This document shows positions 1 through 64,000 of a stretch of 64,000 nt of DNA, one piece after another. The stretch lies in IMG/VR virus record IMGVR_UViG_3300049460_000128, positions 232,595 to 296,594 of that record, one strand, 5' to 3'. Within the stretch, counting starts at the first letter, position 1. The number at the start of each line of letters is the position of its first letter. The notes under the pieces are model-generated. The model saw nothing but the letters and a program-made list of their open reading frames with translations. It did no database searches and was not told the DNA's origin. A program made the translations under genes and the position numbers.

Positions 1-1576
1 CAGAGATCTCGCCTTCCAGCAGAGTTACTTTGCCATCAACATACGCCAGCAGCGACGAATTCAGTGCAGTGTCAGCAGCCTTGTAAGCTGTGTCCATTGC
101 CTTGAGAGCAACGTCAAGAGCGGTCAGGGAGCTAACAACCGAAGTAGCCGAATTCAGGTAGTTGGTACCTGTGAATGTGGCAAACGTACCGTCAGTGTTC
201 AGACCAACAGCGCCTTCAATTGCATCAACTTCATCTTGCAGGGCCGTGATCGAACCCGAACCCAGAGCAGCCAGTGCATCCGATACCGATTTGATCTGTG
301 CATCCAACAGGAAGTCCGCACCTTTCAGTGTGGTAGCGCTGTTGATGTAGTTCGAAGTGGTTTCAGCTACATAAGCACCAGCAGCCGACAGACCAGCACC
401 TGCTTGCGTAGCATCCAGTTCACCCTGAACAGCAGTGATTGCAGCGCCACGAGCAGTAACTTCAGCCGACAGGTCAGTACGCAGAGCGGTGATTTCGGTA
501 GTCAGAGCATCCGAAACCTTAACACCAGTTGCACTCATCGACAACGACGAACCATCCAGTTTCAGAGTCAGAGTCGAATCAGCACCAACTTCATCTGGTG
601 TGAAGTGCAGACCACCAGTGCTCGATACTTGTACATCCAGACGGTTACCGTTTTTCAACAGACCCAGACCAGCAACGATCTGACCGGTACCAGTGAACTG
701 GACCCATGCAGTACCGTTGAATACCCAACCTTGTTGGTCAGCATCGTCAAACAGTGCCCAGCTTGTGCTTGGAGTTTGACCACCGTCAAAATCAGCACCG
801 TCGAAGGTGTAGATCTTGTTGTCAGCGTCAACCAGAACGCGATCGCCAGCAACCGAAGTCAGGGCATCACGTGCAGCAATGTCAGCAACCTTAGCGGTTA
901 CTGGAGCTTGCCAGGTCAGACCACCAGCAACGGAGTCAACGTAGTTCTTGGTAGCAGCGCCGAGTGGCAGTGTAGGGTCAGCATTCAGAATCAATGCGCC
1001 AGTCAGTGTGCCACCAGTCAGGTTCAGTTTCAGTGCTTCAGCGGCAGTTGCACGAGCAACTTCAGCAGCCAGTGCATCGGATACGCCAGTTACAGCAGTT
1101 GCGCGGTCAGCGATTTCGCCGGTCAGAGCAGCACCGACAGCTTCCAGAGCTTCTTTGAACGAGGTCTTACCGAATGCAGCAGAACCAGCAGCGAACGCAA
1201 CCAGAGTACCATCAGTACCCAGACCAACAGCGGTCTCGATAGCATTTACTTCAGTTTGCAGAGCAGTCGTGTTAGCGGCAGCTTGAGCAACAGCATCAGC
1301 AACAGCAGCGGTCAGCTGGCTGAAGTTGATTGCGTCACCATTTGCAGTACCATTTGCCACGTTAGTGACTTTGTTGGCACCCATGTCGATCGTTGCAGTA
1401 GCACCAACGGTCAGACCTGCAATCGTTGCGTTACCCGCATTGATTGGAGCAGCGGCTGAGCCAGCTGCATTTTTGAAAGTGAAAACATTTGTGTCGTTGA
1501 TCAGACGTGGACCAGCTTTACCAAACTGAACGTCTGTTGCTACACCAACGAGACCAAAATTCTTAATATTAGCCAT
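1..1576 (-). CDS. Virion fibre/structural protein, runs off the window edge
   Basis: Hand translation from ATG 1576 (MANIKNFGLVGVATDVQFGK...) is open to the edge; RBS AAGGAG; Ala/Thr-rich coiled coils; LTGALILNADPTLPLGAATKNYVD module shared with 15491..19381. Absent from the ORF track. Confidence 0.85.
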   Translation of the reverse strand, partial: MANIKNFGLVGVATDVQFGKAGPRLINDTNVFTFKNAAGSAAAPINAGNATIAGLTVGATATIDMGANKVTNVANGTANGDAINFSQLTAAVADAVAQAAANTTALQTEVNAIETAVGLGTDGTLVAFAAGSAAFGKTSFKEALEAVGAALTGEIADRATAVTGVSDALAAEVARATAAEALKLNLTGGTLTGALILNADPTLPLGAATKNYVDSVAGGLTWQAPVTAKVADIAARDALTSVAGDRVLVDADNKIYTFDGADFDGGQTPSTSWALFDDADQQGWVFNGTAWVQFTGTGQIVAGLGLLKNGNRLDVQVSSTGGLHFTPDEVGADSTLTLKLDGSSLSMSATGVKVSDALTTEITALRTDLSAEVTARGAAITAVQGELDATQAGAGLSAAGAYVAETTSNYINSATTLKGADFLLDAQIKSVSDALAALGSGSITALQDEVDAIEGAVGLNTDGTFATFTGTNYLNSATSVVSSLTALDVALKAMDTAYKAADTALNSSLLAYVDGKVTLLEGEIS

Positions 1577-1623
1577 CTTTAACTCCTTGTTATGATTTAA
1601 ATCCCCGAGTGGGTTTTCGTGGA

Positions 1624-1631
1624 TATTTATA
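1624..1631 (-). promoter_or_regulatory. T4-type late promoter TATAAATA
   Basis: Exact T4 late consensus about 50 nt upstream of ATG 1576. Confidence 0.75.
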
Positions 1632-1663
1632 TGAACCTAGGCGCCAATTTAACTCTGTGTTAA

Positions 1664-3658
1664 TCACAGATATGAAACAATGACTTTCGCCGCGCCTGTT
1701 GATGAACCAGCGGAGTCAAGATGTACAAATAATTCACCATCCTCATCACCTTCGTAGATGTAAGTGGTGTTGGCTTCGTACGAACCAATGTTTGAAAGAT
1801 CAGTATTGTCGCTAGTGATAACCTCGTCTGGGGTTGAGGCTGTACCAACACTGATAGTTGCTTGTGAGTTGAATGGAGTAGTCACCACAACAGTCACGTT
1901 CACGATTCGAGTACCTGACGAGACATTACCCAAAGAGACGACTGCCGAGTCTTTGGTGACGTCTACCGTCATTGTGCTGGCATCGGTCTTCGCTGAATCG
2001 TAGTTGGCAATCATGGTCCAAGTTGCACCAGTGCGAACATAGAGTTCCCATTCACCAGTCGTATTGCCATTTTGAACATAGACTTGATCACCAGAACGTG
2101 GGCTCGCGATTGCATTCAAGGCTGTGAGATTTGCAACAATCTGCCCGCTGCTGGTAGCAGTCATAGTTTTGTCCACAACCAAAGCCAAAGGCAACGAGCC
2201 GTTTGCGGCACTTTGAATGCCCGCGTCAATAGTGAATTGACCTGAAACATCCGTAACTGTGATTGCTCCGCCATCTGCGCGAATCAATTTCAAACGAGTT
2301 GTCGCCGCTGCTGGATTATTTTCCGGCACACCCAACATATCCGTGACCGTCTTGTCCTCGCCTGAAGTGGTTGTAGGTGTGACGTTTACGAAGTTGATAT
2401 CAAGTCCTTCTGATTGCGTAAAGACAACAAAACCGGTATTGGAATCAAATGATGCATAGACGCCATGGATTGCAGTTTGCTCATTAACCGATCGAATAAC
2501 ATCCCACCAACCAACTTGCCCAGAAGTACCAAAACTGATACTAGGGAGTGATACAATGGTTGATACTCCATTGATAGTGAATTGCATATTAGTGGTAGGA
2601 GTCGATGTTGGATACGCTACTGTACCAGATACGATAGTGCTTGGCGACCCCATAGATGCCGTGACACCATGATTTGCCGTTGTCGAATTGATGGCAGATA
2701 TGATGCTTGACGCATCAACCGTTGTATCACCTACAAAAGGAATTACATGATTATTCAGCTTAATGATGTTGCCAGGATATGTAACGGGCGTGTCAATTGA
2801 TCCAACCGTAAATGCTTTAACAGCATTGGTCATCTTGATGTAAAGGGCATTATTTCCACCTGTAATCACAGCACGGTCCCCGGTCACAGGATCAATGCCC
2901 AAAAGGTCACCTGCCACACCTGGTAGTCCAGGTTCAAGATCATCAATGATCTTTGTGCTTGGCGACAGATAAAAATAATGCGGCCCTGGTCCTACTGCCA
3001 ATACGGTACCGGCAATGTAGATGTCGTCACTTGTAGCATTGACGAATTTACCCGTGACGTTGTCAATACGTACCACTTGCCCTTCAGCAAATCCATGATT
3101 CAATTGGAAGAAACGGTTCTCTACAGTTGGATTGAACACACGAAAACGCGATTCAATTTGACTGGTGATCGTCAAGTCGATACCAACTGGTAATGGATTC
3201 AACACTGGCAACCCGTCATCGCCAAGTTCAAAAAATACCAAATTATTATTGGAAGCAAATGCTCCAGTACCTGTCTGTGATGCATCAGCGAACGTGTTAT
3301 AACGATCGACGTCTTCAACGATGCATTGGATTGACGTATCACTAAGGCTAATTATTGATACAATACGCACGGCCCGTGGCTCTGTGACGGAAAACACCCA
3401 CATTCCAGGTGTGATGTCCAAGCCCGTGTATGTATTTGGCACACGAGTCAGGTGACTGCTGTGTGCTGCTGAAAAAACATCGGCCGTTAAAATCCAACGA
3501 ACTGGAGCACCGATTACGCCTTGCCACCATTGATCACCAAAGCCATCGTCATACAGCCAACTCTCCAAACCCACAATAGTTTGCCCATAGCCAGTAATGA
3601 CCTTGCTGGGCAAATATTTGCGAATTGAGCTACTTGTTAAATTATTCTGAATTGCCAT
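1664..3658 (-). CDS. Virion structural protein (664 aa)
   Basis: Long beta-rich ORF in the late structural operon; coupled to the upstream gene by TAATG. Confidence 0.8.
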   Translation of the reverse strand: MAIQNNLTSSSIRKYLPSKVITGYGQTIVGLESWLYDDGFGDQWWQGVIGAPVRWILTADVFSAAHSSHLTRVPNTYTGLDITPGMWVFSVTEPRAVRIVSIISLSDTSIQCIVEDVDRYNTFADASQTGTGAFASNNNLVFFELGDDGLPVLNPLPVGIDLTITSQIESRFRVFNPTVENRFFQLNHGFAEGQVVRIDNVTGKFVNATSDDIYIAGTVLAVGPGPHYFYLSPSTKIIDDLEPGLPGVAGDLLGIDPVTGDRAVITGGNNALYIKMTNAVKAFTVGSIDTPVTYPGNIIKLNNHVIPFVGDTTVDASSIISAINSTTANHGVTASMGSPSTIVSGTVAYPTSTPTTNMQFTINGVSTIVSLPSISFGTSGQVGWWDVIRSVNEQTAIHGVYASFDSNTGFVVFTQSEGLDINFVNVTPTTTSGEDKTVTDMLGVPENNPAAATTRLKLIRADGGAITVTDVSGQFTIDAGIQSAANGSLPLALVVDKTMTATSSGQIVANLTALNAIASPRSGDQVYVQNGNTTGEWELYVRTGATWTMIANYDSAKTDASTMTVDVTKDSAVVSLGNVSSGTRIVNVTVVVTTPFNSQATISVGTASTPDEVITSDNTDLSNIGSYEANTTYIYEGDEDGELFVHLDSAGSSTGAAKVIVSYL

Positions 3659-4359
3659 TAGAAGGTCACCACAATTTGAACAAAACCGTTGGCAATGGTC
3701 GCCATTGTTGAGACCAATTGATACTGGAAAGTTGTGGTGTTCAAGGCCGTCGTACCAGAGGTCGCCATCTTGACAACACCGGTTGCGGCTGTATTACCAC
3801 CTGAAACATAGACATAGAGTGGATTAGAAGTTGACGTAGTACCAACCCAGAAATTGACTGATTTTGGTGGACGACCAACGTTGTGCGTAATGGTCGTAAC
3901 GCCACTAGCAACGGATACAGACCAACCAGATGGCAAATTAGTTGTCAGCGTGGTTGCGGCATCAGCACCATTGGTTGTAGTATTACCGGCATTCATTTGG
4001 GAAGTGAAAATAAACACACCTGGGGCGATACTGTTCGCAGGATTGGCACCACCGCCACCTGATGCTGCATCGAGCGTAACGGTGGTACCGTTGTCAGTAA
4101 CAGTCATGTTGGTGCCAGCAACCAGCTTCTTGAATTCGAAATTACTACCAGTCTTTTGATTGAACACACCCACGCCAGTTGCACCAACGTTCGATGCCGT
4201 TTCAGCACCAATTTCAACAATGGAATCAGAGCCATTATTCTTCTTCATGAACAGCTTACCATCATTGGTATTCATTGCCAACTCACCCAATGCCAAGTCG
4301 GTTGTCAGTGGAATCTTTGATGCTACCGCGCTACGTTTAATCTTAATCACTTGTGCCAT
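3658..4359 (-). CDS. Fibre protein with Mtd_N-like N-terminus (233 aa)
   Basis: IKIKRSAVASKIP...LALGELAMNTNDGKLFMK matches the major tropism determinant N-terminal motif. Confidence 0.8.
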   Translation of the reverse strand: MAQVIKIKRSAVASKIPLTTDLALGELAMNTNDGKLFMKKNNGSDSIVEIGAETASNVGATGVGVFNQKTGSNFEFKKLVAGTNMTVTDNGTTVTLDAASGGGGANPANSIAPGVFIFTSQMNAGNTTTNGADAATTLTTNLPSGWSVSVASGVTTITHNVGRPPKSVNFWVGTTSTSNPLYVYVSGGNTAATGVVKMATSGTTALNTTTFQYQLVSTMATIANGFVQIVVTF

Positions 4360-4375
4360 ATGGCCTCCAGAAGGT

Positions 4376-4400
4376 AAAAAGGGGAGCTATATAGCTCCCC
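4376..4400 (-). terminator. Intrinsic terminator
   Basis: GGGGAGCTAT/ATAGCTCCCC inverted repeat with a U-run on the minus strand. Confidence 0.7.
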
Positions 4401-4428
4401 TGTGGTTCAACTATATGTTCCTATTTAC

Positions 4429-5718
4429 TTAGAACGAGCCGCCATCCAAATCAGCAGCAGTCAAGTAACCAGCATCATTGGTGAATGCACTAACGACGGT
4501 TGGAGCCGTGTACGAAATTACACCCGTTGATGTGTTGTATGCCAGCGAACCAGTTACCGATATTGCTGCACGAGCGTTCGTGTCAGTGTAAGCAGCTGGG
4601 ATGGTTGGTTTGTTGGTCAAGTCAGTGTAGCTGCCCGATGTAGCTACAGTTGCCAGACCAGTGATCTTGGCAGTTGACAAAGTACCACCGATCGAACCCA
4701 AGCTCAAGTTTGCCTGGTTAACGTCAACCGAGATCGAACCACTCGAAGTGATTGGCGAACCTGAGACAGTGATCGTACCGCTCGACGACAGAGCAACACT
4801 AGTAACCGTACCAGTACCACCACCAGTAGCCAATGCGGACAGATCCAAGATACCAGTTGTCGAATTGTAGGTAGCACCTGACGAGCCAGCAGTCAAGCTG
4901 ATGGCTGCACGAGCCAAGGCGTCAGTGTATTGAGTTGGGATTACTGGTTTGTTGATCAGGTCAGTGTATGAACCCGTAGTAGCGACTGTGGTCAGAGCTG
5001 GTTTACCAGTCAACGATGCATAAGCGCCATCGAACAGTGTTGGTTTGTTGGTCAAGTCAGCATACGAACCTGATGTTGCAACGGTTGCATATGTTGGTTT
5101 GCCAGTCAATGACGCATACGTGCCATCGAATGTTGGCGTACCTGACAGATCGGAGTAAGCACCCGAGAAAGCGACCGTTGCCAGTGCCGAGGTGTTTGCC
5201 TTCAGGGCAATGCTGTTGGTAACAGTGGTTGCAAAGTTTGCATCAGCACCCAGAGCATCCGACAGTTCTTTCAGGGTATCCAGTGTGCCTGGTGCGCCGT
5301 TGACCAAAGAAGCAACCTTGGTATCAACATACGACGTTGAAGCAGCACCAGAGATGTCACTGGTGGTCAGTACAACGGCGCCAGTACGACCGGCGACGGA
5401 AGTAACAGCACCACCGGCGCCCAGTACAGCGGCGTCCAATTGACCTTTGGTGATTGCATGACTAGCCGCTGTACCATCTGGAATGGTTACTGCGGCTGTG
5501 AATGTTTTTGCACCCGTGATAGTATCATCACCGGTGATCGACACCATTGCTTTACCACCGATTGCTTCAATTGTAGTTGCAGAACCACCAGCGCCACCAG
5601 TACCTTTACCGTAGTACAGGACGCCATCAACTTCATTGAATGCCAATTCGGCATTTTGCAGGGATGCTGGAGCGCCAGCTGCACCGCTTGTACGGCGTTT
5701 AATACGAATAACTGACAT
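4429..5718 (-). CDS. Fibre protein with Mtd_N-like head and ATVAxSGxYxDLxNKP repeats (429 aa)
   Basis: MSVIRIKRR...LQNAELAFNEVDGVLYYG; GAPGTLDTLKELSDALG motif; internal repeats. Confidence 0.85.
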   Translation of the reverse strand: MSVIRIKRRTSGAAGAPASLQNAELAFNEVDGVLYYGKGTGGAGGSATTIEAIGGKAMVSITGDDTITGAKTFTAAVTIPDGTAASHAITKGQLDAAVLGAGGAVTSVAGRTGAVVLTTSDISGAASTSYVDTKVASLVNGAPGTLDTLKELSDALGADANFATTVTNSIALKANTSALATVAFSGAYSDLSGTPTFDGTYASLTGKPTYATVATSGSYADLTNKPTLFDGAYASLTGKPALTTVATTGSYTDLINKPVIPTQYTDALARAAISLTAGSSGATYNSTTGILDLSALATGGGTGTVTSVALSSSGTITVSGSPITSSGSISVDVNQANLSLGSIGGTLSTAKITGLATVATSGSYTDLTNKPTIPAAYTDTNARAAISVTGSLAYNTSTGVISYTAPTVVSAFTNDAGYLTAADLDGGSF

Positions 5719-5780
5719 ATGAATATTCCTTCAAAAAGCGACGAACATTTCCGAGGTTGGTCGCTGGAGTTAAGTATTGT

Positions 5781-5787
5781 TATTTAG
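5781..5787 (-). promoter_or_regulatory. Late promoter CTAAATA
   Basis: Upstream of 4429..5718, next to the TCGAGATA/TATCTCGA hairpin at 5788-5809. Confidence 0.6.
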
Positions 5788-5809
5788 TCGAGATATTGAT
5801 TTATCTCGA

Positions 5810-7939
5810 TTAGAAGTTACCGCCGTCTGTCAAATCTGAAACAATCATTGTGGTGTTCCATTTTTGTGCTTCAGCATCCCAAACCAAAATAGATTGATCT
5901 GTTAAACCTGCAATCACTACATCGTCCAAACCATTCAGGAAGGTCGCCCCTGGCAAGCCATCAGCGCCAGCTGGGCCTTGTTCGCCCTGTGGACCTTGTT
6001 CACCCGGCAAGCCCTGTGGACCGATTGGACCTTGAATACCCTGTTCGCCTTGCGCACCATCAGTACCGTCTACACCGGCTGGACCAATTGGGCCAATTTC
6101 GCCAGGAACGCCTTGTGGGCCCTGAATACCCTGGTTACCAGTGTCACCCTTGTCGCCTTTAGGGCCGGTTGACGAAGTCCAGTTATAGTTGGTACCATCC
6201 CAGTGCAGATACGTATCAGCTACTGATGGAGTCGCGACTGTGGACAGATTGCCCGTGCCGTTACCAACGATCAGAGAGTTCGAGGCAAATGCCGTTACAC
6301 CAGTACCACCGTGTGCAACATTCAATGTACCACTCAGGTTGTTCAAGGTCAGGTTCGATTCAACCAGATCAATAACGAATGAACCGTTTGATGTGATTGG
6401 GCTGCCAGTTACTGACAACTTGTTCGAACCAGAAGTCAATGCCACACTTGTTACCGTGCCAGTACCGCTAGATGCCAATGCCCAAGTAAAGGCTGTGCCA
6501 TCCCATTTCAGAACACTATTGGCCAATGTCGGAGCAGCAATGAAGTTCACTGCGCTTGTACCATTACCAACCAGGATGCCATTTACGGTATGAATCGTAC
6601 GACCAGTACCACCCTTTGTTGTGCTCAACGAACCACCCAGGTTGTTCAAAGTCAGTGCTGACTCATTGACGTCGAAGTCAAATGTGCCGCTGCTTGTGAT
6701 GGTGCCACCGTTTACAATGATCTTGGAACTCAATGCGTTAGCGGTGATGCTAGTAACCGAACCCAAGCCAACTGCTGGTTTGTTCGTCAGGTCGTTGAAC
6801 GAACCCGAGAATGCAACCGTGGCAAATGTTGGTTTGCCCACGATATCGTTGTACTGACCAGTCGTTGCAACCGTGGACAAATCAGCGAGATCGGAAGCCG
6901 ACAGAGTTGCGTATTCCAAGCCGGATGCAGAGCTGTTGACACGCATGACTTGCTTGGCCGAACCGATAGTCGTCAGACCCGTACCGCCCTTAGCTGTTGG
7001 TAATACACCGCCAATGTTAGCGTGGTTCAAGTTTGATTCAACGATGTCTACCGTGAAGGTGCCAGTCGAAGTAACTGGGGAACCAGTCACAGTGACTTTG
7101 TTGGATGCAGCCGACAAGCCAACACTCGTAACCGTACCCAGAGTACGCCATACAAATGCCGAACCATTCCACATGATGGTTTGATTTGCCGCAGTCGGTG
7201 CGACAGTTGAGGTCAATGCAGAGCTACCACCAACCATCAGACCATTGGTCGTGAAGGTCGTTGCGCCAGTACCGCCTTTGCTAACTGCCAGATTACCAGA
7301 CAGGTTATTAATTGCGATGTTGGATTCAACCACATCCAAGGTCACAGTGCCCGTCGAAGTAACGGTACCATTGACAATGCTCAGACGTGACGAATTGGCT
7401 TGCAGTGTGATGCTCGTAACACCGCCGCTACCGCTACCGTTACCGTTACCATTATCAGCTGGGACGATCCATTCATAGTCCATACCATTCCAGGTAAGAA
7501 CTGCGCCTAAGTCTGAAGGAACTGCGATTGACTGAATAGCAGCAGCACCGTTACCCAACAACAGAGCATGGACGGGCAAGCCGTCTGCACCTGCACCAGT
7601 ACCACCTTTCTGCACATTCAGGATACCTTGAAGTTCGTTCAAGGTCGTGGAAATTGCACCAGTTGCCGTCAGTGTAAGGGTCTCTGCATCACCTTCGATA
7701 GAGATACCATCACCAGCTACAATTGAGCGGAATTGAAGCTTTACGTCGTGTTGGCCGTTTGAACCCGCATAGATGCCGTTGCCGATACCCAGGTTGTCAC
7801 CCAACACCGATGAGACTGTATTTGTTGCTGAATCACCAGCAGTATCCGATGATGTAGATGGGCCTGTAGTTGGGCCCGCATCAACCGGAGTATTATAGAT
7901 CGGTTTACCGTCAGTACCGATGCCGTATTGTTGTGACAT
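5810..7939 (-). CDS. Fibre protein with repeated GTVTSV...GGTG modules and a collagen-like Gly-X-Y segment (709 aa)
   Basis: Four roughly 50-aa modules; continuous GXY run [13 protein letters not shown]...GLPG near the C-terminus. Confidence 0.85.
5950..6170 (-). repeat. Collagen-like Gly-X-Y coding repeat
   Basis: 9-nt periodicity; translates to more than 20 GXY triplets. Boundaries approximate. Confidence 0.85.
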
Positions 7940-7959
7940 ACAAATTCTCCAGAAATATC

Positions 7960-8373
7960 TTAATTATTAATTAGCACTCGGTCAACCTGACCAAGGAGGC
8001 CCGCCAGTACATTTGCTTCTGTTCCAGGAATGGACAGATCACGATCTACTCGCACGCGGATCCATGTAAAATTTCCAATTATGTTCATGCCAACCGTACC
8101 AGTATCACCCGTAATACCAGTAGGGTTTACGGGATCTTTAGGATAATTCAAAGAAGGACTGCCCTGAATGATGATCGGAAACCAATCAAATTCTGTCGGA
8201 TCGTTGGCAATACTGGCTTCAAACCAAACACGCCCAGTAAAATTCAACAGGTAGATGGATACAGTATGGAGACCATCCGTATAGCCATACCAACCATCAG
8301 CACGAATTTTATCACCCGTGACCGCTAGCTGACCCATAGTATTACTTAACATTACGATGCTAGTTTTGCTCAT
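7960..8373 (-). CDS. Conserved late/structural hypothetical protein
   Basis: RBS AAGGA before ATG 8373; late promoter ATAAATA at 8396-8402; [17 protein letters not shown] motif. Confidence 0.75.
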
Positions 8374-8439
8374 GATAGATCCTTGGATTTTCATCTATTT
8401 ATTATTTGAGGACCAGAATTAAAGCAGTATCATCCACTC

Positions 8440-9123
8440 ATGACCTCATTACACACATTCGCAGCATGGCGCAATGATCCCATTTGCAAATCATTTGAAT
8501 ATCTGGACACCCTGCTGGATGGACTCAACTATGTGATTGCTGGTGGCTCGGTTAGAAAATTATTCCTGCACGAGCCCATTGAAGACTCAGACATTGATGT
8601 CTGGTTTTATGACGAAGAGTCGTTGACTACAGCTAAGAATCGCCTGATGGATATCATGCGCCCAAATATCCATCACAATGTCAATCTACCGTGGAGTAAG
8701 CCATTCTTCAATACGTTTAGCCTGTGTTCACATTCAGAATTTGGCTATACGCTCGTGTATGAAGATGTAATTGGTTTGACTACGGGAACAACAGTTCAAT
8801 TGCTACGCAAGCAATCAACCAATAATGGCATTGACGGTGTGATTGGAGTCTTCGACTATACGATCTGCCAGTTTGGATACTCGAAAGGAACGATCTATGC
8901 TACACAGGCAGCGATGGCTGATCATCAGGCAGGCATACTACGCCTCAATGAAAAATACGATCCCAAGGTCTGCTATGACCGCGCCTTGAAGTATATTGGG
9001 AAGGGTTATACGCCAACAAGAGACCTGTTCGACAAACTGTTTCTGCATGACCGTCAAACTTTGACGCACAGCTCAATCGATATTGAAAATTTGAACTATA
9101 CGGATATATTCAAACGTGTCTAA
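8440..9123 (+). CDS. Nucleotidyltransferase (PolyA-pol/CCA-adding head-like)
   Basis: IAGGSVR...SDIDVWF and FDYTICQF motifs of the pol-beta NTase superfamily. Confidence 0.75.
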   Translation: MTSLHTFAAWRNDPICKSFEYLDTLLDGLNYVIAGGSVRKLFLHEPIEDSDIDVWFYDEESLTTAKNRLMDIMRPNIHHNVNLPWSKPFFNTFSLCSHSEFGYTLVYEDVIGLTTGTTVQLLRKQSTNNGIDGVIGVFDYTICQFGYSKGTIYATQAAMADHQAGILRLNEKYDPKVCYDRALKYIGKGYTPTRDLFDKLFLHDRQTLTHSSIDIENLNYTDIFKRV

Positions 9124-9511
9124 ATTCAACGACCTTGACGTCTCATTGGTGATGAGCAAGCTGAGTTCCGGAATTGCATACACTCAGGTAAAAACTACGC
9201 GAAAGAACTGGCAAATTGTTGTAGTGGCCGGAGTACCAATTGAATTCCGTCAACTGTGCATTCTCATGCTGTCTTGGGCAAGTGGTAATTTTAGAGATGA
9301 GTTACGAAATCAATTCCATGACGACACCATGGCAATGTGGAGAGACATCAAATGGCTTCCTGGCAAGAAAGTCAAAGATGACGAGTGGGACTTGCCGTTT
9401 TTCTGTATGAAGGCATTGAAAGCAGCATCGAGTGATACTGCTGCCGAACTTGATCTGCTGCCACTTGCACAGCAGATCAGTCGAGAACTACACGAAGCAG
9501 TTACTCTTTAG
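9116..9511 (+). CDS. Hypothetical protein
   Basis: GTG start overlapping the NTase stop; 131 aa. Confidence 0.6.
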   Translation: MSKFNDLDVSLVMSKLSSGIAYTQVKTTRKNWQIVVVAGVPIEFRQLCILMLSWASGNFRDELRNQFHDDTMAMWRDIKWLPGKKVKDDEWDLPFFCMKALKAASSDTAAELDLLPLAQQISRELHEAVTL

Positions 9512-9680
9512 AGACTTCCACTACAGCGCCAGTACCAGCAACCAGTTCACCAACAATTGCTTCCAATTGTTCGCATACTTCAACGGGGGTGGCGTGGTCC
9601 TCTGCTACGAAATCTTCCGGGTTGCCCTTTACTACTTTGCTGATAGTGACTTTGATGGTTTCGGTGTGAATGAATGCCAT
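9501..9680 (-). CDS. Small hypothetical protein (59 aa)
   Basis: RBS AAGGAG then MAFIHTETIKV. Confidence 0.7.
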   Translation of the reverse strand: MAFIHTETIKVTISKVVKGNPEDFVAEDHATPVEVCEQLEAIVGELVAGTGAVVEVSKE

Positions 9681-9725
9681 GATAATACTCCTTGAGTTAA
9701 AGTAGTATTTATCTTTCATGTAAAG

Positions 9726-9749
9726 AAAAAGCCGGGTTGCCCCGGCTTT
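9726..9749 (-). terminator. Intrinsic terminator
   Basis: GCCGGG-ttgc-CCCGGC with a U5 tract on the minus strand. Confidence 0.75.
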
Positions 9750-9752
9750 CGC

Positions 9753-10163
9753 TTATTCCTCGGAGTATTCCAAGTCATCTTCGTCTTCGTCTTCGTCTTC
9801 GTCTGATTCATATACCACATCAGCTTCTGGACGAACTTTTGGCTTACGGCCACGGCGTTTAGGTGCGTCGTTATTCATGCCATCTGCCCTGATACCATGA
9901 ATCAATCCCAATGCGGCTGGATCCAGGCCTTCAATTTTCTTCAGACCCAAGTAGTCAGTTTCAACTACCTCCATGGCATCGTTGGTCAATTCAATAATGG
10001 TATTGAATGCAAACGGGTGAGTATAAAAACGCTTGACCTTAAATGTACCTTTGGCTTTTACCAACTTTCCTTTCTCATTTTCTTTGTCATATTGGGCTTC
10101 AACGGTCATTCCCGGAGTGATCAGTTTCAGTTCGAGAAGGCGGCGAAAGAGTGCTGGGTGCAT
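9753..10163 (-). CDS. Hypothetical protein with KRRGRKPK motif and acidic tail
   Basis: 136 aa; basic AT-hook-like motif followed by ESDEDEDEDEDDLEYSEE. Confidence 0.75.
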   Translation of the reverse strand: MHPALFRRLLELKLITPGMTVEAQYDKENEKGKLVKAKGTFKVKRFYTHPFAFNTIIELTNDAMEVVETDYLGLKKIEGLDPAALGLIHGIRADGMNNDAPKRRGRKPKVRPEADVVYESDEDEDEDEDDLEYSEE

Positions 10164-10836
10164 GAATGGTACCTTTGTTATTGTTATTATTTTTGGTATG
10201 CACTACTGGTTCAACTATGATTGCACGAGCAACATTTTTGATAATTCCAGAATACGTCAATTTTGTCATAAGCACGTCATCCTCGTGTTTCAAATAACAG
10301 ATGAGGGATGCACTTGACGATCGTAGTTTAACACGACTGGCGTCGTTTTCGTCAGCCAAGGTGGCAACACACCACTGTATTACTTCAGCGGTTGTTTGCT
10401 TGCCAAGATTTGTCTGAAATGTGACCTTCCATTCATACTCGTTATGAAACCAATGTGAACGATACACAACAAAGCCATTCGATCGCAAAACGTCAATCTG
10501 ATCCTCAACACTTGGTTGCATGATCTCAGATATATGATAGCGACACGTGATCTCAGCCACCTTACAAAAGTGGTCAAAGTCAGTTTTTTCCGCGAAGTAG
10601 AATTTCCAAGAACTACGGCGCCCCTTTGTGAGCTTGAACCGTTCCTCGGTATCTGGGCATGCAGCCATAAGAGCGTCAAGTGACTTCTTTGACATGCGCC
10701 CTACACGGTAATCCATTTGATCCCTGAAAACCCAAGACCCACCAGGATTATGAATGGCAACCACATAGGCGTACTTCCCCCACATGATTTTAGGCAGAGT
10801 CGAATACTTGACCCTGTGCTTTGATGCTAACGACAT
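10099..10836 (-). CDS. Hypothetical protein, tandem two-domain member of the FxDExDA family
   Basis: Two motif copies: FYFAEKTDFDHFCK and CYLKHEDDVLMTKLTY. Confidence 0.7.
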   Translation of the reverse strand: MSLASKHRVKYSTLPKIMWGKYAYVVAIHNPGGSWVFRDQMDYRVGRMSKKSLDALMAACPDTEERFKLTKGRRSSWKFYFAEKTDFDHFCKVAEITCRYHISEIMQPSVEDQIDVLRSNGFVVYRSHWFHNEYEWKVTFQTNLGKQTTAEVIQWCVATLADENDASRVKLRSSSASLICYLKHEDDVLMTKLTYSGIIKNVARAIIVEPVVHTKNNNNNKGTIHAPSTLSPPSRTETDHSGNDR

Positions 10837-10915
10837 TGGTTTTTATTGTTATGAATGTTTGGCACTACGATGTTACGGCAACAGGGGATCAGCCTCGCCA
10901 ATCCCCTGTTTTTCG

Positions 10916-13222
10916 TTAAGCCGCTACCGCGACTGATTTGAAGCTGTCCAGCTTAATCTCGCCGTTTTCCAACACGACATTCACAACCGAACCTTGGCCC
11001 AATTGATCGAAGATCATAGCTTTACTGAGCGGCTTCTTGACCTTGTCTTGAATCAGACGGTCAAGTGGGCGGGCGCCCATCGCCGGATCGTAGCCCTTGT
11101 CGGCCAGATAACCCAGTGCTTCGTCGCTGAAGTTCAGCGTGATGCCTTTTTGACCAACTTTGTCCACCACCACTTTGATGAACTTATTGACAATTTTCAG
11201 CATGTTGGTGCGGCCCAAAGCTTTGAAGCGCACGATTGCATCCAGACGATTGCGGAACTCTGGAGAGAACAAACGATTCACCACATCCTTGTCTTCGTCT
11301 GCGCGATCCTGCATTGCAAAACCCAACGGAGCCTTGGCTGCATCACTAGCACCCGCGTTACTGGTCATGATGACAATAACTTGATTGAATGGTACCATCT
11401 TACCAGCACTATTCGTCAGCTCGCCGTGATCAAACACTTGCAGGAACAAGTTGAAGATATCCGGATGCGCCTTTTCAACTTCGTCGAGCAGCAGCACGCA
11501 GCTTGGCGTCTTTTCAATCGCATTCACGAGCAAGCCATTGCCAGCACCGCCTTCGCCGTAACCCACGTAGCCAGGAGCCGCGCCGATCAGTTTGGCAACC
11601 GAGTGTTTTTCCATGTATTCGCTCATATCGAAGCGAACGATTGGCAATGACAGCGATTCAGCCAAGATCTTGGCGGTTTCAGTTTTACCGACACCAGTAG
11701 GGCCAGTGAACAGGTATGCGCCGGCGGTCTTGTTGTCGTCACGCAGACCAGCACGAGCAACAATCACGCCGTCATTCAGGGTTTCCAGTGCGCCATCTTG
11801 ACCCATTACACCAGCTTGCAACTTGCTTTGCAGCTTCAGCAGAACTTCGCGCTCATCGCCGTCGATGTTTTCAACTGGGATATGGGCTACTTTGCTGACT
11901 TCCACCTGGATGAGTTCCGAGGTGATGACCGTGGCTTTGTCAGCGTCCTTGACACGTTGGCGCGAACCAGCAGCATCCAGAATGTTGATAGCTTTGTCAG
12001 GCAGTTTCTGGCTTGGCATGAAACGAGCAGTCAGGTCAACTGCTTTATCCAGGGCTTCGTCCGTAAAGGTGACGCCGTGGAAAGCTTCGTACGATGCACG
12101 CAGACCACGCAGGATCAGTTTGCAATTTTCAATCGAAGGCTCGTTGACGTCCAGCTTGTGGAAGCGGCGCATCAGGGCGCGATCTTTCTCGAAATACTTG
12201 CGGTATTCTTCGTAAGTGGTCGAGCCGATGCAACGCAGTTTGCCTTTTGCCAAAGCCGGTTTCAGCAGATTGGCAACGTCCATGCCGCCCTGATTACTAC
12301 CCGCACCAGCACCCATGATCATGTGGATCTCGTCGATGAACAGGATTGGATCTTCGATGAACGACAGCGCTTGCAGGACGTGTTTCATGCGCTCTTCGAA
12401 GTCACCGCGGAACTTTGTGCCGGCGATCAGGTTGCCGATTTCCAGACTGTACACGACACTGTCGCGGATGATCGATGGGACTTTGCCCTGGACAATCATG
12501 TGGGCCAGACCTTCAGCAATGGCGGTCTTACCAACACCAGGATCGCCGACCATGATGACGTTATTGGAGCGACGACGTGCAGTGATCTGGATGATTTCTG
12601 CAACTTCGTTTTCACGGCCGATAACAGGATCGATGTCGCCGTTTGCTGCTACTTCGTTGAGGTTGATCGTGTACTTGGCCAGGAACGCGACAGCTTCGTC
12701 TTTGTTCGTGATGTCTTTTTGGCGCACTTCGCCGTCAGGACCACGCTGGACGTTTGGTTGACCTTGTGGGCTTGCTTCTTGTTCGCTGGCACCGAAGTAT
12801 TCTTTCAGACTCAGCGGATCGAGGCCGATCTTGTGCAGGAAGTGGGCGGCATGACTGTCGTCTTGTTCGGCCACACCCAGCAGCAAGTCAGCAGCGGTTG
12901 CTTGTTTGCGCTTGGTGAACATCGCATGGGCAACGACGTGTTGAACAGTGTTGCCCAACGTTTCGGTTTGGCGAACTTGCCAATTGGCAGGGGCTTGGGG
13001 AATGAATGGACCTTCCATGTAGTCGGTCAGGATACCACGCAGGTCATCTTGATCGATTTGGAAAGATTCGAAGATCGTTTTTACTTCTTGTTCTTCGATC
13101 AATGCAAACAGCAAGTGTTCTTGTGTTACGTATTCGTGGTCATACTTCCGTGCAAGCTCAAATGCTGCGCGCACGATGCGTATCGCCTCGGCGTTGTCAA
13201 ACTCCGTGGATTTATTGCTCAT
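10916..13222 (-). CDS. clpA: ClpA-like AAA+ chaperone/unfoldase
   Basis: Clp N domain; Walker A GDPGVGKT and GPTGVGKT; KFRGDFEER; RFDMSEYMEKHSV; PEFRNRLD. Confidence 0.95.
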   Translation of the reverse strand: MSNKSTEFDNAEAIRIVRAAFELARKYDHEYVTQEHLLFALIEEQEVKTIFESFQIDQDDLRGILTDYMEGPFIPQAPANWQVRQTETLGNTVQHVVAHAMFTKRKQATAADLLLGVAEQDDSHAAHFLHKIGLDPLSLKEYFGASEQEASPQGQPNVQRGPDGEVRQKDITNKDEAVAFLAKYTINLNEVAANGDIDPVIGRENEVAEIIQITARRRSNNVIMVGDPGVGKTAIAEGLAHMIVQGKVPSIIRDSVVYSLEIGNLIAGTKFRGDFEERMKHVLQALSFIEDPILFIDEIHMIMGAGAGSNQGGMDVANLLKPALAKGKLRCIGSTTYEEYRKYFEKDRALMRRFHKLDVNEPSIENCKLILRGLRASYEAFHGVTFTDEALDKAVDLTARFMPSQKLPDKAINILDAAGSRQRVKDADKATVITSELIQVEVSKVAHIPVENIDGDEREVLLKLQSKLQAGVMGQDGALETLNDGVIVARAGLRDDNKTAGAYLFTGPTGVGKTETAKILAESLSLPIVRFDMSEYMEKHSVAKLIGAAPGYVGYGEGGAGNGLLVNAIEKTPSCVLLLDEVEKAHPDIFNLFLQVFDHGELTNSAGKMVPFNQVIVIMTSNAGASDAAKAPLGFAMQDRADEDKDVVNRLFSPEFRNRLDAIVRFKALGRTNMLKIVNKFIKVVVDKVGQKGITLNFSDEALGYLADKGYDPAMGARPLDRLIQDKVKKPLSKAMIFDQLGQGSVVNVVLENGEIKLDSFKSVAVAA

Positions 13223-13256
13223 TAGTTTTCCTTATGCTGGCCCGTTTTGCTTCTCT

Positions 13257-13676
13257 TCACCTGCCATTCTTGCGATATTGCAGATTGGCTTGGTATATAC
13301 TGTTAGCCAGTGTAACACCTGCTTGTAGTTTGTCAAGGCAGAATTTGCCATTTCCTAAAAAAATGGCATGATGGATTTGGTCACGATATGGCGTCAGTTC
13401 GCGCTGAATGAGCGACACAATTGCTTGACGGTCGCTGTGACGAACAAAGTAGCCAGATTGGGATTTAGTTTCGAGACCATACAGCTCGCCATTTATCTCC
13501 TCAACACGCTGGTCGAGATCATGTTCGGCATCGATGCAAGTTTGAGCACCGCGTTGCGATTGGCGAACAACACCGTCATTTACACCCTGGGCAATGGGAA
13601 TGCCAGCTTCGTTGTACTGTTGCGCCCATACAACTTCTGGCAATGCCAGGGCTAACAGCAAAATGACAGATTTCAT
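13257..13676 (-). CDS. Secreted hypothetical protein
   Basis: RBS GGAG; signal-peptide-like MKSVILLLALALPEVVWA; sigma70 -35 TTGATT at 13729-13734. Confidence 0.7.
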   Translation of the reverse strand: MKSVILLLALALPEVVWAQQYNEAGIPIAQGVNDGVVRQSQRGAQTCIDAEHDLDQRVEEINGELYGLETKSQSGYFVRHSDRQAIVSLIQRELTPYRDQIHHAIFLGNGKFCLDKLQAGVTLANSIYQANLQYRKNGR

Positions 13677-13730
13677 TTGTGTGCTCCAGTATATCGTAAT
13701 ACCACATTGTTGCACACAAATGAATAAAAA

Positions 13731-14663
13731 TCAACTACTTAATGAGTCGCGAATGTCAACAAGTTCAAGTATCTGAGCATCAGTCAATTGCATGATATCT
13801 GGAACCACTGACACAAACTCAATAAACATGTCACCACGACGGCTAGCATGTTGGATGTTCATGCCATGATTTGGAATACGAATTTTGGAATGGGGCTGAG
13901 TGCCGGCACGAACTTGAACGAGCAGCTTCTTACCATCAATGGTCGGTACAGTAAGTTCAGTACCAATCATCAAATCCAAGACATTGATTTTTTGCAAGAA
14001 TGTAATCGTGCTATCTTCACGCAAAAACTGTTCATGCTTAGTAACATGGATGGTCACATACAAGTCGCTGATCTTCACATTGGCATGTTGCCGCCAACCA
14101 CCACCCTTACAACGAACTTGTTGACCGTCGTTAATACCAGGCGGAATGGTAACTTGCACCGTGATTGGTGTGAGATTGGACGTATTGTAGAACCGTGATG
14201 ACGCCGATGGCTTTGGAACATACGTGACATTACTGACAATGCCCGTATGTGCTTCTTCCAACGTAATATTAACGTCAACGAACTGGTCAGGATTTACCTT
14301 GTTACCCCAGTCGCTATAGTCATCTTGCGGGTAGGCTTTGCTATGACGACGCAGCAGTTCATCAATATCGTCAAAGTCGCCGCGCTTGGACTCCCAGGCT
14401 TCCTTGAAGTAGTCGGCCGAATCCCAGGAACGAGTACTGGCACGTGGTCTCGTGCTGCGATCATATGTATCACGCTTATCTGGGTCAGTCAAGACCTCAT
14501 ATGACTCTTTGATTTGTTTGAACTTATCTTCTGCGCCTGCATCCGAATTGCGATCCGGATGGTATTTCATGGCGAGCTTGCGATATGCTTTTTTGATTTC
14601 ATCCTCGGTTGCCGTTTTGGCTACACCGAGGATTTCGTAGTGATCATTTTTTTGTTGTGTCAT
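13731..14663 (-). CDS. dnaJ: DnaJ/CbpA-type co-chaperone (no Zn finger)
   Basis: DHYEILGV...[17 protein letters not shown]-domain plus DnaJ C-terminal domain. Confidence 0.92.
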
Positions 14664-15030
14664 TCTGATCTTTCGGGGTGGTATCACGACGAAGGTTGAT
14701 AACACCTGTTGTATATTGGATCACAGATTTCTGCTCCAAAATATACCGTTGCATTTCGTCAAGGTTGCCAGTCAAATTTTGGAGATTGTCTTGGTCCAGT
14801 GAGTATAGCACGATGGTTGCCGTCTTGTCTGTTAGCAGCTTTTCTAATTCTGGTCTAGTCAAAATAACCCAATTAACTGGCTTCAAAACCATAGGCTGTG
14901 CGGTTGGGATTGACGCAATGTCACCAATTGGCTGTGGGACAATCACAACTTCTGGCTTCTTGGTCTCCCACAATGCACATCCACTAAGACCGAACAGCAA
15001 TATGAATATGGCTAGAATTTTACTTACCAT
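14644..15030 (-). CDS. Outer-membrane spanin (o-spanin, lipoprotein)
   Basis: Lipobox LSGC, Pro-rich segment, overlaps the i-spanin 3' end. Confidence 0.75.
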
Positions 15031-15457
15031 TTTGAACACCCTTCGTGGCAGTATTGAGCTTGTCAAAGTAATCATTGAACGACTTGTTCAATTGATTTTG
15101 CGAGTCCTTAACGTTAGACGTAACTTGTGTTTTGAACTTAGACGAATTGACCACATTCGACAACGCATTGGCATTGGCGCGAATGTTCGTCAACTGAACG
15201 TTGAAGGTGTCATTCAGCTCTTTGATGCTCTTGATGTCAGACGCCAATACTTCATTTGCTGCTTTGATCTGTGTGTTTTGTTCTTGCAAACTGGCAATGA
15301 TGGCCTTGTTGGATTCAACGGTGGCTTTCATATTTTCCAGATATGAATACAAGAAAAATACGCCGCCAAGAATCAATCCAATACCAATAATCCAAGGCAA
15401 AAACTGCTTCAGATATTTGCCTATTGTGTTTGATGCAAACCATTCAAGTAGAAACAT
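15020..15457 (-). CDS. Inner-membrane spanin (i-spanin)
   Basis: N-terminal TM helix followed by a long coiled coil; directly upstream of the lipoprotein. Confidence 0.75.
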   Translation of the reverse strand: MFLLEWFASNTIGKYLKQFLPWIIGIGLILGGVFFLYSYLENMKATVESNKAIIASLQEQNTQIKAANEVLASDIKSIKELNDTFNVQLTNIRANANALSNVVNSSKFKTQVTSNVKDSQNQLNKSFNDYFDKLNTATKGVQNGK

Positions 15458-15490
15458 ATAAACCTCTTGGGGAGCGAACTCCCCCGTAAA

Positions 15491-18400
15491 TTAAGCGTAA
15501 ACGCCAGTCATGGTGTACCATTGGCTAGTGGTGGTGGCAACAAACATCAGACGAGCGTTCGGGCCCAGCGAATAGGCGGCATTCAAGCCCAGTGCATCAA
15601 TTGCGACACTCGCCGACGGGAACACACTGATTGTCACCCCGGTAGTATTGATCAAGATACACGTCTGACCTGCGACTGGTACTGGCAATACTACCGCCTG
15701 CGCGGTACCAGCAGTCGCAGTAGAAATTACTGTGATCTGATTGGTGATGCTTGCTCCATTACCCTGTGTACTACCAGCAGCCGCCAAACTTGGTGATACC
15801 GAACTGATAACAAAACGTCCTGTCACATTACCAGTCGCAGTAATGTTTGTGGTGGACGTAATAGCACCGGCAACATTCAATGACGTCAATGTGCCAACCG
15901 AGGTAATTGCTGGTTGAGCTGCATTGGTGACCGTCTGTGCGCTGGTGGCGGTGGCAGCATTGCCAGTTGTGTTACCTGATGCATCTATGTTGAGGGCGAC
16001 GATCTTTGCCAACACACCACTAGCAGTAATACCATTCCATACGTTCACTTGCGTGATAGCACCAGATGCTCCCCGGTAGTTCATATTCAACTGCCCGCCA
16101 GCGAAGCCATTAGCCAGTGTCATCTCATTGGTATTGTCAACGTTCTTATAGCCCGTCAGATTGCCCGTCAGATTGCCCGTAAATGATGGCGCGGTAACAA
16201 TACCAGGGACAGTCAACGCACCAGCATCAGTCACCGTCAAAATAGGGGTCGAGTACGCGTCGTTGAGAACTTGGAAGTTGCCATTTTGTGAGCGGACATA
16301 TTTGATTGGAGTTGTCGCACCATTACCAACCAGTTTGATATTGGCTCCGTTTGCACCGGTGTCAGTGATCAATATTGAGGTTGATGAACCTGATGTAGTT
16401 ACATTCAAATTGCCCGTCAATGTGCCACCAGTAAGCGGCAGTTTTGTGGCATCAGCAACAGTTATATTCGCGGTACCGTCAAATGCGACACCATTTATAG
16501 TACGAGCAGTTTGAAGCTTGGTTGCAGTTGCCGCATTGCCCGATGTGTTACCTTGGGATATCGCATTAGTTACAAATGCCGTAGTTGCAATTAGCTGTGA
16601 GTTATCAGATGGTGGCTGAGTTCCGGCTGTCCACAAACCACTCAAATTCATTGTCGTGTCTGAAATTTGCTGGATCGATGCCATTGCAACACCAGCCCCG
16701 TAGGTGCTAGTGCTAGTCAGGAACGAAATTGGTTGAGTAACCGCCGTATTACTGGCTGGTTTCAAGGCAATACCATACTGAGTTCCATTCCCCGTGTAAT
16801 TGATAGTCACACCCGAGCTGACACCCGTATATGCGCCAGTTGCACCATTGAGGTAAGCAAGACCAGTACTCTGAAGGTTGGTTGCACTAAGGGTACCGCT
16901 TACGGTAGCACCTAAGGTGGTAGTTTGGAATCGTTGACTACCTGCAACGAATGATGTGAATGTACCATCAGGAGCAACCGTAACTCTTGAGGTATTGCCA
17001 ACCATATCAAAAAGAATCAAGTTAGTTCCACCTGCGGAGCCATCAACACCTACAGCCCAACCCAGAACACCAGTATCACGGTAGAATTTAATTTGACCAT
17101 TGCCGCCAACACTAGCAGTTGGATTACCAGCAAACACATGACCAGTTGCATTGACTGAGGTCGCTGACGTAATGGCTCCAGATACAGTCAATGGGCCAGT
17201 CATAGCATCGCCTGCCTTATTGACTGGTGTAAAACCCAACGCACTAGTGATATCACTCGGAATCACGGAAGTCGTCCCCGTCACACGGCCGTAACCGTCA
17301 GTATTCAATTTACGGAACAAGCCAGTACCTGAGTCAGTAACCAGAGCTAAATCCAGTCCGCCAACACTTGATACAATACGGGTTGCAGAAGCCGACAGTG
17401 CCGAAATAGTAGATCCGGTTTTAGTCAAACCATTGCCAGCAATGACTTGGCCCAAGCCCGTAAATTGAGCAAAGGTGAGTGAGGTTGTACCAAGAACAAT
17501 CGCACCATCAGTAGTCAAAACCCAACCTGTGTCGCCATTCGTTGTACCTTGTTCAATGAAGCAATACAATCCAGCAGACACTTCTTGACCAGGTGTATTA
17601 TCTGCGTCCAATGAACGAGCCCACGCACCAGCAGCGACCACGTAGATACCGTTTTGGGTAGCCGTAGTTTGATCTTTAACCAGCACACGATCGCCGGCCA
17701 CAACCGCAACACCGTCAATAGTTTGAGTTCCGGTCAATGCGATATTCGTTGTAGTTGCAACCTTAACCGATGCTTTGAAATCAAGTCCGGTCGTAATGTT
17801 ATCAACATATTGTTTGGTGGCATAATGCGTAGCATTCGTTGGATCAATACCAGTCACAGCATTATTGAAAGTCCAAGTTCCGGCAATAGTTTCGTTGTCT
17901 GCTACGCGAGCCAGCAAACCACCATTCGTAATCTGAGTTTCAACAATAGTCAGAGCAGCTTGATGCTGTGTGACATTCGATGCGGCGATACGAGCATCAG
18001 CAAAGGTACCAGAGGTCACTTGTGACGTAGCAATATCAATTGGAGTCGCACTTACTGCGGTGATCAAACCTTTAGCATTCGCGGTCAAAATTACCGTGTT
18101 GGCTGCCGCACCAAATGAGCCCACATTAGAATTGACGGTTGCCAATGTCAGCGCACTGGATACATCAGCGGAACCATCAACAGCAGCGAGTGTGGCAGTT
18201 GCATCACCAGTGATCGACAAGGAACGGGCATTGGTCCACTTCAATGCAGACGCCACTGATCCACCCGTAGCAGTTGATACGGCATTTGATACGAATGCCG
18301 TAGTAGCCAACTGAGTAGTATTGGTACCAGAAGCGGCGGTTGGTGCAATAGGGATACCAGTCAATGCCGGCGAGGCCAATGGCGCAGCACCTGATACATC

Positions 18401-19381
18401 AGCAACCGCCAAGACTACATTGCCATTACGTCCAGCAACCGTTTGCACAGGAGCAGCAGCCGAAGCACGGGCATTCGTGTAATAGAGGTTAGTGCCTTCG
18501 GCCAAATTGGTGGTCGACTTGGCAGCAAATGCGGCATCAAAACGGGCCTGAGTGTAGTACAAGTTAGACGTACCTTCAGCAGTCACATCAGTCGTGAAGC
18601 TGATGTCGTGGGTGCCATCAAACGGTGTGCTATTGATGTTACGGGCAGTGGTCAATTTGTTAGCTGAACTTGCAGTACCACCAGAAATCTGAGTGTCAAC
18701 ATAGTTCTTGGTAGCAGCACCCAGTGGTAGTACAGGGTCAGCATTCAGAATTAATGCACCTGTCATCGTGTCGCCAGTCTTATTCATGGCATTTACGACA
18801 TCGGACAAATTGATAACCACATTGCCGGTACGGCCAGCAACAGTTTGCACAGGAGCAGCCGCAGATGCGCGTGCATTCGTGTAATACAGATTCGTACCTT
18901 CAGTCAAATTAGTGGTCGACTTAGCAGCAAATGCGGTATTGAAACGCGCTTGAGTATAGTAGAGGTTTGAACCTTCCGTAAGATCATTGGTGGTCTTCGC
19001 ACCCAATGCAGCATCGAAACGTGCTTGAGTATAATAGAGGTTCGTACCTTCAAACAAGTTGGTGGTAGTCTTATTACCGAACGCAGAGTCAAAGCGTCCT
19101 TGGGTGTAATACAGATTACTTTCTTCCAAGACACTGTTGGTCCCAAATGAAATATCCTGAGTGCCATCGAAGACCACACCATTGATTTTACGCCCAGTCA
19201 TCAACTTTACTGCTGTGGCGGCATCTTTACCAATTTCCAAAATGCTTTCAACAGTAAGGACACTACGTTTCATGAACATCTTACCATCGGTAGTGTTCAA
19301 TTGCAGTTCACCGATGGACAGGTCGGTGGTAGCTGGTACGAAACCAGCAACATCAGAGCGTTTAATTAGAATTTTTGCCAT
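15491..19381 (-). CDS. Long tail/whisker fibre with Mtd_N-like head (1296 aa)
   Basis: MAKILIKRS...GELQLNTTDGKMFMK; three KLxTARxINGxxFDGT motifs; six NLYYT repeats; late promoter ATAAATA at 19429-19435. Confidence 0.92.
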   Translation of the reverse strand: MAKILIKRSDVAGFVPATTDLSIGELQLNTTDGKMFMKRSVLTVESILEIGKDAATAVKLMTGRKINGVVFDGTQDISFGTNSVLEESNLYYTQGRFDSAFGNKTTTNLFEGTNLYYTQARFDAALGAKTTNDLTEGSNLYYTQARFNTAFAAKSTTNLTEGTNLYYTNARASAAAPVQTVAGRTGNVVINLSDVVNAMNKTGDTMTGALILNADPVLPLGAATKNYVDTQISGGTASSANKLTTARNINSTPFDGTHDISFTTDVTAEGTSNLYYTQARFDAAFAAKSTTNLAEGTNLYYTNARASAAAPVQTVAGRNGNVVLAVADVSGAAPLASPALTGIPIAPTAASGTNTTQLATTAFVSNAVSTATGGSVASALKWTNARSLSITGDATATLAAVDGSADVSSALTLATVNSNVGSFGAAANTVILTANAKGLITAVSATPIDIATSQVTSGTFADARIAASNVTQHQAALTIVETQITNGGLLARVADNETIAGTWTFNNAVTGIDPTNATHYATKQYVDNITTGLDFKASVKVATTTNIALTGTQTIDGVAVVAGDRVLVKDQTTATQNGIYVVAAGAWARSLDADNTPGQEVSAGLYCFIEQGTTNGDTGWVLTTDGAIVLGTTSLTFAQFTGLGQVIAGNGLTKTGSTISALSASATRIVSSVGGLDLALVTDSGTGLFRKLNTDGYGRVTGTTSVIPSDITSALGFTPVNKAGDAMTGPLTVSGAITSATSVNATGHVFAGNPTASVGGNGQIKFYRDTGVLGWAVGVDGSAGGTNLILFDMVGNTSRVTVAPDGTFTSFVAGSQRFQTTTLGATVSGTLSATNLQSTGLAYLNGATGAYTGVSSGVTINYTGNGTQYGIALKPASNTAVTQPISFLTSTSTYGAGVAMASIQQISDTTMNLSGLWTAGTQPPSDNSQLIATTAFVTNAISQGNTSGNAATATKLQTARTINGVAFDGTANITVADATKLPLTGGTLTGNLNVTTSGSSTSILITDTGANGANIKLVGNGATTPIKYVRSQNGNFQVLNDAYSTPILTVTDAGALTVPGIVTAPSFTGNLTGNLTGYKNVDNTNEMTLANGFAGGQLNMNYRGASGAITQVNVWNGITASGVLAKIVALNIDASGNTTGNAATATSAQTVTNAAQPAITSVGTLTSLNVAGAITSTTNITATGNVTGRFVISSVSPSLAAAGSTQGNGASITNQITVISTATAGTAQAVVLPVPVAGQTCILINTTGVTISVFPSASVAIDALGLNAAYSLGPNARLMFVATTTSQWYTMTGVYA
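18430..19140 (-). repeat. About 75-bp (25-aa) NLYYTQARF repeats and duplicated AAAPVQTVAGR block
   Basis: Four tandem plus two further copies in the translation; DNA near 18430-18570 resembles 18830-18970. Boundaries approximate. Confidence 0.85.
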
Positions 19382-19562
19382 ATCGATCCTTAAGACAAGT
19401 GGCGAGCTGAAGCCCACCGTGTACACGTTATTTATGTCACGTATACGGCCATCAACTAAAAGTGAATTTATTGTATGAAAAACACTTGTAAGTGAAATCT
19501 AATGGCTATACCATTTGTTCGCTGTCAACACTGAATTTTCATTTTATTCATTTGGAGAAGAT

Positions 19563-20642
19563 ATGACCGAAGCCACTACCTCGGAATTGATCGAGCTGGT
19601 AATCAGTTTCGACACCACGGGTTCCATGTATCCATGTCTGGCCGAAGTGCGCCGTCGTGTTGACGAGACCGTCAAACGCCTGTTCGCCGAAATCCCTAAC
19701 CTGCGCATCGGCATCGTTGCCCATGGCGACTATTGCGACGCCGACATCTACGTCACCAAACACCTGCAACTGACCAACGATCCGAACGCTGTTTCCTACT
19801 TCGTGAAGAACGTCGAACGCACCGGCGGCGGCGACTTCCCAGAGTGCTACGAGCTGGTACTCCACGAAGTTGCCAACAAAATGGCATGGACTCCTGGTTC
19901 CAAGCGCGTCCTGGCAATGATCGGTGACGCAACGCCGCACCCGAAAGCCCACAACCCAGGCAAGCTGGACTGGAAAGAAGAACTGAATCGTGTGATCGAC
20001 CAGGGTGTCGTGGTTCACGGCGTTCAAGCAATGAACGTCCACAGCTCCTCGTCCTTCTACCGCGAACTGGCCGACCGCAGCGGCGGCGCCCACCTGAACC
20101 TGAATCAGTTCAACGAAGCCACTGAAATGCTGCTGGCCATGGCCTACCACCAACAAGGTCCTGAAGCGTTCCAGAAATACGAAGAAGAAATCGTGACCAA
20201 GAAGAAAATGACCCGCAGTCTGTCGGGCATCTTCGACAAACTCTCGCGTCGCGATACCACCAGTGGCCGTTACCGCACCATCGATGCCCGTGCCGTTGAC
20301 GCCGGCCGCTTCCAACAGATCGAAGTCGATGCCGACCAACCGATCAAGGACGTGGTTGCAAGCAATGGCCTGGTGTTCAAGACCGGCCGTGGCTTCTACG
20401 AATTCACCAAGCGTGAAACCATCCAGGCCAAGAAAGAAGTCGTTATCCTGGACAAGGAAACCGGCGACATGTACCAGGGCGCCGCGGCGCGCGAAGTGCT
20501 GGGTCTGCCAATCGGCGAAAGCACCGACATTTCGCCGACCTTCGACAAGGCCAAGTACACGGTGTTCGTTCAGTCCACGTCGAACAACCGCAAACTGATC
20601 GGCGGTACGACGTTCCTGTACGAAGTCGACTCGGCCGTGTAA
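19563..20642 (+). CDS. von Willebrand factor A domain protein with an extra C-terminal domain
   Basis: MIDAS DTTGSM, GGGDFPECYE, MIGDATPH; strongly C-ending codons; RBS GGAG. Confidence 0.88.
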   Translation: MTEATTSELIELVISFDTTGSMYPCLAEVRRRVDETVKRLFAEIPNLRIGIVAHGDYCDADIYVTKHLQLTNDPNAVSYFVKNVERTGGGDFPECYELVLHEVANKMAWTPGSKRVLAMIGDATPHPKAHNPGKLDWKEELNRVIDQGVVVHGVQAMNVHSSSSFYRELADRSGGAHLNLNQFNEATEMLLAMAYHQQGPEAFQKYEEEIVTKKKMTRSLSGIFDKLSRRDTTSGRYRTIDARAVDAGRFQQIEVDADQPIKDVVASNGLVFKTGRGFYEFTKRETIQAKKEVVILDKETGDMYQGAAAREVLGLPIGESTDISPTFDKAKYTVFVQSTSNNRKLIGGTTFLYEVDSAV

Positions 20643-20656
20643 CCCACGTCGATCTC

Positions 20657-20684
20657 AAAAGCCCAGGACATCCTGGGCTTTTTT
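20657..20684 (+). terminator. Intrinsic terminator
   Basis: GCCCAGGA-ca-TCCTGGGC plus T6. Confidence 0.85.
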
Positions 20685-20730
20685 ACGACTGTTGATATTG
20701 ATTCATAGCGCCATGGTTGTATCATGAGGC

Positions 20731-20991
20731 ATGATTACATTTGAACTACTTAATTGGCCTGAAACATCAGAACTGGATGAAGCTTTGGACTATCTCAATA
20801 TCACGGCATATTGGGTTTCAGGTTTTGAAGATTTTGGTGGTTATCAAATGAGTACTCGATATGTCTGGATCGAATATATTCGTTTCGCAAATGACAGTGA
20901 TGCGGCCCTGTTTGTTCTAACATATGGTGATAAATACCAGCCACAAAAAACCGATCGTGAGATCAAACATGGAATCACCCCATACTACTAA
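20731..20991 (+). CDS. FxDExDA-family small protein
   Basis: IRFANDSDAALFVLTYG; -10 TATCAT lies 5 nt before ATG. Confidence 0.8.
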   Translation: MITFELLNWPETSELDEALDYLNITAYWVSGFEDFGGYQMSTRYVWIEYIRFANDSDAALFVLTYGDKYQPQKTDREIKHGITPYY

Positions 20992-21263
20992 TGACAACAT
21001 TCAAAGTTTATCACGAACTAGACGTGCGCCGCTGGCGAAAAGACGAAGTAGAACAACAAGTCGGTAATGCACTGGAATTCAATTCATATAAGGTCTATAT
21101 CGATGAATTGGCTGGCTGCTATATGGCTATCACTATGATTCAATTTAGTGATGAAGATGATGCCGTAATGTTCCGCTTAAAGTATGGCGATACCTGGAAT
21201 GCATCAGCCATGTTGGCCTCAGAGTTCCGTGAAGGTCACAAAAGGTCATACGTGGGAGGCTAA
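20991..21263 (+). CDS. FxDExDA-family small protein
   Basis: IQFSDEDDAVMFRLKYG. Confidence 0.8.
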   Translation: MTTFKVYHELDVRRWRKDEVEQQVGNALEFNSYKVYIDELAGCYMAITMIQFSDEDDAVMFRLKYGDTWNASAMLASEFREGHKRSYVGG

Positions 21264-21285
21264 TGTTCATTTGTCCAAAAAGTTG

Positions 21286-21292
21286 ATAAATA
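21286..21292 (+). promoter_or_regulatory. Late promoter ATAAATA inside a hairpin
   Basis: GTTGATA 21282-88 / TATCAAC 21296-302; outer TGTCC 21272-76 / GGACA 21308-12 overlaps the RBS. Confidence 0.6.
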
Positions 21293-21317
21293 CAATATCA
21301 ACCTCGAGGACACTTCC

Positions 21318-21527
21318 ATGAAGCTTTTCGCTATATCGGCCCTGTGTGCTTTGATTCTCATAAGTATCATCGTACTGTCTGGCTGCGCTCAATCAATCAT
21401 CCCAACCCCAACTCCATTCACCACCGGCGAAGAAGTCCAACCAGTTAAGGGTTGCTTGATGCTGCGTGAAGAAGTTGAAAAGTACAATGCCAAGCATCCT
21501 CAATCACCCAAGAAGGCGGATTGCTAA
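21318..21527 (+). CDS. Small lipoprotein
   Basis: Lipobox LSGC; two further Cys (PVKGC ... KADC). Confidence 0.8.
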   Translation: MKLFAISALCALILISIIVLSGCAQSIIPTPTPFTTGEEVQPVKGCLMLREEVEKYNAKHPQSPKKADC

Positions 21528-21913
21528 TGGACATTATTCACGACACCTTGGCTGAGATTCATAAACGAGTCTACGGCCATTTCACTTACCAGACAGATCT
21601 GGAACAATACGGCGTGCTGGAAAAGTGGGTTATGCCCACTGATACATTCCAGGATTTCAAGGGCGACTGTGAAGATTTTGCCCTTGCTTGCCGTAAACTC
21701 TGCACCGCATCCACCAACCCATTGCTGCCAACCCGTTTGGTGGTTTGTACTATTGATGGCGAAGGGCATTGCGTTCTGGAATGCCAGGGCTGGATCATGT
21801 GCTGCAATCAGAAGACTCTCATGAGCCGCGATCAGTTGGCAAAAGAAGGTTACGAATGGCTGTATATCAGTGGCTTCCATCCCAACGATGCTTGGCACAA
21901 AATTACAGGTTGA
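21527..21913 (+). CDS. Transglutaminase-like cysteine protease (BTLCP/LapG family) catalytic domain
   Basis: YQTDLEQYG..EKW, GDCEDFAL and GHCVL motifs; TAATG coupling to the lipoprotein. Confidence 0.82.
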   Translation: MDIIHDTLAEIHKRVYGHFTYQTDLEQYGVLEKWVMPTDTFQDFKGDCEDFALACRKLCTASTNPLLPTRLVVCTIDGEGHCVLECQGWIMCCNQKTLMSRDQLAKEGYEWLYISGFHPNDAWHKITG

Positions 21914-21965
21914 TTTTTGTTCATTTGTCAACTATAATTCACATATTAGGTCAACAGGAGTGCAT

Positions 21966-22088
21966 ATGAACAACGAACAAATTGTTTATCCGAAATACGG
22001 TAATGCCATTGACAACATGCTGTGCGTCTATGGTGGTGCAACCCTGGTGGCCATCTGCATGACGATCTATACGTTAATTCATGTATAA
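21966..22088 (+). CDS. Small membrane protein (40 aa)
   Basis: RBS AGGAG; promoter TTGATT-17-TATAAT at 21910-21938. Confidence 0.6.
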   Translation: MNNEQIVYPKYGNAIDNMLCVYGGATLVAICMTIYTLIHV

Positions 22089-22302
22089 CATTTGGCAACG
22101 CGAATACGAGTTTGCCATTCAGGTAAAACTCCCAACTGAATCACGCACAACAAGTCATACGGATTGGTTGCGTGAAAATGTTGGTCATGAAAATCTTGAT
22201 TGGGCCTATGGCTTCGTCACAGCCACACTGGATGTTATCGTCTATCAATTCTACTTCCGCGACGAAGGCGACTTAGCTCGTTTCAAGCTGGCAATGTTGT
22301 AA
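22081..22302 (+). CDS. FxDExDA-family small protein
   Basis: FYFRDEGDLARFKLAML. Confidence 0.8.
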   Translation: MYNIWQREYEFAIQVKLPTESRTTSHTDWLRENVGHENLDWAYGFVTATLDVIVYQFYFRDEGDLARFKLAML

Positions 22303-22394
22303 TCAAAATAATATTGATCCAGATACGTAATACGTGCCTAATATTACGGTGGTGTGGCTACATCCCGCAGTCATACCTTTCCATTAGAGGACGT

Positions 22395-22589
22395 ATGACT
22401 AAAAATATCAAACTCGTTGTGATAGCTGTTCTGGCTATCCTCTTTATCTGGGCAGGCTTCTCAATCAAGGAAGCTTGGACTCATGTATCCACACAAGCGG
22501 AACAAAGCACCATGCTGATGTGGACTGTGGGTTGGCTGTTGTCGCCAGCTGCCACCGCTGCCTTGTTGAAAATCCTTACAGACGAATAA
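22395..22589 (+). CDS. Small two-TM membrane protein
   Basis: RBS GAGG; MTKNIKLVVIAVLAILFIW. Confidence 0.7.
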   Translation: MTKNIKLVVIAVLAILFIWAGFSIKEAWTHVSTQAEQSTMLMWTVGWLLSPAATAALLKILTDE

Positions 22590-22631
22590 TCGTGCTACAA
22601 TACGGTTTTGAGCAATTGCGAAAGGATGAGT

Positions 22632-23009
22632 ATGACCTGGAATGCAGAGCAATACCTGAAAGGTCAGCACATACGGCAATTGCTTCAACTCCGCAATGCT
22701 TGCCATAAGTTCAATGGCTACTACGATATCTGCGACCATAGCGGTTGTGTGGTGACTATCGATCAAGTATTGGCGGAACTCAACACGCGGCCACACTTGG
22801 CACGTGGTAAAGAAGCTAAACTGTTGCGGCGGCTCATGGCAGAAAATCGCATGACTGACGAGCAAGTGCGGGCAATTCCAAAATTCGCGACCATGTTGGC
22901 ACAAGCGCAACCACGTCGTGTTGTATCGGCCGAAACATACAATCAGTACAAAATGGCTGCTCCTGAATGCTGGGTGACCAAAAAGATGATTGTATTGCCT
23001 AAGCCATGA
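22632..23009 (+). CDS. Hypothetical protein
   Basis: RBS AAGGA; ATGA-coupled to the next gene. Confidence 0.7.
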   Translation: MTWNAEQYLKGQHIRQLLQLRNACHKFNGYYDICDHSGCVVTIDQVLAELNTRPHLARGKEAKLLRRLMAENRMTDEQVRAIPKFATMLAQAQPRRVVSAETYNQYKMAAPECWVTKKMIVLPKP

Positions 23010-23293
23010 GCCGCATGGTTTATTTCGCAGATGGTGCCCCGATGGAACCAGCCTGGCGTCATTTACCGTTCTTTGACATAGCCGTTCATTCGATCAATGA
23101 TAAGTTGAATATTGATGAATACAAGGAAATGATCGACTTCCTTGGCACCACGTCTAGTAGGACGTTGAGATTCCAGATACCTGGTGATATTTGGAATATT
23201 GATGTGATTCGTTATTTCTTTGATGATGACGAAAGCAAGGCTGTATTCCGGTTAAAGTATTACCAGCTTGAATACGTGACTCTTCCACCATAA
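23006..23293 (+). CDS. FxDExDA-family small protein
   Basis: YFFDDDESKAVFRLKYY. Confidence 0.78.
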   Translation: MSRMVYFADGAPMEPAWRHLPFFDIAVHSINDKLNIDEYKEMIDFLGTTSSRTLRFQIPGDIWNIDVIRYFFDDDESKAVFRLKYYQLEYVTLPP

Positions 23294-23298
23294 ATAGC

Positions 23299-23327
23299 TT
23301 GACGATGTGGTAAAGTAATACTATACT
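23299..23327 (+). promoter_or_regulatory. sigma70-type promoter for the tRNA pair
   Basis: TTGACG-17-TATACT. Confidence 0.8.
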
Positions 23328-23341
23328 GTCTTGCAACATTT

Positions 23342-23420
<79 letters not shown>

Positions 23421-23423
23421 TTT

Positions 23424-23498
23424 GGACCGTTAGCTCAGGGGCAGAGCGCAGAACTCATAATTCTAGGGTCACTGGTTCGAAACCAGTACGGTTCACCA
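23424..23498 (+). tRNA. tRNA with CAT anticodon, probably elongator Met (Ile2 not excluded)
   Basis: Acceptor GGACCGT/ACGGTTC, A73, CCA; loop CTCATAA; paired 1:72 so not an initiator. Confidence 0.88.
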
Positions 23499-23505
23499 TT
23501 CCATA

Positions 23506-23850
23506 TCATCCAACATTAAATTGTTGGACATTTCCCGTAATATTATCAACACTCCACGCACTTCCATCCAGATCTTCAACATCTGTGATCGTCACCCCAT
23601 TCGCATCGGCTGACTGTTTAATGGTCGTCAAGGCCTTGACCAAAACGTCATGGGTCAGTTGACCGTTTGAACTTACTGCCACACTAAAGACTGTTGTGCC
23701 ACTTGCTGTTTGCGTAGTGGTAAATTGTCCCGGTGCTGGCTTGGCATCATGCCCTTCTTTCCAACGAGCTTGTTTGAGTGCGGCCTTGACATTGTCGACG
23801 TATTGCTCAGGTGATAAATTTTCTGCTTCGATGAGTTCGTGATATCGCAT
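23506..23850 (-). CDS. Late hypothetical, possibly virion-internal protein (114 aa)
   Basis: RBS GGAG; MRYHELIEAE; ATAAATA at 23871-23877. This is the real part of the 488-aa track ORF. Confidence 0.75.
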   Translation of the reverse strand: MRYHELIEAENLSPEQYVDNVKAALKQARWKEGHDAKPAPGQFTTTQTASGTTVFSVAVSSNGQLTHDVLVKALTTIKQSADANGVTITDVEDLDGSAWSVDNITGNVQQFNVG

Positions 23851-23973
23851 ATAGTCTCCAGATCTTTTGATATTTATTGTCAGTAAGTTGAAAAATGCCA
23901 GTTTGGCATAATCAACTTTACACGCTATAGTTTGATCTGGCAACAACGCCATGCAACTACAAACAACAACAAC

Positions 23974-25071
23974 ATGTCTAAAGTATTTTTGGAAAAAGGC
24001 CCGATCTATACCGTGGCCGATCGCGAGAGCATGACTTATCTGGACAAACTGCCTAGCGGCAATTTCCTGATCAAGTTCTCCCCATTCATGGGTGGTTACT
24101 ACTTCGAGAAGATTGAATCCTTCACGATGGACCACAAAGTGTATGGCAATACCAATCGTCATGCTGATCGCATCCTGGCAACCTTCAAGGATCGTCCGGC
24201 AAGTACTGGCGTGCTGTTGAGCGGCGAAAAAGGTTCGGGCAAAACTCTGCTGGCAAAACGCATCTCCATGGATGCAGCAGCGGCAGAAGACGTGCCAACC
24301 CTGATCATCAACACCCCGCTGCACGGTGACGAGTTCAATCAGTTCATCCAAGAACTGAAACAACCAGCAATCCTGCTGTTCGACGAGTTCGAGAAAGTGT
24401 ACGATCGCGAACAACAAGACAGCATCCTGACCCTGCTGGACGGCGTTTTCGCATCCAAGAAGCTGTTCGTGATGACCTGCAACGAAGTGCATCGCATCAA
24501 CGACTACATGCGTAACCGCCCAGGTCGTATCTTCTACGCCATCAACTTCGAAGGTCTGGACGCCGCATTCATCCGTGAATACTGCGAAGACAATCTGGCT
24601 AACAAAGCCAACATCGAATCGGTGTGCCGTGCTGCTGTGATGTTCGATCGCTTCAACTTCGACATCCTGAAAGCACTCGTGGAAGAGATGAATCGCTACA
24701 ACGAGACCGCCAGCGAAGCACTGGAACTCCTGAACGCGAAACCATACGGCGACGCCCAAGTGTTCGACATTGACATGAACGTGCGTGGCACTCAGATCCC
24801 TGCCAAATACCTGTATCCTGAACAGATCCACGGTATGCCTCTGCAACACGACGAACTGGATATCGATATCAATCACTATCCAATGACCCAAGCAGAGCAG
24901 GACGACGACGACACCACGGAAAGCGCATTCGACGGCGAACAGAAGTTCAACCAGAACAACCTGGTATCGCATGACATGGTCAAAGGCGTGTACGTGTACA
25001 ACAACGGCGAATCGGTCATGACCTTGACCCGCCGCGTGAACGTGAAGAACGACTTCCGTCGCTTCCTGTAA
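23974..25071 (+). CDS. AAA+ ATPase (single module)
   Basis: Walker A GEKGSGKT, Walker B LLFDEFEK, sensor TCN, RPGR arginine finger. Confidence 0.9.
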   Translation: MSKVFLEKGPIYTVADRESMTYLDKLPSGNFLIKFSPFMGGYYFEKIESFTMDHKVYGNTNRHADRILATFKDRPASTGVLLSGEKGSGKTLLAKRISMDAAAAEDVPTLIINTPLHGDEFNQFIQELKQPAILLFDEFEKVYDREQQDSILTLLDGVFASKKLFVMTCNEVHRINDYMRNRPGRIFYAINFEGLDAAFIREYCEDNLANKANIESVCRAAVMFDRFNFDILKALVEEMNRYNETASEALELLNAKPYGDAQVFDIDMNVRGTQIPAKYLYPEQIHGMPLQHDELDIDINHYPMTQAEQDDDDTTESAFDGEQKFNQNNLVSHDMVKGVYVYNNGESVMTLTRRVNVKNDFRRFL

Positions 25072-25090
25072 CTAGCAAGGTTGTAGTAAG

Positions 25091-25143
25091 ACAACATTCA
25101 TCTTTAGTTCAACATTGACTTTAGATGAATGTTGTAGTAATAT
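25091..25143 (+). promoter_or_regulatory. sigma70 promoter within a 13-bp inverted repeat
   Basis: ACAACATTCATCT 25091-103 / AGATGAATGTTGT 25123-135 flank TTGACT; -10 TAATAT at 17-bp spacing. Confidence 0.75.
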
Positions 25144-25173
25144 GGCTTCTAGTGTTATACCTAGGAGACAAAA

Positions 25174-25473
25174 GTGAGCGAGTTTTATCTGCGTACCGGC
25201 CGTGAATGTTTTGTTATCATGCCATCTGGCATCGCTCATCAGTGGCAATTACGGGAAAATTGCTCGTTTACAGACGATGACCTGATGTTTATACCAGGGC
25301 AACGTGAACTGTTCAATCCCCGCTTCAAACGCCTGCCTTGCATCCAGCAAGCACGCGCCAAACAAATGAACCAACACGACTATTATACTGTCTTCCTCCG
25401 TGAAGCACGTCATTCGGGTGAAACGTATTTGCTCGCCGTACACTTGACGGAAAACGATACTGACGACGATTGA
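25174..25473 (+). CDS. Hypothetical protein
   Basis: RBS AGGAG with GTG start. Confidence 0.7.
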   Translation: MSEFYLRTGRECFVIMPSGIAHQWQLRENCSFTDDDLMFIPGQRELFNPRFKRLPCIQQARAKQMNQHDYYTVFLREARHSGETYLLAVHLTENDTDDD

Positions 25474-25507
25474 TTGCTGTATAATGGTGCTTTATTGGAG
25501 TCTATAA

Positions 25508-25855
25508 ATGCCTCATAAACAAGTAGCTGCGGATTTGGCAAAAGCGAAATCACTCAATCTCGTGGACATCGATCGCTGGAGCGAAGGGATGGACCACCAT
25601 CCTATGTCTGAACGCAGCATCCGCTTCATAGCTGCTGAAGGCACCATGGACATTAGTGTGGGTGGCGACGGCGATGACGGTGAAACAATGATGTTCGTCC
25701 TGGATGCTTTCTGGGAAAGTAAGCCCGACATTAAAGTGTCACCAGACGTCATAAGCCGTCACCTGGCAGCAGCAAATCTGAAAGATGACCCCAACGTCAT
25801 TGCTGCCTTGAAAGCAATATTCCTTGAAGTTGACCTAACCTTGGTAGTCGAATGA
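25508..25855 (+). CDS. Hypothetical protein
   Basis: RBS GGAG; 115 aa. Confidence 0.75.
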   Translation: MPHKQVAADLAKAKSLNLVDIDRWSEGMDHHPMSERSIRFIAAEGTMDISVGGDGDDGETMMFVLDAFWESKPDIKVSPDVISRHLAAANLKDDPNVIAALKAIFLEVDLTLVVE

Positions 25856-26097
25856 TCGTCGCATTCCGACTGCGATTCCCCAAGCCAACTGACACAGTTG
25901 ATATTCAGACGGATATGAACAAATGGTTGGAAGAGATTAGCGGCCTTAATACATTCGATCGGTGGCACTGGAACCCTCTCGGGATTACTCAACCACAATT
26001 CCGCGACTGGGAACTGCAAATTCCAGACGAAGAAATTTCGGTTACATTCAAAATTCGATGGTCTGAATACGTGACTGATAGTCGGAGCATAAAATGA
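25852..26097 (+). CDS. FxDExDA-family small protein
   Basis: LQIPDEEISVTFKIRW. Confidence 0.75.
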   Translation: MIVAFRLRFPKPTDTVDIQTDMNKWLEEISGLNTFDRWHWNPLGITQPQFRDWELQIPDEEISVTFKIRWSEYVTDSRSIK

Positions 26098-26306
26098 TCA
26101 CTCATCCCGCAGCACCAGACTGGTTTTCCTGCACACTTGATGCCAAACATCTACCCGCTATCCACGCTTGGATGACCGAACATCAAACCAATGAACTGTC
26201 GGTTCATCTTATGAAAACCGACAAGCAGGTATTCGTTTTCTTTAAAGACGAAGCATTGGCAGCAGTATTCAAACTGGCGTTCATTGATCACATCCTACCA
26301 GAATAG
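26094..26306 (+). CDS. FxDExDA-family small protein
   Basis: VFFKDEALAAVFKLAF. Confidence 0.8.
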   Translation: MITHPAAPDWFSCTLDAKHLPAIHAWMTEHQTNELSVHLMKTDKQVFVFFKDEALAAVFKLAFIDHILPE

Positions 26307-26347
26307 CATATTGCTAGAGTGTAAATAAGGCTTTACACTTTAATACT

Positions 26348-26563
26348 ATGATACCCCTTTGTACCTATATCCTACTCTCACTCGTAAGCTTCATTTATCT
26401 ACTGGTCAAATATAACAGCTGGTTTCTCAACATCTTCCGCAAGTGGAATAAACAGAACGCCAAGTTTATTCTCATGGTTGCAACTTTCATCTACATAATA
26501 TCGCCAGTCGTATCTGTGATTGAAATCACAAACGCTATCTGGCAATATCAGAAATCCCTATAA
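26348..26563 (+). CDS. Small two-TM membrane protein
   Basis: Two hydrophobic segments; promoter TTGCTA-17-TACACT just upstream. Confidence 0.65.
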   Translation: MIPLCTYILLSLVSFIYLLVKYNSWFLNIFRKWNKQNAKFILMVATFIYIISPVVSVIEITNAIWQYQKSL

Positions 26564-26592
26564 GGAACTTGAAGTCATGTTAAAGTGGCTTC

Positions 26593-26880
26593 ATGACCAA
26601 AATCCCACTCCATATTGTACCATTTGATATTCATGCGAAAGCTATGGGTAAGAAGCATGACGACATGCTCAAATGGATTAGCTGGCCACACAACCTGGAC
26701 CCGCAATATGTGCTTGAGGTTAAACATTATGGATTCAACCTCTCCGATTTGTTTCCACAAATGAAGCAAATTGCCGACTGGATGACTTGCAACCAAATGA
26801 CTCATTGGCCCATGTATGGCCGGCATCGCATTTACCTAATGGAACAAGACGTAGTCCAATTGAAACTAACATGGTTATAA
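26593..26880 (+). CDS. FxDExDA-family small protein (divergent)
   Basis: IYLMEQDVVQLKLTWL. Confidence 0.7.
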   Translation: MTKIPLHIVPFDIHAKAMGKKHDDMLKWISWPHNLDPQYVLEVKHYGFNLSDLFPQMKQIADWMTCNQMTHWPMYGRHRIYLMEQDVVQLKLTWL

Positions 26881-27158
26881 CTTTCACTACACACACGGAG
26901 TTCACCCAAGAATTGAGGTGGTGGGATGCTGTGAAGAACAGGCACGATGCCTTTATACCCAAAGTAATAGCTGAATTCTCATTTGAAGACTACGAGACCT
27001 ATTTCAACTCTGGGAAACGTCCCACACAATGGCTTCACGATAATAATCGCCCATATTGCATGTATCGCACCCCAGATCCTAATTTTGTGGGCACCGGTAC
27101 GGTTCAAGTTTATCTAGCAAGTGAAGACGATGCAGTTATGTGGAGATTGACCCTGTGA
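26871..27158 (+). CDS. FxDExDA-family small protein
   Basis: VYLASEDDAVMWRLTL; start reassigned to ATG 26871. Confidence 0.75.
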   Translation: MVITFTTHTEFTQELRWWDAVKNRHDAFIPKVIAEFSFEDYETYFNSGKRPTQWLHDNNRPYCMYRTPDPNFVGTGTVQVYLASEDDAVMWRLTL

Positions 27159-27451
27159 TCCAGTATAAGACCATACGTGAACACAAACGTGGCTGGAATA
27201 TGACTACTCATTCATTCTGGGCAGGAAGCGTCACCCCACGTCACCATATGCGTTTTAAACCTCGCCTGATAGTCTTTATCGAACACAAGACGTTTAATGA
27301 CGAGCGGTCACTTCCAAGTCACCATGACGTATTCAGCACAATAGTGAGACTGGGTATTACCTTCGCTATCTACCATAACAGCGATCATAACATCACACTG
27401 TTGATGAATGACGAAGCTGAGATCGCAACACTGCGACTGGCATTGGCATGA
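27155..27451 (+). CDS. FxDExDA-family small protein
   Basis: LLMNDEAEIATLRLAL; GTGA-coupled start assumed. Confidence 0.7.
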   Translation: MIQYKTIREHKRGWNMTTHSFWAGSVTPRHHMRFKPRLIVFIEHKTFNDERSLPSHHDVFSTIVRLGITFAIYHNSDHNITLLMNDEAEIATLRLALA

Positions 27452-27717
27452 GTATAAAATTCTACACAGGCGATGAATTCAGAGCCCGGAAAGCATTCCA
27501 AACAATAATGATTGCTGGCGGGTATGGTGCGATAAACTATAACGAAATCAAGTTTATGATCGTCATAGCAGTAATCCGCAACATACCGCAAACAATGCAA
27601 GATTTCTTATCTGAACACAATATCGCATTCTCACATTTTCCCACTTACATGGGCTTCCACTTCATTGCCATCAATAATGAAGATGACTTTGCATTCACAA
27701 AATTAACATGGATATAG
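27448..27717 (+). CDS. FxDExDA-family small protein
   Basis: IAINNEDDFAFTKLTWI. Confidence 0.75.
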   Translation: MSIKFYTGDEFRARKAFQTIMIAGGYGAINYNEIKFMIVIAVIRNIPQTMQDFLSEHNIAFSHFPTYMGFHFIAINNEDDFAFTKLTWI

Positions 27718-27989
27718 AATACTGGCCCGGCGCTGAATTTAAAACACAATTGCAACATAGATGGACTATCGCCACTTATCACCCAAATCAGGTTATACAC
27801 CCAACTGATTTCGTGATCGCATATCCATATGATCGCCTAACGGTCAGAACACCAAATGACCTTATGGAGTTCAAAGACCTGTTGGATGAACATCAGATCG
27901 AATACAACTTCCTATTCACCCCATCGAAAGTGGCATACTTCATAATCAACTCAGAAGACACTATGGCTATGATCAAACTCATATGCTGA
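27708..27989 (+). CDS. FxDExDA-family small protein
   Basis: FIINSEDTMAMIKLIC. Confidence 0.72.
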   Translation: MDIEYWPGAEFKTQLQHRWTIATYHPNQVIHPTDFVIAYPYDRLTVRTPNDLMEFKDLLDEHQIEYNFLFTPSKVAYFIINSEDTMAMIKLIC

Positions 27990-28276
27990 TTCAAATCCAT
28001 AAAAGCAACGATATATTGGAACGGCATAAAATAAATTGCTCCATGATGTATCAAATCATGCAAGAGTTTAATTACCCAATCTGCATGACATTCACTCTCT
28101 CCTACGACGCACCATTAGACGCTGCCCTAAACATGAGCGTAGTACGAACCAAAATCCATGAACTGGCAACAACACTGACAGATCAACCAACTCCTATCTT
28201 CACCATACTGCTACGGCAATCCGTGATCTTCCTCCCAGACGAAGAAACAGCAACCATCCTTAGACTCATGTGTTGA
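27983..28276 (+). CDS. FxDExDA-family small protein
   Basis: IFLPDEETATILRLMC. Confidence 0.72.
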   Translation: MLIQIHKSNDILERHKINCSMMYQIMQEFNYPICMTFTLSYDAPLDAALNMSVVRTKIHELATTLTDQPTPIFTILLRQSVIFLPDEETATILRLMC

Positions 28277-28326
28277 CTTCAAATGAATATCAGTGTATCA
28301 TGTGGTTAATGACATAGGAGAATGCA

Positions 28327-28965
28327 ATGAAAAACCAAGCACAAACACTCATGGATGAAATCAACGATCTGAAGTCCAGCCTGGTATATGATCGCAATGC
28401 CATTCAAACCCTCCTGGCAAAAACTGCCCTGGATGCCTCCCGTCTGAAACAGGCCGAAGAAGAACTCAATCACCTCAAATACGCTAACCTGGATTACTCC
28501 CAAGTACCATGGGCCGAACTCCTAAACGTGGACGCCGGCGGCAATACGAACAAAGAACTCAAACATCATATCAACAATATGATGGAAGGTAAGATGGGCA
28601 TCCAATGCTCCTCCTACAACGTACACACCCTCCAAACCGCACCACAAATCTATATCAACTACCCAGATGTCTCCACACACTACAAAGAACTCCTGGTACG
28701 TGTTCTCGATATCCTGGCCAAAAATCTGAAACCAACCGAAACTCGAGCACGCTTCAACAAAGAACCACAACTGGGTCAAATGATCTCCATCCTGGACCCA
28801 TCCTGCGGTGAATACGGCTCCAAACACGCTTTCCACAAAGACGGAACCTGGTATATCATCTACAACCGCACCATGGAAGCCGGCTTCCCTACCTACCCCA
28901 CCACACAAGCACTCGTAGACTACCTCTGCGAATACTTGAGCCACAACAAAGAAGACCAAGAGTAA
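28327..28965 (+). CDS. Hypothetical protein, distant paralogue of 30211..30972
   Basis: RBS AGGAG; promoter TTGACT-17-TATCAT at 28273-28301; N-terminal coiled coil. Confidence 0.8.
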   Translation: MKNQAQTLMDEINDLKSSLVYDRNAIQTLLAKTALDASRLKQAEEELNHLKYANLDYSQVPWAELLNVDAGGNTNKELKHHINNMMEGKMGIQCSSYNVHTLQTAPQIYINYPDVSTHYKELLVRVLDILAKNLKPTETRARFNKEPQLGQMISILDPSCGEYGSKHAFHKDGTWYIIYNRTMEAGFPTYPTTQALVDYLCEYLSHNKEDQE

Positions 28966-29041
28966 ACAACCACAATAACAATATCATACCACCATAATGA
29001 TTCCAACTATCAAGATATAGAAAAGATCATTAATCATATTC

Positions 29042-29132
29042 TTGACGAAATATGTCAGAAACAACGATCTCGATGTCGTAAACTCCAGGTAGGTATTTTG
29101 AAACTTGATCGATTTCTGACATATTTCCTCAA
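29042..29132. repeat. Intergenic long inverted repeat
   Basis: TTGAcGAAATATGTCAGAAA 29042-61 / TTTCTGACATATTTCcTCAA 29113-32; inner CGATC/GATCG. Confidence 0.85.
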
Positions 29133-29176
29133 AAACCTAAGAATCAACTGGTGTCAAATCTGTGTTATAATGGCAC

Positions 29177-29941
29177 ATGATTATTCAATTCTTCTCCGAC
29201 CTGCACACCGAAGACGGTGACCTCCCATATGAACCAGCCCCATGCGATGTCATCGTGATTACCGGTGACCTTGGCGTTGGGCGTGGCACTCTTGACTGGG
29301 TGGATCGCCACATGGCTGATGTCAAACAACCTATCCTAGTGGTCCCAGGCAATCATGATCCATACTATGGCCGGCTAGATGACCGGTTGGCTATGTTTGA
29401 GACCGAGTTCGCCCGGATGGGTGTAGACTTCCTGTACAACAAATCTGTCACGATTGGCGATACGTTGTTCCTGGGGACCACACTCTGGACGGATTTCAAC
29501 CTCCATGGGCAACAGTACAACAAGATGCTGATTGCTCACCAGCAGATGTTTGACTATCAGGTAATCGATGGCGACGGCCCAAATGACAAGATAACGGCCG
29601 ACGACATTTTGGCTGAACACAAGAAAGCAATCGAGTTCTTGGAGCGTGAGTTATCCGCTCGTACACCCGGTCAGAAAACTGCCGTATTGACGCACCATGC
29701 CCCTTCTGCTTTGAGTTTGGGGGATGATCACGATAATCGTTTTGCTCCCTACTACGCATCACACCTTGATGAGTTGATCTTGCGTCATCAACCAGAGTTG
29801 TGGATTCATGGCCATACGCATCGCAAGTTGCAGTATTTTATTGGCGAGGAAACCCTGGTAATGTGCAACGCCAGGGGTCGTAAAGGCCATCCAAAGTCGT
29901 GGAACAAAGAATTTGATATGCGTATGACGGTTAAAATATGA
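29177..29941 (+). CDS. Calcineurin-like metallophosphoesterase
   Basis: SDLH, TGDL, GNHD, THH and HGHTH motifs. Confidence 0.92.
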   Translation: MIIQFFSDLHTEDGDLPYEPAPCDVIVITGDLGVGRGTLDWVDRHMADVKQPILVVPGNHDPYYGRLDDRLAMFETEFARMGVDFLYNKSVTIGDTLFLGTTLWTDFNLHGQQYNKMLIAHQQMFDYQVIDGDGPNDKITADDILAEHKKAIEFLERELSARTPGQKTAVLTHHAPSALSLGDDHDNRFAPYYASHLDELILRHQPELWIHGHTHRKLQYFIGEETLVMCNARGRKGHPKSWNKEFDMRMTVKI

Positions 29942-30201
29942 TCATCGGCACTTGGGCGGACCATCCGGTTCATCTTAAAGAGCTGGTTAATAATAGGTTG
30001 CCATCTATGGAATGGGGCCTTCCCAAGTGGGTGGTTTGTAGTTACAATCGCGCCCAAGACATTGAATTCTTGAACAAATGCACGGACTGGCAACAGTGGA
30101 TAGAAGACCAGAATATTTGCGCGTATATTTGTTTGGTATCGTGTGCTATAGTTTTCATGAATGACGAGGATGTGGCACTATTTCGTTTAACTTGGTTATA
30201 A
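29938..30201 (+). CDS. FxDExDA-family small protein
   Basis: IVFMNDEDVALFRLTWL. Confidence 0.8.
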   Translation: MIIGTWADHPVHLKELVNNRLPSMEWGLPKWVVCSYNRAQDIEFLNKCTDWQQWIEDQNICAYICLVSCAIVFMNDEDVALFRLTWL

Positions 30202-30210
30202 GGATGGAAC

Positions 30211-30972
30211 ATGGATTATCAGAGTCTCACCGAAAAGCAATTGCAAGCCGAGAGTATTAAGATCGGAAAGAAAATCAGGTCACTCCATGCCAAACTGGAA
30301 GCGTACCAGAAAAAAATTGATGATGAAATTGAAGCATTGTCGTGCGACAATGTGGAGATCAATCGCATCATCAGCACTCGCAATCACAAGCCTGAAGTCA
30401 TCGCCGGCGTGGACTGGAAGGCATTGTTCGCGCCAGTCGCTGACATTGAGGCGACGACTGATTGGCAGCGCGAAGTACCAATGCCTGGTGAAGTCGACCG
30501 TATCCTGGCATTGTACCAAATTTCACCTGGTGAGATCCGCCATGTGTCGGCAGATCACTACAACGGCGCCACCGGTCAGCCACAGCTGAAGCTGCAATTC
30601 GATCACGAGTCGGCAGCCAAGCTGGACATCTACGCCGAGTTGCTCCAGCAGATCATTCCGCACATCGCCTCGGAAGAAGCTTATCGTTACTTCCCAGCCG
30701 GTGTGCAAATCGAAATCGAATCCCCACGCGACCTGGATGATCGTCGCCCGGACGGTGCCCCGGATGCCACCTTTATGTTGTTCGTGCGTGATGATGGGCA
30801 GTATGCGATCTGGGAGATCGAAACCAGCTGCCACGAATGTGGTGTGTATTCAACCCTTCGCGAAGCCTTGCAGCATATCCAGGACGGCTTGGCGTTCGAT
30901 GGTTCCGAAAACGATTACGACTGGGAACCGTTCAACATCGACGAATTCAAAGAAGAACACGGCGTGAAATGA
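30211..30972 (+). CDS. Hypothetical protein, distant paralogue of 28327..28965
   Basis: RBS AAGGA; 253 aa. Confidence 0.8.
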   Translation: MDYQSLTEKQLQAESIKIGKKIRSLHAKLEAYQKKIDDEIEALSCDNVEINRIISTRNHKPEVIAGVDWKALFAPVADIEATTDWQREVPMPGEVDRILALYQISPGEIRHVSADHYNGATGQPQLKLQFDHESAAKLDIYAELLQQIIPHIASEEAYRYFPAGVQIEIESPRDLDDRRPDGAPDATFMLFVRDDGQYAIWEIETSCHECGVYSTLREALQHIQDGLAFDGSENDYDWEPFNIDEFKEEHGVK

Positions 30973-31217
30973 TCTATCATCGTTCGCAACGAGCACCTGG
31001 CAAGCAAACCATCATCTGGGACATAGCAGAAGAACAGTATGGTGCTGAATTGATAGCCGTGGTTGATCGGGCACGTGGTACGACGGAAGAGCAAAAAGCC
31101 TGGATGAAATCTGTTGGCATAAAGAAAGCTGATTACCACCAGATGAATGTGCTTATCCACTTTTTTGCTCGTGAGGAAGATGCGATGCTGTTCTACCTTA
31201 CTTGGGGTATCAAGTGA
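30969..31217 (+). CDS. FxDExDA-family small protein
   Basis: HFFAREEDAMLFYLTWG; ATGA-coupled start. Confidence 0.8.
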   Translation: MIYHRSQRAPGKQTIIWDIAEEQYGAELIAVVDRARGTTEEQKAWMKSVGIKKADYHQMNVLIHFFAREEDAMLFYLTWGIK

Positions 31218-31477
31218 GTGACATACGGTCATCAGTCCTTCGTCCTTTTAGTGGGCCCGCCAGGGCGTCAAGTTGGTATGAAATTGAACAACGATATGGC
31301 AAAGAATTTGTCGTTGCATGGTGGCCCACTAAAGGAACAACTGAAGAACGTCTGTGTTGGTTGGACGAGCTGATGCCAGGTAAGTATGGTGTGTTTAGTA
31401 CCGTTATGTCGTCGTATACCTTCTTTGTCTCAGAGGAAGATGCAGTGCTGTTCGCTCTAACGTGGTGTGGTGGTTGA
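31214..31477 (+). CDS. FxDExDA-family small protein
   Basis: FFVSEEDAVLFALTWC; clearly similar to 30969..31217 (EQYGAELIA vs QRYGKEFVV; GTTEE). Confidence 0.8.
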   Translation: MSDIRSSVLRPFSGPARASSWYEIEQRYGKEFVVAWWPTKGTTEERLCWLDELMPGKYGVFSTVMSSYTFFVSEEDAVLFALTWCGG

Positions 31478-31540
31478 TTGTTGTAAAAAGGCAACCAACT
31501 ATCGTGTTTCAACTATTTGACACAAATGAACAAAAAGTAG

Positions 31541-31568
31541 TTGATTAATTTTCATTTGAGCGTAAAAT
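31541..31568 (+). promoter_or_regulatory. sigma70 promoter with flanking CAAATGAA/TTCATTTG boxes
   Basis: TTGATT-16-TAAAAT; boxes at 31523-30 and 31551-58. Confidence 0.75.
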
Positions 31569-31637
31569 GTGAAACATGATGCAGCGGAAAACAAACAAAC
31601 GCTGCAACGACAAACAACCACACTGAAAGGAAACATC

Positions 31638-32033
31638 ATGAAAGTAGAAATCCTGGGCCTGGCACATGCAACGTTCAACGGCACCCGCGGCGAAGCTGGT
31701 GGTGCTCCTTCCAAAGACAGCATCTTCGGTCTGGCGCTGGTACAAGGCAACGTCGTGACCTTCGGTGGTCGCCGTGGCGGCACACTGCGCTTCAAGACCT
31801 ACAAGAAGCCAGAACTGGAAGCGCAGAAAGAACGATTCGCGGCCAAGCTGACCGGCAACCCATTCGGCAAAAACATCGATGCCCGTTACAGCGTCGTGAC
31901 CGACGACGTAAAAGCTGAACTGCTGGGTGCGGACTTCGACACCGAAGTAGTTGGTCGTGGCTTCTACAAAGCGATGTCGGCCAAGAAGCTGAACACCTAC
32001 AGCCGTAAGCCAAAAGCAACTGCTGCGGCCTAA
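31638..32033 (+). CDS. WGR-like domain protein, paralogue 1
   Basis: KDSIFGLALVQGNVVTFGGRRGGTLRFKT; RBS AAAGGA; highly biased codons. Confidence 0.75.
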   Translation: MKVEILGLAHATFNGTRGEAGGAPSKDSIFGLALVQGNVVTFGGRRGGTLRFKTYKKPELEAQKERFAAKLTGNPFGKNIDARYSVVTDDVKAELLGADFDTEVVGRGFYKAMSAKKLNTYSRKPKATAAA

Positions 32034-32047
32034 TACGGTCAACACAC

Positions 32048-32073
32048 AAAAAAGCGGCCTCAGGCCGCTTTTT
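32048..32073 (+). terminator. Intrinsic terminator
   Basis: GCGGCCT-c-AGGCCGC plus T5. Confidence 0.85.
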
Positions 32074-32088
32074 GCATTTGGAGTAACT

Positions 32089-32373
32089 ATGCCAGCAACT
32101 GAATATTTGGCCTGGATGGAACAGTCCAGCAGGGATAATCCCCTATACAAGCATGCTATCGAGCAGGGCTGGAGACCAGGCCCCAAGAATGTTGAATGGT
32201 CGGCCAGCGTGGTTTGCGAGCCACCTCAGTTTGTTGACAACAAGGGAATGTTCACGGTCTATAGAGACTGGATCAAGCGTAATGACTTCACGGCCCAGTA
32301 TGAACATTCTACTTGTACCTGGTATTTTGAACGTGAAGATGAGGCTTTACTCTTTACAATCACTTTCGGGTAG
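32089..32373 (+). CDS. FxDExDA-family small protein
   Basis: WYFEREDEALLFTITFG. Confidence 0.8.
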   Translation: MPATEYLAWMEQSSRDNPLYKHAIEQGWRPGPKNVEWSASVVCEPPQFVDNKGMFTVYRDWIKRNDFTAQYEHSTCTWYFEREDEALLFTITFG

Positions 32374-32531
32374 ACTGCCACTCATCTGTTGTTGGTTTAC
32401 AACAGGTGGTACAAAATGATTAGAATTCAATAAGAAATCATATTTCGCTTGATTGTGAAACCAACCAGTGTAAAATGTGATACATGATGTAGAAACAAAT
32501 TGACTTTAAATCTCTAAACAAGGAGTACGAC

Positions 32532-32927
32532 ATGGCAGCAAAAGTTGAACTGCAAGCACTGGGCCACTGCACTTTCAAAGGCACCCGCGGCGAATCCGGC
32601 GGCGCACCATCCAAAAACAGCCTGTGGGGCGTGGCCTTCATCGGCGGTACGCTGGTAACCTTCGGTGGCCGTGTCGGCGGCAACATGCGTTTCAAGACGC
32701 ACAAGAAAGCTGACCTGCCAGCCGTGATGGACACCTTCACCAACGGCAAGCTGACCGGCTTCCCATTCGGCAAGAAAATCGACGCCCGCTACAGCGACGT
32801 GACCGACAAGGCCGCCGAGTGGATCCCTGACCTGGAAAAAACCCTGGGCGGCCAATACTACGCCGCGGTGAAAAACCTGAAGGTCAACACTCGCGCCACC
32901 GCCAAGAAGGCCAAAGAAGCCGCGTAA
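32532..32927 (+). CDS. WGR-like domain protein, paralogue 2
   Basis: KNSLWGVAFIGGTLVTFGGRVGGNMRFKT; RBS AAGGAG. Confidence 0.75.
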   Translation: MAAKVELQALGHCTFKGTRGESGGAPSKNSLWGVAFIGGTLVTFGGRVGGNMRFKTHKKADLPAVMDTFTNGKLTGFPFGKKIDARYSDVTDKAAEWIPDLEKTLGGQYYAAVKNLKVNTRATAKKAKEAA

Positions 32928-32949
32928 GTGAACGCCGGCGCCAACGAAG

Positions 32950-32974
32950 AAAGCCAGCCCTGCTGGCTTTTTTT
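32950..32974 (+). terminator. Intrinsic terminator
   Basis: AAAGCCAGC-cct-GCTGGCTTT plus further Ts. Confidence 0.85.
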
Positions 32975-33078
32975 GTGACGATTTTCGGTAAAATGGTTGA
33001 CCTTTTAACGTTGACTATTTGCCATAATGAATGTATTCTGCGATAACTGGCTTAGCCATACTTAACTAGGAGATTCAA

Positions 33079-33756
33079 ATGACCGGACTGTTGAACCGTA
33101 TTGTTACCGCCGTAACTGGCAAAGCCCACGACCTCGTCGATGCTGCTGAAGATGCAGGCAGCATCGCACGCCAAACTGTCCGCGATATCAGCAATGACAT
33201 CGACAAGGCCAATGAAGCCCGAGTGACCGCCCAAACCGAATACAACGCCCTGCAACACCACCGCGACGAAGCGCAGAAGAAAGTCGACGAATACACGGGC
33301 TACGCCAACGACGCGGTTGCAGCCGGCGACGACAGCCTGGCTACCGAAGCGCTGACCAAGCTGGACACCTTCGAAGCCAAGGTGAAAGAATTCCAGGTGC
33401 AGATGGACGCGTTCAAGCCGACTCTGGATGGCATCGCATCCAAAATCCACGACCTGGAAAAACGCCGCGACCAAATGCAAAACCAAACGACCATGATCGA
33501 AGCACGCGACGCCGTCGCCGACGCACGTATCAACGTCGCAAACGTGATGTCCGGCCTGGGCGAAGGTGCCAACGCTGGCAAGACCTTCGACCGCATCTCC
33601 GAAGCAACCTCGCGCAAGGAAGCTGAAGCAGCAGCACGCGAGCAAATCGCTGCTGAGAAGAGCCCAGAAAGCGATGCTGACAAGTTCGCTGCACTGAAGA
33701 CCAAAGTCGGCGTGGCTGACCGCCTGGCCGCTCTGAAAGCTGCACAAGGCAAGTAA
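33079..33756 (+). CDS. pspA: PspA/IM30 (ESCRT-III-like) family protein
   Basis: GLLNRIVTAVTGKAHDLVDAAED N-helix, long coiled coil, A..AGDDSLA.EAL hairpin, DRLAALKA C-terminus; promoter TTGACT-17-TATTCT at 33011-39. Confidence 0.88.
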   Translation: MTGLLNRIVTAVTGKAHDLVDAAEDAGSIARQTVRDISNDIDKANEARVTAQTEYNALQHHRDEAQKKVDEYTGYANDAVAAGDDSLATEALTKLDTFEAKVKEFQVQMDAFKPTLDGIASKIHDLEKRRDQMQNQTTMIEARDAVADARINVANVMSGLGEGANAGKTFDRISEATSRKEAEAAAREQIAAEKSPESDADKFAALKTKVGVADRLAALKAAQGK

Positions 33757-33798
33757 TCGCAACGGGCGGTTCATCGCCGCCCCATAATAAGGAAGAAC

Positions 33799-35187
33799 AT
33801 GAAAAATACCGCCCGTTTTGTTGCCGTAATCTTCACCATGGTGCTCAGCTTCAGTGCCATGGCGAAAGGTCAGTTCGATGAAGCCCAACGCGCCATGATG
33901 GACAGTCAATGGGGCCGAGCAGAACAACTGCTGAAAGCCTACCAGGAAAAAGACTACAACAACGGCAAAGGTCACTACCTGCTCGCCCAGGTATACGAAC
34001 AAACGCGCCGTTATGCGGAAGCACAAGATCAACTGGACATCGCCAAGAAAGTTGCACCAGACGGCCGCTGGGCAAAAGCCGACCAAGCTGACGCAATGGC
34101 AAATCGCCTGAGCGTTAAACTGGCAGCAAACAACCCGCAACCGCGTACTCAGCCGCGTGAACGTACTCGCGTAGCCGACGAGCCACGTGTGGCCTATACG
34201 CCGCCAGCACGTCAAACGCCAGTCGCGAACACTACCCCAGCACCAACCACTAATGTGGCGCCGCAACAAAGCAGTGGCGGTCATGGCTTCATGATCTTCC
34301 TGGTCTTCCTGTTGGTCGCTGCCGGTGGCGGTCTTGGTATCTATTACTACCTGGGACGTCGTACTGAAAAAGAAGCTGAAGAGCGTCTCGATGCTGGCCG
34401 TCGTGCCCTGCAAGCAACTGCGGTTGACATGCAAGCCCGTGTGACCGCTATCCGCGATGCACTGAAATTCCAGAACAAAGCTGGTAGTGAACTTGGCTTG
34501 TCGATCGACGGCATTGCATCCAGCCTGAACACCAACGCAAATGCTCTGCGTGACCGTGCGATCGACTCCAACACGCTGAGCCGGGCACGTTCGAATCTGG
34601 ACACTCTGGAAGCTCAACTGTCGCGTGCTGAAGGTCGTCTGGCTCGCAAAGACTTCGACGCCGCGAAAGCTGCTCCAGCACCAACTCCTGCTCCTGAACC
34701 CGTCCGTGCTGCTCCTGCACCAACCCCTGCGCCGTATCAACCAACGTCCACGACTCCACCGTCGCCGCGCTACGCTGCACCGACTCCTGCACCGGCTCCT
34801 GTCCACCAGCCGCAGGTTGTTCACCATCATCACGAAACGATCGTGCATGACAACAGTTCGTCAGACCTGCTGACCGCTGTGGTGATCGCTGACGCAATGT
34901 CGAATAGCCGTCATGAAGATGAGCGTCGTCGTGAACGTGAGCGCGAATACGAACGTGATCGTCAACGCGAGCGTGACCGCGAAGAAGAACGTCGTGCAGA
35001 ACAACGTCGCGAAGATCAACGCCAACGTGATCGTGAAGAGCGCGAAGAACAAAATCGCCGTGATCGCCAAGATGAAGAAGATCGTCGCAGCAGCCGTTCT
35101 GCTCCCGCGATGGACTTCGGCGGCGACGACGACAGCGGCAGCTCGTCGAGCAGCCCAAGCATGGATATGGGCGGCGACGACGACTGA
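33799..35187 (+). CDS. Signal-peptide TPR protein with an internal TM helix and charged low-complexity tail
   Basis: Cleavable signal SAMA; NGKGHYLLAQVYEQ TPR; TM GFMIFLVFLLVAAGGGLGIYYYL; Pro-rich linker; R/E/D run; MDFGGDDD end. Confidence 0.85.
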   Translation: MKNTARFVAVIFTMVLSFSAMAKGQFDEAQRAMMDSQWGRAEQLLKAYQEKDYNNGKGHYLLAQVYEQTRRYAEAQDQLDIAKKVAPDGRWAKADQADAMANRLSVKLAANNPQPRTQPRERTRVADEPRVAYTPPARQTPVANTTPAPTTNVAPQQSSGGHGFMIFLVFLLVAAGGGLGIYYYLGRRTEKEAEERLDAGRRALQATAVDMQARVTAIRDALKFQNKAGSELGLSIDGIASSLNTNANALRDRAIDSNTLSRARSNLDTLEAQLSRAEGRLARKDFDAAKAAPAPTPAPEPVRAAPAPTPAPYQPTSTTPPSPRYAAPTPAPAPVHQPQVVHHHHETIVHDNSSSDLLTAVVIADAMSNSRHEDERRREREREYERDRQRERDREEERRAEQRREDQRQRDREEREEQNRRDRQDEEDRRSSRSAPAMDFGGDDDSGSSSSSPSMDMGGDDD

Positions 35188-35660
35188 TGGAAGAACTCAA
35201 CTATAAGCGTTCGTCTTGGCACTACTGGCTTGCCACTAAACTCGGCCCCATGCAACGCTGGGACGATGCAACAGATTTCTGCACCTACGTTCGTGCAGTG
35301 GTGGTCGGTATGCTGATGTTTTGCCTGCTGTCTTGCTTGGGCCTTGGTCTGCTGTATTGTTTCGGCGATTGGCTGGGTTGGATCTCGGCAATGATCAAAG
35401 CTGGCCATATTATCTGGCTGTCCGGTAAAGATCCATCTGGTGCAATGATCTTCAATGTTGTATTGGGTGTTTGCGCCGGTATCGGCGGCTTTGGTGGTGG
35501 TATGTATTGGCGTGAACAAGCCAACCACAGAAAAGCAGAGCGTATCTGGCAAGCAAAACAGGAACTTGGTGCCAACTATGTTCCTCCGGAGCCAAGCTTC
35601 ATTGGTCATGCTTGGAAACGGTTCAAAGACAAGACCTGCTACAAAGTCAAATTCAATTGA
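35187..35660 (+). CDS. Two-TM membrane protein
   Basis: TGATG-coupled third gene of the pspA operon. Confidence 0.75.
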   Translation: MEELNYKRSSWHYWLATKLGPMQRWDDATDFCTYVRAVVVGMLMFCLLSCLGLGLLYCFGDWLGWISAMIKAGHIIWLSGKDPSGAMIFNVVLGVCAGIGGFGGGMYWREQANHRKAERIWQAKQELGANYVPPEPSFIGHAWKRFKDKTCYKVKFN

Positions 35661-35689
35661 AAAAAGCCCGGGACGTCCCGGGCTTTTTT
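35660..35689 (+). terminator. Intrinsic terminator (bidirectional-looking)
   Basis: A6-GCCCGGGA-cg-TCCCGGGC-T6. Confidence 0.88.
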
Positions 35690-35740
35690 GTTGATGAAAA
35701 TTTCATATGGCTGTATAATGTGAACCAAAGGAGGTTCATC

Positions 35741-36070
35741 ATGTTCAATCTCGATATTTTCAATCTACCAAAGCAGTACACGGACTTGGAAAAGCGCCTA
35801 GCCGCTGCTCGTAATCTGGGCAATTGTCAGGGCTACATCACCGGCCACAACGGTGCTGAAGCATGCTGGGCCCTAGCCATCGAATACAAGATCGGCATCA
35901 AACACTTCCCAGACAACACTGGCATCGAAGTAAGTTACTGGAAAGATGGTTGGATTGTTCGCGAACATTTGTTCACCGACTTCGAACATCCAGAACTGGC
36001 CATTCGTTATGCTGTCTGCGAACTGGTCTGCCACAAACTCGAAAATAAACAGGACGACATGTATGGTTAA
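35741..36070 (+). CDS. Phage ABA-sandwich/NinX-like protein
   Basis: CWALAIEYKIGI...PELAIRYAVCELV pattern; RBS GGAGG; promoter TTGATG-17-TATAAT. Confidence 0.6.
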   Translation: MFNLDIFNLPKQYTDLEKRLAAARNLGNCQGYITGHNGAEACWALAIEYKIGIKHFPDNTGIEVSYWKDGWIVREHLFTDFEHPELAIRYAVCELVCHKLENKQDDMYG

Positions 36071-36413
36071 GAAAATCGGCAAGTACGACATTCCATTCGA
36101 CGCTGATGGTAACCAGATGCACTATGCAGAACATGGTTGGGACGGCACCTACAACCAAAGTGGTAGCTGCAACCATGTAGCCAAGTATACCATGCAGCCA
36201 AACGATCCATTCCCGGATACGCTGACCTTCAAGGGTTATCAGCGTGGTCGGTCGGCAGCATATTTCCACTTCGAGCGCGAAAATGGCAAAGGCGTGTGCG
36301 TCTTCCTGAAAGAGATGGAAGCCATGATCCCGCTTATGGTCCATGGCAAAATTACTGGCACCTTCCAGTTCATTAAACGCGGCCAAAATTACGGGTGCGC
36401 CATCGCACCATAA
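36063..36413 (+). CDS. Hypothetical phage protein
   Basis: RBS AGGA; GYQRGRSAAYF...FIKRGQNYG. Confidence 0.75.
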   Translation: MVKKIGKYDIPFDADGNQMHYAEHGWDGTYNQSGSCNHVAKYTMQPNDPFPDTLTFKGYQRGRSAAYFHFERENGKGVCVFLKEMEAMIPLMVHGKITGTFQFIKRGQNYGCAIAP

Positions 36414-36449
36414 GTTGCAAGTTCACTGGGGTGGCACTATACTGGCACT

Positions 36450-36656
36450 ATGATAAACGTACTGGTAACCACCACCTATGCTCGCTCAGAAGGAGCAGCA
36501 ATATCAACCATGTTAATTCCAGCCGCCAACTTCTACGAAGCTGAGCAAATAGCTGATAAAATAAACACGGAGGCCACAAATCGTTGGCCAAGATACGGCG
36601 GATTCGGCCAGTATGCAATAATCGTCGGTGGGCATCCACCAGAGGAAACCAAATGA
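36450..36656 (+). CDS. Small hypothetical protein, probably leaderless
   Basis: TTGCAA-17-TATACT then 6 nt to ATG. Confidence 0.7.
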
Positions 36657-37102
36657 GCATTATCGATAACAAAAAAGCATTCCACGACTACACGGTCGAA
36701 GACCGATATGAAGCTGGGCTCGTCCTCGAGGGCTGGGAAGTGACAGCCATCCGTGCCGGTCGTTCGAACATCAAAGAAGCTCACGTGGTGGCTCGTGATG
36801 GCGAACTGTTCCTGTTCAATTCCCACATCAGCCCATTGCCTAACACTAGCGGCTTTACCACCTTGCAACCAACTCGTTCGCGTAAGCTGCTGCTGAACAA
36901 GAAAGAAATCAACAAGCTACTGGGTAAGGTGTCCACTGCTGGCTATACGATCGTACCCTTGAACTTCCACTTCAAGAAGGGTCGCATCAAGTGTGAGATC
37001 GGTCTGGCAAAAGGCAAGAAGCAACACGACAAACGTGCGACGCAGAAAGACCGCGATGGTAAACGTGAAGTTGCCCAAGCGATGAAACAAAACGCAAGGT
37101 AG
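36653..37102 (+). CDS. smpB: SsrA-binding protein SmpB
   Basis: [51 protein letters not shown]. Confidence 0.95.
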
Positions 37103-37103
37103 C

Positions 37104-37286
37104 ATGATCGACGCAACGTTCGCCTGGTATCCAGAAATGCCAATTGCATGTGAGGGTGATGATGTCAGTGCAAGAGTCATCACCCTTCGTATACGTGTCT
37201 GCCCGATACGTATTGTAAGCGCGGAGAGGACATTGGAGCGTCGCTATGGTGGGTATGTGCAGCTTTGGAGCACGACTACAATATGA
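37104..37286 (+). CDS. Small hypothetical protein
   Basis: Fills the gap between smpB and the next gene, with ATGA coupling. Confidence 0.5.
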   Translation: MIDATFAWYPEMPIACEGDDVSARVITLRIRVCPIRIVSAERTLERRYGGYVQLWSTTTI

Positions 37287-37615
37287 TCACCCAGGTGTTT
37301 CAAACCGTCGATGCTTTGATCGAAGAGATGGAGACTGTTCGTGGAAGCGATAAGATGTTTTCCGGAATATCAAGTGGGCAAATGGTTCACTATATGGAAA
37401 GCATTTTGGAAGGTGTTCATTCAGCTTCTTTCCCAGTAATATGTTTCTATATGGCTTGGCGTACTACTTGGTTTGGGGCTGAAGAAATAATCCCTGAATT
37501 GCCCATAGATTCGGTGGGAAGAATCGAAGCAATAAGCACTGAAGCTGGTGTTGTGGTTTGCTTCGAAGATGAAGGCGATGCTGCATTATTCAGATTGGGC
37601 TTAACTGACGATTAG
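37283..37615 (+). CDS. FxDExDA-family small protein
   Basis: VCFEDEGDAALFRLGL. Confidence 0.8.
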   Translation: MITQVFQTVDALIEEMETVRGSDKMFSGISSGQMVHYMESILEGVHSASFPVICFYMAWRTTWFGAEEIIPELPIDSVGRIEAISTEAGVVVCFEDEGDAALFRLGLTDD

Positions 37616-37640
37616 TAAATACCTGATTACCGGGTATAAG

Positions 37641-38006
37641 ATGGCTACAATAAATCTCCTCCTAAATGTGATGGCCATGCGTTCGCAATATGTTGCGTTG
37701 GAGGAGTGCCTAGACGACAAAATGAGCTGGACCACCTACGATAAACTTCTGGAAAATATTCAAGCCATCGATCAGATGATGGCTGGTTATCCGGATGATT
37801 TTCAGGCAAACATCAAACAATTCTATCACTTCGGCGATGCTTTCATGGCATTTGTTGCCACCCTTCCCTGGACACCAGTCATCGTTCAACAATTTGATAT
37901 GACCGACCCCATTGTTGAACTTGATAATCCCAACATAGTCACATTCAACACATATCGATTCTTCCGCTACGAAGACGACGCGGTGGTTTGGCGCCTATCG
38001 ATCTGA
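37641..38006 (+). CDS. FxDExDA-family small protein
   Basis: RFFRYEDDAVVWRLSI. Confidence 0.75.
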   Translation: MATINLLLNVMAMRSQYVALEECLDDKMSWTTYDKLLENIQAIDQMMAGYPDDFQANIKQFYHFGDAFMAFVATLPWTPVIVQQFDMTDPIVELDNPNIVTFNTYRFFRYEDDAVVWRLSI

Positions 38007-38073
38007 TGTTGTATTTTCACTAGTGTGCCAGATTCTTGTTTAAATTTTAATCAAGTCGCTGTATACTGGCTAT

Positions 38074-38403
38074 ATGAAACTATTCACCATTGAACCCCTG
38101 GATGTATGGCTGATGAAGCTGAAAGGCAAGGAACGCCCATTTGATGAGTATCCACGTTCAGTTCGTCGCACTCTGACTCGTATCAAACAGATGGCTTTCC
38201 AGCCTGCCATTGTGATTCGCTATAACAGCAAGTTGCAAACAAGCACTACGGTTGATATTGATTGGAACCAAGAACAAGCGGTTGCTTGGTTGTCTGCCAA
38301 TGCGTCTGGTATGTTTTTCCATGAAGTCAAGGGCAATCGTATCTATCTGGCTGACGACGATGACGCCGTCTTATTCAAACTAATTTTCTCGGAGCAAGTA
38401 TGA
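38074..38403 (+). CDS. FxDExDA-family small protein, probably leaderless
   Basis: IYLADDDDAVLFKLIF; TATACT 6 nt before ATG. Confidence 0.8.
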   Translation: MKLFTIEPLDVWLMKLKGKERPFDEYPRSVRRTLTRIKQMAFQPAIVIRYNSKLQTSTTVDIDWNQEQAVAWLSANASGMFFHEVKGNRIYLADDDDAVLFKLIFSEQV

Positions 38404-38597
38404 CAGTATTCGCACCAGAACGTATCAAAGAGTTGATGGCAAAGTACCAGGTGACTGAGCAGCAGGTCATCGATGCCTTGTCTGCCGCACAGGAGTTCAA
38501 ACAGTTCCTGGGCAACCAAGCATGTGTGGATCAGCTGGTTGAGCGTTTGCTGGCCACCAAGACTGAAGTGATGAAATTTCCCTGCTCAAAACAATAA
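38400..38597 (+). CDS. Small hypothetical protein
   Basis: ATGA coupling; RBS GGAG. Confidence 0.65.
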   Translation: MTVFAPERIKELMAKYQVTEQQVIDALSAAQEFKQFLGNQACVDQLVERLLATKTEVMKFPCSKQ

Positions 38598-38703
38598 CGA
38601 AAAATTATTAAAAAGTGCTTGGCAAAAACGCCAGACTGGCAATATACTTTGTATACAAGGTGGCAACAAGGGTTACCGCCAGAATAGCCAGAAGGAAATA
38701 GTA

Positions 38704-39264
38704 ATGAGCCAAGCACCAGTTGTTAACGCACAAGTTATCAATGCAATCGAGGTTTTGACCAACAGTGGCCACCTGACCATGCAAGAGCAAGTGGACATCT
38801 ACAAGAAGATGTTGTTGAATCAAAATGGTGTGTCTGCCATGTTGCCAGTTTCGGCGCCCGCTGTGACGGCACCAACTATCCCGGTTGTCACTAGTGTGAC
38901 CGCAAATCAACAAACGGCGACGACGGCAAACGGCAATAAGTCGGTCTCCTACACTCGCAAGTGCCCAAGCCATACCGAAATTACCAATGCCTTGGCTAAG
39001 TTGCGATTGGGCGTTGATGGACTGGAAGTAGCCCGCGACCTCGGCACGTCTGACACGTATGTCGTCAATCTGTGCAAAGAAAATGGCTTGCAGTATGTAA
39101 CACGCTATGGCAAAACCCGGCGACACCTGACCGACGACGACAAAGCAAAAATCAACGCCATGCTGGATCAAGGCTATTCGGTGGTCCAGATTCAAATCGC
39201 CCTCGATATCTCGGCAGGCCCGATCTCTCGGTATCGTATTGTGCCGACCGCCCGCAAGAAGTAA
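38704..39264 (+). CDS. Protein with two helix-turn-helix-like motifs
   Basis: GLEVARDLGTSDTYVVNL and GYSVVQIQIALDISAGPISRY; RBS AAGGA. Confidence 0.7.
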   Translation: MSQAPVVNAQVINAIEVLTNSGHLTMQEQVDIYKKMLLNQNGVSAMLPVSAPAVTAPTIPVVTSVTANQQTATTANGNKSVSYTRKCPSHTEITNALAKLRLGVDGLEVARDLGTSDTYVVNLCKENGLQYVTRYGKTRRHLTDDDKAKINAMLDQGYSVVQIQIALDISAGPISRYRIVPTARKK

Positions 39265-39293
39265 GTTGATTGTCAAATAGTTGAAAATTCCGC

Positions 39294-39322
39294 TTGACAC
39301 CATGTTCATTTGAACTTATACT
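39294..39322 (+). promoter_or_regulatory. sigma70 promoter with TTCATTTG in the spacer
   Basis: TTGACA-17-TATACT; box at 39305-12. Confidence 0.85.
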
Positions 39323-39380
39323 GTGAAACATGGTGCTGCGGAATAAGCAGCAAAGACAAACAACTGAAAGGAAGCAAATC

Positions 39381-39746
39381 ATGTCCAAAGTCGAAATCCT
39401 GAAATTCGCTCACTTCTACAACGAAGGCGCACGTGGTGCTCGTGGCGGCGCTGCCCAGAACGACAAGATCTGGGGCCTGGCTAAAGTTGACAACAAACTG
39501 GTTCGCTTCTGGGGTCGTCGCAACGGCGTGATCAAGTTCAAAACTCACCTGCTGGGTCAACTGGGCGCTCTGAACGAAGAATACGGCCTGAAAACTGGTG
39601 GCCGCGCCGACGGTGGCGACATCTACGACGGCGTCAAGCCAAGCAACACTGCACTGATCGGCTCGCTGGTGCCAAACCTGGCGCAAAAGATCACCAGCCA
39701 CTTCTACAGCGCGATGAGCACTGGCAAGCTGAACACCAAGCACTAA
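39381..39746 (+). CDS. WGR domain protein, paralogue 3
   Basis: DKIWGLAKVDNKLVRFWGRRNG with an intact WGR triad. Confidence 0.8.
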   Translation: MSKVEILKFAHFYNEGARGARGGAAQNDKIWGLAKVDNKLVRFWGRRNGVIKFKTHLLGQLGALNEEYGLKTGGRADGGDIYDGVKPSNTALIGSLVPNLAQKITSHFYSAMSTGKLNTKH

Positions 39747-39751
39747 TCAAC

Positions 39752-39777
39752 AAAGCCCGGACTAGCCGGGCTTTTTT
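39752..39777 (+). terminator. Intrinsic terminator
   Basis: AAAGCCCGG-actag-CCGGGCTTT plus TTT. Confidence 0.85.
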
Positions 39778-39788
39778 GGGAGTATCGA

Positions 39789-39935
39789 ATGAATACTGCA
39801 CAAACTGCATACAAGCAAGGATATTATGCGTATCCAGCTTGGGAGAAAAATCCACACATCTCGGGGACGGTTGAAGCCTGGATGTGGGATATCGGCCACC
39901 ATGAAGCATGGTGTGGCCTTTCTGTTTCGCTGTAA
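39789..39935 (+). CDS. Rmf/CrpP-fold-like small protein (48 aa)
   Basis: Hand translation MNTAQTAYKQGYYAYPAWEKNPHISGTVEAWMWDIGHHEAW...; RBS GGAG; below the ORF-track cutoff. Confidence 0.6.
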   Translation: MNTAQTAYKQGYYAYPAWEKNPHISGTVEAWMWDIGHHEAWCGLSVSL

Positions 39936-39949
39936 TGGCCGGAGGTTAT

Positions 39950-40150
39950 ATGAAAATTGCAATGGCTCGCACTAACGATGACCGCTACGAAGCTGATAAT
40001 GGATTCGTTCTGGCTCGCGAATATGGCAAAACTCCAAATGGCAATCCAATGGGCGGCCGCTGGGTGCTGCGTGATGATAAACGCAATATGGTTGATTTTG
40101 ACCAGTACAGTAACGACATTGCAGAACGCCACAATTTGCGTTTGCACTAA
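39950..40150 (+). CDS. Small hypothetical protein
   Basis: RBS GGAGG. Confidence 0.75.
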   Translation: MKIAMARTNDDRYEADNGFVLAREYGKTPNGNPMGGRWVLRDDKRNMVDFDQYSNDIAERHNLRLH

Positions 40151-40167
40151 GCCACGTCTGTTACAAT

Positions 40168-40194
40168 AAAAGCCTGGCAGGTGCCAGGCTTTTT
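40168..40194 (+). terminator. Intrinsic terminator
   Basis: GCCTGGCA-gg-TGCCAGGC plus T5. Confidence 0.85.
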
Positions 40195-40209
40195 GTTATT
40201 GGAGCTTCA

Positions 40210-40365
40210 ATGAAACTAACTTTTTGGCAAAGCGTCGCCCTTGATATTGGCTCATGTTTGGCTATGATTGCCGTGCTGTATTATGCCGACTCACCATGGT
40301 GGGTATACCTTGCTGTATTGGTATTTGGTACCTGTCAACGTATGGACGCACAGGGTGGCCTATGA
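40210..40365 (+). CDS. Small membrane protein (51 aa)
   Basis: RBS GGAG; hand translated; ATGA-coupled to the next gene. Confidence 0.6.
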   Translation: MKLTFWQSVALDIGSCLAMIAVLYYADSPWWVYLAVLVFGTCQRMDAQGGL

Positions 40366-40637
40366 GTAACGTAATTCCAGGCTATCAAGCCAATCTGTAT
40401 GCGCGCTGGCACGACACTGATCCCTATGACGCATTCGGTCGCGAGATCACACCAGGTATGATCATCCTTAAACCTGATTCCAGCAATCAGCCGCCTGAAC
40501 TGCTGAAGGTCACTCATCGTAAAGGTGATGCCATCTATGTGGAAGGCAAACGTGCAAAGATTGCACTGCCAGGTCGTTGCATTATCGTTACCGAGAGTAT
40601 TCCGGAATTCGTGAATATCCCCCCAGAAGAGGATTGA
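40362..40637 (+). CDS. Hypothetical protein (KOW/SH3-like)
   Basis: DAFGREITPGMIIL motif. Confidence 0.65.
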   Translation: MSNVIPGYQANLYARWHDTDPYDAFGREITPGMIILKPDSSNQPPELLKVTHRKGDAIYVEGKRAKIALPGRCIIVTESIPEFVNIPPEED

Positions 40638-40689
40638 CCTCAAGCACATATGAATGTAGTATTGTTCATATGACAACACAAGGATTTGT

Positions 40690-41172
40690 ATGAACATCGA
40701 ACGCTTATTGGTAATCCTGCATAATATTGCACCGCAACTGAATGCCAAGTGTGTGGGTAATATGGTAGCCGGTGATTTTGAAACTCAGCTGGCAGACGGC
40801 GGGGTTATCAATTTCGTCAATGACGAAAAAGGTTGGACTCTGGCTGGCCCAGTCGGTATTGGTTTCAGCAGCGGAATTACGATCGAGAACCTCAAAACCG
40901 AAACTGATCTGGTGAAGGCGATCAAGCGGTCGTATATTCCGCAGATGCACGTCTACAACCTCAAGCATGGCTATCCAATCAGCTTGCCAACTGAAACGGG
41001 TAATTTCTACTGGGACTTTCTCTACTATGCGTCCTGGGCTCTGTATGGCCTGAACGGCGCGGCCCGTCAAGCATTTGCTCATACCATCCTGTTGTTCCTG
41101 GACGTCTACAACAAAGATTTCCAGAAGACAGCTCGTGGTTATTTTGAACGCTTCAAACTGGAAATCGAATGA
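40690..41172 (+). CDS. Hypothetical protein
   Basis: RBS AAGGA; promoter TTGACC-17-TAGTAT at 40634-62. Confidence 0.75.
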   Translation: MNIERLLVILHNIAPQLNAKCVGNMVAGDFETQLADGGVINFVNDEKGWTLAGPVGIGFSSGITIENLKTETDLVKAIKRSYIPQMHVYNLKHGYPISLPTETGNFYWDFLYYASWALYGLNGAARQAFAHTILLFLDVYNKDFQKTARGYFERFKLEIE

Positions 41173-41552
41173 TGACCGTCGGCCACATTATCAACAACGG
41201 GATATCGTCACAGAACCTGACATTATCTGACGTGGCCAAGAAAGCTGGTTTCGTTAGTGCCCGTGTTCTGGAACTCATCAGTCAAGACATATGCGTCTTA
41301 CCCATGAACATGCTTGTTCCGCTTGCAGATGCGATAAACGTCGATCCTGCGACTATCTACCGTCAGGCAATGCAACAATATCGGCCGAAAGAGTGGACGA
41401 TCCTGGAGCTGACACTCGCTTGCCATGAAATCACAGCTCAGAATCTCAAGCATGTCGAAACCCTCCGGAAGCTGGGTGGTAATGTTGATGCGCTATCGGA
41501 GGTTGACTACGAGCGCTATAAGTTCGCCAGAAGTCACCTCAATAAGAAGTAA
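41169..41552 (+). CDS. XRE-like helix-turn-helix regulator
   Basis: LTLSDVAKKAGFVSARVLELISQD...LVPLADAINVDP. Confidence 0.7.
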   Translation: MMTVGHIINNGISSQNLTLSDVAKKAGFVSARVLELISQDICVLPMNMLVPLADAINVDPATIYRQAMQQYRPKEWTILELTLACHEITAQNLKHVETLRKLGGNVDALSEVDYERYKFARSHLNKK

Positions 41553-41619
41553 AGTTGTGTTGATCTGGCGTTCATTTACATGTAGAATTCATTTATCGTA
41601 AATGAACGCTGGAGCAAAT

Positions 41620-41988
41620 ATGTCTCGTACTACTCCCAAAAAGGTCATTGAACTGATCGAGCGTCACCAGTCGCGTCAAGACTGGATTCAAGAACAAATT
41701 GACATTCGTCGCAATCCGAATATTTCCCGCGACAACATCATCTACCAGCCCGAGCATGGCCCCGAACACTTCGAGGCAATGGCTGTAGGGCAGAACACGA
41801 TGCTGGAAGACGTCCTGCACGTCAATAACTGCTACCATGGTTATAACAACGTCGGGCGCTGGGAGCATATCCCCAACCCCAACGTAGGCACACAACCGGA
41901 CAAACCAACTATCCGCCGTCGTGATATCGGCGGCCAAGTACGGGCAGCTGACAAGGCTGACTGGCGTCGCATGTACTACATCAAATAA
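41620..41988 (+). CDS. Hypothetical protein
   Basis: RBS GGAG; promoter TTGATC-17-TAGAAT at 41560-88. Confidence 0.75.
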   Translation: MSRTTPKKVIELIERHQSRQDWIQEQIDIRRNPNISRDNIIYQPEHGPEHFEAMAVGQNTMLEDVLHVNNCYHGYNNVGRWEHIPNPNVGTQPDKPTIRRRDIGGQVRAADKADWRRMYYIK

Positions 41989-41997
41989 GGAGATAGC

Positions 41998-42264
41998 ATG
42001 ACGCGTAAAGTAATTCACCTGGGCCATCATATTTGGTTCGTCGTACACCTGGATCTGGCAGGCAAAATCGAAGCTCTTGAAGAACATGATTGGCGAGAAG
42101 GTGGCGGCATCGAGCCGCCCAAGGGCGAGACCTACGATCAACTGTTTGAACGACGATTCAAGAATCGCTGGGGTGGGACTGAAACTCAACGCAATGAGCT
42201 GTTTGGTAAAGCACTTGCGTTCCTGAAAACCGCCGAAGAACACGTCAACCTGGTAGATAACTAA
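41998..42264 (+). CDS. Hypothetical protein
   Basis: RBS AAGGAG. Confidence 0.75.
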   Translation: MTRKVIHLGHHIWFVVHLDLAGKIEALEEHDWREGGGIEPPKGETYDQLFERRFKNRWGGTETQRNELFGKALAFLKTAEEHVNLVDN

Positions 42265-42656
42265 TGGCCCAACGCACCCCCGAAGAACTCGATGAAATGA
42301 TCGATGCCTTGGATGTCATGCAGGGCATGTTGCGTGACCCGCATAAGATCATCAACGGCACGGCCGAACCACTGACCGACAAAGATCCATCCGTCTGCTA
42401 TGCGATCAGCTCGTCACTGTGCCACGTGCTGGATCAACGTGCCAAGGCTCTCGGCATCCCAGATACTTTCCAGAAGGCAATCGACGTCTGGGAGTTTGAA
42501 GTCAACAATGCGGTGGGCTTCATGCTGGAAAACTTCCACCTGGAGATGATCATCATGAGCTTGAATACGCTGGAGAATCAATACAAGCTCGAAATCCGCA
42601 CCATCCAGCAGCCAAACGTGGTCAAACTGCTGGAATTAATCAACTCCTTCTACTGA
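42264..42656 (+). CDS. Hypothetical protein
   Basis: TAATG coupling. Confidence 0.75.
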   Translation: MAQRTPEELDEMIDALDVMQGMLRDPHKIINGTAEPLTDKDPSVCYAISSSLCHVLDQRAKALGIPDTFQKAIDVWEFEVNNAVGFMLENFHLEMIIMSLNTLENQYKLEIRTIQQPNVVKLLELINSFY

Positions 42657-42725
42657 TCAACAGGGAGTTGATTAATTGTTCATGTGGCGTTACACTATGA
42701 TCATCATAACGGTATAAGGTCATCC

Positions 42726-43247
42726 ATGTACGACAAGATTAAAGCTGGTGCCTACAATAACACCGCCCACTATCCATCCAAGATAGAGTACGATAAGTTT
42801 TACGTCTACCACAGCGGTGAAGTTATCCACAACGGCATTGTGATCTGGGACGAAGACGAGCGTGATGCCAAGCGTGCTGAATGGCGAGCGGCTGGCTACG
42901 TGATCGAACAAAAGGTCGACTGGGATGCCATGAACGCCCAGCGTGACGTATATCAGGCTGAAGAGCGGCGCCTGCTGGCCCAGTTCCAGGCTGATATCAC
43001 GGCGCACTTCGGGCTGACTGACCATCCAAAAGCTGCCATGCTGTTTGATAAAGCATGGGCACGCGGCCATGGAAACGGTTTCGCAGAAGTGTACAGTGTC
43101 TACGAGGACCTGAAAGATCTTCTGGTCACTGCTGACCGGACAGCGGCCCGCCGTAAAATGTTTTCGGCGTACAGCCAATGCCTAATTGCCGGTGAAAACA
43201 TGACAGTTGATGAAATTGCCAATAAACTTCTAGATGCGGCGCAATGA
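42726..43247 (+). CDS. Hypothetical protein, family with 43523 and 45174
   Basis: FQADITAHFGLTDHPKA...AWARGHGNG; promoter TTGATT-17-TACACT at 42668-96. Confidence 0.78.
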   Translation: MYDKIKAGAYNNTAHYPSKIEYDKFYVYHSGEVIHNGIVIWDEDERDAKRAEWRAAGYVIEQKVDWDAMNAQRDVYQAEERRLLAQFQADITAHFGLTDHPKAAMLFDKAWARGHGNGFAEVYSVYEDLKDLLVTADRTAARRKMFSAYSQCLIAGENMTVDEIANKLLDAAQ

Positions 43248-43441
43248 ACAAAGAAACCAAACTAGTGGTCAAGGCCGCAATTAAACGTGGCTGGGTGTTC
43301 AAACATGGTAAGAAACACCACAGTCTAACTTACAAGAACGGCCGAAAGGTTTCGGTGAGTGGATCACCATCGTGCCGACATTCGTACAAAAACCTCGACA
43401 GTGACATTCGAGCCATCGAGCAAGATTTGTCATGTGCGTAG
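43244..43441 (+). CDS. HicA-like (dsRBD-fold) putative mRNA interferase
   Basis: RGWVFKHGKKHHSLTYKNGRKVSVSGSPSCRHSYKNLDSDIR pattern. Confidence 0.6.
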   Translation: MNKETKLVVKAAIKRGWVFKHGKKHHSLTYKNGRKVSVSGSPSCRHSYKNLDSDIRAIEQDLSCA

Positions 43442-43522
43442 TTTGCAGATGAAAATAATTGCTTGACTTTAGTTCATCTGTTCTGTATCATCTTTTACAA
43501 GATAAACGAACTGGAGAAAAAG

Positions 43523-43930
43523 ATGACTGAAACTGTCCGCGACAAACTGGCTCGCGAAGCTTACAAGAACAACCTGCCATATCCGCGTGCTGCCGATATG
43601 AGCGTATACTTCGTCTACAACAAAGGCACCGTGATCGCCAACGGCCTGCCAGCAGCTGAAGTTACCGACGAGATGAAGCGTGGCTGGAAAGACGCCGGCT
43701 TCCTGGTCGACGTGCAAAAGGTCGCTGACGATAAGCTGAAAGAAGCCCGTCGTGCCCATGGTGCTGAAAATCAGCGTCTGATGGACGAATTCCGCAACGA
43801 TGTGGAACGTGAAAACGACATGGTCGGCCATCCGAAGGTGGAAAAAATCTGGACCCTGGTTAGCAACGAACGTTCCAGCCTGAACGAAAAGGTCGACTTC
43901 TTCGAAGATCTGGCCGAACTGGTCAAATAA
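43523..43930 (+). CDS. Hypothetical protein, family with 42726 and 45174
   Basis: FRNDVERENDMVGHPKV; RBS GGAG; promoter TTGACT-17-TATCAT at 43463-91. Confidence 0.8.
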   Translation: MTETVRDKLAREAYKNNLPYPRAADMSVYFVYNKGTVIANGLPAAEVTDEMKRGWKDAGFLVDVQKVADDKLKEARRAHGAENQRLMDEFRNDVERENDMVGHPKVEKIWTLVSNERSSLNEKVDFFEDLAELVK

Positions 43931-43940
43931 GGAGAACAGC

Positions 43941-44174
43941 ATGACCAAAGAAATTGAAAAGCTGCGTAAACGACTGATCAAGGATTACAAGGCCGAGCAC
44001 GCCGAAGCGTTGAAGTGGAAACGGCAAGGTCAGGCAGAGGTCAGCGCAACGACAGCCGGAAGCGAACTGGCGGTGGGGCGCGAGAAAGTGCCCATCGACG
44101 AGTACATCAAGATGTGGCAAGATGGCCTGACCGCACTCGAAGGTGGTGCGGATCCAGAGAAATACAATTACTAA
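43941..44174 (+). CDS. Small hypothetical protein
   Basis: RBS AAGGAG. Confidence 0.75.
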   Translation: MTKEIEKLRKRLIKDYKAEHAEALKWKRQGQAEVSATTAGSELAVGREKVPIDEYIKMWQDGLTALEGGADPEKYNY

Positions 44175-44243
44175 CACGATGGTCAAGTGAACAAAACACT
44201 TGACCATTTTTCATTTGGCCCGTAGAATACTGACATCGACAAC

Positions 44244-44669
44244 ATGAAAGACAACATCATGCCAAAGCCAAATGCCGTCACCCCAGAACAACTGTTCCCG
44301 ATACTGCTCAGCAACTGGGAAGTCATCCATGCTGAATTTAAGCATATCAAACCATTCACGTTCGGCGACGTCGTGGATTTCCTGGCAGGCGAACCTGGTG
44401 CTGTAATTGATGAAGATCGTTACAGCTATGGTTACACGCGCAGCAATCAAGTCAAACAAGCTATCTCGGCTATTGGCGCGCGGTTGGTCGATAAAAAGCT
44501 GGCCGATGCTGAAACCACGGCCGTATATAAAGCACTGTGGGCCATGGAAAGTTCGTGCAAGTGCAAATACTGCACCAAGCCGTTCAAGTTTGCCTTCATG
44601 ATGGGCAATAACAACGGTGTGTGCCCAAAACCTCGTTGCACGTTGCAGAATATGCGTGACTCTATCTAG
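44244..44669 (+). CDS. Hypothetical protein with a C-terminal Cys4 Zn-finger
   Basis: CKYC...CPKPRC; promoter TTGACC-17-TAGAAT at 44200-28. Confidence 0.72.
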   Translation: MKDNIMPKPNAVTPEQLFPILLSNWEVIHAEFKHIKPFTFGDVVDFLAGEPGAVIDEDRYSYGYTRSNQVKQAISAIGARLVDKKLADAETTAVYKALWAMESSCKCKYCTKPFKFAFMMGNNNGVCPKPRCTLQNMRDSI

Positions 44670-44693
44670 GCAAATGGTGTTATAATGGTCGGT

Positions 44694-45170
44694 ATGAAAA
44701 CCGACCTGCACATCCTGCCCCATGAAGTCGAGCCCAGCATACTGGCTCGTCTCATAGAGCCACATAGCAAAGAACGTCCAGGCATTCCCTTTGCCTGGAT
44801 GCTCAGTTATGGTGCCCGGGAAGCTCGACAGAATATTCGTTACTTTGAAAATGGCGTGCGTCACTGTGCGTTGGAGTTTCCCATCCGGGTATTCTTCAGC
44901 AAATGGTCGCACGCCATTGTCATAACATTCGTGCCCCTTGAAGCCATTCGGGAACCGCATATTCTGGAATGGTATGTGACCTTCTACGAGGTTCCAGTTG
45001 AGGAAGCAAAGACACGTCTGGAAACATGGCCTGAATGGCCGCATGATGGGCGCAACGAGATGGCAGTGCGAACCGAAATCCTTACTGCTGAAGGCGGTAT
45101 TCAAAAGATGCTCGACGACTCCGAAAGGGTGTTGGCCGAGCGTGGCATTGACATTCCAAGTAAATGGTGA
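44694..45170 (+). CDS. Hypothetical protein, probably leaderless
   Basis: Extended -10 TGtTATAAT at 44678-86, ATG 7 nt later. Confidence 0.72.
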   Translation: MKTDLHILPHEVEPSILARLIEPHSKERPGIPFAWMLSYGAREARQNIRYFENGVRHCALEFPIRVFFSKWSHAIVITFVPLEAIREPHILEWYVTFYEVPVEEAKTRLETWPEWPHDGRNEMAVRTEILTAEGGIQKMLDDSERVLAERGIDIPSKW

Positions 45171-45173
45171 AAA

Positions 45174-45632
45174 ATGACTGTACGTGAAGATATTCTGGCG
45201 GGTAAGTATGTGCCTAACCTGCCGCTGAAAGACGCACCAGTGACCGTTGGTGACTGGCAATTCGCACAGATTGCACGCATCGACGTCTATCCGGTTGGCT
45301 ACGATCCGTTTGCAAAAGATGAACCCGGCAAGCCAAAAATCGTGCGCCTCAAGCCCACGTATGAATGGTACCTGGACCTCATCACGCCAGACAAAGGAGT
45401 GGTGCGCCAGCGCATCGATGTTAAAGATCGCCAAGAAGCCGAAGCAATGCTGAGTGCTGAAGTTGAGCGTATCGAAGATCAGCTGTACGACGACCTCGCG
45501 GATGAATACCACGTCACACATGGCACTCTGGGCCTGTTGTACGGCATGGCAAAAAGCCTCCGCTTGAAAGGATTGATTGCTGTGGCCGACGAGTGGACGC
45601 GCTTGTTCCCTTTGACCCAAGTCAATAACTAG
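45174..45632 (+). CDS. Hypothetical protein, divergent member of the 42726/43523 family
   Basis: MTVREDILAGKYVPNLP; LYDDLADEYHVTH. Confidence 0.72.
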   Translation: MTVREDILAGKYVPNLPLKDAPVTVGDWQFAQIARIDVYPVGYDPFAKDEPGKPKIVRLKPTYEWYLDLITPDKGVVRQRIDVKDRQEAEAMLSAEVERIEDQLYDDLADEYHVTHGTLGLLYGMAKSLRLKGLIAVADEWTRLFPLTQVNN

Positions 45633-45639
45633 GAATAAC

Positions 45640-46047
45640 ATGATAGAACTTCGTGCAGATGGTTCAATTCCAGGGCCAGACAAATATGGGCGCGTCTATC
45701 AAATCGTCAACCTGATGACTGGTGAGATAGGCTACAACATGTGGAGCAGCGACTTGCCTGAGGGTGATCCAGATCGTGTTGCTGGCATCCAGAGCTATCC
45801 AACCTTCAAGAAATGGGCCAGTGATATTCTTCCTGTTGACGATGCCGACGCATTGGTAGAAAAGCTCAACCGGGGCCCTGCTGAATATGTGAACACTCCG
45901 CATACCTTGATGGTGGCTCGTGTCCGTGCTCGTCTGCAAACTGGCAATGTTGGAGACATAGACGGCGTTTCAATCATCGACGACATGAAGGAAATGTTGC
46001 TCGATATAAATGGCAGGGGAGCACGGCCTCCGTTGTCTGGCTGGTAA
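45640..46047 (+). CDS. Hypothetical protein
   Basis: RBS AGGA. Confidence 0.72.
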   Translation: MIELRADGSIPGPDKYGRVYQIVNLMTGEIGYNMWSSDLPEGDPDRVAGIQSYPTFKKWASDILPVDDADALVEKLNRGPAEYVNTPHTLMVARVRARLQTGNVGDIDGVSIIDDMKEMLLDINGRGARPPLSGW

Positions 46048-46095
46048 GTCAAAGCCTATATTGCATCAACTTACCATACCGTCTAAACTGGCGGT

Positions 46096-47001
46096 ATGAA
46101 TACTCCAATCCGAAAAGCCGTCTTCCCCGTTGCGGGCTTGGGAAGTCGGTTCCTCCCCGCAACAAAAGCACAACCCAAAGAAATGCTTCCCATCGTGGAC
46201 AAGCCTTTGATCCAATATGCGGTCGAAGAAGCTGTTGCGAGTGGCATTACCGAACTCATCTTCGTTACTGGACGAAACAAACGTGCAATCGAGGATCACT
46301 TCGATACTGCATATGAACTGGAAGACACACTTCAGAACAACAACAAAACTGAATTGCTGGCTTTGGTTCAAGACATTCTGCCATCAAACGTCAACTGCGT
46401 CTTTATCCGTCAACCAAAGCCTCTGGGCCTAGGCCACGCTGTCTTGTGTGCAAAAAGCCTCGTGGGTACTGACCCGTTCGTGGTCATGCTGGCTGACGAT
46501 TTTATGACGACTGAAGGCGATACTGCACCAGTGCTCAAGCAGATGATTGATGCCTATCAGGTGAACGGCAACAGTCAAATCGCCGTTCAGACCGTACCCT
46601 GGGCCAATACTCGTCAATATGGTATTGTGACCACCAGCAAAGATGCTGGGCAAATGGAGTTGATCATTCCAGGTTCAAGTATTCCAATGATTGGTATTGT
46701 GGAAAAACCACATCCAAAAGTGGCTCCAAGTAACTTGGCTGTTGTTGGACGCTATGTGTTTGATAATGCAATCATGGGCTATCTGAAAAATCTTCCACCA
46801 CCATTTAACGGCGAAGTGCAGCTCACCGATGCAATCTCGGAGATGCTTCGTTTACATCAAGTTGAGGCATTCAACTTTGTGGGTAAGCGGTTCGACTGTG
46901 GTAGTAAGTTGGGCTATCTGGAAGCAACCGTGGAGATGGGCTTGCGTCACCCAGAGCTGGGCGCTGCCTTTGCCCAATATCTCAAGGGGATTCAGGTATG
47001 A
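46096..47001 (+). CDS. galU: UTP--glucose-1-phosphate uridylyltransferase
   Basis: [60 protein letters not shown]. Confidence 0.96.
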
Positions 47002-47171
47002 GGTATTCGATCACCCTACATGTGGAAGTTGAATCAAAGTCAATCGATAAAGCATACAAATATGCTGATGCCATTTGCGATGCAGTCTTGGAGACAGAGG
47101 ACGATAAGAATGGCTCAGTCGCGAGTGTTACTATTGGCGATGCTGAAGAAGTGGAAGATGACGAAGTATGA
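46998..47171 (+). CDS. Small acidic hypothetical protein (57 aa)
   Basis: Hand translation [13 protein letters not shown]...; ATGA coupling at both ends. Confidence 0.6.
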
Positions 47172-47416
47172 CCTTCAGAAATAATCCAGTGCCAGCTCAT
47201 TGGATTGCTAAGCCAGATAGAACAGCCGCTCAAGAAACTCGTGATCGTGCTGTACAGGCTGCAACTATCAATAAGCTGAAAGAAATTGGCAGGATGACTG
47301 GTGGCGAAAAAGAACTCGCGATTGCTACCCTCCAACGGTTGTTTGGCAAAGTAGGCGAAAAAGTTTCAGTTGATTTTTATAAGTTCATCAACTATAATGA
47401 TCAATCAACAACTTGA
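47168..47416 (+). CDS. Small hypothetical protein
   Basis: ATGA coupling. Confidence 0.65.
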   Translation: MTFRNNPVPAHWIAKPDRTAAQETRDRAVQAATINKLKEIGRMTGGEKELAIATLQRLFGKVGEKVSVDFYKFINYNDQSTT

Positions 47417-47425
47417 AAGGTAATC

Positions 47426-47671
47426 ATGTTCCCCGATGTCGTTTTAGTTGTAGGTGACGATGACCAACGAACGGTTGAACTTATCACCCGTAAAATCCTG
47501 CCTGAACACCAAATCTTACTGATTGGTTCAGGCAGTTACAATAGTATGGCCAGCGAAGCACTGATTGCGGCGGTTGAGTCATTCGACATTTACCAGTTGC
47601 AAAAGTCTGCTGTACCAGAATACGGTCACTACCGGGTAAACTTCCGCACCGGCAAGCCACTCCGTTACTAA
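47426..47671 (+). CDS. Small hypothetical protein
   Basis: RBS AAGG. Confidence 0.65.
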   Translation: MFPDVVLVVGDDDQRTVELITRKILPEHQILLIGSGSYNSMASEALIAAVESFDIYQLQKSAVPEYGHYRVNFRTGKPLRY

Positions 47672-47748
47672 TTCGTTCATCTTTTACTTGATTCATGTTT
47701 CAAATGAATCTATAATTGGAACAAGTTAAACGAAACGGAGCAAACAAA

Positions 47749-48393
47749 ATGCCAGCAACCACCAACCGCGTAGTAGAATCCAGCGTTGTAGATTTTACCA
47801 ACTCCAGCAACGCAAAATGGCGTGACCTGGGTAAAGCTACTGTTCTGAGCATCAAGTCTGCGCGTGTTTGGATGCACTATGAAGTGTGCCCACAAGCTGG
47901 CGAGTATGCAAACAAGATCATCACGCTCCGCATTCGTATGCCAGGCACTATCGACACCCGCTGCGAACTGATCACCGGTAAGTCGAAAACTAACTTCGCC
48001 AAGGCCGTCGAAGTCAAGGTCAAGAAGATCGAAAAGAAAAACAAGGCCATCGAAGCCCTCGACATCAAAGACGTCAACCCTGGCGACATCGTTAGCGTAA
48101 AGAACAAACTGAAGGGCACCTCGTATGACTTCAAAGTATACGAGATCGACTACAATCAATGCCGCCTGAAAGGCTGGGCAACCACGTTCTCGCAGTGGGA
48201 CGTTGGCTCCAAAATGGGCTGGGTGTCGTTTAACCACGATTCCGTTGAGATTACCATGAAGACCCGCAAAGCTTTCAAGGTCGAAGGCGATCCCCTGTAC
48301 GAACGTCACAAAGAAAAATCCGGCCGTGTCGGCGAAAAACGCGCAGCCACCCGCCAACGCCGTGCAACTCTGCGTTCCATTTACGGTTTCTAA
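47749..48393 (+). CDS. Basic hypothetical protein (KOW-like segment)
   Basis: RBS GGAG; promoter TTGATT-17-TATAAT at 47688-716; VNPGDIVSVK. Confidence 0.8.
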   Translation: MPATTNRVVESSVVDFTNSSNAKWRDLGKATVLSIKSARVWMHYEVCPQAGEYANKIITLRIRMPGTIDTRCELITGKSKTNFAKAVEVKVKKIEKKNKAIEALDIKDVNPGDIVSVKNKLKGTSYDFKVYEIDYNQCRLKGWATTFSQWDVGSKMGWVSFNHDSVEITMKTRKAFKVEGDPLYERHKEKSGRVGEKRAATRQRRATLRSIYGF

Positions 48394-48416
48394 TTAACCA
48401 CCTGAAAGGATTTTCC

Positions 48417-48776
48417 ATGCTGTATGTACTGATCATCTGTGTTGCCATTAACCTGTACTCGTTTCATATGGTGGAACTGACCAATGCTGCATCGGTTGTG
48501 CTGCGCTTCATGCTGGGTGGTGTGGTGTTCTGTGCTCTGTTGTTGGCAAACGCCGAGGCAAGCAAGCCGGTCGCCACGATCAATTCATCGGCAGTGCCAT
48601 ACATGGACGCCTATATGGCACTGGTCATGTTGCTGGTGGTCGCGGCAACGACCACGCCTAGCTATAATCCAGAACGTACGAAAATTCTGGTAGGTAAGAT
48701 GGTTATGTCCGTTCTGATCGTAATTCTGGGTTACAACGCATTGATCGGGTTCGGCATCGTCACACTGCACTACTAA
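48417..48776 (+). CDS. Four-TM membrane protein
   Basis: RBS AAAGGA; four hydrophobic segments; terminator at 48795-822. Confidence 0.75.
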   Translation: MLYVLIICVAINLYSFHMVELTNAASVVLRFMLGGVVFCALLLANAEASKPVATINSSAVPYMDAYMALVMLLVVAATTTPSYNPERTKILVGKMVMSVLIVILGYNALIGFGIVTLHY

Positions 48777-48903
48777 CACGTTTCTGCTCCTAACAAATGG
48801 CACCCATCGTGGTGCCATTTTTCATGTTTGACAATTTTTAATTTTTGTCTTTCAACTATTGTCGCTAATCTTGTGGTTTTACAACTACCCATAAGAGTAG
48901 CAG

Positions 48904-51090
48904 ATGATCCTGAACCAAAACAATCGTAACATTGAACGTGGTGGCATTCGTGTCGAACGCGAGGCAACCATTGTCGCAGATGCAGTGGCATTCAAAGTTC
49001 TGTCTGACATGCTGTATCCTGACAAACCACTCGCAATCATCCGCGAGCTGATGTGCAATGCGTACGATTCTCATACGGCTGCTGGTAAGCCCGATGAGCC
49101 TGTTCATATCCACTTGCCTAACGTTATGGAGCCATATCTGAGCATCCGTGACTTCGGCTTGGGTCTGAGCTTCCGTGACGCCTGCGTGCTTATGCTGACG
49201 TACTTCAAAAGTACCAAGCGTGAAGACAATAAAGTGACTGGTGCATTGGGTCTGGGTTCCAAAACACCATTCAGCTATGTGGACTCCTACACTGTGACCA
49301 CTCGCTTCAACGGTCGCAAGTTTACCTTCAATGCGTTCATCAACGAAAACGGCAATCCAGCAATGGCGCTGTTGGCACGTGAACGCACGACTGAAGGTAA
49401 TGGCCTGGAAATTATGGTGCCAGTTCGTCGCTCAGATTTCCATGTGTTTGAAGATCGTGCCCGCACTGTTCTGGAATGGTTCCGTGTGCCACCGGTAGTG
49501 AGCGGCAACAAAGATTTCAAGATCAATCGTACTGAATACGAACTGTTTGGTTCGACTTGGAAAATCGGCAAGCAACAAGGCTACTGGGGCTATAATGGCA
49601 CCGCCTATGCAATCCAGGGCAACATCGCATATCCGATCAATCCGGCGAGTATGCCAACCCTGCCCGCAGGCTATGCTGAACTGCTGCGCATGCCGATCTA
49701 CATGGAGTTTCCGATTGGTCAAATCAGCTTCACGGCTGGTCGCGACGCAATCTCGTATGACAAAGCAACGGTTGCAAACCTCATTGCTGGTCTGGATGTT
49801 GTGGTCAAGGAATTGCCAGAACAGTCGCAGGTCAAGTTTGATGCATGCAAGACTAAATGGGAAGCCCATGCTCTGTATGGCGAACTGATCAACGATAGCA
49901 TGAGTGGTTCGATCATTCGTGTTCTGAATCAGCACAAGAAGCTGTCGTTCAAATGGGGCGGTGAAGAGATCAAGACCTCGACGGTTACGATCACGATGAA
50001 GTCATATAAAGATCCAGTTATCACCGCACTGTGGGGTGGTGGTTCGCGCTCGAAGCGTTATGCCAATACTGATCCGATCAATATCACGGCTAACGCCAAG
50101 ACTGTCTTCTACATTGACGACATGTCAAAGGGCGCAGTCACCCGCATGCGTTCGTGGCGCTATGCCAACAACCCATCGTATGACCTGTATCTGCTTGGCA
50201 CTGATACGAAAGAAGTTGATGTAAAGCGTGTGGCCATTGATGCAATGCTGGAAGAACTGGGCAATCCTCCGTTTATCCTGGCTAGCACTTTGCCACCGAA
50301 AAAACGTAATCCGGCCAATCTGCTGAGCAAGAAGACCAACAAGGTTCTGACTGTTGATAGCAAGAGCTATTACAACAACAATTTCTCAGAGTCAACTGAC
50401 GACATTGATATTGAAGAGGGTGGTTACTATGTGCCAGTTTCGCGTCAAAAAGTAATCGACGACAAAGGGGTGGCATATACGAATTTCAGCGCAATGATTC
50501 GTCAAGCAGCGATCATGAAACTGATTCCAGAAGGTACTGAAATTGTGGCCGTTAACCCGTCCCAATTGAAGAAGTTTACCGATAATGAAGATTGGGTGAA
50601 TGCGGTTGATCACATCAAAGAAGCATTTATCGCTGACATGAAAACCAACAATGTCCTTGACGCAATTGCCGCTGCGACTGATTACCAGACATTGCGTTAC
50701 ACCAATGCCAACTACTACTACAATGCGCTGAATGGCGTATCGGTACTGGTGCAGAAGATGGCAAATGATCATCCACTGCGGGTGTTTGTTGATCAATGCA
50801 CGATGCAAGTTAAATCCAGCAAGGTGACTGATGTTAGCACCATGATGACCATGAGTAACTGGTTGAACTTGCAACTGGATGTTAATGGCGGCACGGCCAA
50901 GTATAAGTTCACGGCCGAATGGGATAAAATTCAAGCTCAGTATCCAATGCTGCGCCTGATCAATTATCCGGATGCCAACAACATTAAGACGGCTCTTAAA
51001 TACGTTCAGGATATGGATCGCTTGGCAGAACTGGAAAAACCAGCTGTTACGGTGGTCACTATCCAGAAAGCACCAGCGACTCAACCTTAA
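48904..51090 (+). CDS. rIIA: rIIA-like protein (GHKL ATPase)
   Basis: AIIRELMCNAYDSH, IRDFGLGL, STKRED...GALGLGSKTPFSY; adjacent to rIIB. Confidence 0.92.
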   Translation: MILNQNNRNIERGGIRVEREATIVADAVAFKVLSDMLYPDKPLAIIRELMCNAYDSHTAAGKPDEPVHIHLPNVMEPYLSIRDFGLGLSFRDACVLMLTYFKSTKREDNKVTGALGLGSKTPFSYVDSYTVTTRFNGRKFTFNAFINENGNPAMALLARERTTEGNGLEIMVPVRRSDFHVFEDRARTVLEWFRVPPVVSGNKDFKINRTEYELFGSTWKIGKQQGYWGYNGTAYAIQGNIAYPINPASMPTLPAGYAELLRMPIYMEFPIGQISFTAGRDAISYDKATVANLIAGLDVVVKELPEQSQVKFDACKTKWEAHALYGELINDSMSGSIIRVLNQHKKLSFKWGGEEIKTSTVTITMKSYKDPVITALWGGGSRSKRYANTDPINITANAKTVFYIDDMSKGAVTRMRSWRYANNPSYDLYLLGTDTKEVDVKRVAIDAMLEELGNPPFILASTLPPKKRNPANLLSKKTNKVLTVDSKSYYNNNFSESTDDIDIEEGGYYVPVSRQKVIDDKGVAYTNFSAMIRQAAIMKLIPEGTEIVAVNPSQLKKFTDNEDWVNAVDHIKEAFIADMKTNNVLDAIAAATDYQTLRYTNANYYYNALNGVSVLVQKMANDHPLRVFVDQCTMQVKSSKVTDVSTMMTMSNWLNLQLDVNGGTAKYKFTAEWDKIQAQYPMLRLINYPDANNIKTALKYVQDMDRLAELEKPAVTVVTIQKAPATQP

Positions 51091-51147
51091 TTAGCAATCT
51101 ACACCATTGCTCTGTACCATTTACAACAACAATAACAAGGACACATT

Positions 51148-52446
51148 ATGGCAATTACAGCACGACTGATTACTGAATCATCGATCACCCTCATCATGAA
51201 CGGTAAGCAATACATCCTTACCGAAGACAATCACCAGCATTACACTGAACTGCGCAATGCACTGAAGAAAAACGACATTCCAACCATCGAACGTCTGATT
51301 GACCTGCCAAAGCAAATCAATCACTACGGCAATGGCAAAATCACCGTGGTTGATGGCGTGGTAATGTACAACGGCGATGAGCTGCACAACAGCTTGACCC
51401 GTCGTCTGCTTCGCCAGATGGACGAAGGCTTCGAGGTAACCTCCCTGATTAACTTCCTGGAGAACCTGATGAAGAATCCATCCATGGTTGCCCGTAAGGA
51501 ACTGTACGATTGGCTGGAAGAAAACAACAACCCAATCACCGAAGACGGCTGCTTCATCGCGTTCAAGAACGTGCAGAAGAACTACATGGACCACTACACG
51601 GGTACCATCCGCAATGCGATTGGTGATACTCCGAAAATGGATCGCGCATCAGTTGATGACAATCGTCACAACACTTGCTCGGCCGGTCTGCACTTTGCAT
51701 CCGAAAGCTACCTGCCACATTACACTGGTGGCGGCGAGAACAACCGCACCATGATTCTGAAAGTGAATCCAGCTGATGTCGTGTCAATCCCGGTTGACTA
51801 CAACCACGCGAAAGGTCGTTGCTGGACTTATGAAGTAATCGGCGAACTGGACGATGATGGCTTCCAGAAGTTCTACAAAACTGCGGTTCACGGTGCAACT
51901 CCAAATGCCCGCGAAGATGACCTGGTGGACGAGGTAGAAGAAGAAGTCGTGGCAGCACCAGTCAATGCGGCTGTAACGCCTGATCGTGTGTACATTGTTC
52001 GCAGCTACAACGACTATACCAATGGGGCCAACGTCACCAAGGTCGATGCTGAAGTTTACGAAGAAGGCAAGCGTGTAACTCTGGCTGCTGCCCGTAGCCT
52101 CGCCGAGTCCGTGATGGCACAAGAAGATGTTGATCGCGTGCGTATCATCGACTCGATCACTCAGGACACCATCCTGGTCTTCGAATATGAAGAAGTGACG
52201 GATGAAGTTGTTGAAGTTGCTGAAGCACCAAAAGCTGCTTGGCCTATGCCAACGGCTAAGCCAGCAGTGGCCCCAGCGAAAGCACCAGTCAAGGCAGCAA
52301 ATCCATTCGAAGGTCTGACCTTCACCAAGACGCAAGTGTGCGCGATCCTGGGCGTGGATATGGTTACTCTGGATGAAATGCTTGAAGATGGTACCAAAGT
52401 TGAGCGTGTTGTCCGTGGCGGCAAAGGCTTCGTAGTCATCAAGTAA
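51148..52446 (+). CDS. rIIB: rIIB-like protein
   Basis: FLENLMKNPS...ELYDWL...ITEDGCFIAFK; TCSAGLH; KVNPADVVSIPVDY...KGRC. Confidence 0.92.
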   Translation: MAITARLITESSITLIMNGKQYILTEDNHQHYTELRNALKKNDIPTIERLIDLPKQINHYGNGKITVVDGVVMYNGDELHNSLTRRLLRQMDEGFEVTSLINFLENLMKNPSMVARKELYDWLEENNNPITEDGCFIAFKNVQKNYMDHYTGTIRNAIGDTPKMDRASVDDNRHNTCSAGLHFASESYLPHYTGGGENNRTMILKVNPADVVSIPVDYNHAKGRCWTYEVIGELDDDGFQKFYKTAVHGATPNAREDDLVDEVEEEVVAAPVNAAVTPDRVYIVRSYNDYTNGANVTKVDAEVYEEGKRVTLAAARSLAESVMAQEDVDRVRIIDSITQDTILVFEYEEVTDEVVEVAEAPKAAWPMPTAKPAVAPAKAPVKAANPFEGLTFTKTQVCAILGVDMVTLDEMLEDGTKVERVVRGGKGFVVIK

Positions 52447-52460
52447 TTGATGATCATAGC

Positions 52461-52488
52461 AAAAAGGCCAGCATTGCTGGCCTTTTTT
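52461..52488 (+). terminator. Intrinsic terminator
   Basis: A5-GGCCAGC-att-GCTGGCC-T6. Confidence 0.85.
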
Positions 52489-52522
52489 ATTGCCAGTCAC
52501 TTAGTGCATATGAAAATAATAG

Positions 52523-52551
52523 TTGACTTGTAGATGAAATAATTATATTCT
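52523..52551 (+). promoter_or_regulatory. sigma70 promoter of the ThDP enzyme with two ATGAA boxes
   Basis: TTGACT-17-TATTCT; CATATGAA 52507-14 and TAGATGAA 52531-38. Confidence 0.75.
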
Positions 52552-52582
52552 TGTAACGTTAATTCATCTACAGGAGCTGGAC

Positions 52583-54316
52583 ATGAACGTGTTTTCGGAT
52601 AATCTGGCTGCACCATTCGATATGGCTGATGTGGTGGTCGCATACCTGAATCAACTGGAAGTTGAATACATCTTCGGAGTTCCAGGCGGTGCCATAGAAC
52701 CCCTCTACAATGCAATAGCTCGGCAAGAAAAACGCGGTGGCGTTCGCCACGTTCTCGCCCGCCACGAAACTGGGGCGGCATTCATGGCAGAAGGCTATGC
52801 GCGTGAAACTGGCAAACTGGGCGTCTGCTGTGCAACCTCCGGACCTGGTGTTACCAACATGATTACTGGTGTCGCCAATGCCAATGCCAACCGTGTGCCC
52901 GTGTTGGCAATCACCGGCCAACCATCCCTGAAGTCGTTCGGTCGTAACGCACTTCAAGAATCGTCCTGCACTGGCATCGATGTTGTAGCAATGATGAGTC
53001 ATTGCACGCAATACAGTACGTTGATATCGCACCCTGCTCAGATCGAAAACAAGTTCATCTCCGCAGTAAGTCATTCGTTGCGTGGGGCGCGTGGTGCGTC
53101 GCATCTGTCAGTGCCCAACGACATCTTCCGCATGCCGAGCGAACATGGTTCGCCACTCTACAAGCTGGAACGCGAACGTATGGTCAGTCACCACTACGCA
53201 CCCAGTGATGTGATTAATCTGTTCCACACCATCACCAACAGTCAGAATCCAGTCGTGTTGGTGGGCGCTCATGCGGGGCCAGCCATCCCCGAGATTATGA
53301 GTTTCGTCAAGGAGAACAATATTCCCTTCGTATCGACGCCTGACGGCAAAGGGTTTGTTGATATCAACAGTCCATTGTATTGCGGGGTGGTTGGCTTCAG
53401 CGGTCATCAATCGGCAATGGAAACCGTGAATGACCCAGCGGTAGACCTCCTGATTGCGATCGGGGCCACCATTGGTGAGTTGAATACCGGTGGCTGGTCA
53501 GCTGGTATCCTGAATGAGCACCTGGTCATCATCGACGAATGTGATCAAAATCTCATGCGGGCGCCAATGGCAAAGCTCCAGATGCATGGCAATACGTCAG
53601 CAATCATGCGTGGCTTGAATACCATGATCAACCTCATGCCCATGCGCTTCCGGGGCAATACGCATGGGCCCGTGACTATTACCGACTTCGTATGTTCGGT
53701 AAGCGACGATACACCAATCAAGCCCCAACGTTTGATGCGTGAGTTGAGCAGTATGTTCCCAAGCAACACTCGCTTTTTTGCCGATAATGGCAACAGCTTC
53801 TCGTGGGCCATCCATCATCTCAATCCAGGAATAATGACCTCCAATCATTTGAGCCGTGGCTGGTTGCATGTCACCACCGAGTTTGCTTCGATGGGTTGGG
53901 CAATCGGCACTTCAGTTGGGGCAGCAATGGCCAATCCAGAGTCCCCGGTCGTCTGCATTACTGGCGATGGTTCGATGCTGATGAGTGGTCAAGAGTTGTC
54001 CACTGCGGTAGCGGAACGCATCCCGATGATCTTCGTGGTGTTAAATGACAGCACCTTGGGGATGGTATATCATGGGCAGAAGATGGGCGGTGCTGAACCC
54101 ATAGCAACTGACATCCCGGTAACGAACTTTGCCGCGATCGCACAAGCAATGGGCGCGCAAAGCTTTGTGATTAACTCGGCCGTCGACCTGGAAGCTCTGA
54201 ATATCAAGGCGTTGTTGGCGCACAATGGCCCAACATTGCTGGATGTGCGGATCGACCGTGAAGAGGTTCCGCCCATGAAAAGCCGGGTGGCGGTATTGAC
54301 TGATACAGTTGAATAA
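52583..54316 (+). CDS. Thiamine-diphosphate-dependent enzyme, acetolactate-synthase-like superfamily
   Basis: IFGVPGG, catalytic ARHE, TSGPGVTN, ThDP motif GDGS-x23-ND, LLDVRID; RBS AGGAG. Confidence 0.93.
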   Translation: MNVFSDNLAAPFDMADVVVAYLNQLEVEYIFGVPGGAIEPLYNAIARQEKRGGVRHVLARHETGAAFMAEGYARETGKLGVCCATSGPGVTNMITGVANANANRVPVLAITGQPSLKSFGRNALQESSCTGIDVVAMMSHCTQYSTLISHPAQIENKFISAVSHSLRGARGASHLSVPNDIFRMPSEHGSPLYKLERERMVSHHYAPSDVINLFHTITNSQNPVVLVGAHAGPAIPEIMSFVKENNIPFVSTPDGKGFVDINSPLYCGVVGFSGHQSAMETVNDPAVDLLIAIGATIGELNTGGWSAGILNEHLVIIDECDQNLMRAPMAKLQMHGNTSAIMRGLNTMINLMPMRFRGNTHGPVTITDFVCSVSDDTPIKPQRLMRELSSMFPSNTRFFADNGNSFSWAIHHLNPGIMTSNHLSRGWLHVTTEFASMGWAIGTSVGAAMANPESPVVCITGDGSMLMSGQELSTAVAERIPMIFVVLNDSTLGMVYHGQKMGGAEPIATDIPVTNFAAIAQAMGAQSFVINSAVDLEALNIKALLAHNGPTLLDVRIDREEVPPMKSRVAVLTDTVE

Positions 54317-54321
54317 TTAGC

Positions 54322-54349
54322 AAAAAGGCCGCAGATTGCGGCCTTTTTT
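54322..54349. terminator. Bidirectional terminator between convergent genes
   Basis: A5-GGCCGCA-gat-TGCGGCC-T6; overlaps the PAS gene stop. Confidence 0.88.
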
Positions 54350-55277
54350 ATGAATTGATTTTCGTTAAATCTTTCAACGTCAACAAGCTAGATCGTCGAC
54401 CATCCCAAAGAATCATGGTACTCGACACCAACACGTCAACGCATTCGCCATCGGCTTTGGTGACCTTTACCAAATAGTTATGAGGTGATTCGTCACCTTG
54501 GATACGGCGATTGTGGCTGGCGGTTACCAATTCCTGATACTCGGCGGTAATGAAATTCCTCACCGGCTTGGCAATCATTTCTTCTTCCAGATACCCCAGG
54601 ATACAAGTCATTGCGGGATTGACTGCCACAACATGATGGTTGTCTACAACCATGATGCCATCAAAGCTTTGTTCGAAGATGCCACGATACCGTGACTCCT
54701 GCTCCAAGAGTAATTGCTGGACGGCCATGATCTTGGAGACGTCTTTGATCAAGAACAGAATCAAAGTTGAACCATCTTGGCGTTCAAATTGCGATACATT
54801 ACCATCAACCCAGATAGTATTGCCGTTCTTCAGTTTACCACGAATGAGTTCAATGTGATCATCATATAGCTCTGAACCATCTAAAGGTGATTGCGCGGTA
54901 AGGATGAACAGAATATCGTCCATGGAAAGCTTGCTGCCGTCTTCTCGAACAAACAGGTTACTGATACATTGGCCGATGATTTGAGATGCACTCCAGCCAA
55001 AGATAATCTCAGCAGCACGATTGAATGTAATGATGGTGCCGTCTGGTTTGCATACAATCAGGGCATCGTGCAGAAGCTTGGATGTGACTTCGATTTGTCG
55101 TATGCCGTCATCCAAGCGTCGTTTGAGTAAAGTAGTAACATCGTGCGCTGCATCAGCGGTCGACGTGGCAGCAGCCAATAAAGCTTGTTGGCTGTCACGT
55201 ACTTTAGCCATCATAGCTTCTTCGATTGTATTGTCTTCGACGGGCTTGGCCATCAAACTTTTGAACCAATTGAACAT
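54348..55277 (-). CDS. Tandem PAS-domain protein without output domain
   Basis: DALIVCKPDGTIITFNRAAEIIFGWSASQIIG and YRGIFEQSFDGIMVV...VNPAMTCILGY PAS signatures; N-terminal coiled coil; ends right after PAS2. Confidence 0.88.
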   Translation of the reverse strand: MFNWFKSLMAKPVEDNTIEEAMMAKVRDSQQALLAAATSTADAAHDVTTLLKRRLDDGIRQIEVTSKLLHDALIVCKPDGTIITFNRAAEIIFGWSASQIIGQCISNLFVREDGSKLSMDDILFILTAQSPLDGSELYDDHIELIRGKLKNGNTIWVDGNVSQFERQDGSTLILFLIKDVSKIMAVQQLLLEQESRYRGIFEQSFDGIMVVDNHHVVAVNPAMTCILGYLEEEMIAKPVRNFITAEYQELVTASHNRRIQGDESPHNYLVKVTKADGECVDVLVSSTMILWDGRRSSLLTLKDLTKINS

Positions 55278-55292
55278 AGTATCCCCAATGAG

Positions 55293-55538
55293 TTAAAGTT
55301 TGGCTTTGATTTCGTAGAGAACGATTTTCAGGCTGGTCAGTGCATCACTGAGGGACAGGTTGCCCTTGTAGTAATCGTCAATGATTTTTTCTATCTTGGC
55401 ATCCTTCTTAGTAACTTCACCAAGCAGGCGGCGACGTTCGTAGTATAGGAAGACGATGCCAATAACAAGAATTGCGATGATGGCAGAAGGTCCACCTTCG
55501 AACAATGCAGCGACTAATTTTTCCGTTATAGCATCCAT
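55293..55538 (-). CDS. Small single-TM protein (holin candidate)
   Basis: 81 aa; TM SAIIAILVIGIVFLYY then ERRRL; RBS GGAG; late promoter. Confidence 0.75.
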   Translation of the reverse strand: MDAITEKLVAALFEGGPSAIIAILVIGIVFLYYERRRLLGEVTKKDAKIEKIIDDYYKGNLSLSDALTSLKIVLYEIKAKL

Positions 55539-55541
55539 GGA

Positions 55542-55578
55542 TGATTCTCCGTATTTTCATTTATTTATTGGAGAATCA
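55542..55578 (-). promoter_or_regulatory. Late promoter in the loop of an RBS-sequestering hairpin
   Basis: Minus strand reads TGATTCTCC-a-ATAAATA-aatgaaaatac-GGAGAATCA-tcc-ATG. Confidence 0.75.
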
Positions 55579-55617
55579 CGAATGTTTAACCGTTGTTTTA
55601 ATCCAGGACCATAATGA

Positions 55618-55653
55618 GAAAAGCCCGGCTCTTGGGGCAGAGCCGGGCTTTTC
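55618..55653. terminator. Intrinsic terminator (15-bp inverted repeat)
   Basis: GAAAAGCCCGGCTCT / AGAGCCGGGCTTTTC. Confidence 0.85.
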
Positions 55654-55669
55654 TTGAGACGTTTCGTTG

Positions 55670-55963
55670 TTACATGAAACGCAATTTGAACAGAATTGCA
55701 TCCGAGTCATTGATGAACTCGAATGCGAGACCATGATAGTAAACCGATTCTGGCTTTACATCATACACCGTTGCCATGGTGAATTGAACAATCTGGTTTT
55801 CATGCAACCAGTTCTTCAAGATCTCTACGTTGTCTTCCTTACTTTTCGGAAGCAAGCAGGTCAGTCGCTTACCACGAAACTGACTTGCAGTGCGACGCAC
55901 TTGATCGACATTAATGCGGGTGCTCAAGGCTTGACGCCAGGTACAAGCTAATTTCATTTTCAT
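55670..55963 (-). CDS. FxDExDA-family small protein
   Basis: FEFINDSDAILFKLRFM; RBS AAGAAGGA. Confidence 0.8.
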   Translation of the reverse strand: MKMKLACTWRQALSTRINVDQVRRTASQFRGKRLTCLLPKSKEDNVEILKNWLHENQIVQFTMATVYDVKPESVYYHGLAFEFINDSDAILFKLRFM

Positions 55964-56183
55964 GCAGAATCCTTCTTAATGACTACAACACTACACGAAT
56001 CATGCAGTAAATGAAATTACTCTGCTGCATTAAAACCGACCACTTCTACCGTATTACTCGGCATTATTGGCCCCATTTCTTTAGTTGCTAAAGTTTGCAC
56101 AATTTCTGCAAGCAAGCAATATAACATTGCATTTGAGCACGCCGCAATGCTTTTACTAAATTTTTTTGACGTTCAACACGACA

Positions 56184-56900
56184 TCAGGCGCCGCGTGATT
56201 TTATCAGGAGCAGCATGTTGTTTTCATCACGATATGCGGTCATATATTCACCCATACAATCAACTTGCCAAGATTCACCTAAGATATTCTTAATATTCTT
56301 ATAACTGTCTCCCAGGTACTTTTTAAAGTTGATTGGGGCCTCATTGAGTTTATTACGTGAAACAACAGTTTCCATGATTCCGTAGTCTTGAATCTCGAAA
56401 TCCAACGCACCGCACAAGCCGTTCATTTCAATGTAGTTTTCATACACATTGACCTTTGTCGTCGTATCATCTGGAAGCCAACTCTCAACCAGCTCCTTAA
56501 CCTTTTCAGCAAGCTCGAACTGAATATCGTCCAGAGCGACCAAGTGAGTGTCATCCAGACCTCGGATGCTGAACTCCCAATTTTCAATTGAAGTGAGGCT
56601 GGACAGCTCGCGGCACATCGCCGCAATATTTTCAGCTGTCTTATTGTTCATCCGCATCTCGACGAATACCATATAGTATCCGGTCTGGTCCGGGGCAGCA
56701 CTGACCTCAGTGTCAAGTAGATCCACGTGACTCTTTTGCAGGAAACGATTTACATCGTTTGCAACATCCTTACTATTGGCATAAAAGCCAATAACGATCG
56801 CAGCATCATCGATTTTACTTTCGTATTCGTCGATACTCACACGATTGTTCATCATGTGGACCAAGTCGTCTTTTCTCAAGCCTTCGTTTAACTTATTCAT
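56184..56900 (-). CDS. Conserved jumbo-phage hypothetical protein
   Basis: Start reassigned to MNKLNEGLRKDDL (8-nt overlap with the upstream gene); VSIDEYESKID. Confidence 0.75.
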   Translation of the reverse strand: MNKLNEGLRKDDLVHMMNNRVSIDEYESKIDDAAIVIGFYANSKDVANDVNRFLQKSHVDLLDTEVSAAPDQTGYYMVFVEMRMNNKTAENIAAMCRELSSLTSIENWEFSIRGLDDTHLVALDDIQFELAEKVKELVESWLPDDTTTKVNVYENYIEMNGLCGALDFEIQDYGIMETVVSRNKLNEAPINFKKYLGDSYKNIKNILGESWQVDCMGEYMTAYRDENNMLLLIKSRGA

Positions 56901-57333
56901 CGGTATACCCCGTATCATTATCGATGCCCATATCCTTTGCACCTTCCAAGTCGTCTTGGTCAACCTCGTCGTCGTAATAGTCACTGGCAGTGTTATTAAC
57001 GCCTGACAGTAGTCTGCGTGGTACTTCTAATTTGACAAGCCAAATCGGCTCTGCTGGCTTATTGGCCATAGCTTCCAGTTCACCCTTCTCAAATGACACC
57101 AGGATACCATGCTTCAACAGACGAAGTCCGGCTCGTGGGTCGGGCATTTGCTTGTGGGCATATTGAAGTGTGATAGACACCCAATATCGTTTAATGCGTG
57201 GACCGTCGATCAGTTCACCGTTGATCCAGTTCTGGAACACGTAAATGTCAAGCGAGTCCAATAGATCCTCACACTCCAGAAGAATGTCGAGAACGTGGGG
57301 AGTGTCTTCAATTGTTTCGAGATCAAGAGCCAT
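56893..57333 (-). CDS. Conserved jumbo-phage hypothetical protein
   Basis: LDIYVFQNWINGELIDGPRIKRYWV; late promoter at 57354-60. Confidence 0.8.
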   Translation of the reverse strand: MALDLETIEDTPHVLDILLECEDLLDSLDIYVFQNWINGELIDGPRIKRYWVSITLQYAHKQMPDPRAGLRLLKHGILVSFEKGELEAMANKPAEPIWLVKLEVPRRLLSGVNNTASDYYDDEVDQDDLEGAKDMGIDNDTGYTDE

Positions 57334-57410
57334 ATTTACACCATGTTTTTGAATATTTATTCAAAAGAAAAGGGGAGCATCCGCTCCCCTTCTTTCAAGC
57401 AATGAAAAGC

Positions 57411-58211
57411 TTACTTGACGTCGTCGCCGTACAGGTCCAGGACCGCAGCTACGATTGGATGACGCTCGATGTCGCCGTTGGCAAACTTGATGACCGTAAT
57501 GCCATCAATACCATCGGATTCAGCCAAGCGATCAGTGAAGTCTTTCAGGCCGTTCTTCTCAAAACCGCGATCGTGCTGGTTGATGTCGCCAGTAACAATC
57601 ATTTTGCAACCCTGCGAAATACGGGTCAGAACCATCTTCACCTGAGATGGAGTACAGTTTTGCGATTCGTCCAGAATGACAACGCAATCCTTAAGGTTAC
57701 GACCACGCATGTAAGCGAGTGGTGCAATCTCAATTTGCTCGTCAATCAGCATTTGTTCAATTTGTTGCGGACGGTAGTATTCCTTAAACACGTCCATGAT
57801 TGGAATAACCCATGGGGCCAATTTTTCCACCAACGTACCCGGCAAGAATCCGTGTTGCTCGTCAACACTTACTGCTGGACGCGAGATGATGATCTTCTTA
57901 ATCATGCCTGCTTTGAAAGCCTTGATAGCATACTGTGTTGCCAACAAGGTTTTACCTGTACCAGCTGGTCCCATCGCGAATACAATTGACTGGTTGTTGT
58001 CAGTCAAGGCTTTGATGTATTTCTCTTGGGTCAGATTGCGTGGGATCAGGTCAACATTCTTACGCTTCGGATTTGCACGTTCGAACTCGTATTGTTCTTG
58101 TGCCATCCGGTCGTGATTCGACTGTTGCAGGAATTGATTACGATCATTACGATCTACGCGAGAATTGGACTTATCGCCAGTCCGTTTCATTCTTTCTTCT
58201 CTTTTGGCCAA
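57411..58211 (-). CDS. phoH: PhoH-like ATPase
   Basis: GPAGTGKT, GFLPGTL, LAYMRGR, ILDESQN, GDINQHD, RHPIV. Confidence 0.95.
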   Translation of the reverse strand: MAKREERMKRTGDKSNSRVDRNDRNQFLQQSNHDRMAQEQYEFERANPKRKNVDLIPRNLTQEKYIKALTDNNQSIVFAMGPAGTGKTLLATQYAIKAFKAGMIKKIIISRPAVSVDEQHGFLPGTLVEKLAPWVIPIMDVFKEYYRPQQIEQMLIDEQIEIAPLAYMRGRNLKDCVVILDESQNCTPSQVKMVLTRISQGCKMIVTGDINQHDRGFEKNGLKDFTDRLAESDGIDGITVIKFANGDIERHPIVAAVLDLYGDDVK

Positions 58212-58277
58212 TTCAGCCTCCTAAAGGACGTTATGTGTCTGTGTGCCTGCTACCAAGGAAAGGTGTAGTCAGGCGGG

Positions 58278-58748
58278 TTAGTTTTTAGTTTTCACTGCCT
58301 GGCCCGCGCCATCTTTTCGCTCCGATTTGGTGAGATTGTCGAGTTCATCATTGATCATGGTATCAAGCCGTACATTAATCAGACGAAGTACCTTGTTGCC
58401 AATTTCCGCTGCTGCTGGAGATTCGGCAATTGCTTGGGTCACGTAGCCAGCTGCCATCATATAGGCTGTACGTTGAGAAGGGATTAGGATCGCACAGGCA
58501 GCCGCGATAACTGCATATGACACAAAGCGTTTGACAAAGCCCATAAACCGAGTGGCGGCGTGAAAAACTAACATTTCACCCGAGCCATCTGATTTGTTAC
58601 TCTTACTCACGGTTGCATTCGGCCCCGCATCAACCCATGCCATGAAATATACCACAGCCAATACCAGGAAGGCCACACCTGTAATGATGGCGGCAACCTT
58701 GATAGAGTCGAGGAATTGAATCAGGTAGATAATAAATGCAAGTGTCAT
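58278..58748 (-). CDS. Membrane protein
   Basis: RBS AAAGGA; ILIPSQRTAYMMAAGY; late promoter at 58768-74. Confidence 0.75.
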   Translation of the reverse strand: MTLAFIIYLIQFLDSIKVAAIITGVAFLVLAVVYFMAWVDAGPNATVSKSNKSDGSGEMLVFHAATRFMGFVKRFVSYAVIAAACAILIPSQRTAYMMAAGYVTQAIAESPAAAEIGNKVLRLINVRLDTMINDELDNLTKSERKDGAGQAVKTKN

Positions 58749-58809
58749 TTGTGTTCCTTTATAAGAGTATTTATTAATCGGCAAGGTTCATCATTCCTTG
58801 CCGATTCTG

Positions 58810-59178
58810 TTAACCGCCGACGTTAATGTCTTTGATATCAGTTTGTGCTTTTTCGTAAGCCTTACGTTCCATCCAGATCGATACCGCTTCGCTGATCTGT
58901 TTCTTGTACTTGCCCATGAAGTGAGTCAGCACCTCTTCGTCAGTGGTATTGGCCTTCAAGCCATTACGAACGACCTTTGCTTCCATCACATCAATGATCA
59001 CAGTCGCATAGGTGGTATGCTTGTCCGTAACACGATCAACCACAGTCATCTCTTCCAGAGTCTGCCAACCAGCACGGTCAGCCCAACCCTTCTGTTCAGT
59101 ACGTGCGCCTGGTGCTGGGCGATAACGATTGGTAATCACCACAAATGGGCGCTTGGACAGATAATTTTTGTTGTACAT
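58810..59178 (-). CDS. Conserved hypothetical protein
   Basis: RBS AAGGA before MYNKNYLSKRPF. Confidence 0.75.
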   Translation of the reverse strand: MYNKNYLSKRPFVVITNRYRPAPGARTEQKGWADRAGWQTLEEMTVVDRVTDKHTTYATVIIDVMEAKVVRNGLKANTTDEEVLTHFMGKYKKQISEAVSIWMERKAYEKAQTDIKDINVGG

Positions 59179-59219
59179 ATGTTTCCTTGTTTTTGGGTGG
59201 CACGACGGCCACCGGTCGT

Positions 59220-60137
59220 TTAAATCATGCAGAGCTTGCACAGGGTTGCAGCCAAATTGATCTCGATGTCAGCAACCAGAGTATGGTTAACCAATCCATC
59301 ACGAATAATCAACAGGGCTTCATTTTGTTTCGATTCTTCCGCTCCCCAAACTTCCAGATTTTTGTACAGGAAACGGTAAATCTCCGTGTACTCGTCTGGA
59401 GCTGCTTGGGCAACCACCAACTTACGACCCTCAGTGAAGCGGCCAGCCTGGAACAGGGCGACCATTTCCAGCAAGTAGTCTTTACCACCAGAATCTTTGG
59501 TTTGCGGAATTGTCAGCTTGCCATCAACTACACTTTGTTGAATGAGGTTGATACTCTTACGCAAATCCGGATAAGCCATCGACACAAACACATCCAGATG
59601 CTCAACCTCAAAGGTCACATTCTCGTTGTAGAGAATCTCAGCAAGACGGACAGTGAAGTCAGTCACATCGAGTGCATCAAAATGGAAACTTTGGCAACGG
59701 CTATGAATTGGAGGAATGATTTTGTTGGCCGCGTTGACGGTGAAAATGAAGCGAACACTTTCGTGATATTGCTCCATCATACCAAGCAAAATACGCTGAG
59801 CCAGCGGCGTCATAACCTGAGCTTCGTCAAGCAATACATACTTCATATCGCCCAATGCCCAAGTGGTGCAGAAGTTCAAAATCTTGTTGGCAACCACGTC
59901 AGGGTCACGTTCGCGCGAGGCATTGATCTCCAGAATGTCACCAGTGTGAACCTTCATGAGCTTCAATACCATCTTGGCTAAACTGGTTTTACCAGTACCC
60001 TGAATACCACCAAGGATCAAATGCGGCACAGAGCCGTCTTCAATCCATTTTTCGACCTTTGCACGCTGGTTAGGGTCACGCCATACGTATTCATTCAGGG
60101 CTTGTGGGCGGTATGCTTCGGTCCAAAGTTTAGTCAT
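59220..60137 (-). CDS. Clamp loader small subunit (RFC/gp44-like)
   Basis: LWTEAYRP, GIQGTGKT, EINAS, LLDEA, IHSRC motifs. Confidence 0.93.
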   Translation of the reverse strand: MTKLWTEAYRPQALNEYVWRDPNQRAKVEKWIEDGSVPHLILGGIQGTGKTSLAKMVLKLMKVHTGDILEINASRERDPDVVANKILNFCTTWALGDMKYVLLDEAQVMTPLAQRILLGMMEQYHESVRFIFTVNAANKIIPPIHSRCQSFHFDALDVTDFTVRLAEILYNENVTFEVEHLDVFVSMAYPDLRKSINLIQQSVVDGKLTIPQTKDSGGKDYLLEMVALFQAGRFTEGRKLVVAQAAPDEYTEIYRFLYKNLEVWGAEESKQNEALLIIRDGLVNHTLVADIEINLAATLCKLCMI

Positions 60138-60148
60138 GTTTGTAGTTC

Positions 60149-60493
60149 TTATTGGTTAATTGGCTTGAGTTCTGATGGGAAAATTGGCGATGCAACATCG
60201 ACCGAGTCTGGATAGTCAACACGCCAGATCTTGATCAGGCCTTCGGTAGGGTGTTCAAGTTCCATACCGAAAGTCCAGCGACCATGCTTGACGAGAATCC
60301 ACTCACCAGGCTTGATATCAGTCACGTCCGGACCAACGGCATAAACCTCAGCCCAACGCGAACGAATGCCAGTATCTTTCATGTTGTCGTCGAGAATAAA
60401 AATACCACCCGCTGACTTACGGGCACCGTTTTCCAAATCTCGTACAAAAACGGTGTTGCGCAATGGCTGCAATGTGCCTTTGATTGTTGTCAT
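60149..60493 (-). CDS. groES: GroES-like co-chaperonin
   Basis: LQPLRNTVFV...KSAGGIFIL...VYAVGPDV..IKPGEWILV. Confidence 0.85.
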   Translation of the reverse strand: MTTIKGTLQPLRNTVFVRDLENGARKSAGGIFILDDNMKDTGIRSRWAEVYAVGPDVTDIKPGEWILVKHGRWTFGMELEHPTEGLIKIWRVDYPDSVDVASPIFPSELKPINQ

Positions 60494-60675
60494 GTATATC
60501 TCCTATCTACAGTCATTGTATTTGCCAGTACGGAAGCCGTCAAAATGTAAATCAAATTATTGGGCAAATAGTTCCAATGAAAATGGCAAGCCGAAGCTTG
60601 CCATTCCATTAGTTCGATTCCTCTTACCTAGACTCTCTAGACCAGTGGTGGGTTGATCCTCTCATCGACTGTGGA

Positions 60676-61014
60676 TCATTCGTCATCAGTAACGATACGG
60701 CGCGACTTTGGAGCAACTGCCGCAGCAGCCGCCGCTTTGGCCGCGATGTCTTTTTTAGCTTCCGTTACTGCGTCAGCTGGTGACAGGAACACATCCGGTT
60801 GCAGATCTTTAAGACTTACAGTCTTGACCGCATTCGGATTCTGTTTGTGATACTCTTGGGCTACCTGTTCCTTGCGACGAATAATTGCGCCACCTGGGCC
60901 GATGATGTCTCCGCGGGCGTTCATGCTTGCATTGCCAAGAGCAATCGCATTCTCATTTTGTGCCTGGATTGCGCCGACATCAAGCGTCTTTCCTTTCATA
61001 GTTGTGATTTTCAT
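60676..61014 (-). CDS. Conserved hypothetical protein
   Basis: RBS AAAGGAG; ALGNASMNARGDIIGPGG; late promoter CTAAATA at 61037-43. Confidence 0.78.
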   Translation of the reverse strand: MKITTMKGKTLDVGAIQAQNENAIALGNASMNARGDIIGPGGAIIRRKEQVAQEYHKQNPNAVKTVSLKDLQPDVFLSPADAVTEAKKDIAAKAAAAAAVAPKSRRIVTDDE

Positions 61015-61045
61015 AATCGCTCCTTTCAATACTAACTATTTAGTA

Positions 61046-61576
61046 TTAAGATTCTTTGATGAATTCCGAGATCGGAAGATCGTACTTCAAACTGTCAATA
61101 CGATGAACACCAATCAAAAACAGGCAATATGATGCCACACTACTGCCCCGGCCGACGCCCCACATCACATTGTTGGCCTTGAGGGTCTCAACCATGTATA
61201 GGAGAAGTCGTAGAACGTCATACATGTGATATTTGGCAAACAATTGAAGTTCGGTGTCAACTCTATCAATTTGATCTTTGGTGACACATTTGGCCCGCAA
61301 CCATTGCTCAATATCAATTGACTTATACTCATCAGGCATAAGCCAGTCAGCTTGACGTTCCGCGTGATACTGTTCTGGTGCTATATCCAAAGGAGTATGT
61401 AGCACCAGTTTTTTATTCGCTTTATCAAAGACTTCGCACCAAGTATTGAACTCTTGTGTTGCCACATTATCGTCAACCAATACTTCCTGGTGGTCATGAC
61501 CTTTGTAAAACAGTTCGAGCAATCCTGACTCCATCAAGACTACTCGGCCCCACTCATCAACTCTTTGGTGTGTCAT
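61046..61576 (-). CDS. Stand-alone DNA polymerase III alpha (DnaE) fragment
   Basis: WGVGRGSSVASYCLFLIGVHRIDSLKYDL matches the DnaE GxGRGS..GSL..Y.LGIT.IDP..Y.L region. Confidence 0.85.
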   Translation of the reverse strand: MTHQRVDEWGRVVLMESGLLELFYKGHDHQEVLVDDNVATQEFNTWCEVFDKANKKLVLHTPLDIAPEQYHAERQADWLMPDEYKSIDIEQWLRAKCVTKDQIDRVDTELQLFAKYHMYDVLRLLLYMVETLKANNVMWGVGRGSSVASYCLFLIGVHRIDSLKYDLPISEFIKES

Positions 61577-62270
61577 CTTTACCGCCAGTGATCACTTCCG
61601 GCTTGAATGCAGGCCGCAAAACGATCGGTGTGGCAACTTCGCTTGCCTTATAGCGTTCTTCAATGAAGTTCAAATCTACGCCAATAACTGGCGGTTTGGT
61701 GAGGTCCGCATCTTCTGGAGGGATCACATCCAGAGTCGAACCGTCATTGCGCGCCCACCACGGCTGTGCATGATACCCACGATCACCAATCCATTCTTCC
61801 ATTGGCGGCAACAACATTTCGCCATAGCCCGTAAAGGTGATTTGGAGATTTTCTCGAGTGTCACTCGTTAGTTCCAGAGTACCAAAGTTAACGATGCCAT
61901 TGCCCAGTGCATTCAATTTGCAATGCAGCACGGCGGTCAAGAGGTCGTCGTCCGGTTCGTCGGGTAGAACGATAGGCACATTACCCATACGGGTGTTGCC
62001 TTCATCATCAAACATGATGTCGAGGGCAAATTCATTCTCGCGACAGAACATAACTGAGTTCGACACGATGTAATCGAACCAGAAGTGGATCTTTTCCAAC
62101 GACATCGAAATGTCGCGTTGAGATGCTTCTGGGTCAATATAAACCTCGGCGCGCAAGGTGTTTACGAATGACGTAATTACATTATTGACAATGCGAATGG
62201 TTTTAAACTTGAAACTAATAGAGGTGAAACTTTCCGGGAATTCGGCGTCGTCATCGTCATCAAAATTCAT
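61557..62270 (-). CDS. Conserved acidic hypothetical protein
   Basis: RBS AGGA before MNFDDDD; TATAAATA at 62333-40. Confidence 0.75.
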   Translation of the reverse strand: MNFDDDDDAEFPESFTSISFKFKTIRIVNNVITSFVNTLRAEVYIDPEASQRDISMSLEKIHFWFDYIVSNSVMFCRENEFALDIMFDDEGNTRMGNVPIVLPDEPDDDLLTAVLHCKLNALGNGIVNFGTLELTSDTRENLQITFTGYGEMLLPPMEEWIGDRGYHAQPWWARNDGSTLDVIPPEDADLTKPPVIGVDLNFIEERYKASEVATPIVLRPAFKPEVITGGKDDTPKS

Positions 62271-62348
62271 GTATTCTCTTCCTGAGGTTATGATATTACC
62301 AATTTCAGTAATGTTCTTCACATTACTGAAATTATTTATAAAATCAAT

Positions 62349-62690
62349 TTACTGATCGTTGGATGTTGGTTTGCTTGTACGCTTGGGGATAAAAACAGGA
62401 TGGCTGGACTGTTTCTTATCTTCCTTCGCGGCCACATGCTTAACCGGGCGCACGGCTGTTTCAGGGTCAGTCTCCCGGACCAGACCACTTACTTGACTTG
62501 CACCTTGTTTCTTGTAGACTCGATTCATTTGCTCAAATTGCAGAGTTTCCAACAACGCCTGCAATTGATCCACCATACCAGAGTTGCCAGCATTGTAGTG
62601 AGCAAATACCAACTTACGATGAATCTCCGCAATCTTCTGGAAGATTTCGCTGTCAGTCAAGCCGTCAACATTGAGGCCTGGGAATTCCAT
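62349..62690 (-). CDS. Hypothetical protein
   Basis: Immediately downstream of dut; 113 aa. Confidence 0.75.
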   Translation of the reverse strand: MEFPGLNVDGLTDSEIFQKIAEIHRKLVFAHYNAGNSGMVDQLQALLETLQFEQMNRVYKKQGASQVSGLVRETDPETAVRPVKHVAAKEDKKQSSHPVFIPKRTSKPTSNDQ

Positions 62691-63143
62691 TTAGGCAGTA
62701 CCGGTCGAGTTGAAGCCACCATCAGCACGTACGGTTTCAGTCTCGAAACTGTCGACCACATCAAAGGTGACTTGCACCACAGGGACAATCACCATTTGTG
62801 CAATGCGTTCAAGAGCCTTGATGGTGAATGGAACTGTGCTGCGGTTCCAGCAACTAATGAAGACTTGGCCTTGATAGTCAGAATCGATCAGACCAACAGT
62901 GTTGCCCATGATGATGCCATTTTTGTGGCCCATACCGCTACGAGGCAGGATCATACCTGCGAGGCCTGGGTCTTTAATGTAGATAGAGATGCCTGAAGGA
63001 ATCAGGATGACTTGATTTGGTTCAATTGTGAGATCTGCATCCACGCAAGCACGCAGATCGAAAGCAGCTGAACCAGGAGTACCATACGCTGGTGGTAAGT
63101 CTTTGAGGCGTTCATCAAGAACGCGGAGTTTGATTTGTGACAT
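62691..63143 (-). CDS. dut: Trimeric dUTPase
   Basis: GSAAFDL, ILPRSG, GLIDSDYQG, ERIAQM, RADGGFNSTG. Confidence 0.96.
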   Translation of the reverse strand: MSQIKLRVLDERLKDLPPAYGTPGSAAFDLRACVDADLTIEPNQVILIPSGISIYIKDPGLAGMILPRSGMGHKNGIIMGNTVGLIDSDYQGQVFISCWNRSTVPFTIKALERIAQMVIVPVVQVTFDVVDSFETETVRADGGFNSTGTA

Positions 63144-63224
63144 AAGTCCTCCGTGCCAATACGGCTATTATTGTTATGCCAGTATTGTAGAGGATCAGCC
63201 CGCAAAGCCATAATTAAAACGCTT

Positions 63225-63476
63225 TTACTTCCTGGGGCGGGGAGCCACTATAGAGAGCGCAGGGTTTGAGACCTTATGAGCTTGCCCGCAACTCGTGCAG
63301 TAGAACTCCATGCTCTTGAAAATCATATTGTGGGGATCAAGGTGCGATATGTTACCGCAAGGGCAAGTGATGCTAAACGGCCCTATATACATTTTGGGCT
63401 GCGAACCATCTACATTGTGCTCAACTAGCGGTTTGCTGGTTGGGGGAAATTTGATAACTTTCACGATGTTCTCCAC
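63225..63476 (-). CDS. Zn-ribbon hypothetical protein
   Basis: CPCG and CTSCG; late promoter ATAAATA at 63486-92. Confidence 0.7.
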   Translation of the reverse strand: MENIVKVIKFPPTSKPLVEHNVDGSQPKMYIGPFSITCPCGNISHLDPHNMIFKSMEFYCTSCGQAHKVSNPALSIVAPRPRK

Positions 63477-63858
63477 GTTATCAAATATTTATTAGGTACT
63501 TTCGCGTAACAATATGCTAAGTTTAATGTTATGACAGGTAACATAAGGCAAAATGCAACCTGTAAACAACAAAAAACATTCGTTCTGTTGTGGCACCACA
63601 ACGAAATGAACAAATTTTCTAAAACTATTGACGGCGTCGAGCATTGTGTGTGCCATACATCATTTGTAACATGGCAAAATACCAAAATTTATGGTATTTC
63701 CTTAGTTCACCATAGAGCGCCATACGAACTTAATGTGAATTCTAGAATAATTCTCACGTTCAAAATGTTACAGAATTGTTACTATTAATGCATCAAGCAT
63801 TTTCGCTAAGTCCTTGAAAACATTGAAGTTTTATTGTACACGATCCATAACAAATCGC

Positions 63859-63887
63859 TTGACTATCAAATACCACAAACGTACTAT
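63859..63887 (+). promoter_or_regulatory. sigma70 promoter for a gene starting at 63993
   Basis: TTGACT-17-TACTAT; RBS AAAGGA before ATG 63993 at the window edge. Confidence 0.7.
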
Positions 63888-64000
63888 TGCGATACGGTGA
63901 TGCAACAAATGAAAAGTTTTGTTGGTATCAAGTAGTAGCAGGAGCCAAGTAATACCATGTTTTGATAAACTAACCCATGTAAAGGAAATATCATGCAAGT

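Follow-up and report, generated by a model that had tools for sequence, protein, structure and literature searches.

A lipoprotein gene and a leaderless protease gene overlap in a jumbo phage genome

We analysed 64,000 nt (the window) of IMG/VR record IMGVR_UViG_3300049460_000128, a jumbo phage genome of 296.6 kb, in which the window spans positions 232,595–296,594. It carries two coupled genes of a LapG-type cysteine protease, the first (ORF1) encoding a tiny lipoprotein anchor and the second (ORF2) a leaderless catalytic chain. Table 1 lists the features of the locus in window coordinates. DNA similarity to known phages was confined to the neighbouring tRNA-Met gene, and scans of viral contigs returned no usable relatives for ORF1 or ORF2.

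Table 1. Features of the ORF1–ORF2 locus and its surroundings (window coordinates)
Feature	Position	Strand	Remarks
12-mer TGTTCATTTGTC	21264–21275	+	exact repeat at 21918–21929, upstream of the next small gene; candidate shared regulatory element
RNA hairpin	21272–21311	+	outer stem sequesters part of GAGGA (21306–21310), the ribosome-binding site of ORF1
ORF1, small lipoprotein, 69 aa	21318–21527	+	signal and lipobox LSGC encoded by 21318–21386
Coupling junction	21513–21529	+	SD-like AAGGCGGA (21513–21520) in the last ORF1 codons; TAA 21525–21527; ORF2 ATG 21527–21529
ORF2, leaderless BTLCP (Peptidase_C93) chain, 128 aa	21527–21913	+	Pfam match, homologues, fold
ORF2 catalytic Cys48	21668–21670	+	within G-D-C-E-D
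ORF2 His81	21767–21769	+	catalytic His
ORF2 Cys92	21800–21802	+	replaces the usual Asp
Sigma-70-like promoter TTGATT-17-TATAAT	21910–21938	+	before the next gene; 10 of 12 consensus positions, consensus match only
ORF3, 40 aa, one hydrophobic segment	21966–22088	+	directly downstream of ORF2

The 12-mer TGTTCATTTGTC has only three exact copies in the whole genome, two of which flank the ORF1–ORF2 module, and from its placement a regulatory element common to both sites is possible. RNA folding predicted a hairpin upstream of ORF1 with an inner 7-bp stem and an outer stem (−13.8 kcal/mol; z = −2.55 versus shuffled sequences), in agreement with an earlier note on this DNA that described a hairpin touching the ribosome-binding site. 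The late promoter that the same note placed within the hairpin was not recovered: the window has 2 copies of the T4-type late motif TATAAATA versus 0.94 expected, which is no enrichment, and a sigma-70 scan found no promoter before ORF1. ORF3, for which there was no family match, may or may not be part of the module; in L003 and L004, the two closest contigs, a gene of 40–41 aa occupies this place, and none does in L005, L007 and L008.

The anchor gene encodes a lipoprotein with two mature cysteines

ORF1 starts with M-K-L-F and a strongly hydrophobic core, has no twin-arginine pair of the kind expected of a Tat hitch-hiker carrier, and continues into the lipobox L-S-G-C with Cys23. Its mature part of 46 aa contains P-T-P-F and exactly two further cysteines, C46 (21453–21455) in P-V-K-G-C and C69 (21522–21524), the last residue, in a terminal A-D-C. 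A word search with ORF1 found one relative only, and we therefore used an exhaustive profile search of 1.84 billion representatives. This search returned 45 matches, all 44–86 aa long; the last residue is Cys in 43 of them, and the mature part contains exactly two Cys in 41. ORF1 matched no family in Pfam or PHROG. Fusions to a catalytic domain appear to be rare because none occurs among these 45 representative matches.

The catalytic chain lacks an export signal and has an altered triad

We found that ORF2 matches Pfam family PF06035 (Peptidase_C93) with an E-value of 1.8e-11 and 44.5 bits (cut-off 27), and a six-frame search of the genome with the same profile gave 46.3 bits. The match covers profile positions 40–157 of 162, and positions 1–39, the N-terminal Cys-pair segment, are missing from ORF2. 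Aligned with canonical BTLCPs (hhalign 99.3%), ORF2 starts at about canonical residue 68, immediately beyond the signal and the Cys pair C47/C54, which is invariant, and because it starts there, ORF1 occupies the place of the missing N-terminal segment. The earlier note had read part of ORF1 as recalling that segment. ORF1 does have a conserved Cys pair at the equivalent position, but its profile has no detectable similarity to the canonical Cys-pair segment (hhalign probability 5%). The AF2 model of ORF2 (pLDDT 90.6) has LapG 4u65_E as its best PDB match (TMq 0.71), and its Foldseek TMq values against 4fgp, 4fgo and 4fgq are 0.56–0.64.

The protease chain was described earlier as lacking an export signal, and it contains no hydrophobic segment: its highest 15-residue Kyte-Doolittle mean is 0.97, and the value at the N-terminus is −0.05. 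We collected 91 homologues of 94–149 aa and aligned 30 of them, and in none of the 30 was an export signal or hydrophobic segment found. Cys48 and His81 are invariant in all 30 and align with the canonical C109/H143 columns, while D47, E49 and D50 of G-D-C-E-D are invariant or nearly so. In LapG, acidic residues flanking the catalytic Cys are said, in 2012 work attributed to Boyd et al. and to Chatterjee et al., to bind Ca2+; residues of this type beside the ORF2 Cys would fit an extracytoplasmic site of action.

The third triad residue of BTLCPs is Asp, or Asn in some members. At this position most relatives read W-I-L-D-N; ORF2 has W-I-M-C-C-N instead, which places C92 where the Asp would be, just as the MCCN of the earlier note implied. 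This substitution could mean that ORF2 is a catalytically dead relic or pseudo-enzyme whose role is structural or binding only, and in the canonical BTLCP HvyA the D241A variant is indeed non-functional (PMC4241560). However, the D241N variant of HvyA is active, so the third position tolerates change (PMC4241560), and neither Cys48 nor His81 varies. The C-C-N sequence is moreover kept across the whole window clade, down to 57% identity (P0001–P0011), and the same Asp-to-Cys change has arisen independently in L119. We regard a dead enzyme as very unlikely, and ORF2 is probably catalytically competent with Cys in place of Asp.

The two chains are initiated separately

The TAATG coupling reported in the earlier note is present, with ORF2 starting inside the overlap, and the arrangement recurs: at all 11 split loci compared, and at the Tat-type loci described below, an SD lies inside the anchor gene (GGCGGAT, GGAGG or GAGGTGG), and stop and start are −7 to +2 nt apart. 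A sequencing error at 21525–21527, which that note had named as a possible refutation, is excluded because the same junction, ...GATTGC TAA TG, is present in the independent contigs L003, L004 and L009.

Recoding was one of two proposed ways of joining the chains. A −1 frameshift or hop near the ORF1 stop would produce a minority of full-length lipoprotein protease, exported via Sec. ORF2 does lie in the −1 frame here, and its frame contains no stop in the 16 preceding codons, which begin at 21479 after a TGA at 21476–21478, matching the open frame noted earlier from about 21478; natural fused homologues also indicate that a single-chain form is viable. But ORF1 contains no in-frame X_XXY_YYZ heptamer, again as noted earlier, and no homopolymer of at least 5 bases, and 8 loci have ORF2 in the −1 frame relative to ORF1 but 3 have it in the +1 frame, with an upstream open stretch of only 4–22 codons that is not conserved. 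Separate initiation is indicated because ORF2 has its own ATG and SD at every locus, the frame relation varies and there is no slippery site. We consider recoding extremely improbable; ORF1 and ORF2 would instead be made as separate polypeptides through tight termination-reinitiation coupling.

The pair is conserved, occasionally fused and, in bacteria, Tat-coupled

In each of the 11 further Sec-type split loci that we examined, the gene immediately before the catalytic one encodes a homologous small lipoprotein, even where the catalytic chain is only about 30% identical to ORF2. These loci include the cultured Xanthomonas jumbo phages LucasX (LUCX_127/126) and PhiXhv-12 and a Thermoguttaceae prophage. 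About 35 pairs were found in all. Judged by gene order, the pairing is far beyond chance. Together with the PF06035 match and the lipobox, this conservation upholds the proposed division into a lipoprotein anchor and a signal-less catalytic chain.

Fused homologues, whose existence the earlier note had left to be checked, do occur. Two bacterial genes, L023 (Pontibacterium sinense) and L048 (a Desulfobacteraceae MAG), join lipobox, anchor segment and catalytic domain in a single chain, and the genome carrying L048 also has a split paralogue that is 59% identical. Among 400 genomes of Pontibacterium's class we found no further fused form, only canonical BTLCP/LapG-like matches. In the AF2 model of L023 the anchor segment has a pLDDT of about 50, probably since the alignment had only two rows there.

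We also identified about 11 distinct bacterial loci (among relatives L112–L131) in which the anchor carries [ST]-R-R-x-[FL]-L and a lipobox and the catalytic chain is leaderless. They are flanked by ordinary metabolic genes on contigs of up to 1.28 Mb, the setting of a chromosomal lineage. A peptide of about 35 residues has little other reason to use Tat, and the motif suggests export of the pair as a pre-formed complex. In these bacteria the two chains would probably cross the membrane folded together, with the leaderless chain hitch-hiking.

These comparisons bear on whether the two genes are independent neighbours joined by operon history only. ORF2 would then be a cytoplasmic protease or transglutaminase with a host or phage target, and ORF1 a separate lipoprotein, for example one that blocks superinfection or a receptor as T5 Llp and Cor do. 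The uniform lack of an export signal across the 30 aligned ORF2 family members would agree with this, as would the inability of a Sec-type anchor to carry ORF2. One lineage (L115/L116) has a broken anchor gene beside an intact catalytic gene, no anchor gene accompanies the distant phage relative L013, and the Thermoguttaceae prophage copy lies between tail-fibre genes, a frequent site of exclusion lipoproteins. Against unrelated functions, the −7 to +2 nt junction has been kept down to about 30% identity in very different genomes, two fusions have arisen independently, and Tat anchors with leaderless partners make little sense for a lone 35-residue peptide. In addition, all characterised BTLCPs act in the periplasm (PMC4241560). 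Unrelated neighbours are, in our judgement, rather unlikely.

Cysteine losses argue against an inter-chain disulfide

The second proposed way of joining the chains, a disulfide between ORF1 and ORF2, finds no support in the pattern of Cys loss, and we rejected it. In the Desulfobacteraceae lineage both mature ORF1 cysteines were lost together and ORF2 keeps the Cys equivalent to its C74; in the fused L023 the situation is reversed, with the ORF1 pair kept and the C74-equivalent Cys absent. A disulfide within ORF1 is most likely for this pair.

The terminal Cys could alternatively serve a propeptide-like inhibitor or immunity factor, with ORF1 blocking the protease, for instance by inserting its C-terminal Cys into the active site, and so protecting the infected cell or neutralising enzyme released from neighbours, instead of anchoring an active enzyme. 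Such a function would account for a last residue that is Cys in nearly all family representatives; in the fused proteins the anchor segment stands N-terminal to the domain, like a propeptide, and tight coupling would give roughly 1:1 synthesis. The G-G-x-C / A-D-C codons double as the ORF2 SD, however, which may itself explain their conservation, and the Desulfobacteraceae lineage has kept the gene pair after losing both Cys. We consider an inhibitor quite unlikely.

Structure prediction for ORF2 with mature ORF1 gave an ipSAE of 0.48 compared with 0.00 for the best control, a result that the tool labels 'weak support'. Of 80 solved complexes 58 attained this mark, as did 2 of 110 mismatched pairs; among scores no higher than 0.60, just 7 of the 80 passed, together with both mismatches. 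Between runs, 96% or more of the contacts coincide, and the partner has a pLDDT of 74 or higher.

A model for a two-chain envelope enzyme

The best explanation, to which we give an even chance, is that ORF1 and ORF2 together make up a single lipid-anchored envelope enzyme of two chains, a BTLCP/LapG-type cysteine protease or transglutaminase, and that in the phage the pair meets at lysis. We infer the physical binding of the chains, their compartment and timing in the phage, and the kind of substrate, as follows. The export signal and short Cys-pair segment of ordinary BTLCPs would have become a separate, lipid-anchored peptide of 46 residues, to which the catalytic chain would bind non-covalently. 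In phage and prophage copies, the Sec-type signal would take the anchor to the periplasm alone. Because that signal is of the Sec type, ORF2 probably gains access to the anchor only once lysis opens the inner membrane, and it would stay cytoplasmic until then, as signal-less endolysins do. Docked there, ORF2 would cleave or cross-link a protein of the envelope in late infection.

Several observations weigh against this two-chain, lysis-timed model. A Sec-type anchor offers ORF2 no known route across an intact membrane. Related phage loci carry the module among auxiliary genes (AAA_28, YqeY, Cpn10/60 and Peptidase_M3) and not in lysis cassettes, and the 'moron' position of the Thermoguttaceae prophage copy could imply action in intact lysogens. 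The tool's verdict on the complex, the low pLDDT of the L023 anchor segment, the dissimilarity of ORF1 to the canonical segment, the Cys in place of the triad Asp, the rarity of fusions and the broken anchor gene of L115/L116 point the same way. In favour of the model, a more distant leaderless relative in the Thiohalocapsa phage LS06-2018-MD03 lies directly upstream of genes annotated as hemolysin, Rz-like spanin and peptidoglycan hydrolase.

A more specific version of the two-chain model is that the protease is split so that the inner membrane keeps its halves apart until a holin opens it, assembly being possible only then, and that it derives from a bacterial leaderless protease ferried by a Tat lipopeptide. 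We offer this version tentatively and hold it to be doubtful.

Comparison with known systems

LapG of Pseudomonas fluorescens and Legionella pneumophila (MEROPS C93) shares with ORF2 the PF06035 domain, the fold, the catalytic Cys and His, and G-D-C-E-D around the Cys. Unlike LapG, a single Sec-signal-bearing chain that LapD holds, the module encodes its export and anchoring part as a separate lipoprotein, and ORF2 itself is leaderless, about 60 residues shorter, only 14–19% identical and has Cys as third triad residue. Neither a LapD nor a LapA partner is evident; a search for LapD_MoxY_N gave no match in the 296.6-kb record, and none in the control genomes either.

In Tat hitch-hiker pairs such as hydrogenase-2 HybO/HybC and DmsA/DmsB, a leaderless subunit relies on the signal borne by its partner. 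This is exactly the layout of the module's bacterial relatives, but their carrier would be a lipopeptide of about 35 residues without a cofactor, and the phage anchor has no twin-arginine, so this route is closed to the phage copy.

Signal-less phage endolysins reach the envelope only on holin-dependent membrane breach; in contrast to them, ORF2 is a TG-like cysteine protease and not muralytic. The two-component spanins Rz/Rz1 likewise encode a small outer-membrane lipoprotein in tight overlap with its partner. ORF2, however, is soluble and globular, not a type-II membrane i-spanin, and the phage module has no recognisable lysis cassette. We considered ORF1 as an o-spanin (Rz1-like) and rejected it: the protein it is consistently paired with is a soluble protease domain, searches of PHROG and Pfam gave no spanin match, and no lysis genes adjoin it. 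The eukaryotic Vasohibin-SVBP pair, in which a TG-like Cys protease without a signal peptide needs a partner of about 60 residues, is an analogy only: the partner is unrelated, the biology is different, and VASH-SVBP entries stand low in the ORF2 fold list (Foldseek probability 0.2–0.3).

Canonical alphaproteobacterial BTLCPs, including Caulobacter HvyA (PMC4241560), are ordered as signal, two invariant Cys and domain, which is the order of ORF1 followed by ORF2. They differ in having a type-I signal, a single chain and a Cys spacing of 6, compared with the lipobox, two chains and Cys spacing of 9–22 found here.

Implications for phage BTLCPs

In river-water phages, BTLCP genes are reported to be the most frequently detected 'auxiliary' gene and have been treated as ordinary single-chain enzymes (PMC11283719), and we found no mention of a partner gene in the literature on phage BTLCP genes. 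Recognising that the phage form is a leaderless chain paired, in a two-gene module, with a lipoprotein of its own changes its annotation and makes its function testable, and the presence of the module in cultured Xanthomonas jumbo phages makes genetics feasible. The module is a natural split-enzyme system in which fused, Tat-coupled and Sec-anchored architectures can be compared, and its Tat-type anchor is a candidate minimal Tat carrier. The finding leads to a testable question, namely by what route and at what point the halves come together in the envelope, and it hints that phages may have a new class of envelope effector acting at release. If holin-timed assembly is true, the module would represent a lysis-timed envelope effector of a new kind, and the enzyme might shed an adhesin or receptor or loosen the outer membrane, with spanins or instead of them.

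A lipoprotein gene paired with a leaderless BTLCP gene

The small lipoprotein encoded by ORF1 begins with a short N-terminus of positive charge; a hydrophobic core and the lipobox (L-S-G-C, with Cys23) come next, followed by a mature part of 46 residues that contains P-T-P-F, G-C (C46) and a terminal A-D-C, whose C69 is the last residue. The signal, the lipobox and the two mature cysteines bear out the lipoprotein recognized in the earlier note; the peptide has no family in Pfam or PHROGs. When the mature-anchor profile was compared to 1.84 billion representative proteins, we found 45 clusters, all 44–86 aa long, with a strict lipobox in 42, a C-terminal Cys in 43 and exactly two post-lipobox Cys in 41. 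Anchors with a Sec-type export signal share a common pattern (lipobox, P-T-P-F, G-C-x-x-L-[RK], final Cys), and all phage and prophage anchors, including the window's, are Sec-type.

ORF2 encodes the catalytic chain of a LapG-type cysteine protease (BTLCP). It matches Pfam Peptidase_C93 at 44.5 bits (cut-off 27), across only profile positions 40–157 of 162, and the top PDB matches of its AF2 model (pLDDT 90.6) are P. fluorescens LapG (4u65_E, TMq 0.71) and L. pneumophila LapG. A word search found 91 homologues (116–149 aa in 90 of them), nearly all on metagenomic contigs, some longer than 200 kb. The absence of an export signal, already noticed in the window, extends to the family: ORF2 has no hydrophobic segment, and all 30 aligned homologues are leaderless.

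We inspected every reachable Sec-type split locus, comprising seven metagenomic phage-like contigs (L003–L010), the cultured Xanthomonas jumbo phages LucasX and PhiXhv-12, a Thermoguttaceae prophage that carries the pair between two genes, one for tail-fibre assembly and one for a tail fibre, and a Desulfobacteraceae locus surrounded by phage-type genes. Without exception, the catalytic gene is directly preceded by the gene of a 45–69-aa lipoprotein, at a stop/start distance of −7 to +2 nt.

In canonical BTLCPs (20 full-length bacterial proteins), a type-I signal peptide leads into a segment in which P40, C47 and C54 are invariant, and the catalytic domain follows. The alignment of the phage catalytic family with these proteins (probability 99.3%) begins at canonical residue ~68, which indicates that what ORF2 lacks is exactly the canonical signal and Cys-pair segment. 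ORF1 provides a signal and a Cys-pair segment, as the canonical N-terminus does. Since the ORF1 profile has no detectable similarity to the canonical Cys-pair segment, the equivalence is positional and architectural, and homology is not demonstrated.

Genome setting

The window forms the final 64 kb of an IMG/VR virus record (296.6 kb, estimated completeness 70%). Its genes include tail-fibre proteins, rIIA/rIIB, a Lon-like protease and two tRNA-Met; therefore, it belongs to a jumbo tailed phage. Beyond the tRNA-Met genes, which match Acinetobacter phages, the region has no DNA similarity to catalogued phages. Exact copies of TGTTCATTTGTC occur only three times in the genome, two of them directly upstream of ORF1 and the next small gene, and the 12-mer may be a local regulatory element. 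The four flanking small ORFs resemble weak paralogues (28–31% identity, common F-x-D-x-x-D-A-x-x-F-x-L-K-Y-G), one with a faint DUF7529 match. Neither downstream hydrophobic protein has a family match, and the 40-aa gene is kept only in the two closest contigs.

Coordinates of the module, its neighbours and related loci
Feature	Position	Remarks
1311-aa tail-fibre-like protein	15491-19426	adjoins the VWA_4 gene, on the opposite strand
375-aa protein, von Willebrand factor A domain (VWA_4)	19515-20642	immediately upstream of the small-ORF block
Four small ORFs	20731-20991, 20991-21263, 22081-22302, 23006-23293	around the module
12-mer TGTTCATTTGTC	21264-21275, 21918-21929, G000:C1:33873-33884	G000, the full record
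Hairpin	21272-21311	
ORF1	21318-21527	69 aa
ORF2	21527-21913	128 aa; start in TAATG overlap
C-C-N of ORF2	21800-21808	
40-aa protein	21966-22088	just downstream of the module; one predicted membrane segment
~63-aa hydrophobic protein	about 22398-22589	downstream of the module; two predicted membrane segments
tRNA-Met (CAT), two	23342-23420, 23424-23498	adjacent
Tat-type anchors (~60 aa), L112-L131	e.g. L114 1013-1195, L119 1010-1195, L121 980-1195, L126 1014-1193, L127 983-1180, L128 115-306	
Thiohalocapsa phage peptidase	L013 1950-2345	no anchor gene

Translation of two separate chains

The earlier note had proposed that recoding joins ORF1 and ORF2 and had pointed to an open −1 frame, which in the window does extend 16 codons upstream of ORF2, from 21479. 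Each of the 11 split loci compared provides ORF2 with an ATG of its own and with a Shine-Dalgarno that lies within the final codons of ORF1 (GGCGGAT where ORF1 ends in A-D-C, GGAGG or GAGGTGG where it ends in G-G-x-C). The frame of ORF2 relative to ORF1 is −1 in eight loci and +1 in three, the stretch open upstream (4–22 codons) is not conserved, and ORF1 has no slippery heptamer, as the first reading also found. Recoding is thus very unlikely, and these junctions argue that the chains are made by termination-reinitiation coupling. A sequencing error at 21525-27, which would have undermined the split, is ruled out because the junction is identical in independent contigs. The predicted hairpin (z −2.55) does reach the ribosome-binding site, while nothing supports the late promoter once placed in its loop.

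Fused forms and the role of the cysteines

Homologues are rarely fused. A scan of species-representative genomes found two cases, and there were none among the 45 anchor-profile clusters or in 400 genomes of Pontibacterium's class. In Pontibacterium sinense (L023), a single ORF in an ordinary chromosomal context runs from lipobox L-T-G-C through P-T-P-F and G-C-T-D-L-R-N-R-G-G-H-C straight into the catalytic domain. A Desulfobacteraceae MAG (L048) likewise carries lipobox, anchor segment and catalytic domain in one ORF, and its genome additionally contains a split pair (L097), with 59% identity between the L097 catalytic chain and L048.

A disulfide between the chains had been offered as a second means of joining them. 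In the Desulfobacteraceae lineage, both anchor Cys are absent together (P-H-G-W-T-D-Y... ending G-G-E) and the Cys equivalent to C74 of the catalytic chain is retained; in fused L023, the anchor pair is retained and the C74 equivalent is absent. This independent loss speaks against an interchain bridge, and the anchor pair, by its pattern of conservation, behaves as an internal disulfide.

An altered catalytic triad

ORF2 contains Cys48 (within G-D-C-E-D) and His81. The alignment places Cys92 (W-I-M-C-C-N) in the triad Asp column (W-I-L-D-N in most relatives), in agreement with the earlier reading of M-C-C-N at this position. The substitution is recurrent: C-C-N is kept throughout the window's clade, down to 57% identity, and the change arose independently in L119 ORF2 (W-I-L-C-N-L), a Tat-type bacterial copy. 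ORF2 could alternatively be a dead enzyme, and both observations argue against its simple decay.

A Tat-type bacterial lineage

A twin-arginine motif marks two of the 45 anchor clusters, and tracing them into metagenomes yielded about 11 distinct loci. In these anchors, an N-terminal [ST]-R-R-x-[FL]-L leads into a core of mild hydrophobicity and then a lipobox; a leaderless catalytic chain overlaps next. The contigs (up to 1.28 Mb) and neighbours (thioesterase, oxidoreductase, regulator, P450 and MscS genes) indicate bacterial chromosomes. Tat exports folded proteins, and signal-less partners can be carried along; for a peptide of ~35 residues, there is little other reason to take this route. 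Cytoplasmic assembly of the pair and then joint passage across the membrane is therefore the natural reading for these bacteria, which makes the lineage a candidate minimal Tat hitch-hiker pair. L115 and L116 combine an intact catalytic gene with a broken anchor gene (before ORF2 at L115 1195); the anchor remnant (P-F-T-P-I-V...A-D-C) is preceded by a stop and has no signal peptide.

BTLCP genes are already known from phages, where they are frequent 'auxiliary' genes (PMC11283719). The literature searched makes no mention of a lipoprotein partner, of the split into two genes or of the Tat-type variant.

Binding and proposed mechanism

Complex prediction for ORF2 and mature ORF1 weakly supports binding (ipSAE 0.48; the highest-scoring of three controls reached 0.00), with at least 96% contact agreement between runs and partner pLDDT of at least 74. 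Of 80 solved complexes, 58 attained the predictor's mark, as did 2 of 110 mismatched pairs; at scores up to 0.60, just 7 of the 80 passed, plus both mismatches. The AF2 model of fused L023 is uninformative on packing (anchor segment pLDDT ~50, covered by just two alignment rows). Vasohibin–SVBP, listed at low probability among folds of the ORF2 model, offers no more than an analogy: it is likewise a TG-like cysteine protease with a small required partner. Alternatively, ORF1 and ORF2 could function independently, or ORF1 could be an inhibitor or propeptide. We consider it most likely that the module encodes a BTLCP of two chains, anchored by lipid and active in the envelope. By analogy, possible roles include release of LapA-type adhesins, as for LapG, capsule interference, as for the BTLCP HvyA (PMC4241560), and receptor destruction.

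In the window's phage, the ORF1 anchor would be exported alone via Sec and lipidated, the catalytic chain would build up in the cytoplasm, and the two would meet only once lysis breaches the inner membrane. We regard this timing as possible but somewhat doubtful. Signal-less endolysins reach the periplasm by such a breach. Thiohalocapsa phage LS06-2018-MD03 encodes a distant leaderless TG-like peptidase, and the genes immediately downstream of it are annotated as hemolysin, Rz-like spanin and peptidoglycan hydrolase, a context compatible with a meeting at lysis; in closer phage loci, the module lies among auxiliary genes, not lysis genes. If the chains do meet at lysis, protease or transglutaminase activity would be restricted to the end of infection.

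What the first reader, a model, noticed from the sequence alone, without database searches (positions are those of the whole stretch)
54348..55277. Output-less tandem PAS protein in a late operon
Seen: N-terminal coiled coil, PAS1, PAS2, then stop, with no kinase, GGDEF or HTH domain. Known: stand-alone PAS proteins act by protein-protein interaction. Inference: a ligand- or redox-gated antiholin/partner of the upstream TM protein, or a dominant-negative decoy that heterodimerises with host PAS kinases or diguanylate cyclases.
Basis: partly seen in the sequence, partly recalled or inferred. Interest (0 to 1): 0.65.

Follow-up and report, generated by a model that had tools for sequence, protein, structure and literature searches.

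The report
Phage membrane-stub plus output-less PAS sensor pair
A huge rhizosphere phage carries a conserved two-gene unit, a tiny membrane protein followed by a sensor protein made only of PAS domains with an unusually conserved N-terminal helix. The unit is found only in Atu_ph07-like huge phages, its function is untested, and it could be studied in two cultured phages.

Summary
ORF 54348..55277(-) encodes 309 aa: a long N-terminal helix (res 16-70), PAS1 (72-179), a linker helix and PAS2 (207-303). The stop codon runs straight into a strong terminator, and there is no kinase, GGDEF, EAL or HTH domain. It is not a broken kinase. All relatives found (279-536 aa, 2-4 PAS domains) lack an output domain, and dN/dS against the closest fetched relative is 0.07. 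The family occurs only in huge phages (220-549 kb contigs, Agrobacterium phage Atu_ph07, Sinorhizobium phage Phosso). None was found in 185,579 prokaryote species genomes.

The most conserved part is the N-terminal helix (73% mean identity against 46% for the PAS domains), and this helix is specific to the family. The gene follows an 81-aa single-pass membrane protein in 15 of 16 distinct phage loci with full flanks, even where the neighbourhood differs. An invariant T4-late-type ATAAATA motif sits upstream of the pair, and the genome encodes a gp55-like sigma factor.

Best reading: a late-expressed, membrane-tethered cytoplasmic PAS sensor whose output is protein-protein contact through the N-helix and the membrane partner. 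The ligand and physiological role are unknown, and lysis timing is only a guess. The host-decoy idea is disfavoured. Binding of the two proteins is inferred, not shown.

The parts
55562..55568 (-). ATAAATA motif, T4-late-promoter-like, 24 nt upstream of the 81-aa gene
   Evidence: Invariant in an alignment of 7 loci and present 27-48 nt upstream of the homologous gene in Phosso, Atu_ph07, L047 and L049. In the phage's own genome 30 of 51 copies lie within 60 nt upstream of an ORF start, including tail sheath, portal and tail fibre genes, and it ranks first among same-composition heptamers. A gp55-like late sigma factor is encoded at G000:C1:126857-127723.
55293..55538 (-). 81-aa single-pass membrane protein ('TM81'): hydrophobic stretch about res 8-33 with a GG kink, then a basic cytoplasmic helix-turn-helix tail (res 34-81) holding the DDYYKGN motif
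   Evidence: ORF. Kyte-Doolittle maximum is 2.16; flanking net charge is -2 on the N side and +2 on the C side. The AF2 model has helices 2-14, 17-58 and 63-80. 29 homologues were found, all on huge-phage contigs, with a near-invariant tail. dN/dS is 0.024. No Pfam, PHROG, NCBIfam or PADLOC match.
54348..55277 (-). Output-less PAS protein, 309 aa
55068..55232 (-). N-terminal long helix (res 16-70); res 25-70 are the family signature and the most conserved segment
   Evidence: AF2 helix 16-70. Mean pairwise identity is 73% against 46-47% for the PAS domains. 21 invariant residues lie in a heptad pattern. An HMM of the helix hits every family member at 27-110 bits but none of about 147 bacterial multi-PAS proteins (at most 10 bits).
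54741..55064 (-). PAS1 (res 72-179)
   Evidence: Pfam and AF2. The closest PDB sequences are the FixL and DosP heme-PAS domains (E 2e-9), but the FixL His200 column is variable and not His.
54666..54737 (-). Inter-PAS linker helix (res 181-204)
   Evidence: AF2; 58% mean identity.
54369..54659 (-). PAS2 (res 207-303)
   Evidence: Pfam stretch 196-306; AF2.
54322..54348 (-). Intrinsic terminator hairpin (12 bp, 6 GC) that includes the PAS stop codon; palindromic, so it also serves the convergent TPP-enzyme gene
55617..55650 (-). GC-rich hairpin plus T-run after the upstream 97-aa gene; it separates that gene from the TM81-PAS unit
   Evidence: Read directly from the sequence. The scan listed only its plus-strand mirror.

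Best explanation
The PAS gene is the second gene of a phage-specific two-gene cassette (TM81 then PAS) transcribed from its own late-type promoter. TM81 is a bitopic inner-membrane protein (N-out, C-in by the positive-inside rule) with a strongly conserved cytoplasmic helical tail. The PAS protein is cytoplasmic. Its two PAS domains (2-4 in relatives) form the variable sensing part. Its invariant N-terminal helix, continuous with the N-cap of PAS1, is the output: a coiled-coil or helix-bundle interface that most likely docks onto the TM81 tail, probably as a dimer. The pair would then work like a split, membrane-anchored cytoplasmic sensor of the ArcB or Aer type, but without any enzymatic transmitter. 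A ligand or redox change in the PAS domains would shift the helix and so alter what TM81 does in the membrane late in infection. Shown: the architecture, the absence of output domains across the family, purifying selection, restriction to phages, gene pairing, and the promoter motif with a matching sigma factor. Inferred: physical binding, late timing, topology and signal direction. Guessed (about 0.2): that the controlled event is lysis timing or another energy-dependent membrane step.
For: Architecture and lack of output domain. No output domain anywhere in the family (279-536 aa), including Atu_ph07 gp049, which is auto-annotated as a histidine kinase but has only PAS hits. The N-helix is the most conserved and family-specific element. 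Structural neighbours in PDB and ESM Atlas cover only res 55/65-309, not the helix. TM81 lies directly upstream in the window and L003-L009, L020, Phosso, Atu_ph07, L047, L049, L060 and L061, with one inserted gene in L062; the wider neighbourhood differs in Phosso, Atu_ph07, L047, L049, L060-L062. TM81 evolves more slowly than the PAS protein (58% against 27% identity to Phosso; dN/dS 0.024 against 0.069). Conserved ATAAATA motif, gp55-like sigma and flanking terminators. No family member in 185,579 species genomes.
Against: The only direct test of TM81-PAS binding gave no verdict. One huge-phage contig (L048, 549 kb) has TM81 followed by a GIY-YIG gene, with no PAS gene within 5 kb. TM81 can therefore exist without an adjacent PAS gene. 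No cofactor or ligand signature could be assigned. There is no RNA evidence for timing. The ATAAATA motif also precedes a few non-structural genes, namely RNR and a helicase. Gene adjacency alone is weak evidence of binding.
Confidence: 0.55

Rival explanations
1. Lysis-timing device. TM81 is the so far unidentified holin, or a holin regulator, of Atu_ph07-like huge phages. The PAS protein is a cytoplasmic antiholin gated by ligand or redox state that holds the TM81 tail until a metabolic signal arrives.
For: TM81 is small, has a single TM segment and a charged C-terminal tail, and appears to be driven by a late promoter. No T4-type holin was found in the 70% of the genome held. The Atu_ph07 paper states that its lysis mechanism is unknown and no holin was identified (PMC6102473). 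In the window's clade the pair sits next to rIIA/rIIB.
Against: No endolysin or spanin lies nearby. The rII adjacency is lost in Phosso, Atu_ph07, L047 and L049. TM81 matches no holin family. There is no experimental data.
Confidence: 0.15
2. Dominant-negative decoy. The free PAS protein heterodimerises with host PAS-containing kinases or diguanylate cyclases and blocks host signalling.
For: The PAS-PAS core resembles the sensor modules of DosP, FixL, NifL and many kinases and cyclases. PAS domains commonly dimerise (general knowledge).
Against: The best bacterial matches in 185,579 species genomes are only 23-30% identical generic PAS domains, so there is no sign of recent capture from a host. 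The PAS surfaces are the fastest-evolving parts while a phage-specific helix is invariant. The family is conserved across phages of different hosts and is tied to a phage-encoded partner gene. Late expression suits host takeover poorly.
Confidence: 0.1
3. The PAS protein works independently of TM81, for example as a soluble small-molecule binder or as an assembly or virion-associated factor, and the adjacency reflects only co-transcription.
For: The complex prediction gave no support. L048 shows TM81 without an adjacent PAS gene. The upstream neighbours match PHROGs called virion structural proteins.
Against: Adjacency, often with overlapping stop and start codons, holds over very deep divergence (22-27% PAS identity) and after relocation of the pair. 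In the Atu_ph07 record, proteins seen by virion mass spectrometry are named 'virion structural protein', and gp048/gp049 are not so named; this is weak evidence.
Confidence: 0.15
4. Decaying remnant of a sensor kinase.
For: A third, homologous PAS domain is present in several lineages (Phosso, L047, P0009-P0014) and was probably lost in the window's clade.
Against: No member has HisKA, HATPase_c, GGDEF, EAL or HTH domains. dN/dS is 0.07 overall, and dN is 0.01 in the N-helix. A terminator abuts the stop codon.
Confidence: 0.02

Closest known systems
Agrobacterium phage Atu_ph07 gp048/gp049 and Sinorhizobium phage Phosso XYS97610/XYS97609 (cultured relatives)
   Same: Same cassette: an 81-aa TM protein, then a protein with the N-helix signature followed only by PAS domains, preceded by ATAAATA.
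   Different: These have 4 and 3 PAS domains against 2 here, with only 22-27% identity in the PAS protein, and sit in a different neighbourhood with no rII genes next door. [quoted passage not shown] No function has been published.
Tandem PAS sensor modules of FixL, DosP, NifL and MmoS
   Same: These give the best fold and sequence matches to PAS1-linker-PAS2.
   Different: They carry kinase, GGDEF-EAL or GHKL transmitters and defined cofactors (heme, FAD). Here there is no transmitter, and the FixL heme-ligating His column is not conserved.
ArcB and Aer (membrane-anchored cytoplasmic PAS sensors; from general knowledge)
   Same: In both, a TM segment acts as an anchor, a helix connects to a cytoplasmic PAS domain, and the protein senses the redox or energy state of the membrane. 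This is the proposed working analogy. An ESM-feature lead to ArcB-TM+PAS clusters scored only 0.81.
   Different: ArcB and Aer are single polypeptides with a kinase or an MCP signalling domain. Here the anchor and sensor are separate genes and there is no transmitter. No homology is shown.
VqmA of vibriophage VP882 (PMC8284805)
   Same: A phage-encoded PAS-domain receptor that lets a phage read a chemical cue.
   Different: VqmA is PAS plus an HTH transcription factor from a temperate phage, copied from a host receptor. The present family has no DNA-binding domain, no host counterpart, and sits in lytic-type huge phages.
T4 RIII-holin T (cytoplasmic antiholin; from general knowledge)
   Same: A soluble cytoplasmic protein acting on the cytoplasmic part of a small single-TM phage membrane protein. 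This is the template for the lysis-timing reading.
   Different: There is no sequence or fold relation. T holin was not found here, and RIII has no sensor domain.
Short LOV proteins, PYP and other effector-less PAS proteins
   Same: PAS domains with only flanking helices that signal through protein contacts. Short-LOV entries appear among the weak PDB sequence hits.
   Different: Those are single-domain and bind flavin or chromophore through a conserved Cys. The LOV NCRFL motif is absent here.

Membership tests
PAS domain superfamily (Pfam PF00989/PF13426; TIGR00229) | Sequence match above curated thresholds, in two copies | tested here: met
   PAS_9 79.1 bits (cut-off 27), PAS 77.6 bits (cut-off 22.6), two stretches. 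TIGR00229 scores 120 bits (cut-off 22.9), two stretches.
PAS domain superfamily (Pfam PF00989/PF13426; TIGR00229) | PAS fold (antiparallel beta-sheet flanked by helices) | tested here: met
   AF2 model with pLDDT 88-94 in the domain cores. Foldseek probability is 1.00 to the PAS-PAS modules of DosP, FixL, LOV-PAS and NifL.
Two-component sensor histidine kinase | HisKA/DHp domain with a phospho-acceptor His, plus an HATPase_c domain | tested here: not met
   No such Pfam hit at E<=0.01 in the window protein, Phosso, L003 or Atu_ph07 gp049. Kinase equivalogs score 18-57 bits against cut-offs of 334-1000. His45 in the helix is not conserved.
GGDEF/EAL c-di-GMP enzymes (DosP-like) | GGDEF and/or EAL catalytic domain | tested here: not met
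   No hit. The DosP equivalog scores 33 bits against a cut-off of 857.
Heme-PAS (FixL/DosP type) | Proximal His in the F-alpha helix | tested here: not met
   In the profile alignment to FixL, the His200 column corresponds to a variable Met/Val/Ile/Cys/Pro position in PAS1. His255 of PAS2 is near-invariant in the close set but absent in Phosso, L047, L049 and Atu_ph07.
LOV domain | GXNCRFLQ motif with the adduct-forming Cys | tested here: not met
   The motif is absent. Cys104 is out of register and not conserved.
Phage holin or antiholin | Membrane lesion formation, or its inhibition, that controls lysis timing; usually linked to an endolysin gene | not testable with these tools
   TM81 has holin-like size and topology, but it matches no holin family, there is no endolysin nearby, and Phage_holin_T was not found.
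Anti-phage defence or counter-defence proteins (PADLOC) | Match to a known defence-system protein model | tested here: not met
   No hit for the PAS protein, TM81 or the 97-aa protein.
TM81 + N-helix-PAS cassette of Atu_ph07-like huge phages (defined here) | N-terminal helix signature (res 25-74), then 2-4 PAS domains and no other domain; gene preceded by a TM81 homologue and an ATAAATA motif | tested here: met
   Helix HMM scores 106.8 bits on the public call of this gene, P0001; gene pairing; upstream motif.

The most novel reading that the evidence does not exclude
TM81 is the missing holin, or another lethal membrane effector, of Atu_ph07-like huge phages. The output-less PAS protein is then a cytoplasmic, ligand- or redox-gated antiholin that docks on the TM81 tail through its invariant N-helix. 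These half-megabase phages would thereby couple the moment of lysis to the metabolic state of the host, a sensor-controlled lysis clock of a kind not described before.
Probability: 0.12. Interest if true: 0.8.

Novelty: new variant of a known kind. Interest (0 to 1): 0.45.

Why it matters
PAS domains are the commonest bacterial sensor modules, but almost nothing is known about lytic phages sensing their host's state. This is a sensor-only protein kept under strong selection in a whole clade of 0.2-0.55 Mb soil and rhizosphere phages. It is always tied to one small membrane protein, and an invariant helix is the only candidate output. If the pair is a sensing device acting late in infection, it would show that huge phages time a membrane event, possibly lysis, according to host physiology. 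It is directly testable because two cultured phages, Atu_ph07 on A. tumefaciens C58 and Phosso on S. meliloti, carry it. The work also corrects a misleading 'histidine kinase' annotation in a reference phage genome.

Tried and rejected
1. Complex prediction of PAS res 1-190 with TM81 scored 0.11 against a mark of 0.32, and the controls were not run. The result is 'no answer' and is not used for or against binding.
2. The exhaustive representative search with the family profile was run because the claim 'no output domain' rests on the absence of longer relatives. The list was swamped by giant multi-PAS bacterial proteins with summed repeat scores. Only four true family representatives appeared (309, 439, 310 and 318 aa), so it is uninformative about fusions. 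I partly compensated with a local helix-HMM search of those hits and with pattern scans of viral and genome collections.
3. The word search restricted to res 20-80 returned only the closest clade.
4. Heme (FixL His), LOV (Cys motif) and a universal His255 were all rejected on the alignments. The redox Cys76 is replaced by Thr, Ser or Val in some members.
5. I suspected the N-helix resembled MCP or HAMP methylation helices. Pfam gives no hit even at E<=10, and the ESM-feature search gave only unnamed clusters.
6. PADLOC gave no hit and T4 holin T was not found.
7. Expression could not be checked. No RNA run holds the locus; the only full holder is a rhizosphere metagenome that may be the source.
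8. Megablast of the region against the phage collection found no match.

Full report
**What is there**

The window is the last 64 kb of a 296,594-bp IMG/VR virus record, estimated to be 70% complete. By tail sheath similarity its nearest cultured relatives are Agrobacterium phage Atu_ph07 (490 kb, 50% identity) and Sinorhizobium phage Phosso (469 kb, 48%). The only sequencing run that holds the locus in full is a rhizosphere metagenome.

ORF 54348..55277(-) is open for 309 aa.
- Pfam finds two PAS domains well above threshold and nothing else.
- NCBIfam passes only the generic sensory_box model.
- The AlphaFold2 model (mean pLDDT 80) has one long helix (res 16-70), PAS1 (72-179), a linker helix (181-204) and PAS2 (207-303).
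- The stop codon is embedded in a 12-bp GC-rich terminator hairpin, 31 nt from the end of a convergent gene.

**Is it a truncated kinase?**

It is not. The word-index search found 26 relatives of two size classes, about 300-325 aa and 432-442 aa, all carrying only PAS families. The extra length in the larger class is a third PAS domain.

More distant members were reached through the partner gene and by fold search:
- Phosso (434 aa)
- Atu_ph07 gp049 (536 aa)
- L047 (379 aa)
- L049 (295 aa)
- L060 (421 aa)
- L061 (279 aa)
- L062 (413 aa)

For Phosso and Atu_ph07 a Pfam scan here found only PAS; for L047 and L049-L062 only PAS families are on record for the called genes. [quoted passage not shown] That is a RAST name that Pfam does not bear out.

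Against its closest fetched relative (L004, 85% identity) the gene has dN/dS 0.069. The tree has an unresolved backbone. The homologous third PAS domain occurs in at least three lineages, so it was probably ancestral and lost in the window's clade. That is a shortening of the sensor part, not the loss of a transmitter.

**Where the constraint lies**

The most conserved segment is not a PAS domain. It is the N-terminal helix.
- Residues 25-70 have 73% mean pairwise identity, against 46-47% for PAS1 and PAS2.
- Between the window and L004, dN in the helix is 0.010.
- It holds 21 invariant residues in a 3-4 heptad pattern. Small residues (Ala, Thr, Ser) fill the core positions of the first half and Leu/Ile those of the second. 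Several invariant polar residues fall outside a simple a/d stripe.
- An HMM of the helix scores 27-110 bits on every family member, including Atu_ph07. It scores at most 10 bits on about 147 bacterial multi-PAS proteins that were the best PAS matches among 1.8 billion representatives.
- Structural neighbours in PDB and the ESM Atlas align only from residue 55-65 onward.

The helix is thus a family-specific element and the only plausible output surface.

**The partner gene**

An 81-aa ORF (55293..55538, TM81) lies directly upstream, separated by 15 nt.
- It has one hydrophobic stretch (about res 8-33, with a GG kink). The N side is acidic and the C side basic, so the orientation is N-out, C-in by the positive-inside rule.
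- Its cytoplasmic tail is modelled as helix-turn-helix.
- It has 29 homologues, all on phage-sized contigs (up to 549 kb). The tail, which contains DDYYKGN, is nearly invariant.
- It matches no family in Pfam, PHROGs, NCBIfam or PADLOC.

The TM81 homologue lies directly before the PAS gene, often with overlapping stop and start codons, in the window, L003, L004/L005, L006, L007, L008, L009, L020, Phosso, Atu_ph07, L047, L049, L060 and L061. In L062 a 174-aa gene sits between them.

In the window's clade the pair sits between a PhoH/virion-protein block and convergent rIIB-rIIA genes. In Phosso, Atu_ph07, L047, L049 and L060-L062 the surroundings are different. So the pair moves and persists as a cassette.

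TM81 diverges more slowly than its neighbour: 58% against 27% identity to Phosso, and dN/dS 0.024.

There is one exception. On the 549-kb contig behind L048, TM81 is followed by a GIY-YIG endonuclease gene, and no PAS relative lies within 5 kb.

**Transcription**

After the upstream 97-aa gene there is a GC-rich hairpin with a T-run. An intergenic region follows whose only invariant block across seven loci is ATAAATA, 24 nt before the TM81 start. The same heptamer lies 27-48 nt upstream of the TM81 homologue in Phosso, Atu_ph07, L047 and L049.

In the phage's own genome:
- 30 of 51 copies lie within 60 nt upstream of an ORF start on the same strand. The rough expectation is about 2.
- It is the most upstream-enriched heptamer of its composition.
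- The genes it precedes include tail sheath, portal, a protease, tail-fibre-like proteins and virion proteins, and also an RNR and a helicase.

The motif is one base short of the T4 late promoter TATAAATA (general knowledge). The genome encodes a gp55-like late sigma factor (phrog_12791 E 9e-77, phrog_234 E 5e-19).

'Late' is therefore a well-founded inference. The unit is a bicistron of its own rather than part of a long late operon. No RNA data exist.

**Sensing**

PAS1 is closest in sequence to the heme-PAS domains of FixL and DosP (E 2e-9). The whole PAS-PAS core superposes best on DosP, PpsR, LOV-PAS-HK, FixL, MmoS and NifL. The heme-ligating His column is variable, the LOV Cys motif is absent, and His255 and Cys76 are not universal. 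No cofactor can be assigned. The PAS domains vary in number (2-4) and in sequence, as expected for the adaptive input part.

**Distribution**

A pattern scan of one genome for each of 185,579 prokaryote species found only generic PAS domains at 23-30% identity. None carries the helix signature as a relative. IMG/VR added two more huge contigs of 524 and 425 kb. Among 50,697 cultured-phage records only Phosso is detectable by tblastn; Atu_ph07 was found by fold search. Literature searches found no description of this family.

**Mechanism proposed**

I propose a split, membrane-tethered cytoplasmic PAS sensor made late in infection. TM81 is both anchor and effector. The PAS protein docks through its invariant N-helix, probably as a dimer in a helix bundle. 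A ligand or redox change in the PAS domains is passed along the helix, as it is through the N-cap and linker helices of other PAS sensors. Binding is inferred from co-conservation and gene coupling. The single complex prediction allowed returned no verdict and is not counted either way.

What TM81 does is unknown. Lysis timing is attractive for three reasons: TM81 has holin-like size and topology, no holin is known in Atu_ph07 (PMC6102473), and no T-type holin was found here. No lysis gene is linked, however, so I give this reading about 0.15-0.2.

The decoy hypothesis is disfavoured for three reasons: there is no host-like sequence, the PAS surfaces evolve fastest, and the partner appears to be phage-encoded.

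**Verdict**

- Observation: confirmed.
- Interpretation: partly supported.
- Novelty: a new variant of a known kind, namely an effector-less PAS sensor in a conserved, phage-specific two-gene cassette with a distinctive output helix.
- Interest: moderate (0.45). The domain itself is ordinary, but the cassette is undescribed, deeply conserved in huge phages, and testable in two cultured systems.

Noticed in passing
window 52583-54316 (+): A 577-aa thiamine-diphosphate enzyme of the acetolactate-synthase / pyruvate-oxidase type (all three TPP domains; phrog_11199 E 9e-96). NCBIfam ALS equivalogs score about 313 bits, below their cut-offs. It sits between the PAS gene and rIIB only in this phage. 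Relatives with an 85%-identical PAS gene (L004) have nothing there, and L003 has an unrelated 253-aa gene. It looks like a lineage-specific auxiliary metabolic gene.
   Followed up: partly
whole genome G000; sigma factor at G000:C1:126857-127723 (-): ATAAATA behaves as a genome-wide late-promoter element (30 of 51 copies within 60 nt upstream of starts), and a gp55-like late sigma factor is encoded. In Atu_ph07 and Phosso, divergent copies on both strands flank the TM81 upstream region.
   Followed up: partly
L059 5600-7210 (Atu_ph07 gp049, NC_042013.1 36599-38209): [quoted passage not shown] Pfam finds only PAS domains in the 536-aa protein.
   Followed up: yes
L048 5344-6126; L062 3335-3859: Mobile or inserted genes occur at the cassette junction. 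In L048 a GIY-YIG endonuclease gene follows TM81 and no PAS gene lies within 5 kb. In L062 a 174-aa gene of unknown function sits between TM83 and the PAS gene.
   Followed up: partly
window 55068-55200 (N-helix codons 25-70): Synonymous divergence between the window and L004 is much lower in the helix-coding segment (dS 0.36) than in the rest of the gene (dS about 2.0-2.25). This could reflect a nucleotide-level constraint, local recombination or small-sample noise.
   Followed up: no
L047 (GCA_043956695.1, contig JBINOA010003469.1, 1,136,180 bp): A TM83 + PAS (379 aa) cassette lies among phage-like genes (clamp loader, thymidine kinase, M16 peptidase) on a 1.1-Mb contig of an NCBI assembly. 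The contig may be a very large phage, an integrated element or a chimeric assembly.
   Followed up: no
window 55670-55963 (-): A conserved 97-aa protein with no family match lies upstream of the cassette throughout the window's clade (35-72% identity) and is separated from it by a hairpin. It is missing at this position in L008.
   Followed up: partly
window 58278-58784 (-) and 56893-57333 (-): ATAAATA motifs also precede the 168-aa membrane protein (phrog_3878; the motif implies a start at Met13) and the 146-aa 'virion structural' gene. This suggests several short late units in this block rather than one operon.
   Followed up: no
L049 599-1903: An IS605 OrfB/TnpB (Cas12f-like) gene lies about 3 kb upstream of the cassette on a 457-kb phage contig.
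   Followed up: no

What the first reader, a model, noticed from the sequence alone, without database searches (positions are those of the whole stretch)
55293..55578. T4-style RBS-occluding hairpin enforces late-only translation of a holin candidate
Seen: a perfect 9-bp inverted repeat (55570-78 / 55542-50). Its 3' arm is the Shine-Dalgarno of the 81-aa TM gene and its loop holds the late promoter ATAAATA. Read-through RNA would hide the RBS, while late transcripts lack the 5' arm. Known: T4 uses this device for e (lysozyme), soc and gene 49. Inference: premature expression is toxic, as expected for a lysis gene. No holin is otherwise evident near the spanins at 14.6-15.5 kb.
Basis: partly seen in the sequence, partly recalled or inferred. 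Interest (0 to 1): 0.65.

Follow-up and report, generated by a model that had tools for sequence, protein, structure and literature searches.

The report
Late-only translation hairpin, jumbo phage
A jumbo phage hides the ribosome-binding site of a small membrane-protein gene in an RNA hairpin that only transcripts from its own late promoter escape, as phage T4 does for a few genes, but the gene is the fixed partner of a PAS sensor protein and is not shown to be a holin.

Summary
A perfect 9-bp inverted repeat (55570-78 / 55542-50, minus strand) pairs the GGAG Shine-Dalgarno of the 81-aa gene with a segment just upstream of an AATAAATA motif in the 19-nt loop.

The regulatory reading is well supported:
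- The contig encodes a gp55-like late sigma factor.
- [A/C]TAAATA is about 10-fold enriched upstream of ORFs, mostly virion genes.
- The stem covaries in six relatives: 5 of 10 pairs show double changes, and 0 of 500 shuffles reach the observed score.
- Opening the start region costs 11.7 kcal/mol more in read-through RNA than in RNA started at the late promoter. T4 e scores 11.6-14.6 and T4 49 scores 13.0 on the same measure.
- All 41 distinct leaders of the gene family carry TAAATA. 16 of 41 show at least 8 kcal/mol of occlusion, against 4 of 62 control late genes.

The holin reading is not supported:
- The protein matches no holin family.
- Its cytoplasmic tail is more conserved than its membrane helix.
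- A PAS-only protein gene follows it in 35 of 36 fully evaluated loci, often with overlapping stop and start, and in Phosso and Atu_ph07.
- It lies 40 kb from the spanins.

Transcript 5' ends and protein function remain untested.

The parts
55570..55578 (-). 5' arm of the hairpin (TGATTCTCC). It lies wholly upstream of the late-promoter motif, so it is present only in RNA that starts further upstream.
   Evidence: covariation
55562..55569 (-). AATAAATA, a gp55-type late-promoter-like motif in the hairpin loop, 23 nt before the ATG. The inferred start is near 55556; it has not been mapped.
   Evidence: gp55-like sigma
55542..55550 (-). 3' arm of the hairpin (GGAGAATCA), which contains the Shine-Dalgarno GGAG (55550-55547).
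55293..55538 (-). 81-aa gene. The protein has a short acidic N-terminus, one membrane helix (about residues 17-33) and a highly conserved helical cytoplasmic tail (KKDxKIEKIIDDYYKGNLxLxxALxSLKxVLYEIK).
54348..55277 (-). 309-aa PAS-only protein (a conserved N-terminal helix plus two PAS domains). It is the second gene of the operon, starts 15 nt after the stop of the 81-aa gene and has its own GGGGA Shine-Dalgarno.
55617..55654 (-). Intrinsic terminator (16-bp arms, a GC-rich core, then UUUUCUCAUU) after the upstream 97-aa gene. Relatives have a terminator at the same position with different sequence.
55584..55601 (-). TTAAAACAACGGTTAAAC, an 18-nt box just upstream of the 5' arm. 15 of its 18 positions, including the TTAAAACAACGGTT core, are identical in the six relatives. 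It occurs once in the contig. Its role is unknown.
55670..55963 (-). Upstream 97-aa gene with no TAAATA before it. It is the likely source of read-through RNA.
56118..56126 (-). TGTTATATT, an extended -10-like element conserved in five relatives. It is inferred to be a host-sigma-type (early) promoter for the 97-aa gene.
   Evidence: inference
54322..54348 (-). Terminator-like hairpin (12 pairs plus a T run) that closes the two-gene operon.

Best explanation
This is a T4-type switch that allows translation only late in infection, set at the head of a two-gene late operon.

RNA that enters from upstream carries both arms of the hairpin. Such RNA would come from the early-looking promoter of the 97-aa gene and leak through the terminator at 55617-55654. 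In it the Shine-Dalgarno of the 81-aa gene is locked in a 9-bp helix and ribosomes cannot start.

Late in infection the phage's gp55-like sigma factor starts transcription at AATAAATA inside the loop, near 55556. That RNA lacks the 5' arm, so the start region is open.

The gated gene encodes a single-pass membrane protein whose conserved cytoplasmic tail most likely works together with the PAS-only protein encoded next to it, as its membrane anchor or effector.

Shown here: the anatomy, the covariation, the energetics, the universal promoter motif and the gene pairing. Inferred: the transcription start, the existence of read-through RNA, the block of translation, and contact between the two proteins.
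For: - Perfect stem and fold, z = -3.3.
- Occlusion of 11.7 kcal/mol, reached by 0 of 400 shuffles. This is third of 37 TAAATA-preceded genes on the contig. T4 e scores 11.6 and 14.6, and T4 49 scores 13.0, on the same measure.
- Covariation in six distinct leaders: 89.8% of cells paired, 5 of 10 pairs changed on both sides, 0 of 500 shuffles reach the score, and slid controls give at most 51% paired. Five G-U cells fit RNA of the sense strand.
- A gp55-like sigma factor is present (phrog_12791, E = 2e-75).
- ATAAATA is 10-fold enriched within 100 nt upstream of ORFs, and TAAATA lies most often 20-39 nt from the start. 8 of 10 sampled downstream genes are virion genes.
- All 41 distinct family leaders have TAAATA 23-42 nt before the start. 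16 of 41 reach ddG of at least 8, against 4 of 62 control late genes (Fisher 6e-5, Mann-Whitney 3e-4), and the arm sequences are unrelated between lineages.
- A PAS gene follows on the same strand in 35 of 36 evaluated loci, often overlapping the stop codon. The same holds in Phosso and Atu_ph07.
- The T4 precedent is described in PMC3014915.
Against: - No transcript data exist: no RNA run was listed. The start site is assumed from the T4 rule of 6 nt after the motif.
- A strong terminator lies between the upstream gene and the hairpin, so read-through may be small.
- The motif matches 7 of 8 positions of the T4 consensus.
- One subfamily (L155-L170) and Phosso show no occlusion, so the device is not essential to the gene.
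- Family leaders are related, so the statistics overstate independence.
- ORFs and starts on the contig come from my own simple caller.
- No evidence of contact between the two proteins was obtained.
Confidence: 0.6

Rival explanations
1. The same hairpin switch exists, and the 81-aa protein is the phage's holin, kept silent early because it is lethal to the membrane.
For: - It is a small single-pass membrane protein with a charged tail and is expressed late.
- A language-model look-alike cluster is auto-named 'Holin' (0.91) and another carries Holin_BhlA (0.89).
- 3 of 145 family representatives give weak Holin_BhlA hits (best E = 1.4e-4).
- No holin is known in this phage group (Atu_ph07 paper).
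- No T-type holin is on the contig.
Against: - The window protein matches no holin family in Pfam or PHROGs.
- Invariant residues lie in the cytoplasmic tail, while the membrane helix varies.
- It is tied to a PAS protein, not to an endolysin.
- The spanins are 40 kb away.
- About 32 other small hydrophobic ORFs exist, including a 71-aa two-helix ORF with its own TAAATA.
- The T4 device also gates genes that are not lysis genes.
Confidence: 0.15
2. The inverted repeat is a chance by-product with no regulatory effect. The gene is simply a late gene with an ordinary leader.
For: - 9-bp or longer stems touch the start region of 21 of 404 ORFs.
- Part of the family has no occlusion.
- A terminator already shields the gene.
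Against: - Compensatory changes are seen at 5 of 10 pairs, and the slid controls fail.
- 0 of 400 shuffles reach the observed occlusion.
- Occlusion recurs with unrelated arm sequences in other lineages.
Confidence: 0.1
3. The hairpin acts mainly on transcription or RNA ends. It would be a second stop or a 3'-end stabiliser for upstream RNA, placed around the late promoter, rather than a block on ribosomes.
For: In L171, L151 and L148 the hairpin around TAAATA is GC-rich, and in L171 and L151 it is followed by a U run, like a terminator.
Against: In the window no U run follows the stem, which is followed by UCCAUGGAU. The 3' arm is exactly the Shine-Dalgarno, and a true terminator lies 40 nt upstream.
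Confidence: 0.08
4. The inverted repeat is a DNA operator for a dimeric regulator that flanks the late promoter.
For: The symmetric arms bracket the -10-like motif.
Against: Arm sequences change between relatives while complementarity is kept, and five cells are G-U pairs that would be C-A mismatches on the other strand. No other copy of the arms was looked for as a shared operator, and the late promoters listed on the contig show no common flanking repeat.
Confidence: 0.04

Closest known systems
T4 gene e (lysozyme) leader, and likewise T4 soc, 49 and I-TevI
   Same: The Shine-Dalgarno is sequestered in a helix in long transcripts. A gp55-type late promoter is placed so that late RNA lacks the 5' strand. 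The computed occlusion is equal (T4 e 11.6-14.6, T4 49 13.0, window 11.7 kcal/mol).
   Different: The host phage is a distant jumbo phage of the Atu_ph07/Phosso/Rak2-like group. The motif is AATAAATA. The gated gene belongs to an unrelated family. A terminator precedes the device. Nothing here has been tested experimentally.
Aeh1 mobE hairpin that sequesters the ribosome-binding site (cited in PMC3014915)
   Same: It is a translation-blocking hairpin in a T4-related phage outside the T-even core (reference list only).
   Different: It gates a homing endonuclease gene. I did not read or compare its sequence.
Holin_BhlA (PF10960) and other single-helix holins
   Same: Both have an N-terminal membrane helix followed by a charged helical tail in about 70-90 residues. 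A few weak hits occur among relatives.
   Different: The window protein has no hit. Conservation is concentrated in the tail. The gene is paired with a PAS gene and not with an endolysin.
Atu_ph07 gp048/gp049 and Phosso genes 453/452
   Same: They are direct homologues of the two-gene unit in cultured phages: an 81-aa protein (35% and 58% identity) followed by, or overlapping, a PAS-only protein.
   Different: They are annotated only as a hypothetical protein and a 'multi-sensor histidine kinase' or 'PAS S-box protein'. Phosso's leader shows no occlusion.

Membership tests
T4-type late-only translation hairpin (e, soc, 49, I-TevI) | The Shine-Dalgarno and/or start codon is paired in a helix in transcripts that start upstream. 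| tested here: met
   A 9-bp perfect stem covers GGAG. Opening cost is 15.6 kcal/mol in the long RNA.
T4-type late-only translation hairpin (e, soc, 49, I-TevI) | A late promoter is placed so that late RNA lacks the 5' strand. | tested here: met
   AATAAATA (55569-55562) lies in the loop, downstream of the whole 5' arm. Opening cost of the late RNA is 3.9 kcal/mol. This is by sequence only.
T4-type late-only translation hairpin (e, soc, 49, I-TevI) | The phage uses gp55-type late transcription from TATAAATA-like promoters. | tested here: met
   A gp55-like sigma factor is present. TAAATA is enriched upstream of ORFs, and 8 of 10 sampled TAAATA-preceded genes are virion genes. No gp45 match was found on the incomplete contig.
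T4-type late-only translation hairpin (e, soc, 49, I-TevI) | Earlier transcripts actually run into the gene. | tested here: inconclusive
   A conserved extended -10-like element lies upstream of the 97-aa gene, but a strong terminator intervenes and no RNA run was listed.
T4-type late-only translation hairpin (e, soc, 49, I-TevI) | The mapped late 5' end lies inside the hairpin, and translation is lower from long RNA. | not testable with these tools
   This needs 5'-end mapping and reporter or toeprint assays.
T4-type late-only translation hairpin (e, soc, 49, I-TevI) | The stem is maintained in relatives. | tested here: met
   There is covariation in six leaders, and occlusion recurs with other arm sequences in other lineages.
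Holin | A small membrane protein with at least one transmembrane helix and a charged C-terminal tail. | tested here: met
   There is one hydrophobic helix and a tail with 11 basic and 8 acidic residues.
Holin | Sequence membership of a described holin family (T holin PF11031, BhlA PF10960, or PHROG lysis families). | tested here: not met
   The window protein has no hit. No PF11031 match is on the contig. Only 3 of 145 relatives hit BhlA weakly.
Holin | Linkage to an endolysin or spanins. | tested here: not met
   The neighbours are the PAS gene, the 97-aa gene, a TPP enzyme and rIIB/rIIA. The spanins lie at 14644-15457.
Holin | Lethal membrane permeabilisation that releases endolysin. | not testable with these tools
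   This needs expression or complementation assays.
Small membrane protein plus PAS-only protein unit (undescribed) | The two genes are adjacent on one strand across the family. | tested here: met
   This holds in 35 of 36 evaluated loci. The stop and start overlap or lie within 3 nt in most of them, and exceptions carry a GIY-YIG insertion. It also holds in Atu_ph07 and Phosso.
Small membrane protein plus PAS-only protein unit (undescribed) | The two proteins make physical contact. | not tested
   No usable evidence was obtained (see Tried and rejected).

The most novel reading that the evidence does not exclude
The 81-aa protein is the missing holin, or another late membrane effector, of the Atu_ph07/Phosso-type jumbo phages. 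Its action is gated twice: by the RNA hairpin in time, and by the PAS-only partner that senses the host's redox or energy state. This would be a sensor-controlled lysis clock. The unit lies next to rIIA/rIIB in this clade.
Probability: 0.12. Interest if true: 0.85.

Novelty: new member of a known kind. Interest (0 to 1): 0.45.

Why it matters
The finding shows that the T4 device of placing a late promoter inside a hairpin that masks the ribosome-binding site is used far outside the T-even phages. It is kept by compensatory change and has arisen with unrelated arm sequences in many lineages of one gene family.

It also flags a conserved and wholly uncharacterised late unit, a small membrane protein plus a PAS-only sensor. 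The unit has about 170 family representatives at 50% identity and occurs in two cultured phages, Atu_ph07 and Phosso, where it could be tested. No holin has been identified in Atu_ph07, so the unit is one candidate among many.

Tried and rejected
- **Complex prediction.** A job with the 81-aa and PAS proteins gave no verdict. It is not used as evidence either way.
- **Box scans.** A scan of viral contigs for the 14-mer core of the conserved box returned only unrelated chance matches. A longer box-plus-promoter pattern found nothing in viral or metagenome contigs, so no extra close leaders were obtained that way.
- **RNA data.** No RNA sequencing run was listed.
- **Second hairpin.** A second inverted repeat spans the junction of the two genes (55254-61 / 55295-302). 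It is not significant (z = -0.9) and is not conserved, so I rejected it as a coupling device.
- **Database searches.** Megablast of the region against phages found nothing. No T4 gp45 match is on the contig.
- **Structure.** The AlphaFold model of the 81-aa protein is three helices (pLDDT 83). I did not run a fold search because so small an all-helical model would give meaningless matches.
- **Other holin candidates.** Pfam and PHROG scans of other small hydrophobic ORFs found no holin family either.

Full report
**Where the window lies.** The window is the last 64 kb of a 296.6-kb viral contig, estimated about 70% complete. Structural proteins near the finding resemble those of Sinorhizobium phage Phosso, Agrobacterium phage Atu_ph07 and the Rak2/121Q group at 28-34% identity. 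This is a jumbo myovirus only distantly related to T4.

**The observation.** On the minus strand the sequence reads ...cgTGATTCTCCaataaataaatgaaaatacGGAGAATCAtccATG.
- The arms are 55578-55570 and 55550-55542. They are perfectly complementary over 9 bp with a 19-nt loop.
- GGAG lies 8 nt before the ATG of the 81-aa ORF 55293-55538.
- The loop holds AATAAATA (55569-55562).
- The local fold is -17.9 kcal/mol, z = -3.3.

**Is TAAATA a late promoter in this phage?**
- The contig encodes a protein that matches the PHROG 'sigma factor for late transcription' (E = 2e-75) and weakly matches T4 gp55.
- ATAAATA is no more frequent on the contig than base composition predicts.
- Even so, 33 of its 51 copies lie in sense orientation within 100 nt upstream of an ORF, a 10-fold enrichment. 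TAAATA lies most often 20-39 nt from the start.
- Of ten such genes sampled, eight are virion genes: portal, sheath, baseplate hub, tape-measure-like, protease and fibre-like proteins. Two are ribonucleotide reductase subunits.
- The motif in the finding lies 23 nt from the ATG, in the commonest distance class.
- By the T4 rule (established knowledge; the review shows mapped ends just downstream of TATAAATA), the start would be near 55556. Whatever the exact base, the 5' arm lies wholly upstream of the -10-like element and cannot be part of that RNA.

**Is the stem more than chance?** A perfect stem of 9 bp or more touching a start region occurs at 21 of 404 ORFs on the contig. The raw repeat is therefore not remarkable, but only this gene and a gp25-like baseplate gene have TAAATA in the loop.

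I measured the free energy needed to open positions -14 to +3 in a read-through RNA (-80 to +20) and subtracted the same quantity for RNA started 6 nt after the motif.
- The window gives 15.6 - 3.9 = 11.7 kcal/mol.
- 400 dinucleotide shuffles of the upstream part gave mean 2.7, sd 1.9, and none reached 11.7.
- Among 37 TAAATA-preceded genes on the contig the gene ranks third. The gp25-like gene (15.8) and a 352-aa gene (12.9) rank higher, and all the others are at 7.6 or below.
- As positive controls, T4 e gives 11.6 and 14.6 for its two late promoters, and T4 49 gives 13.0.

**Conservation.** The word search found 29 homologues. Their contigs gave five further distinct leaders of the same architecture: terminator, box, 5' arm, promoter, Shine-Dalgarno. 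I scored a 10-pair structure on this alignment.
- 89.8% of cells pair.
- 5 of 10 pairs show changes on both sides, for example U-A, C-G and G-C at one pair.
- 0 of 500 shuffles reach the covariation score.
- Every slid register falls to 51% paired or less.
- Five cells are G-U, which fits an RNA of the sense strand rather than a DNA operator.

A scan of viral contigs with the family alignment added 31 loci.
- All 41 distinct leaders carry TAAATA 23-42 nt before the start.
- 16 of 41 have an occlusion difference of at least 8 kcal/mol, against 4 of 62 other TAAATA-preceded genes from the same loci and contig (Fisher 6e-5, Mann-Whitney 3e-4).
- The arm sequences are unrelated between lineages, and sometimes the 5' arm overlaps the promoter itself, as in T4 49.
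- One subfamily (L155-L170) and Phosso show none.
- In L171 and L151 the promoter-straddling hairpin looks like a terminator.
- The leaders are phylogenetically related, so these p-values are generous.

**Is there read-through RNA?** The 97-aa gene has no TAAATA upstream. It does have a conserved TGyTATATT element, an extended -10-like sequence, in five relatives. That suggests transcription by the host sigma factor early in infection. The terminator would stop most of this RNA, and the hairpin would silence what leaks through. This step is inference, because no RNA run was listed.

**What is the gated gene?**
- The 81-aa protein has one hydrophobic helix and is modelled as three helices, 2-14, 17-58 and 63-80. 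The ERRR stretch after the membrane helix predicts a cytoplasmic tail by the positive-inside rule.
- In 25 homologues all 15 invariant positions but one, G16, lie in the tail (K45 to I77), while the membrane helix varies.
- A profile search found 172 representatives at E of 0.001 or better, nearly all 78-95 residues long.
- Neither the window protein nor most relatives match any Pfam or PHROG family. 3 of 145 give weak Holin_BhlA hits, among other coiled-coil noise.
- Language-model look-alikes include a cluster auto-named 'Holin' (0.91) and a BhlA cluster (0.89). I treat these as leads only.

**The gene's context.** The next gene on the same strand is a homologous PAS-only protein in 35 of 36 evaluated loci, usually with overlapping or abutting stop and start. 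The exceptions carry a GIY-YIG endonuclease insertion. Atu_ph07 gp048/gp049 and Phosso 453/452 are the same unit. The PAS proteins have two to four PAS domains, no known output domain and a highly conserved N-terminal helix.

The spanins at 14644-15457 are real Rz-like spanins, but they lie 40 kb away. About 32 other small hydrophobic ORFs exist on the contig. The Atu_ph07 authors likewise found 40 membrane proteins and no holin.

**Verdict.** The regulatory device is a new member of a known kind and is as well supported as sequence analysis allows. The holin label is not supported. The protein is best described as the membrane partner of a late-expressed PAS sensor, with function unknown, and a PAS-controlled lysis role remains a minority possibility. 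Since the same T4 device gates soc, 49 and I-TevI, its presence says that early synthesis is disfavoured, not that the product lyses cells.

Noticed in passing
window 55584-55601 (-): TTAAAACAACGGTTAAAC lies between the terminator and the 5' arm. 15 of its 18 positions, including the TTAAAACAACGGTT core, are identical in all six close relatives, although the flanks and even the stem vary. It is unique on the contig, and L005 has a looser version (ATTAAAA...TTTAAAC). Its role is unknown; it could be a protein site or part of another promoter.
   Followed up: partly
G000:C1:134191-134580 (+) and G000:C1:7962-9020 (-), outside the window: Two more late genes have start-region hairpins built around or over TAAATA: a gp25-like baseplate wedge gene (PF04965; occlusion 15.8 kcal/mol) and a 352-aa gene (12.9). 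The device therefore seems to be used at least three times in this genome.
   Followed up: partly
window 52583-54316 (+) and its leader; G000:C1:194669-195583 (-): Start-proximal hairpins also occur with other promoter-like motifs in the loop. The TPP-enzyme gene has TTGACT...TATATT, and a 304-aa gene has CTCTATA, a 7-mer that is itself enriched upstream of ORFs. Placing a promoter inside a leader hairpin may be a general habit of this phage.
   Followed up: no
window 52583-54316 (+): A 577-aa thiamine-pyrophosphate enzyme of the acetolactate-synthase type (three TPP domains) sits between the PAS operon and rIIB. In the close relatives rIIB directly follows the PAS gene, so this looks like an inserted auxiliary metabolic gene.
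   Followed up: partly
window 48904-52446 (+): rIIA (728 aa) and rIIB (432 aa) homologues converge on the PAS operon. This neighbourhood is conserved in the close clade.
   Followed up: partly
window 26348-26563 (+): A 71-aa ORF has two hydrophobic helices, its own TAAATA 20 nt upstream and a leader hairpin (7.1 kcal/mol). It matches no family. By architecture it is at least as good a holin candidate as the 81-aa gene.
   Followed up: partly
L020:2774-3550 and L139:1844-2626: In two lineages a GIY-YIG homing endonuclease gene is inserted directly after the 81-aa gene. In L020 it separates that gene from the PAS gene.
   Followed up: no
window 10916-14705 (-): A ClpB/ClpA-like AAA+ chaperone (768 aa) and a full DnaJ homologue (324 aa) lie just downstream of the spanin pair, with a secreted 152-aa ORF between them.
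   Followed up: no
window 56118-56126 (-): A conserved TGyTATATT element (extended -10-like) lies about 150 nt upstream of the 97-aa gene in five relatives. It is a candidate early promoter, followed by a long conserved leader.
   Followed up: partly
L171, L151, L148 (leaders of family genes): In these lineages the late-promoter motif sits in the loop of, or overlaps, a GC-rich hairpin. In L171 and L151 a U run follows, so the hairpin looks like a terminator with a promoter inside it.
   Followed up: no
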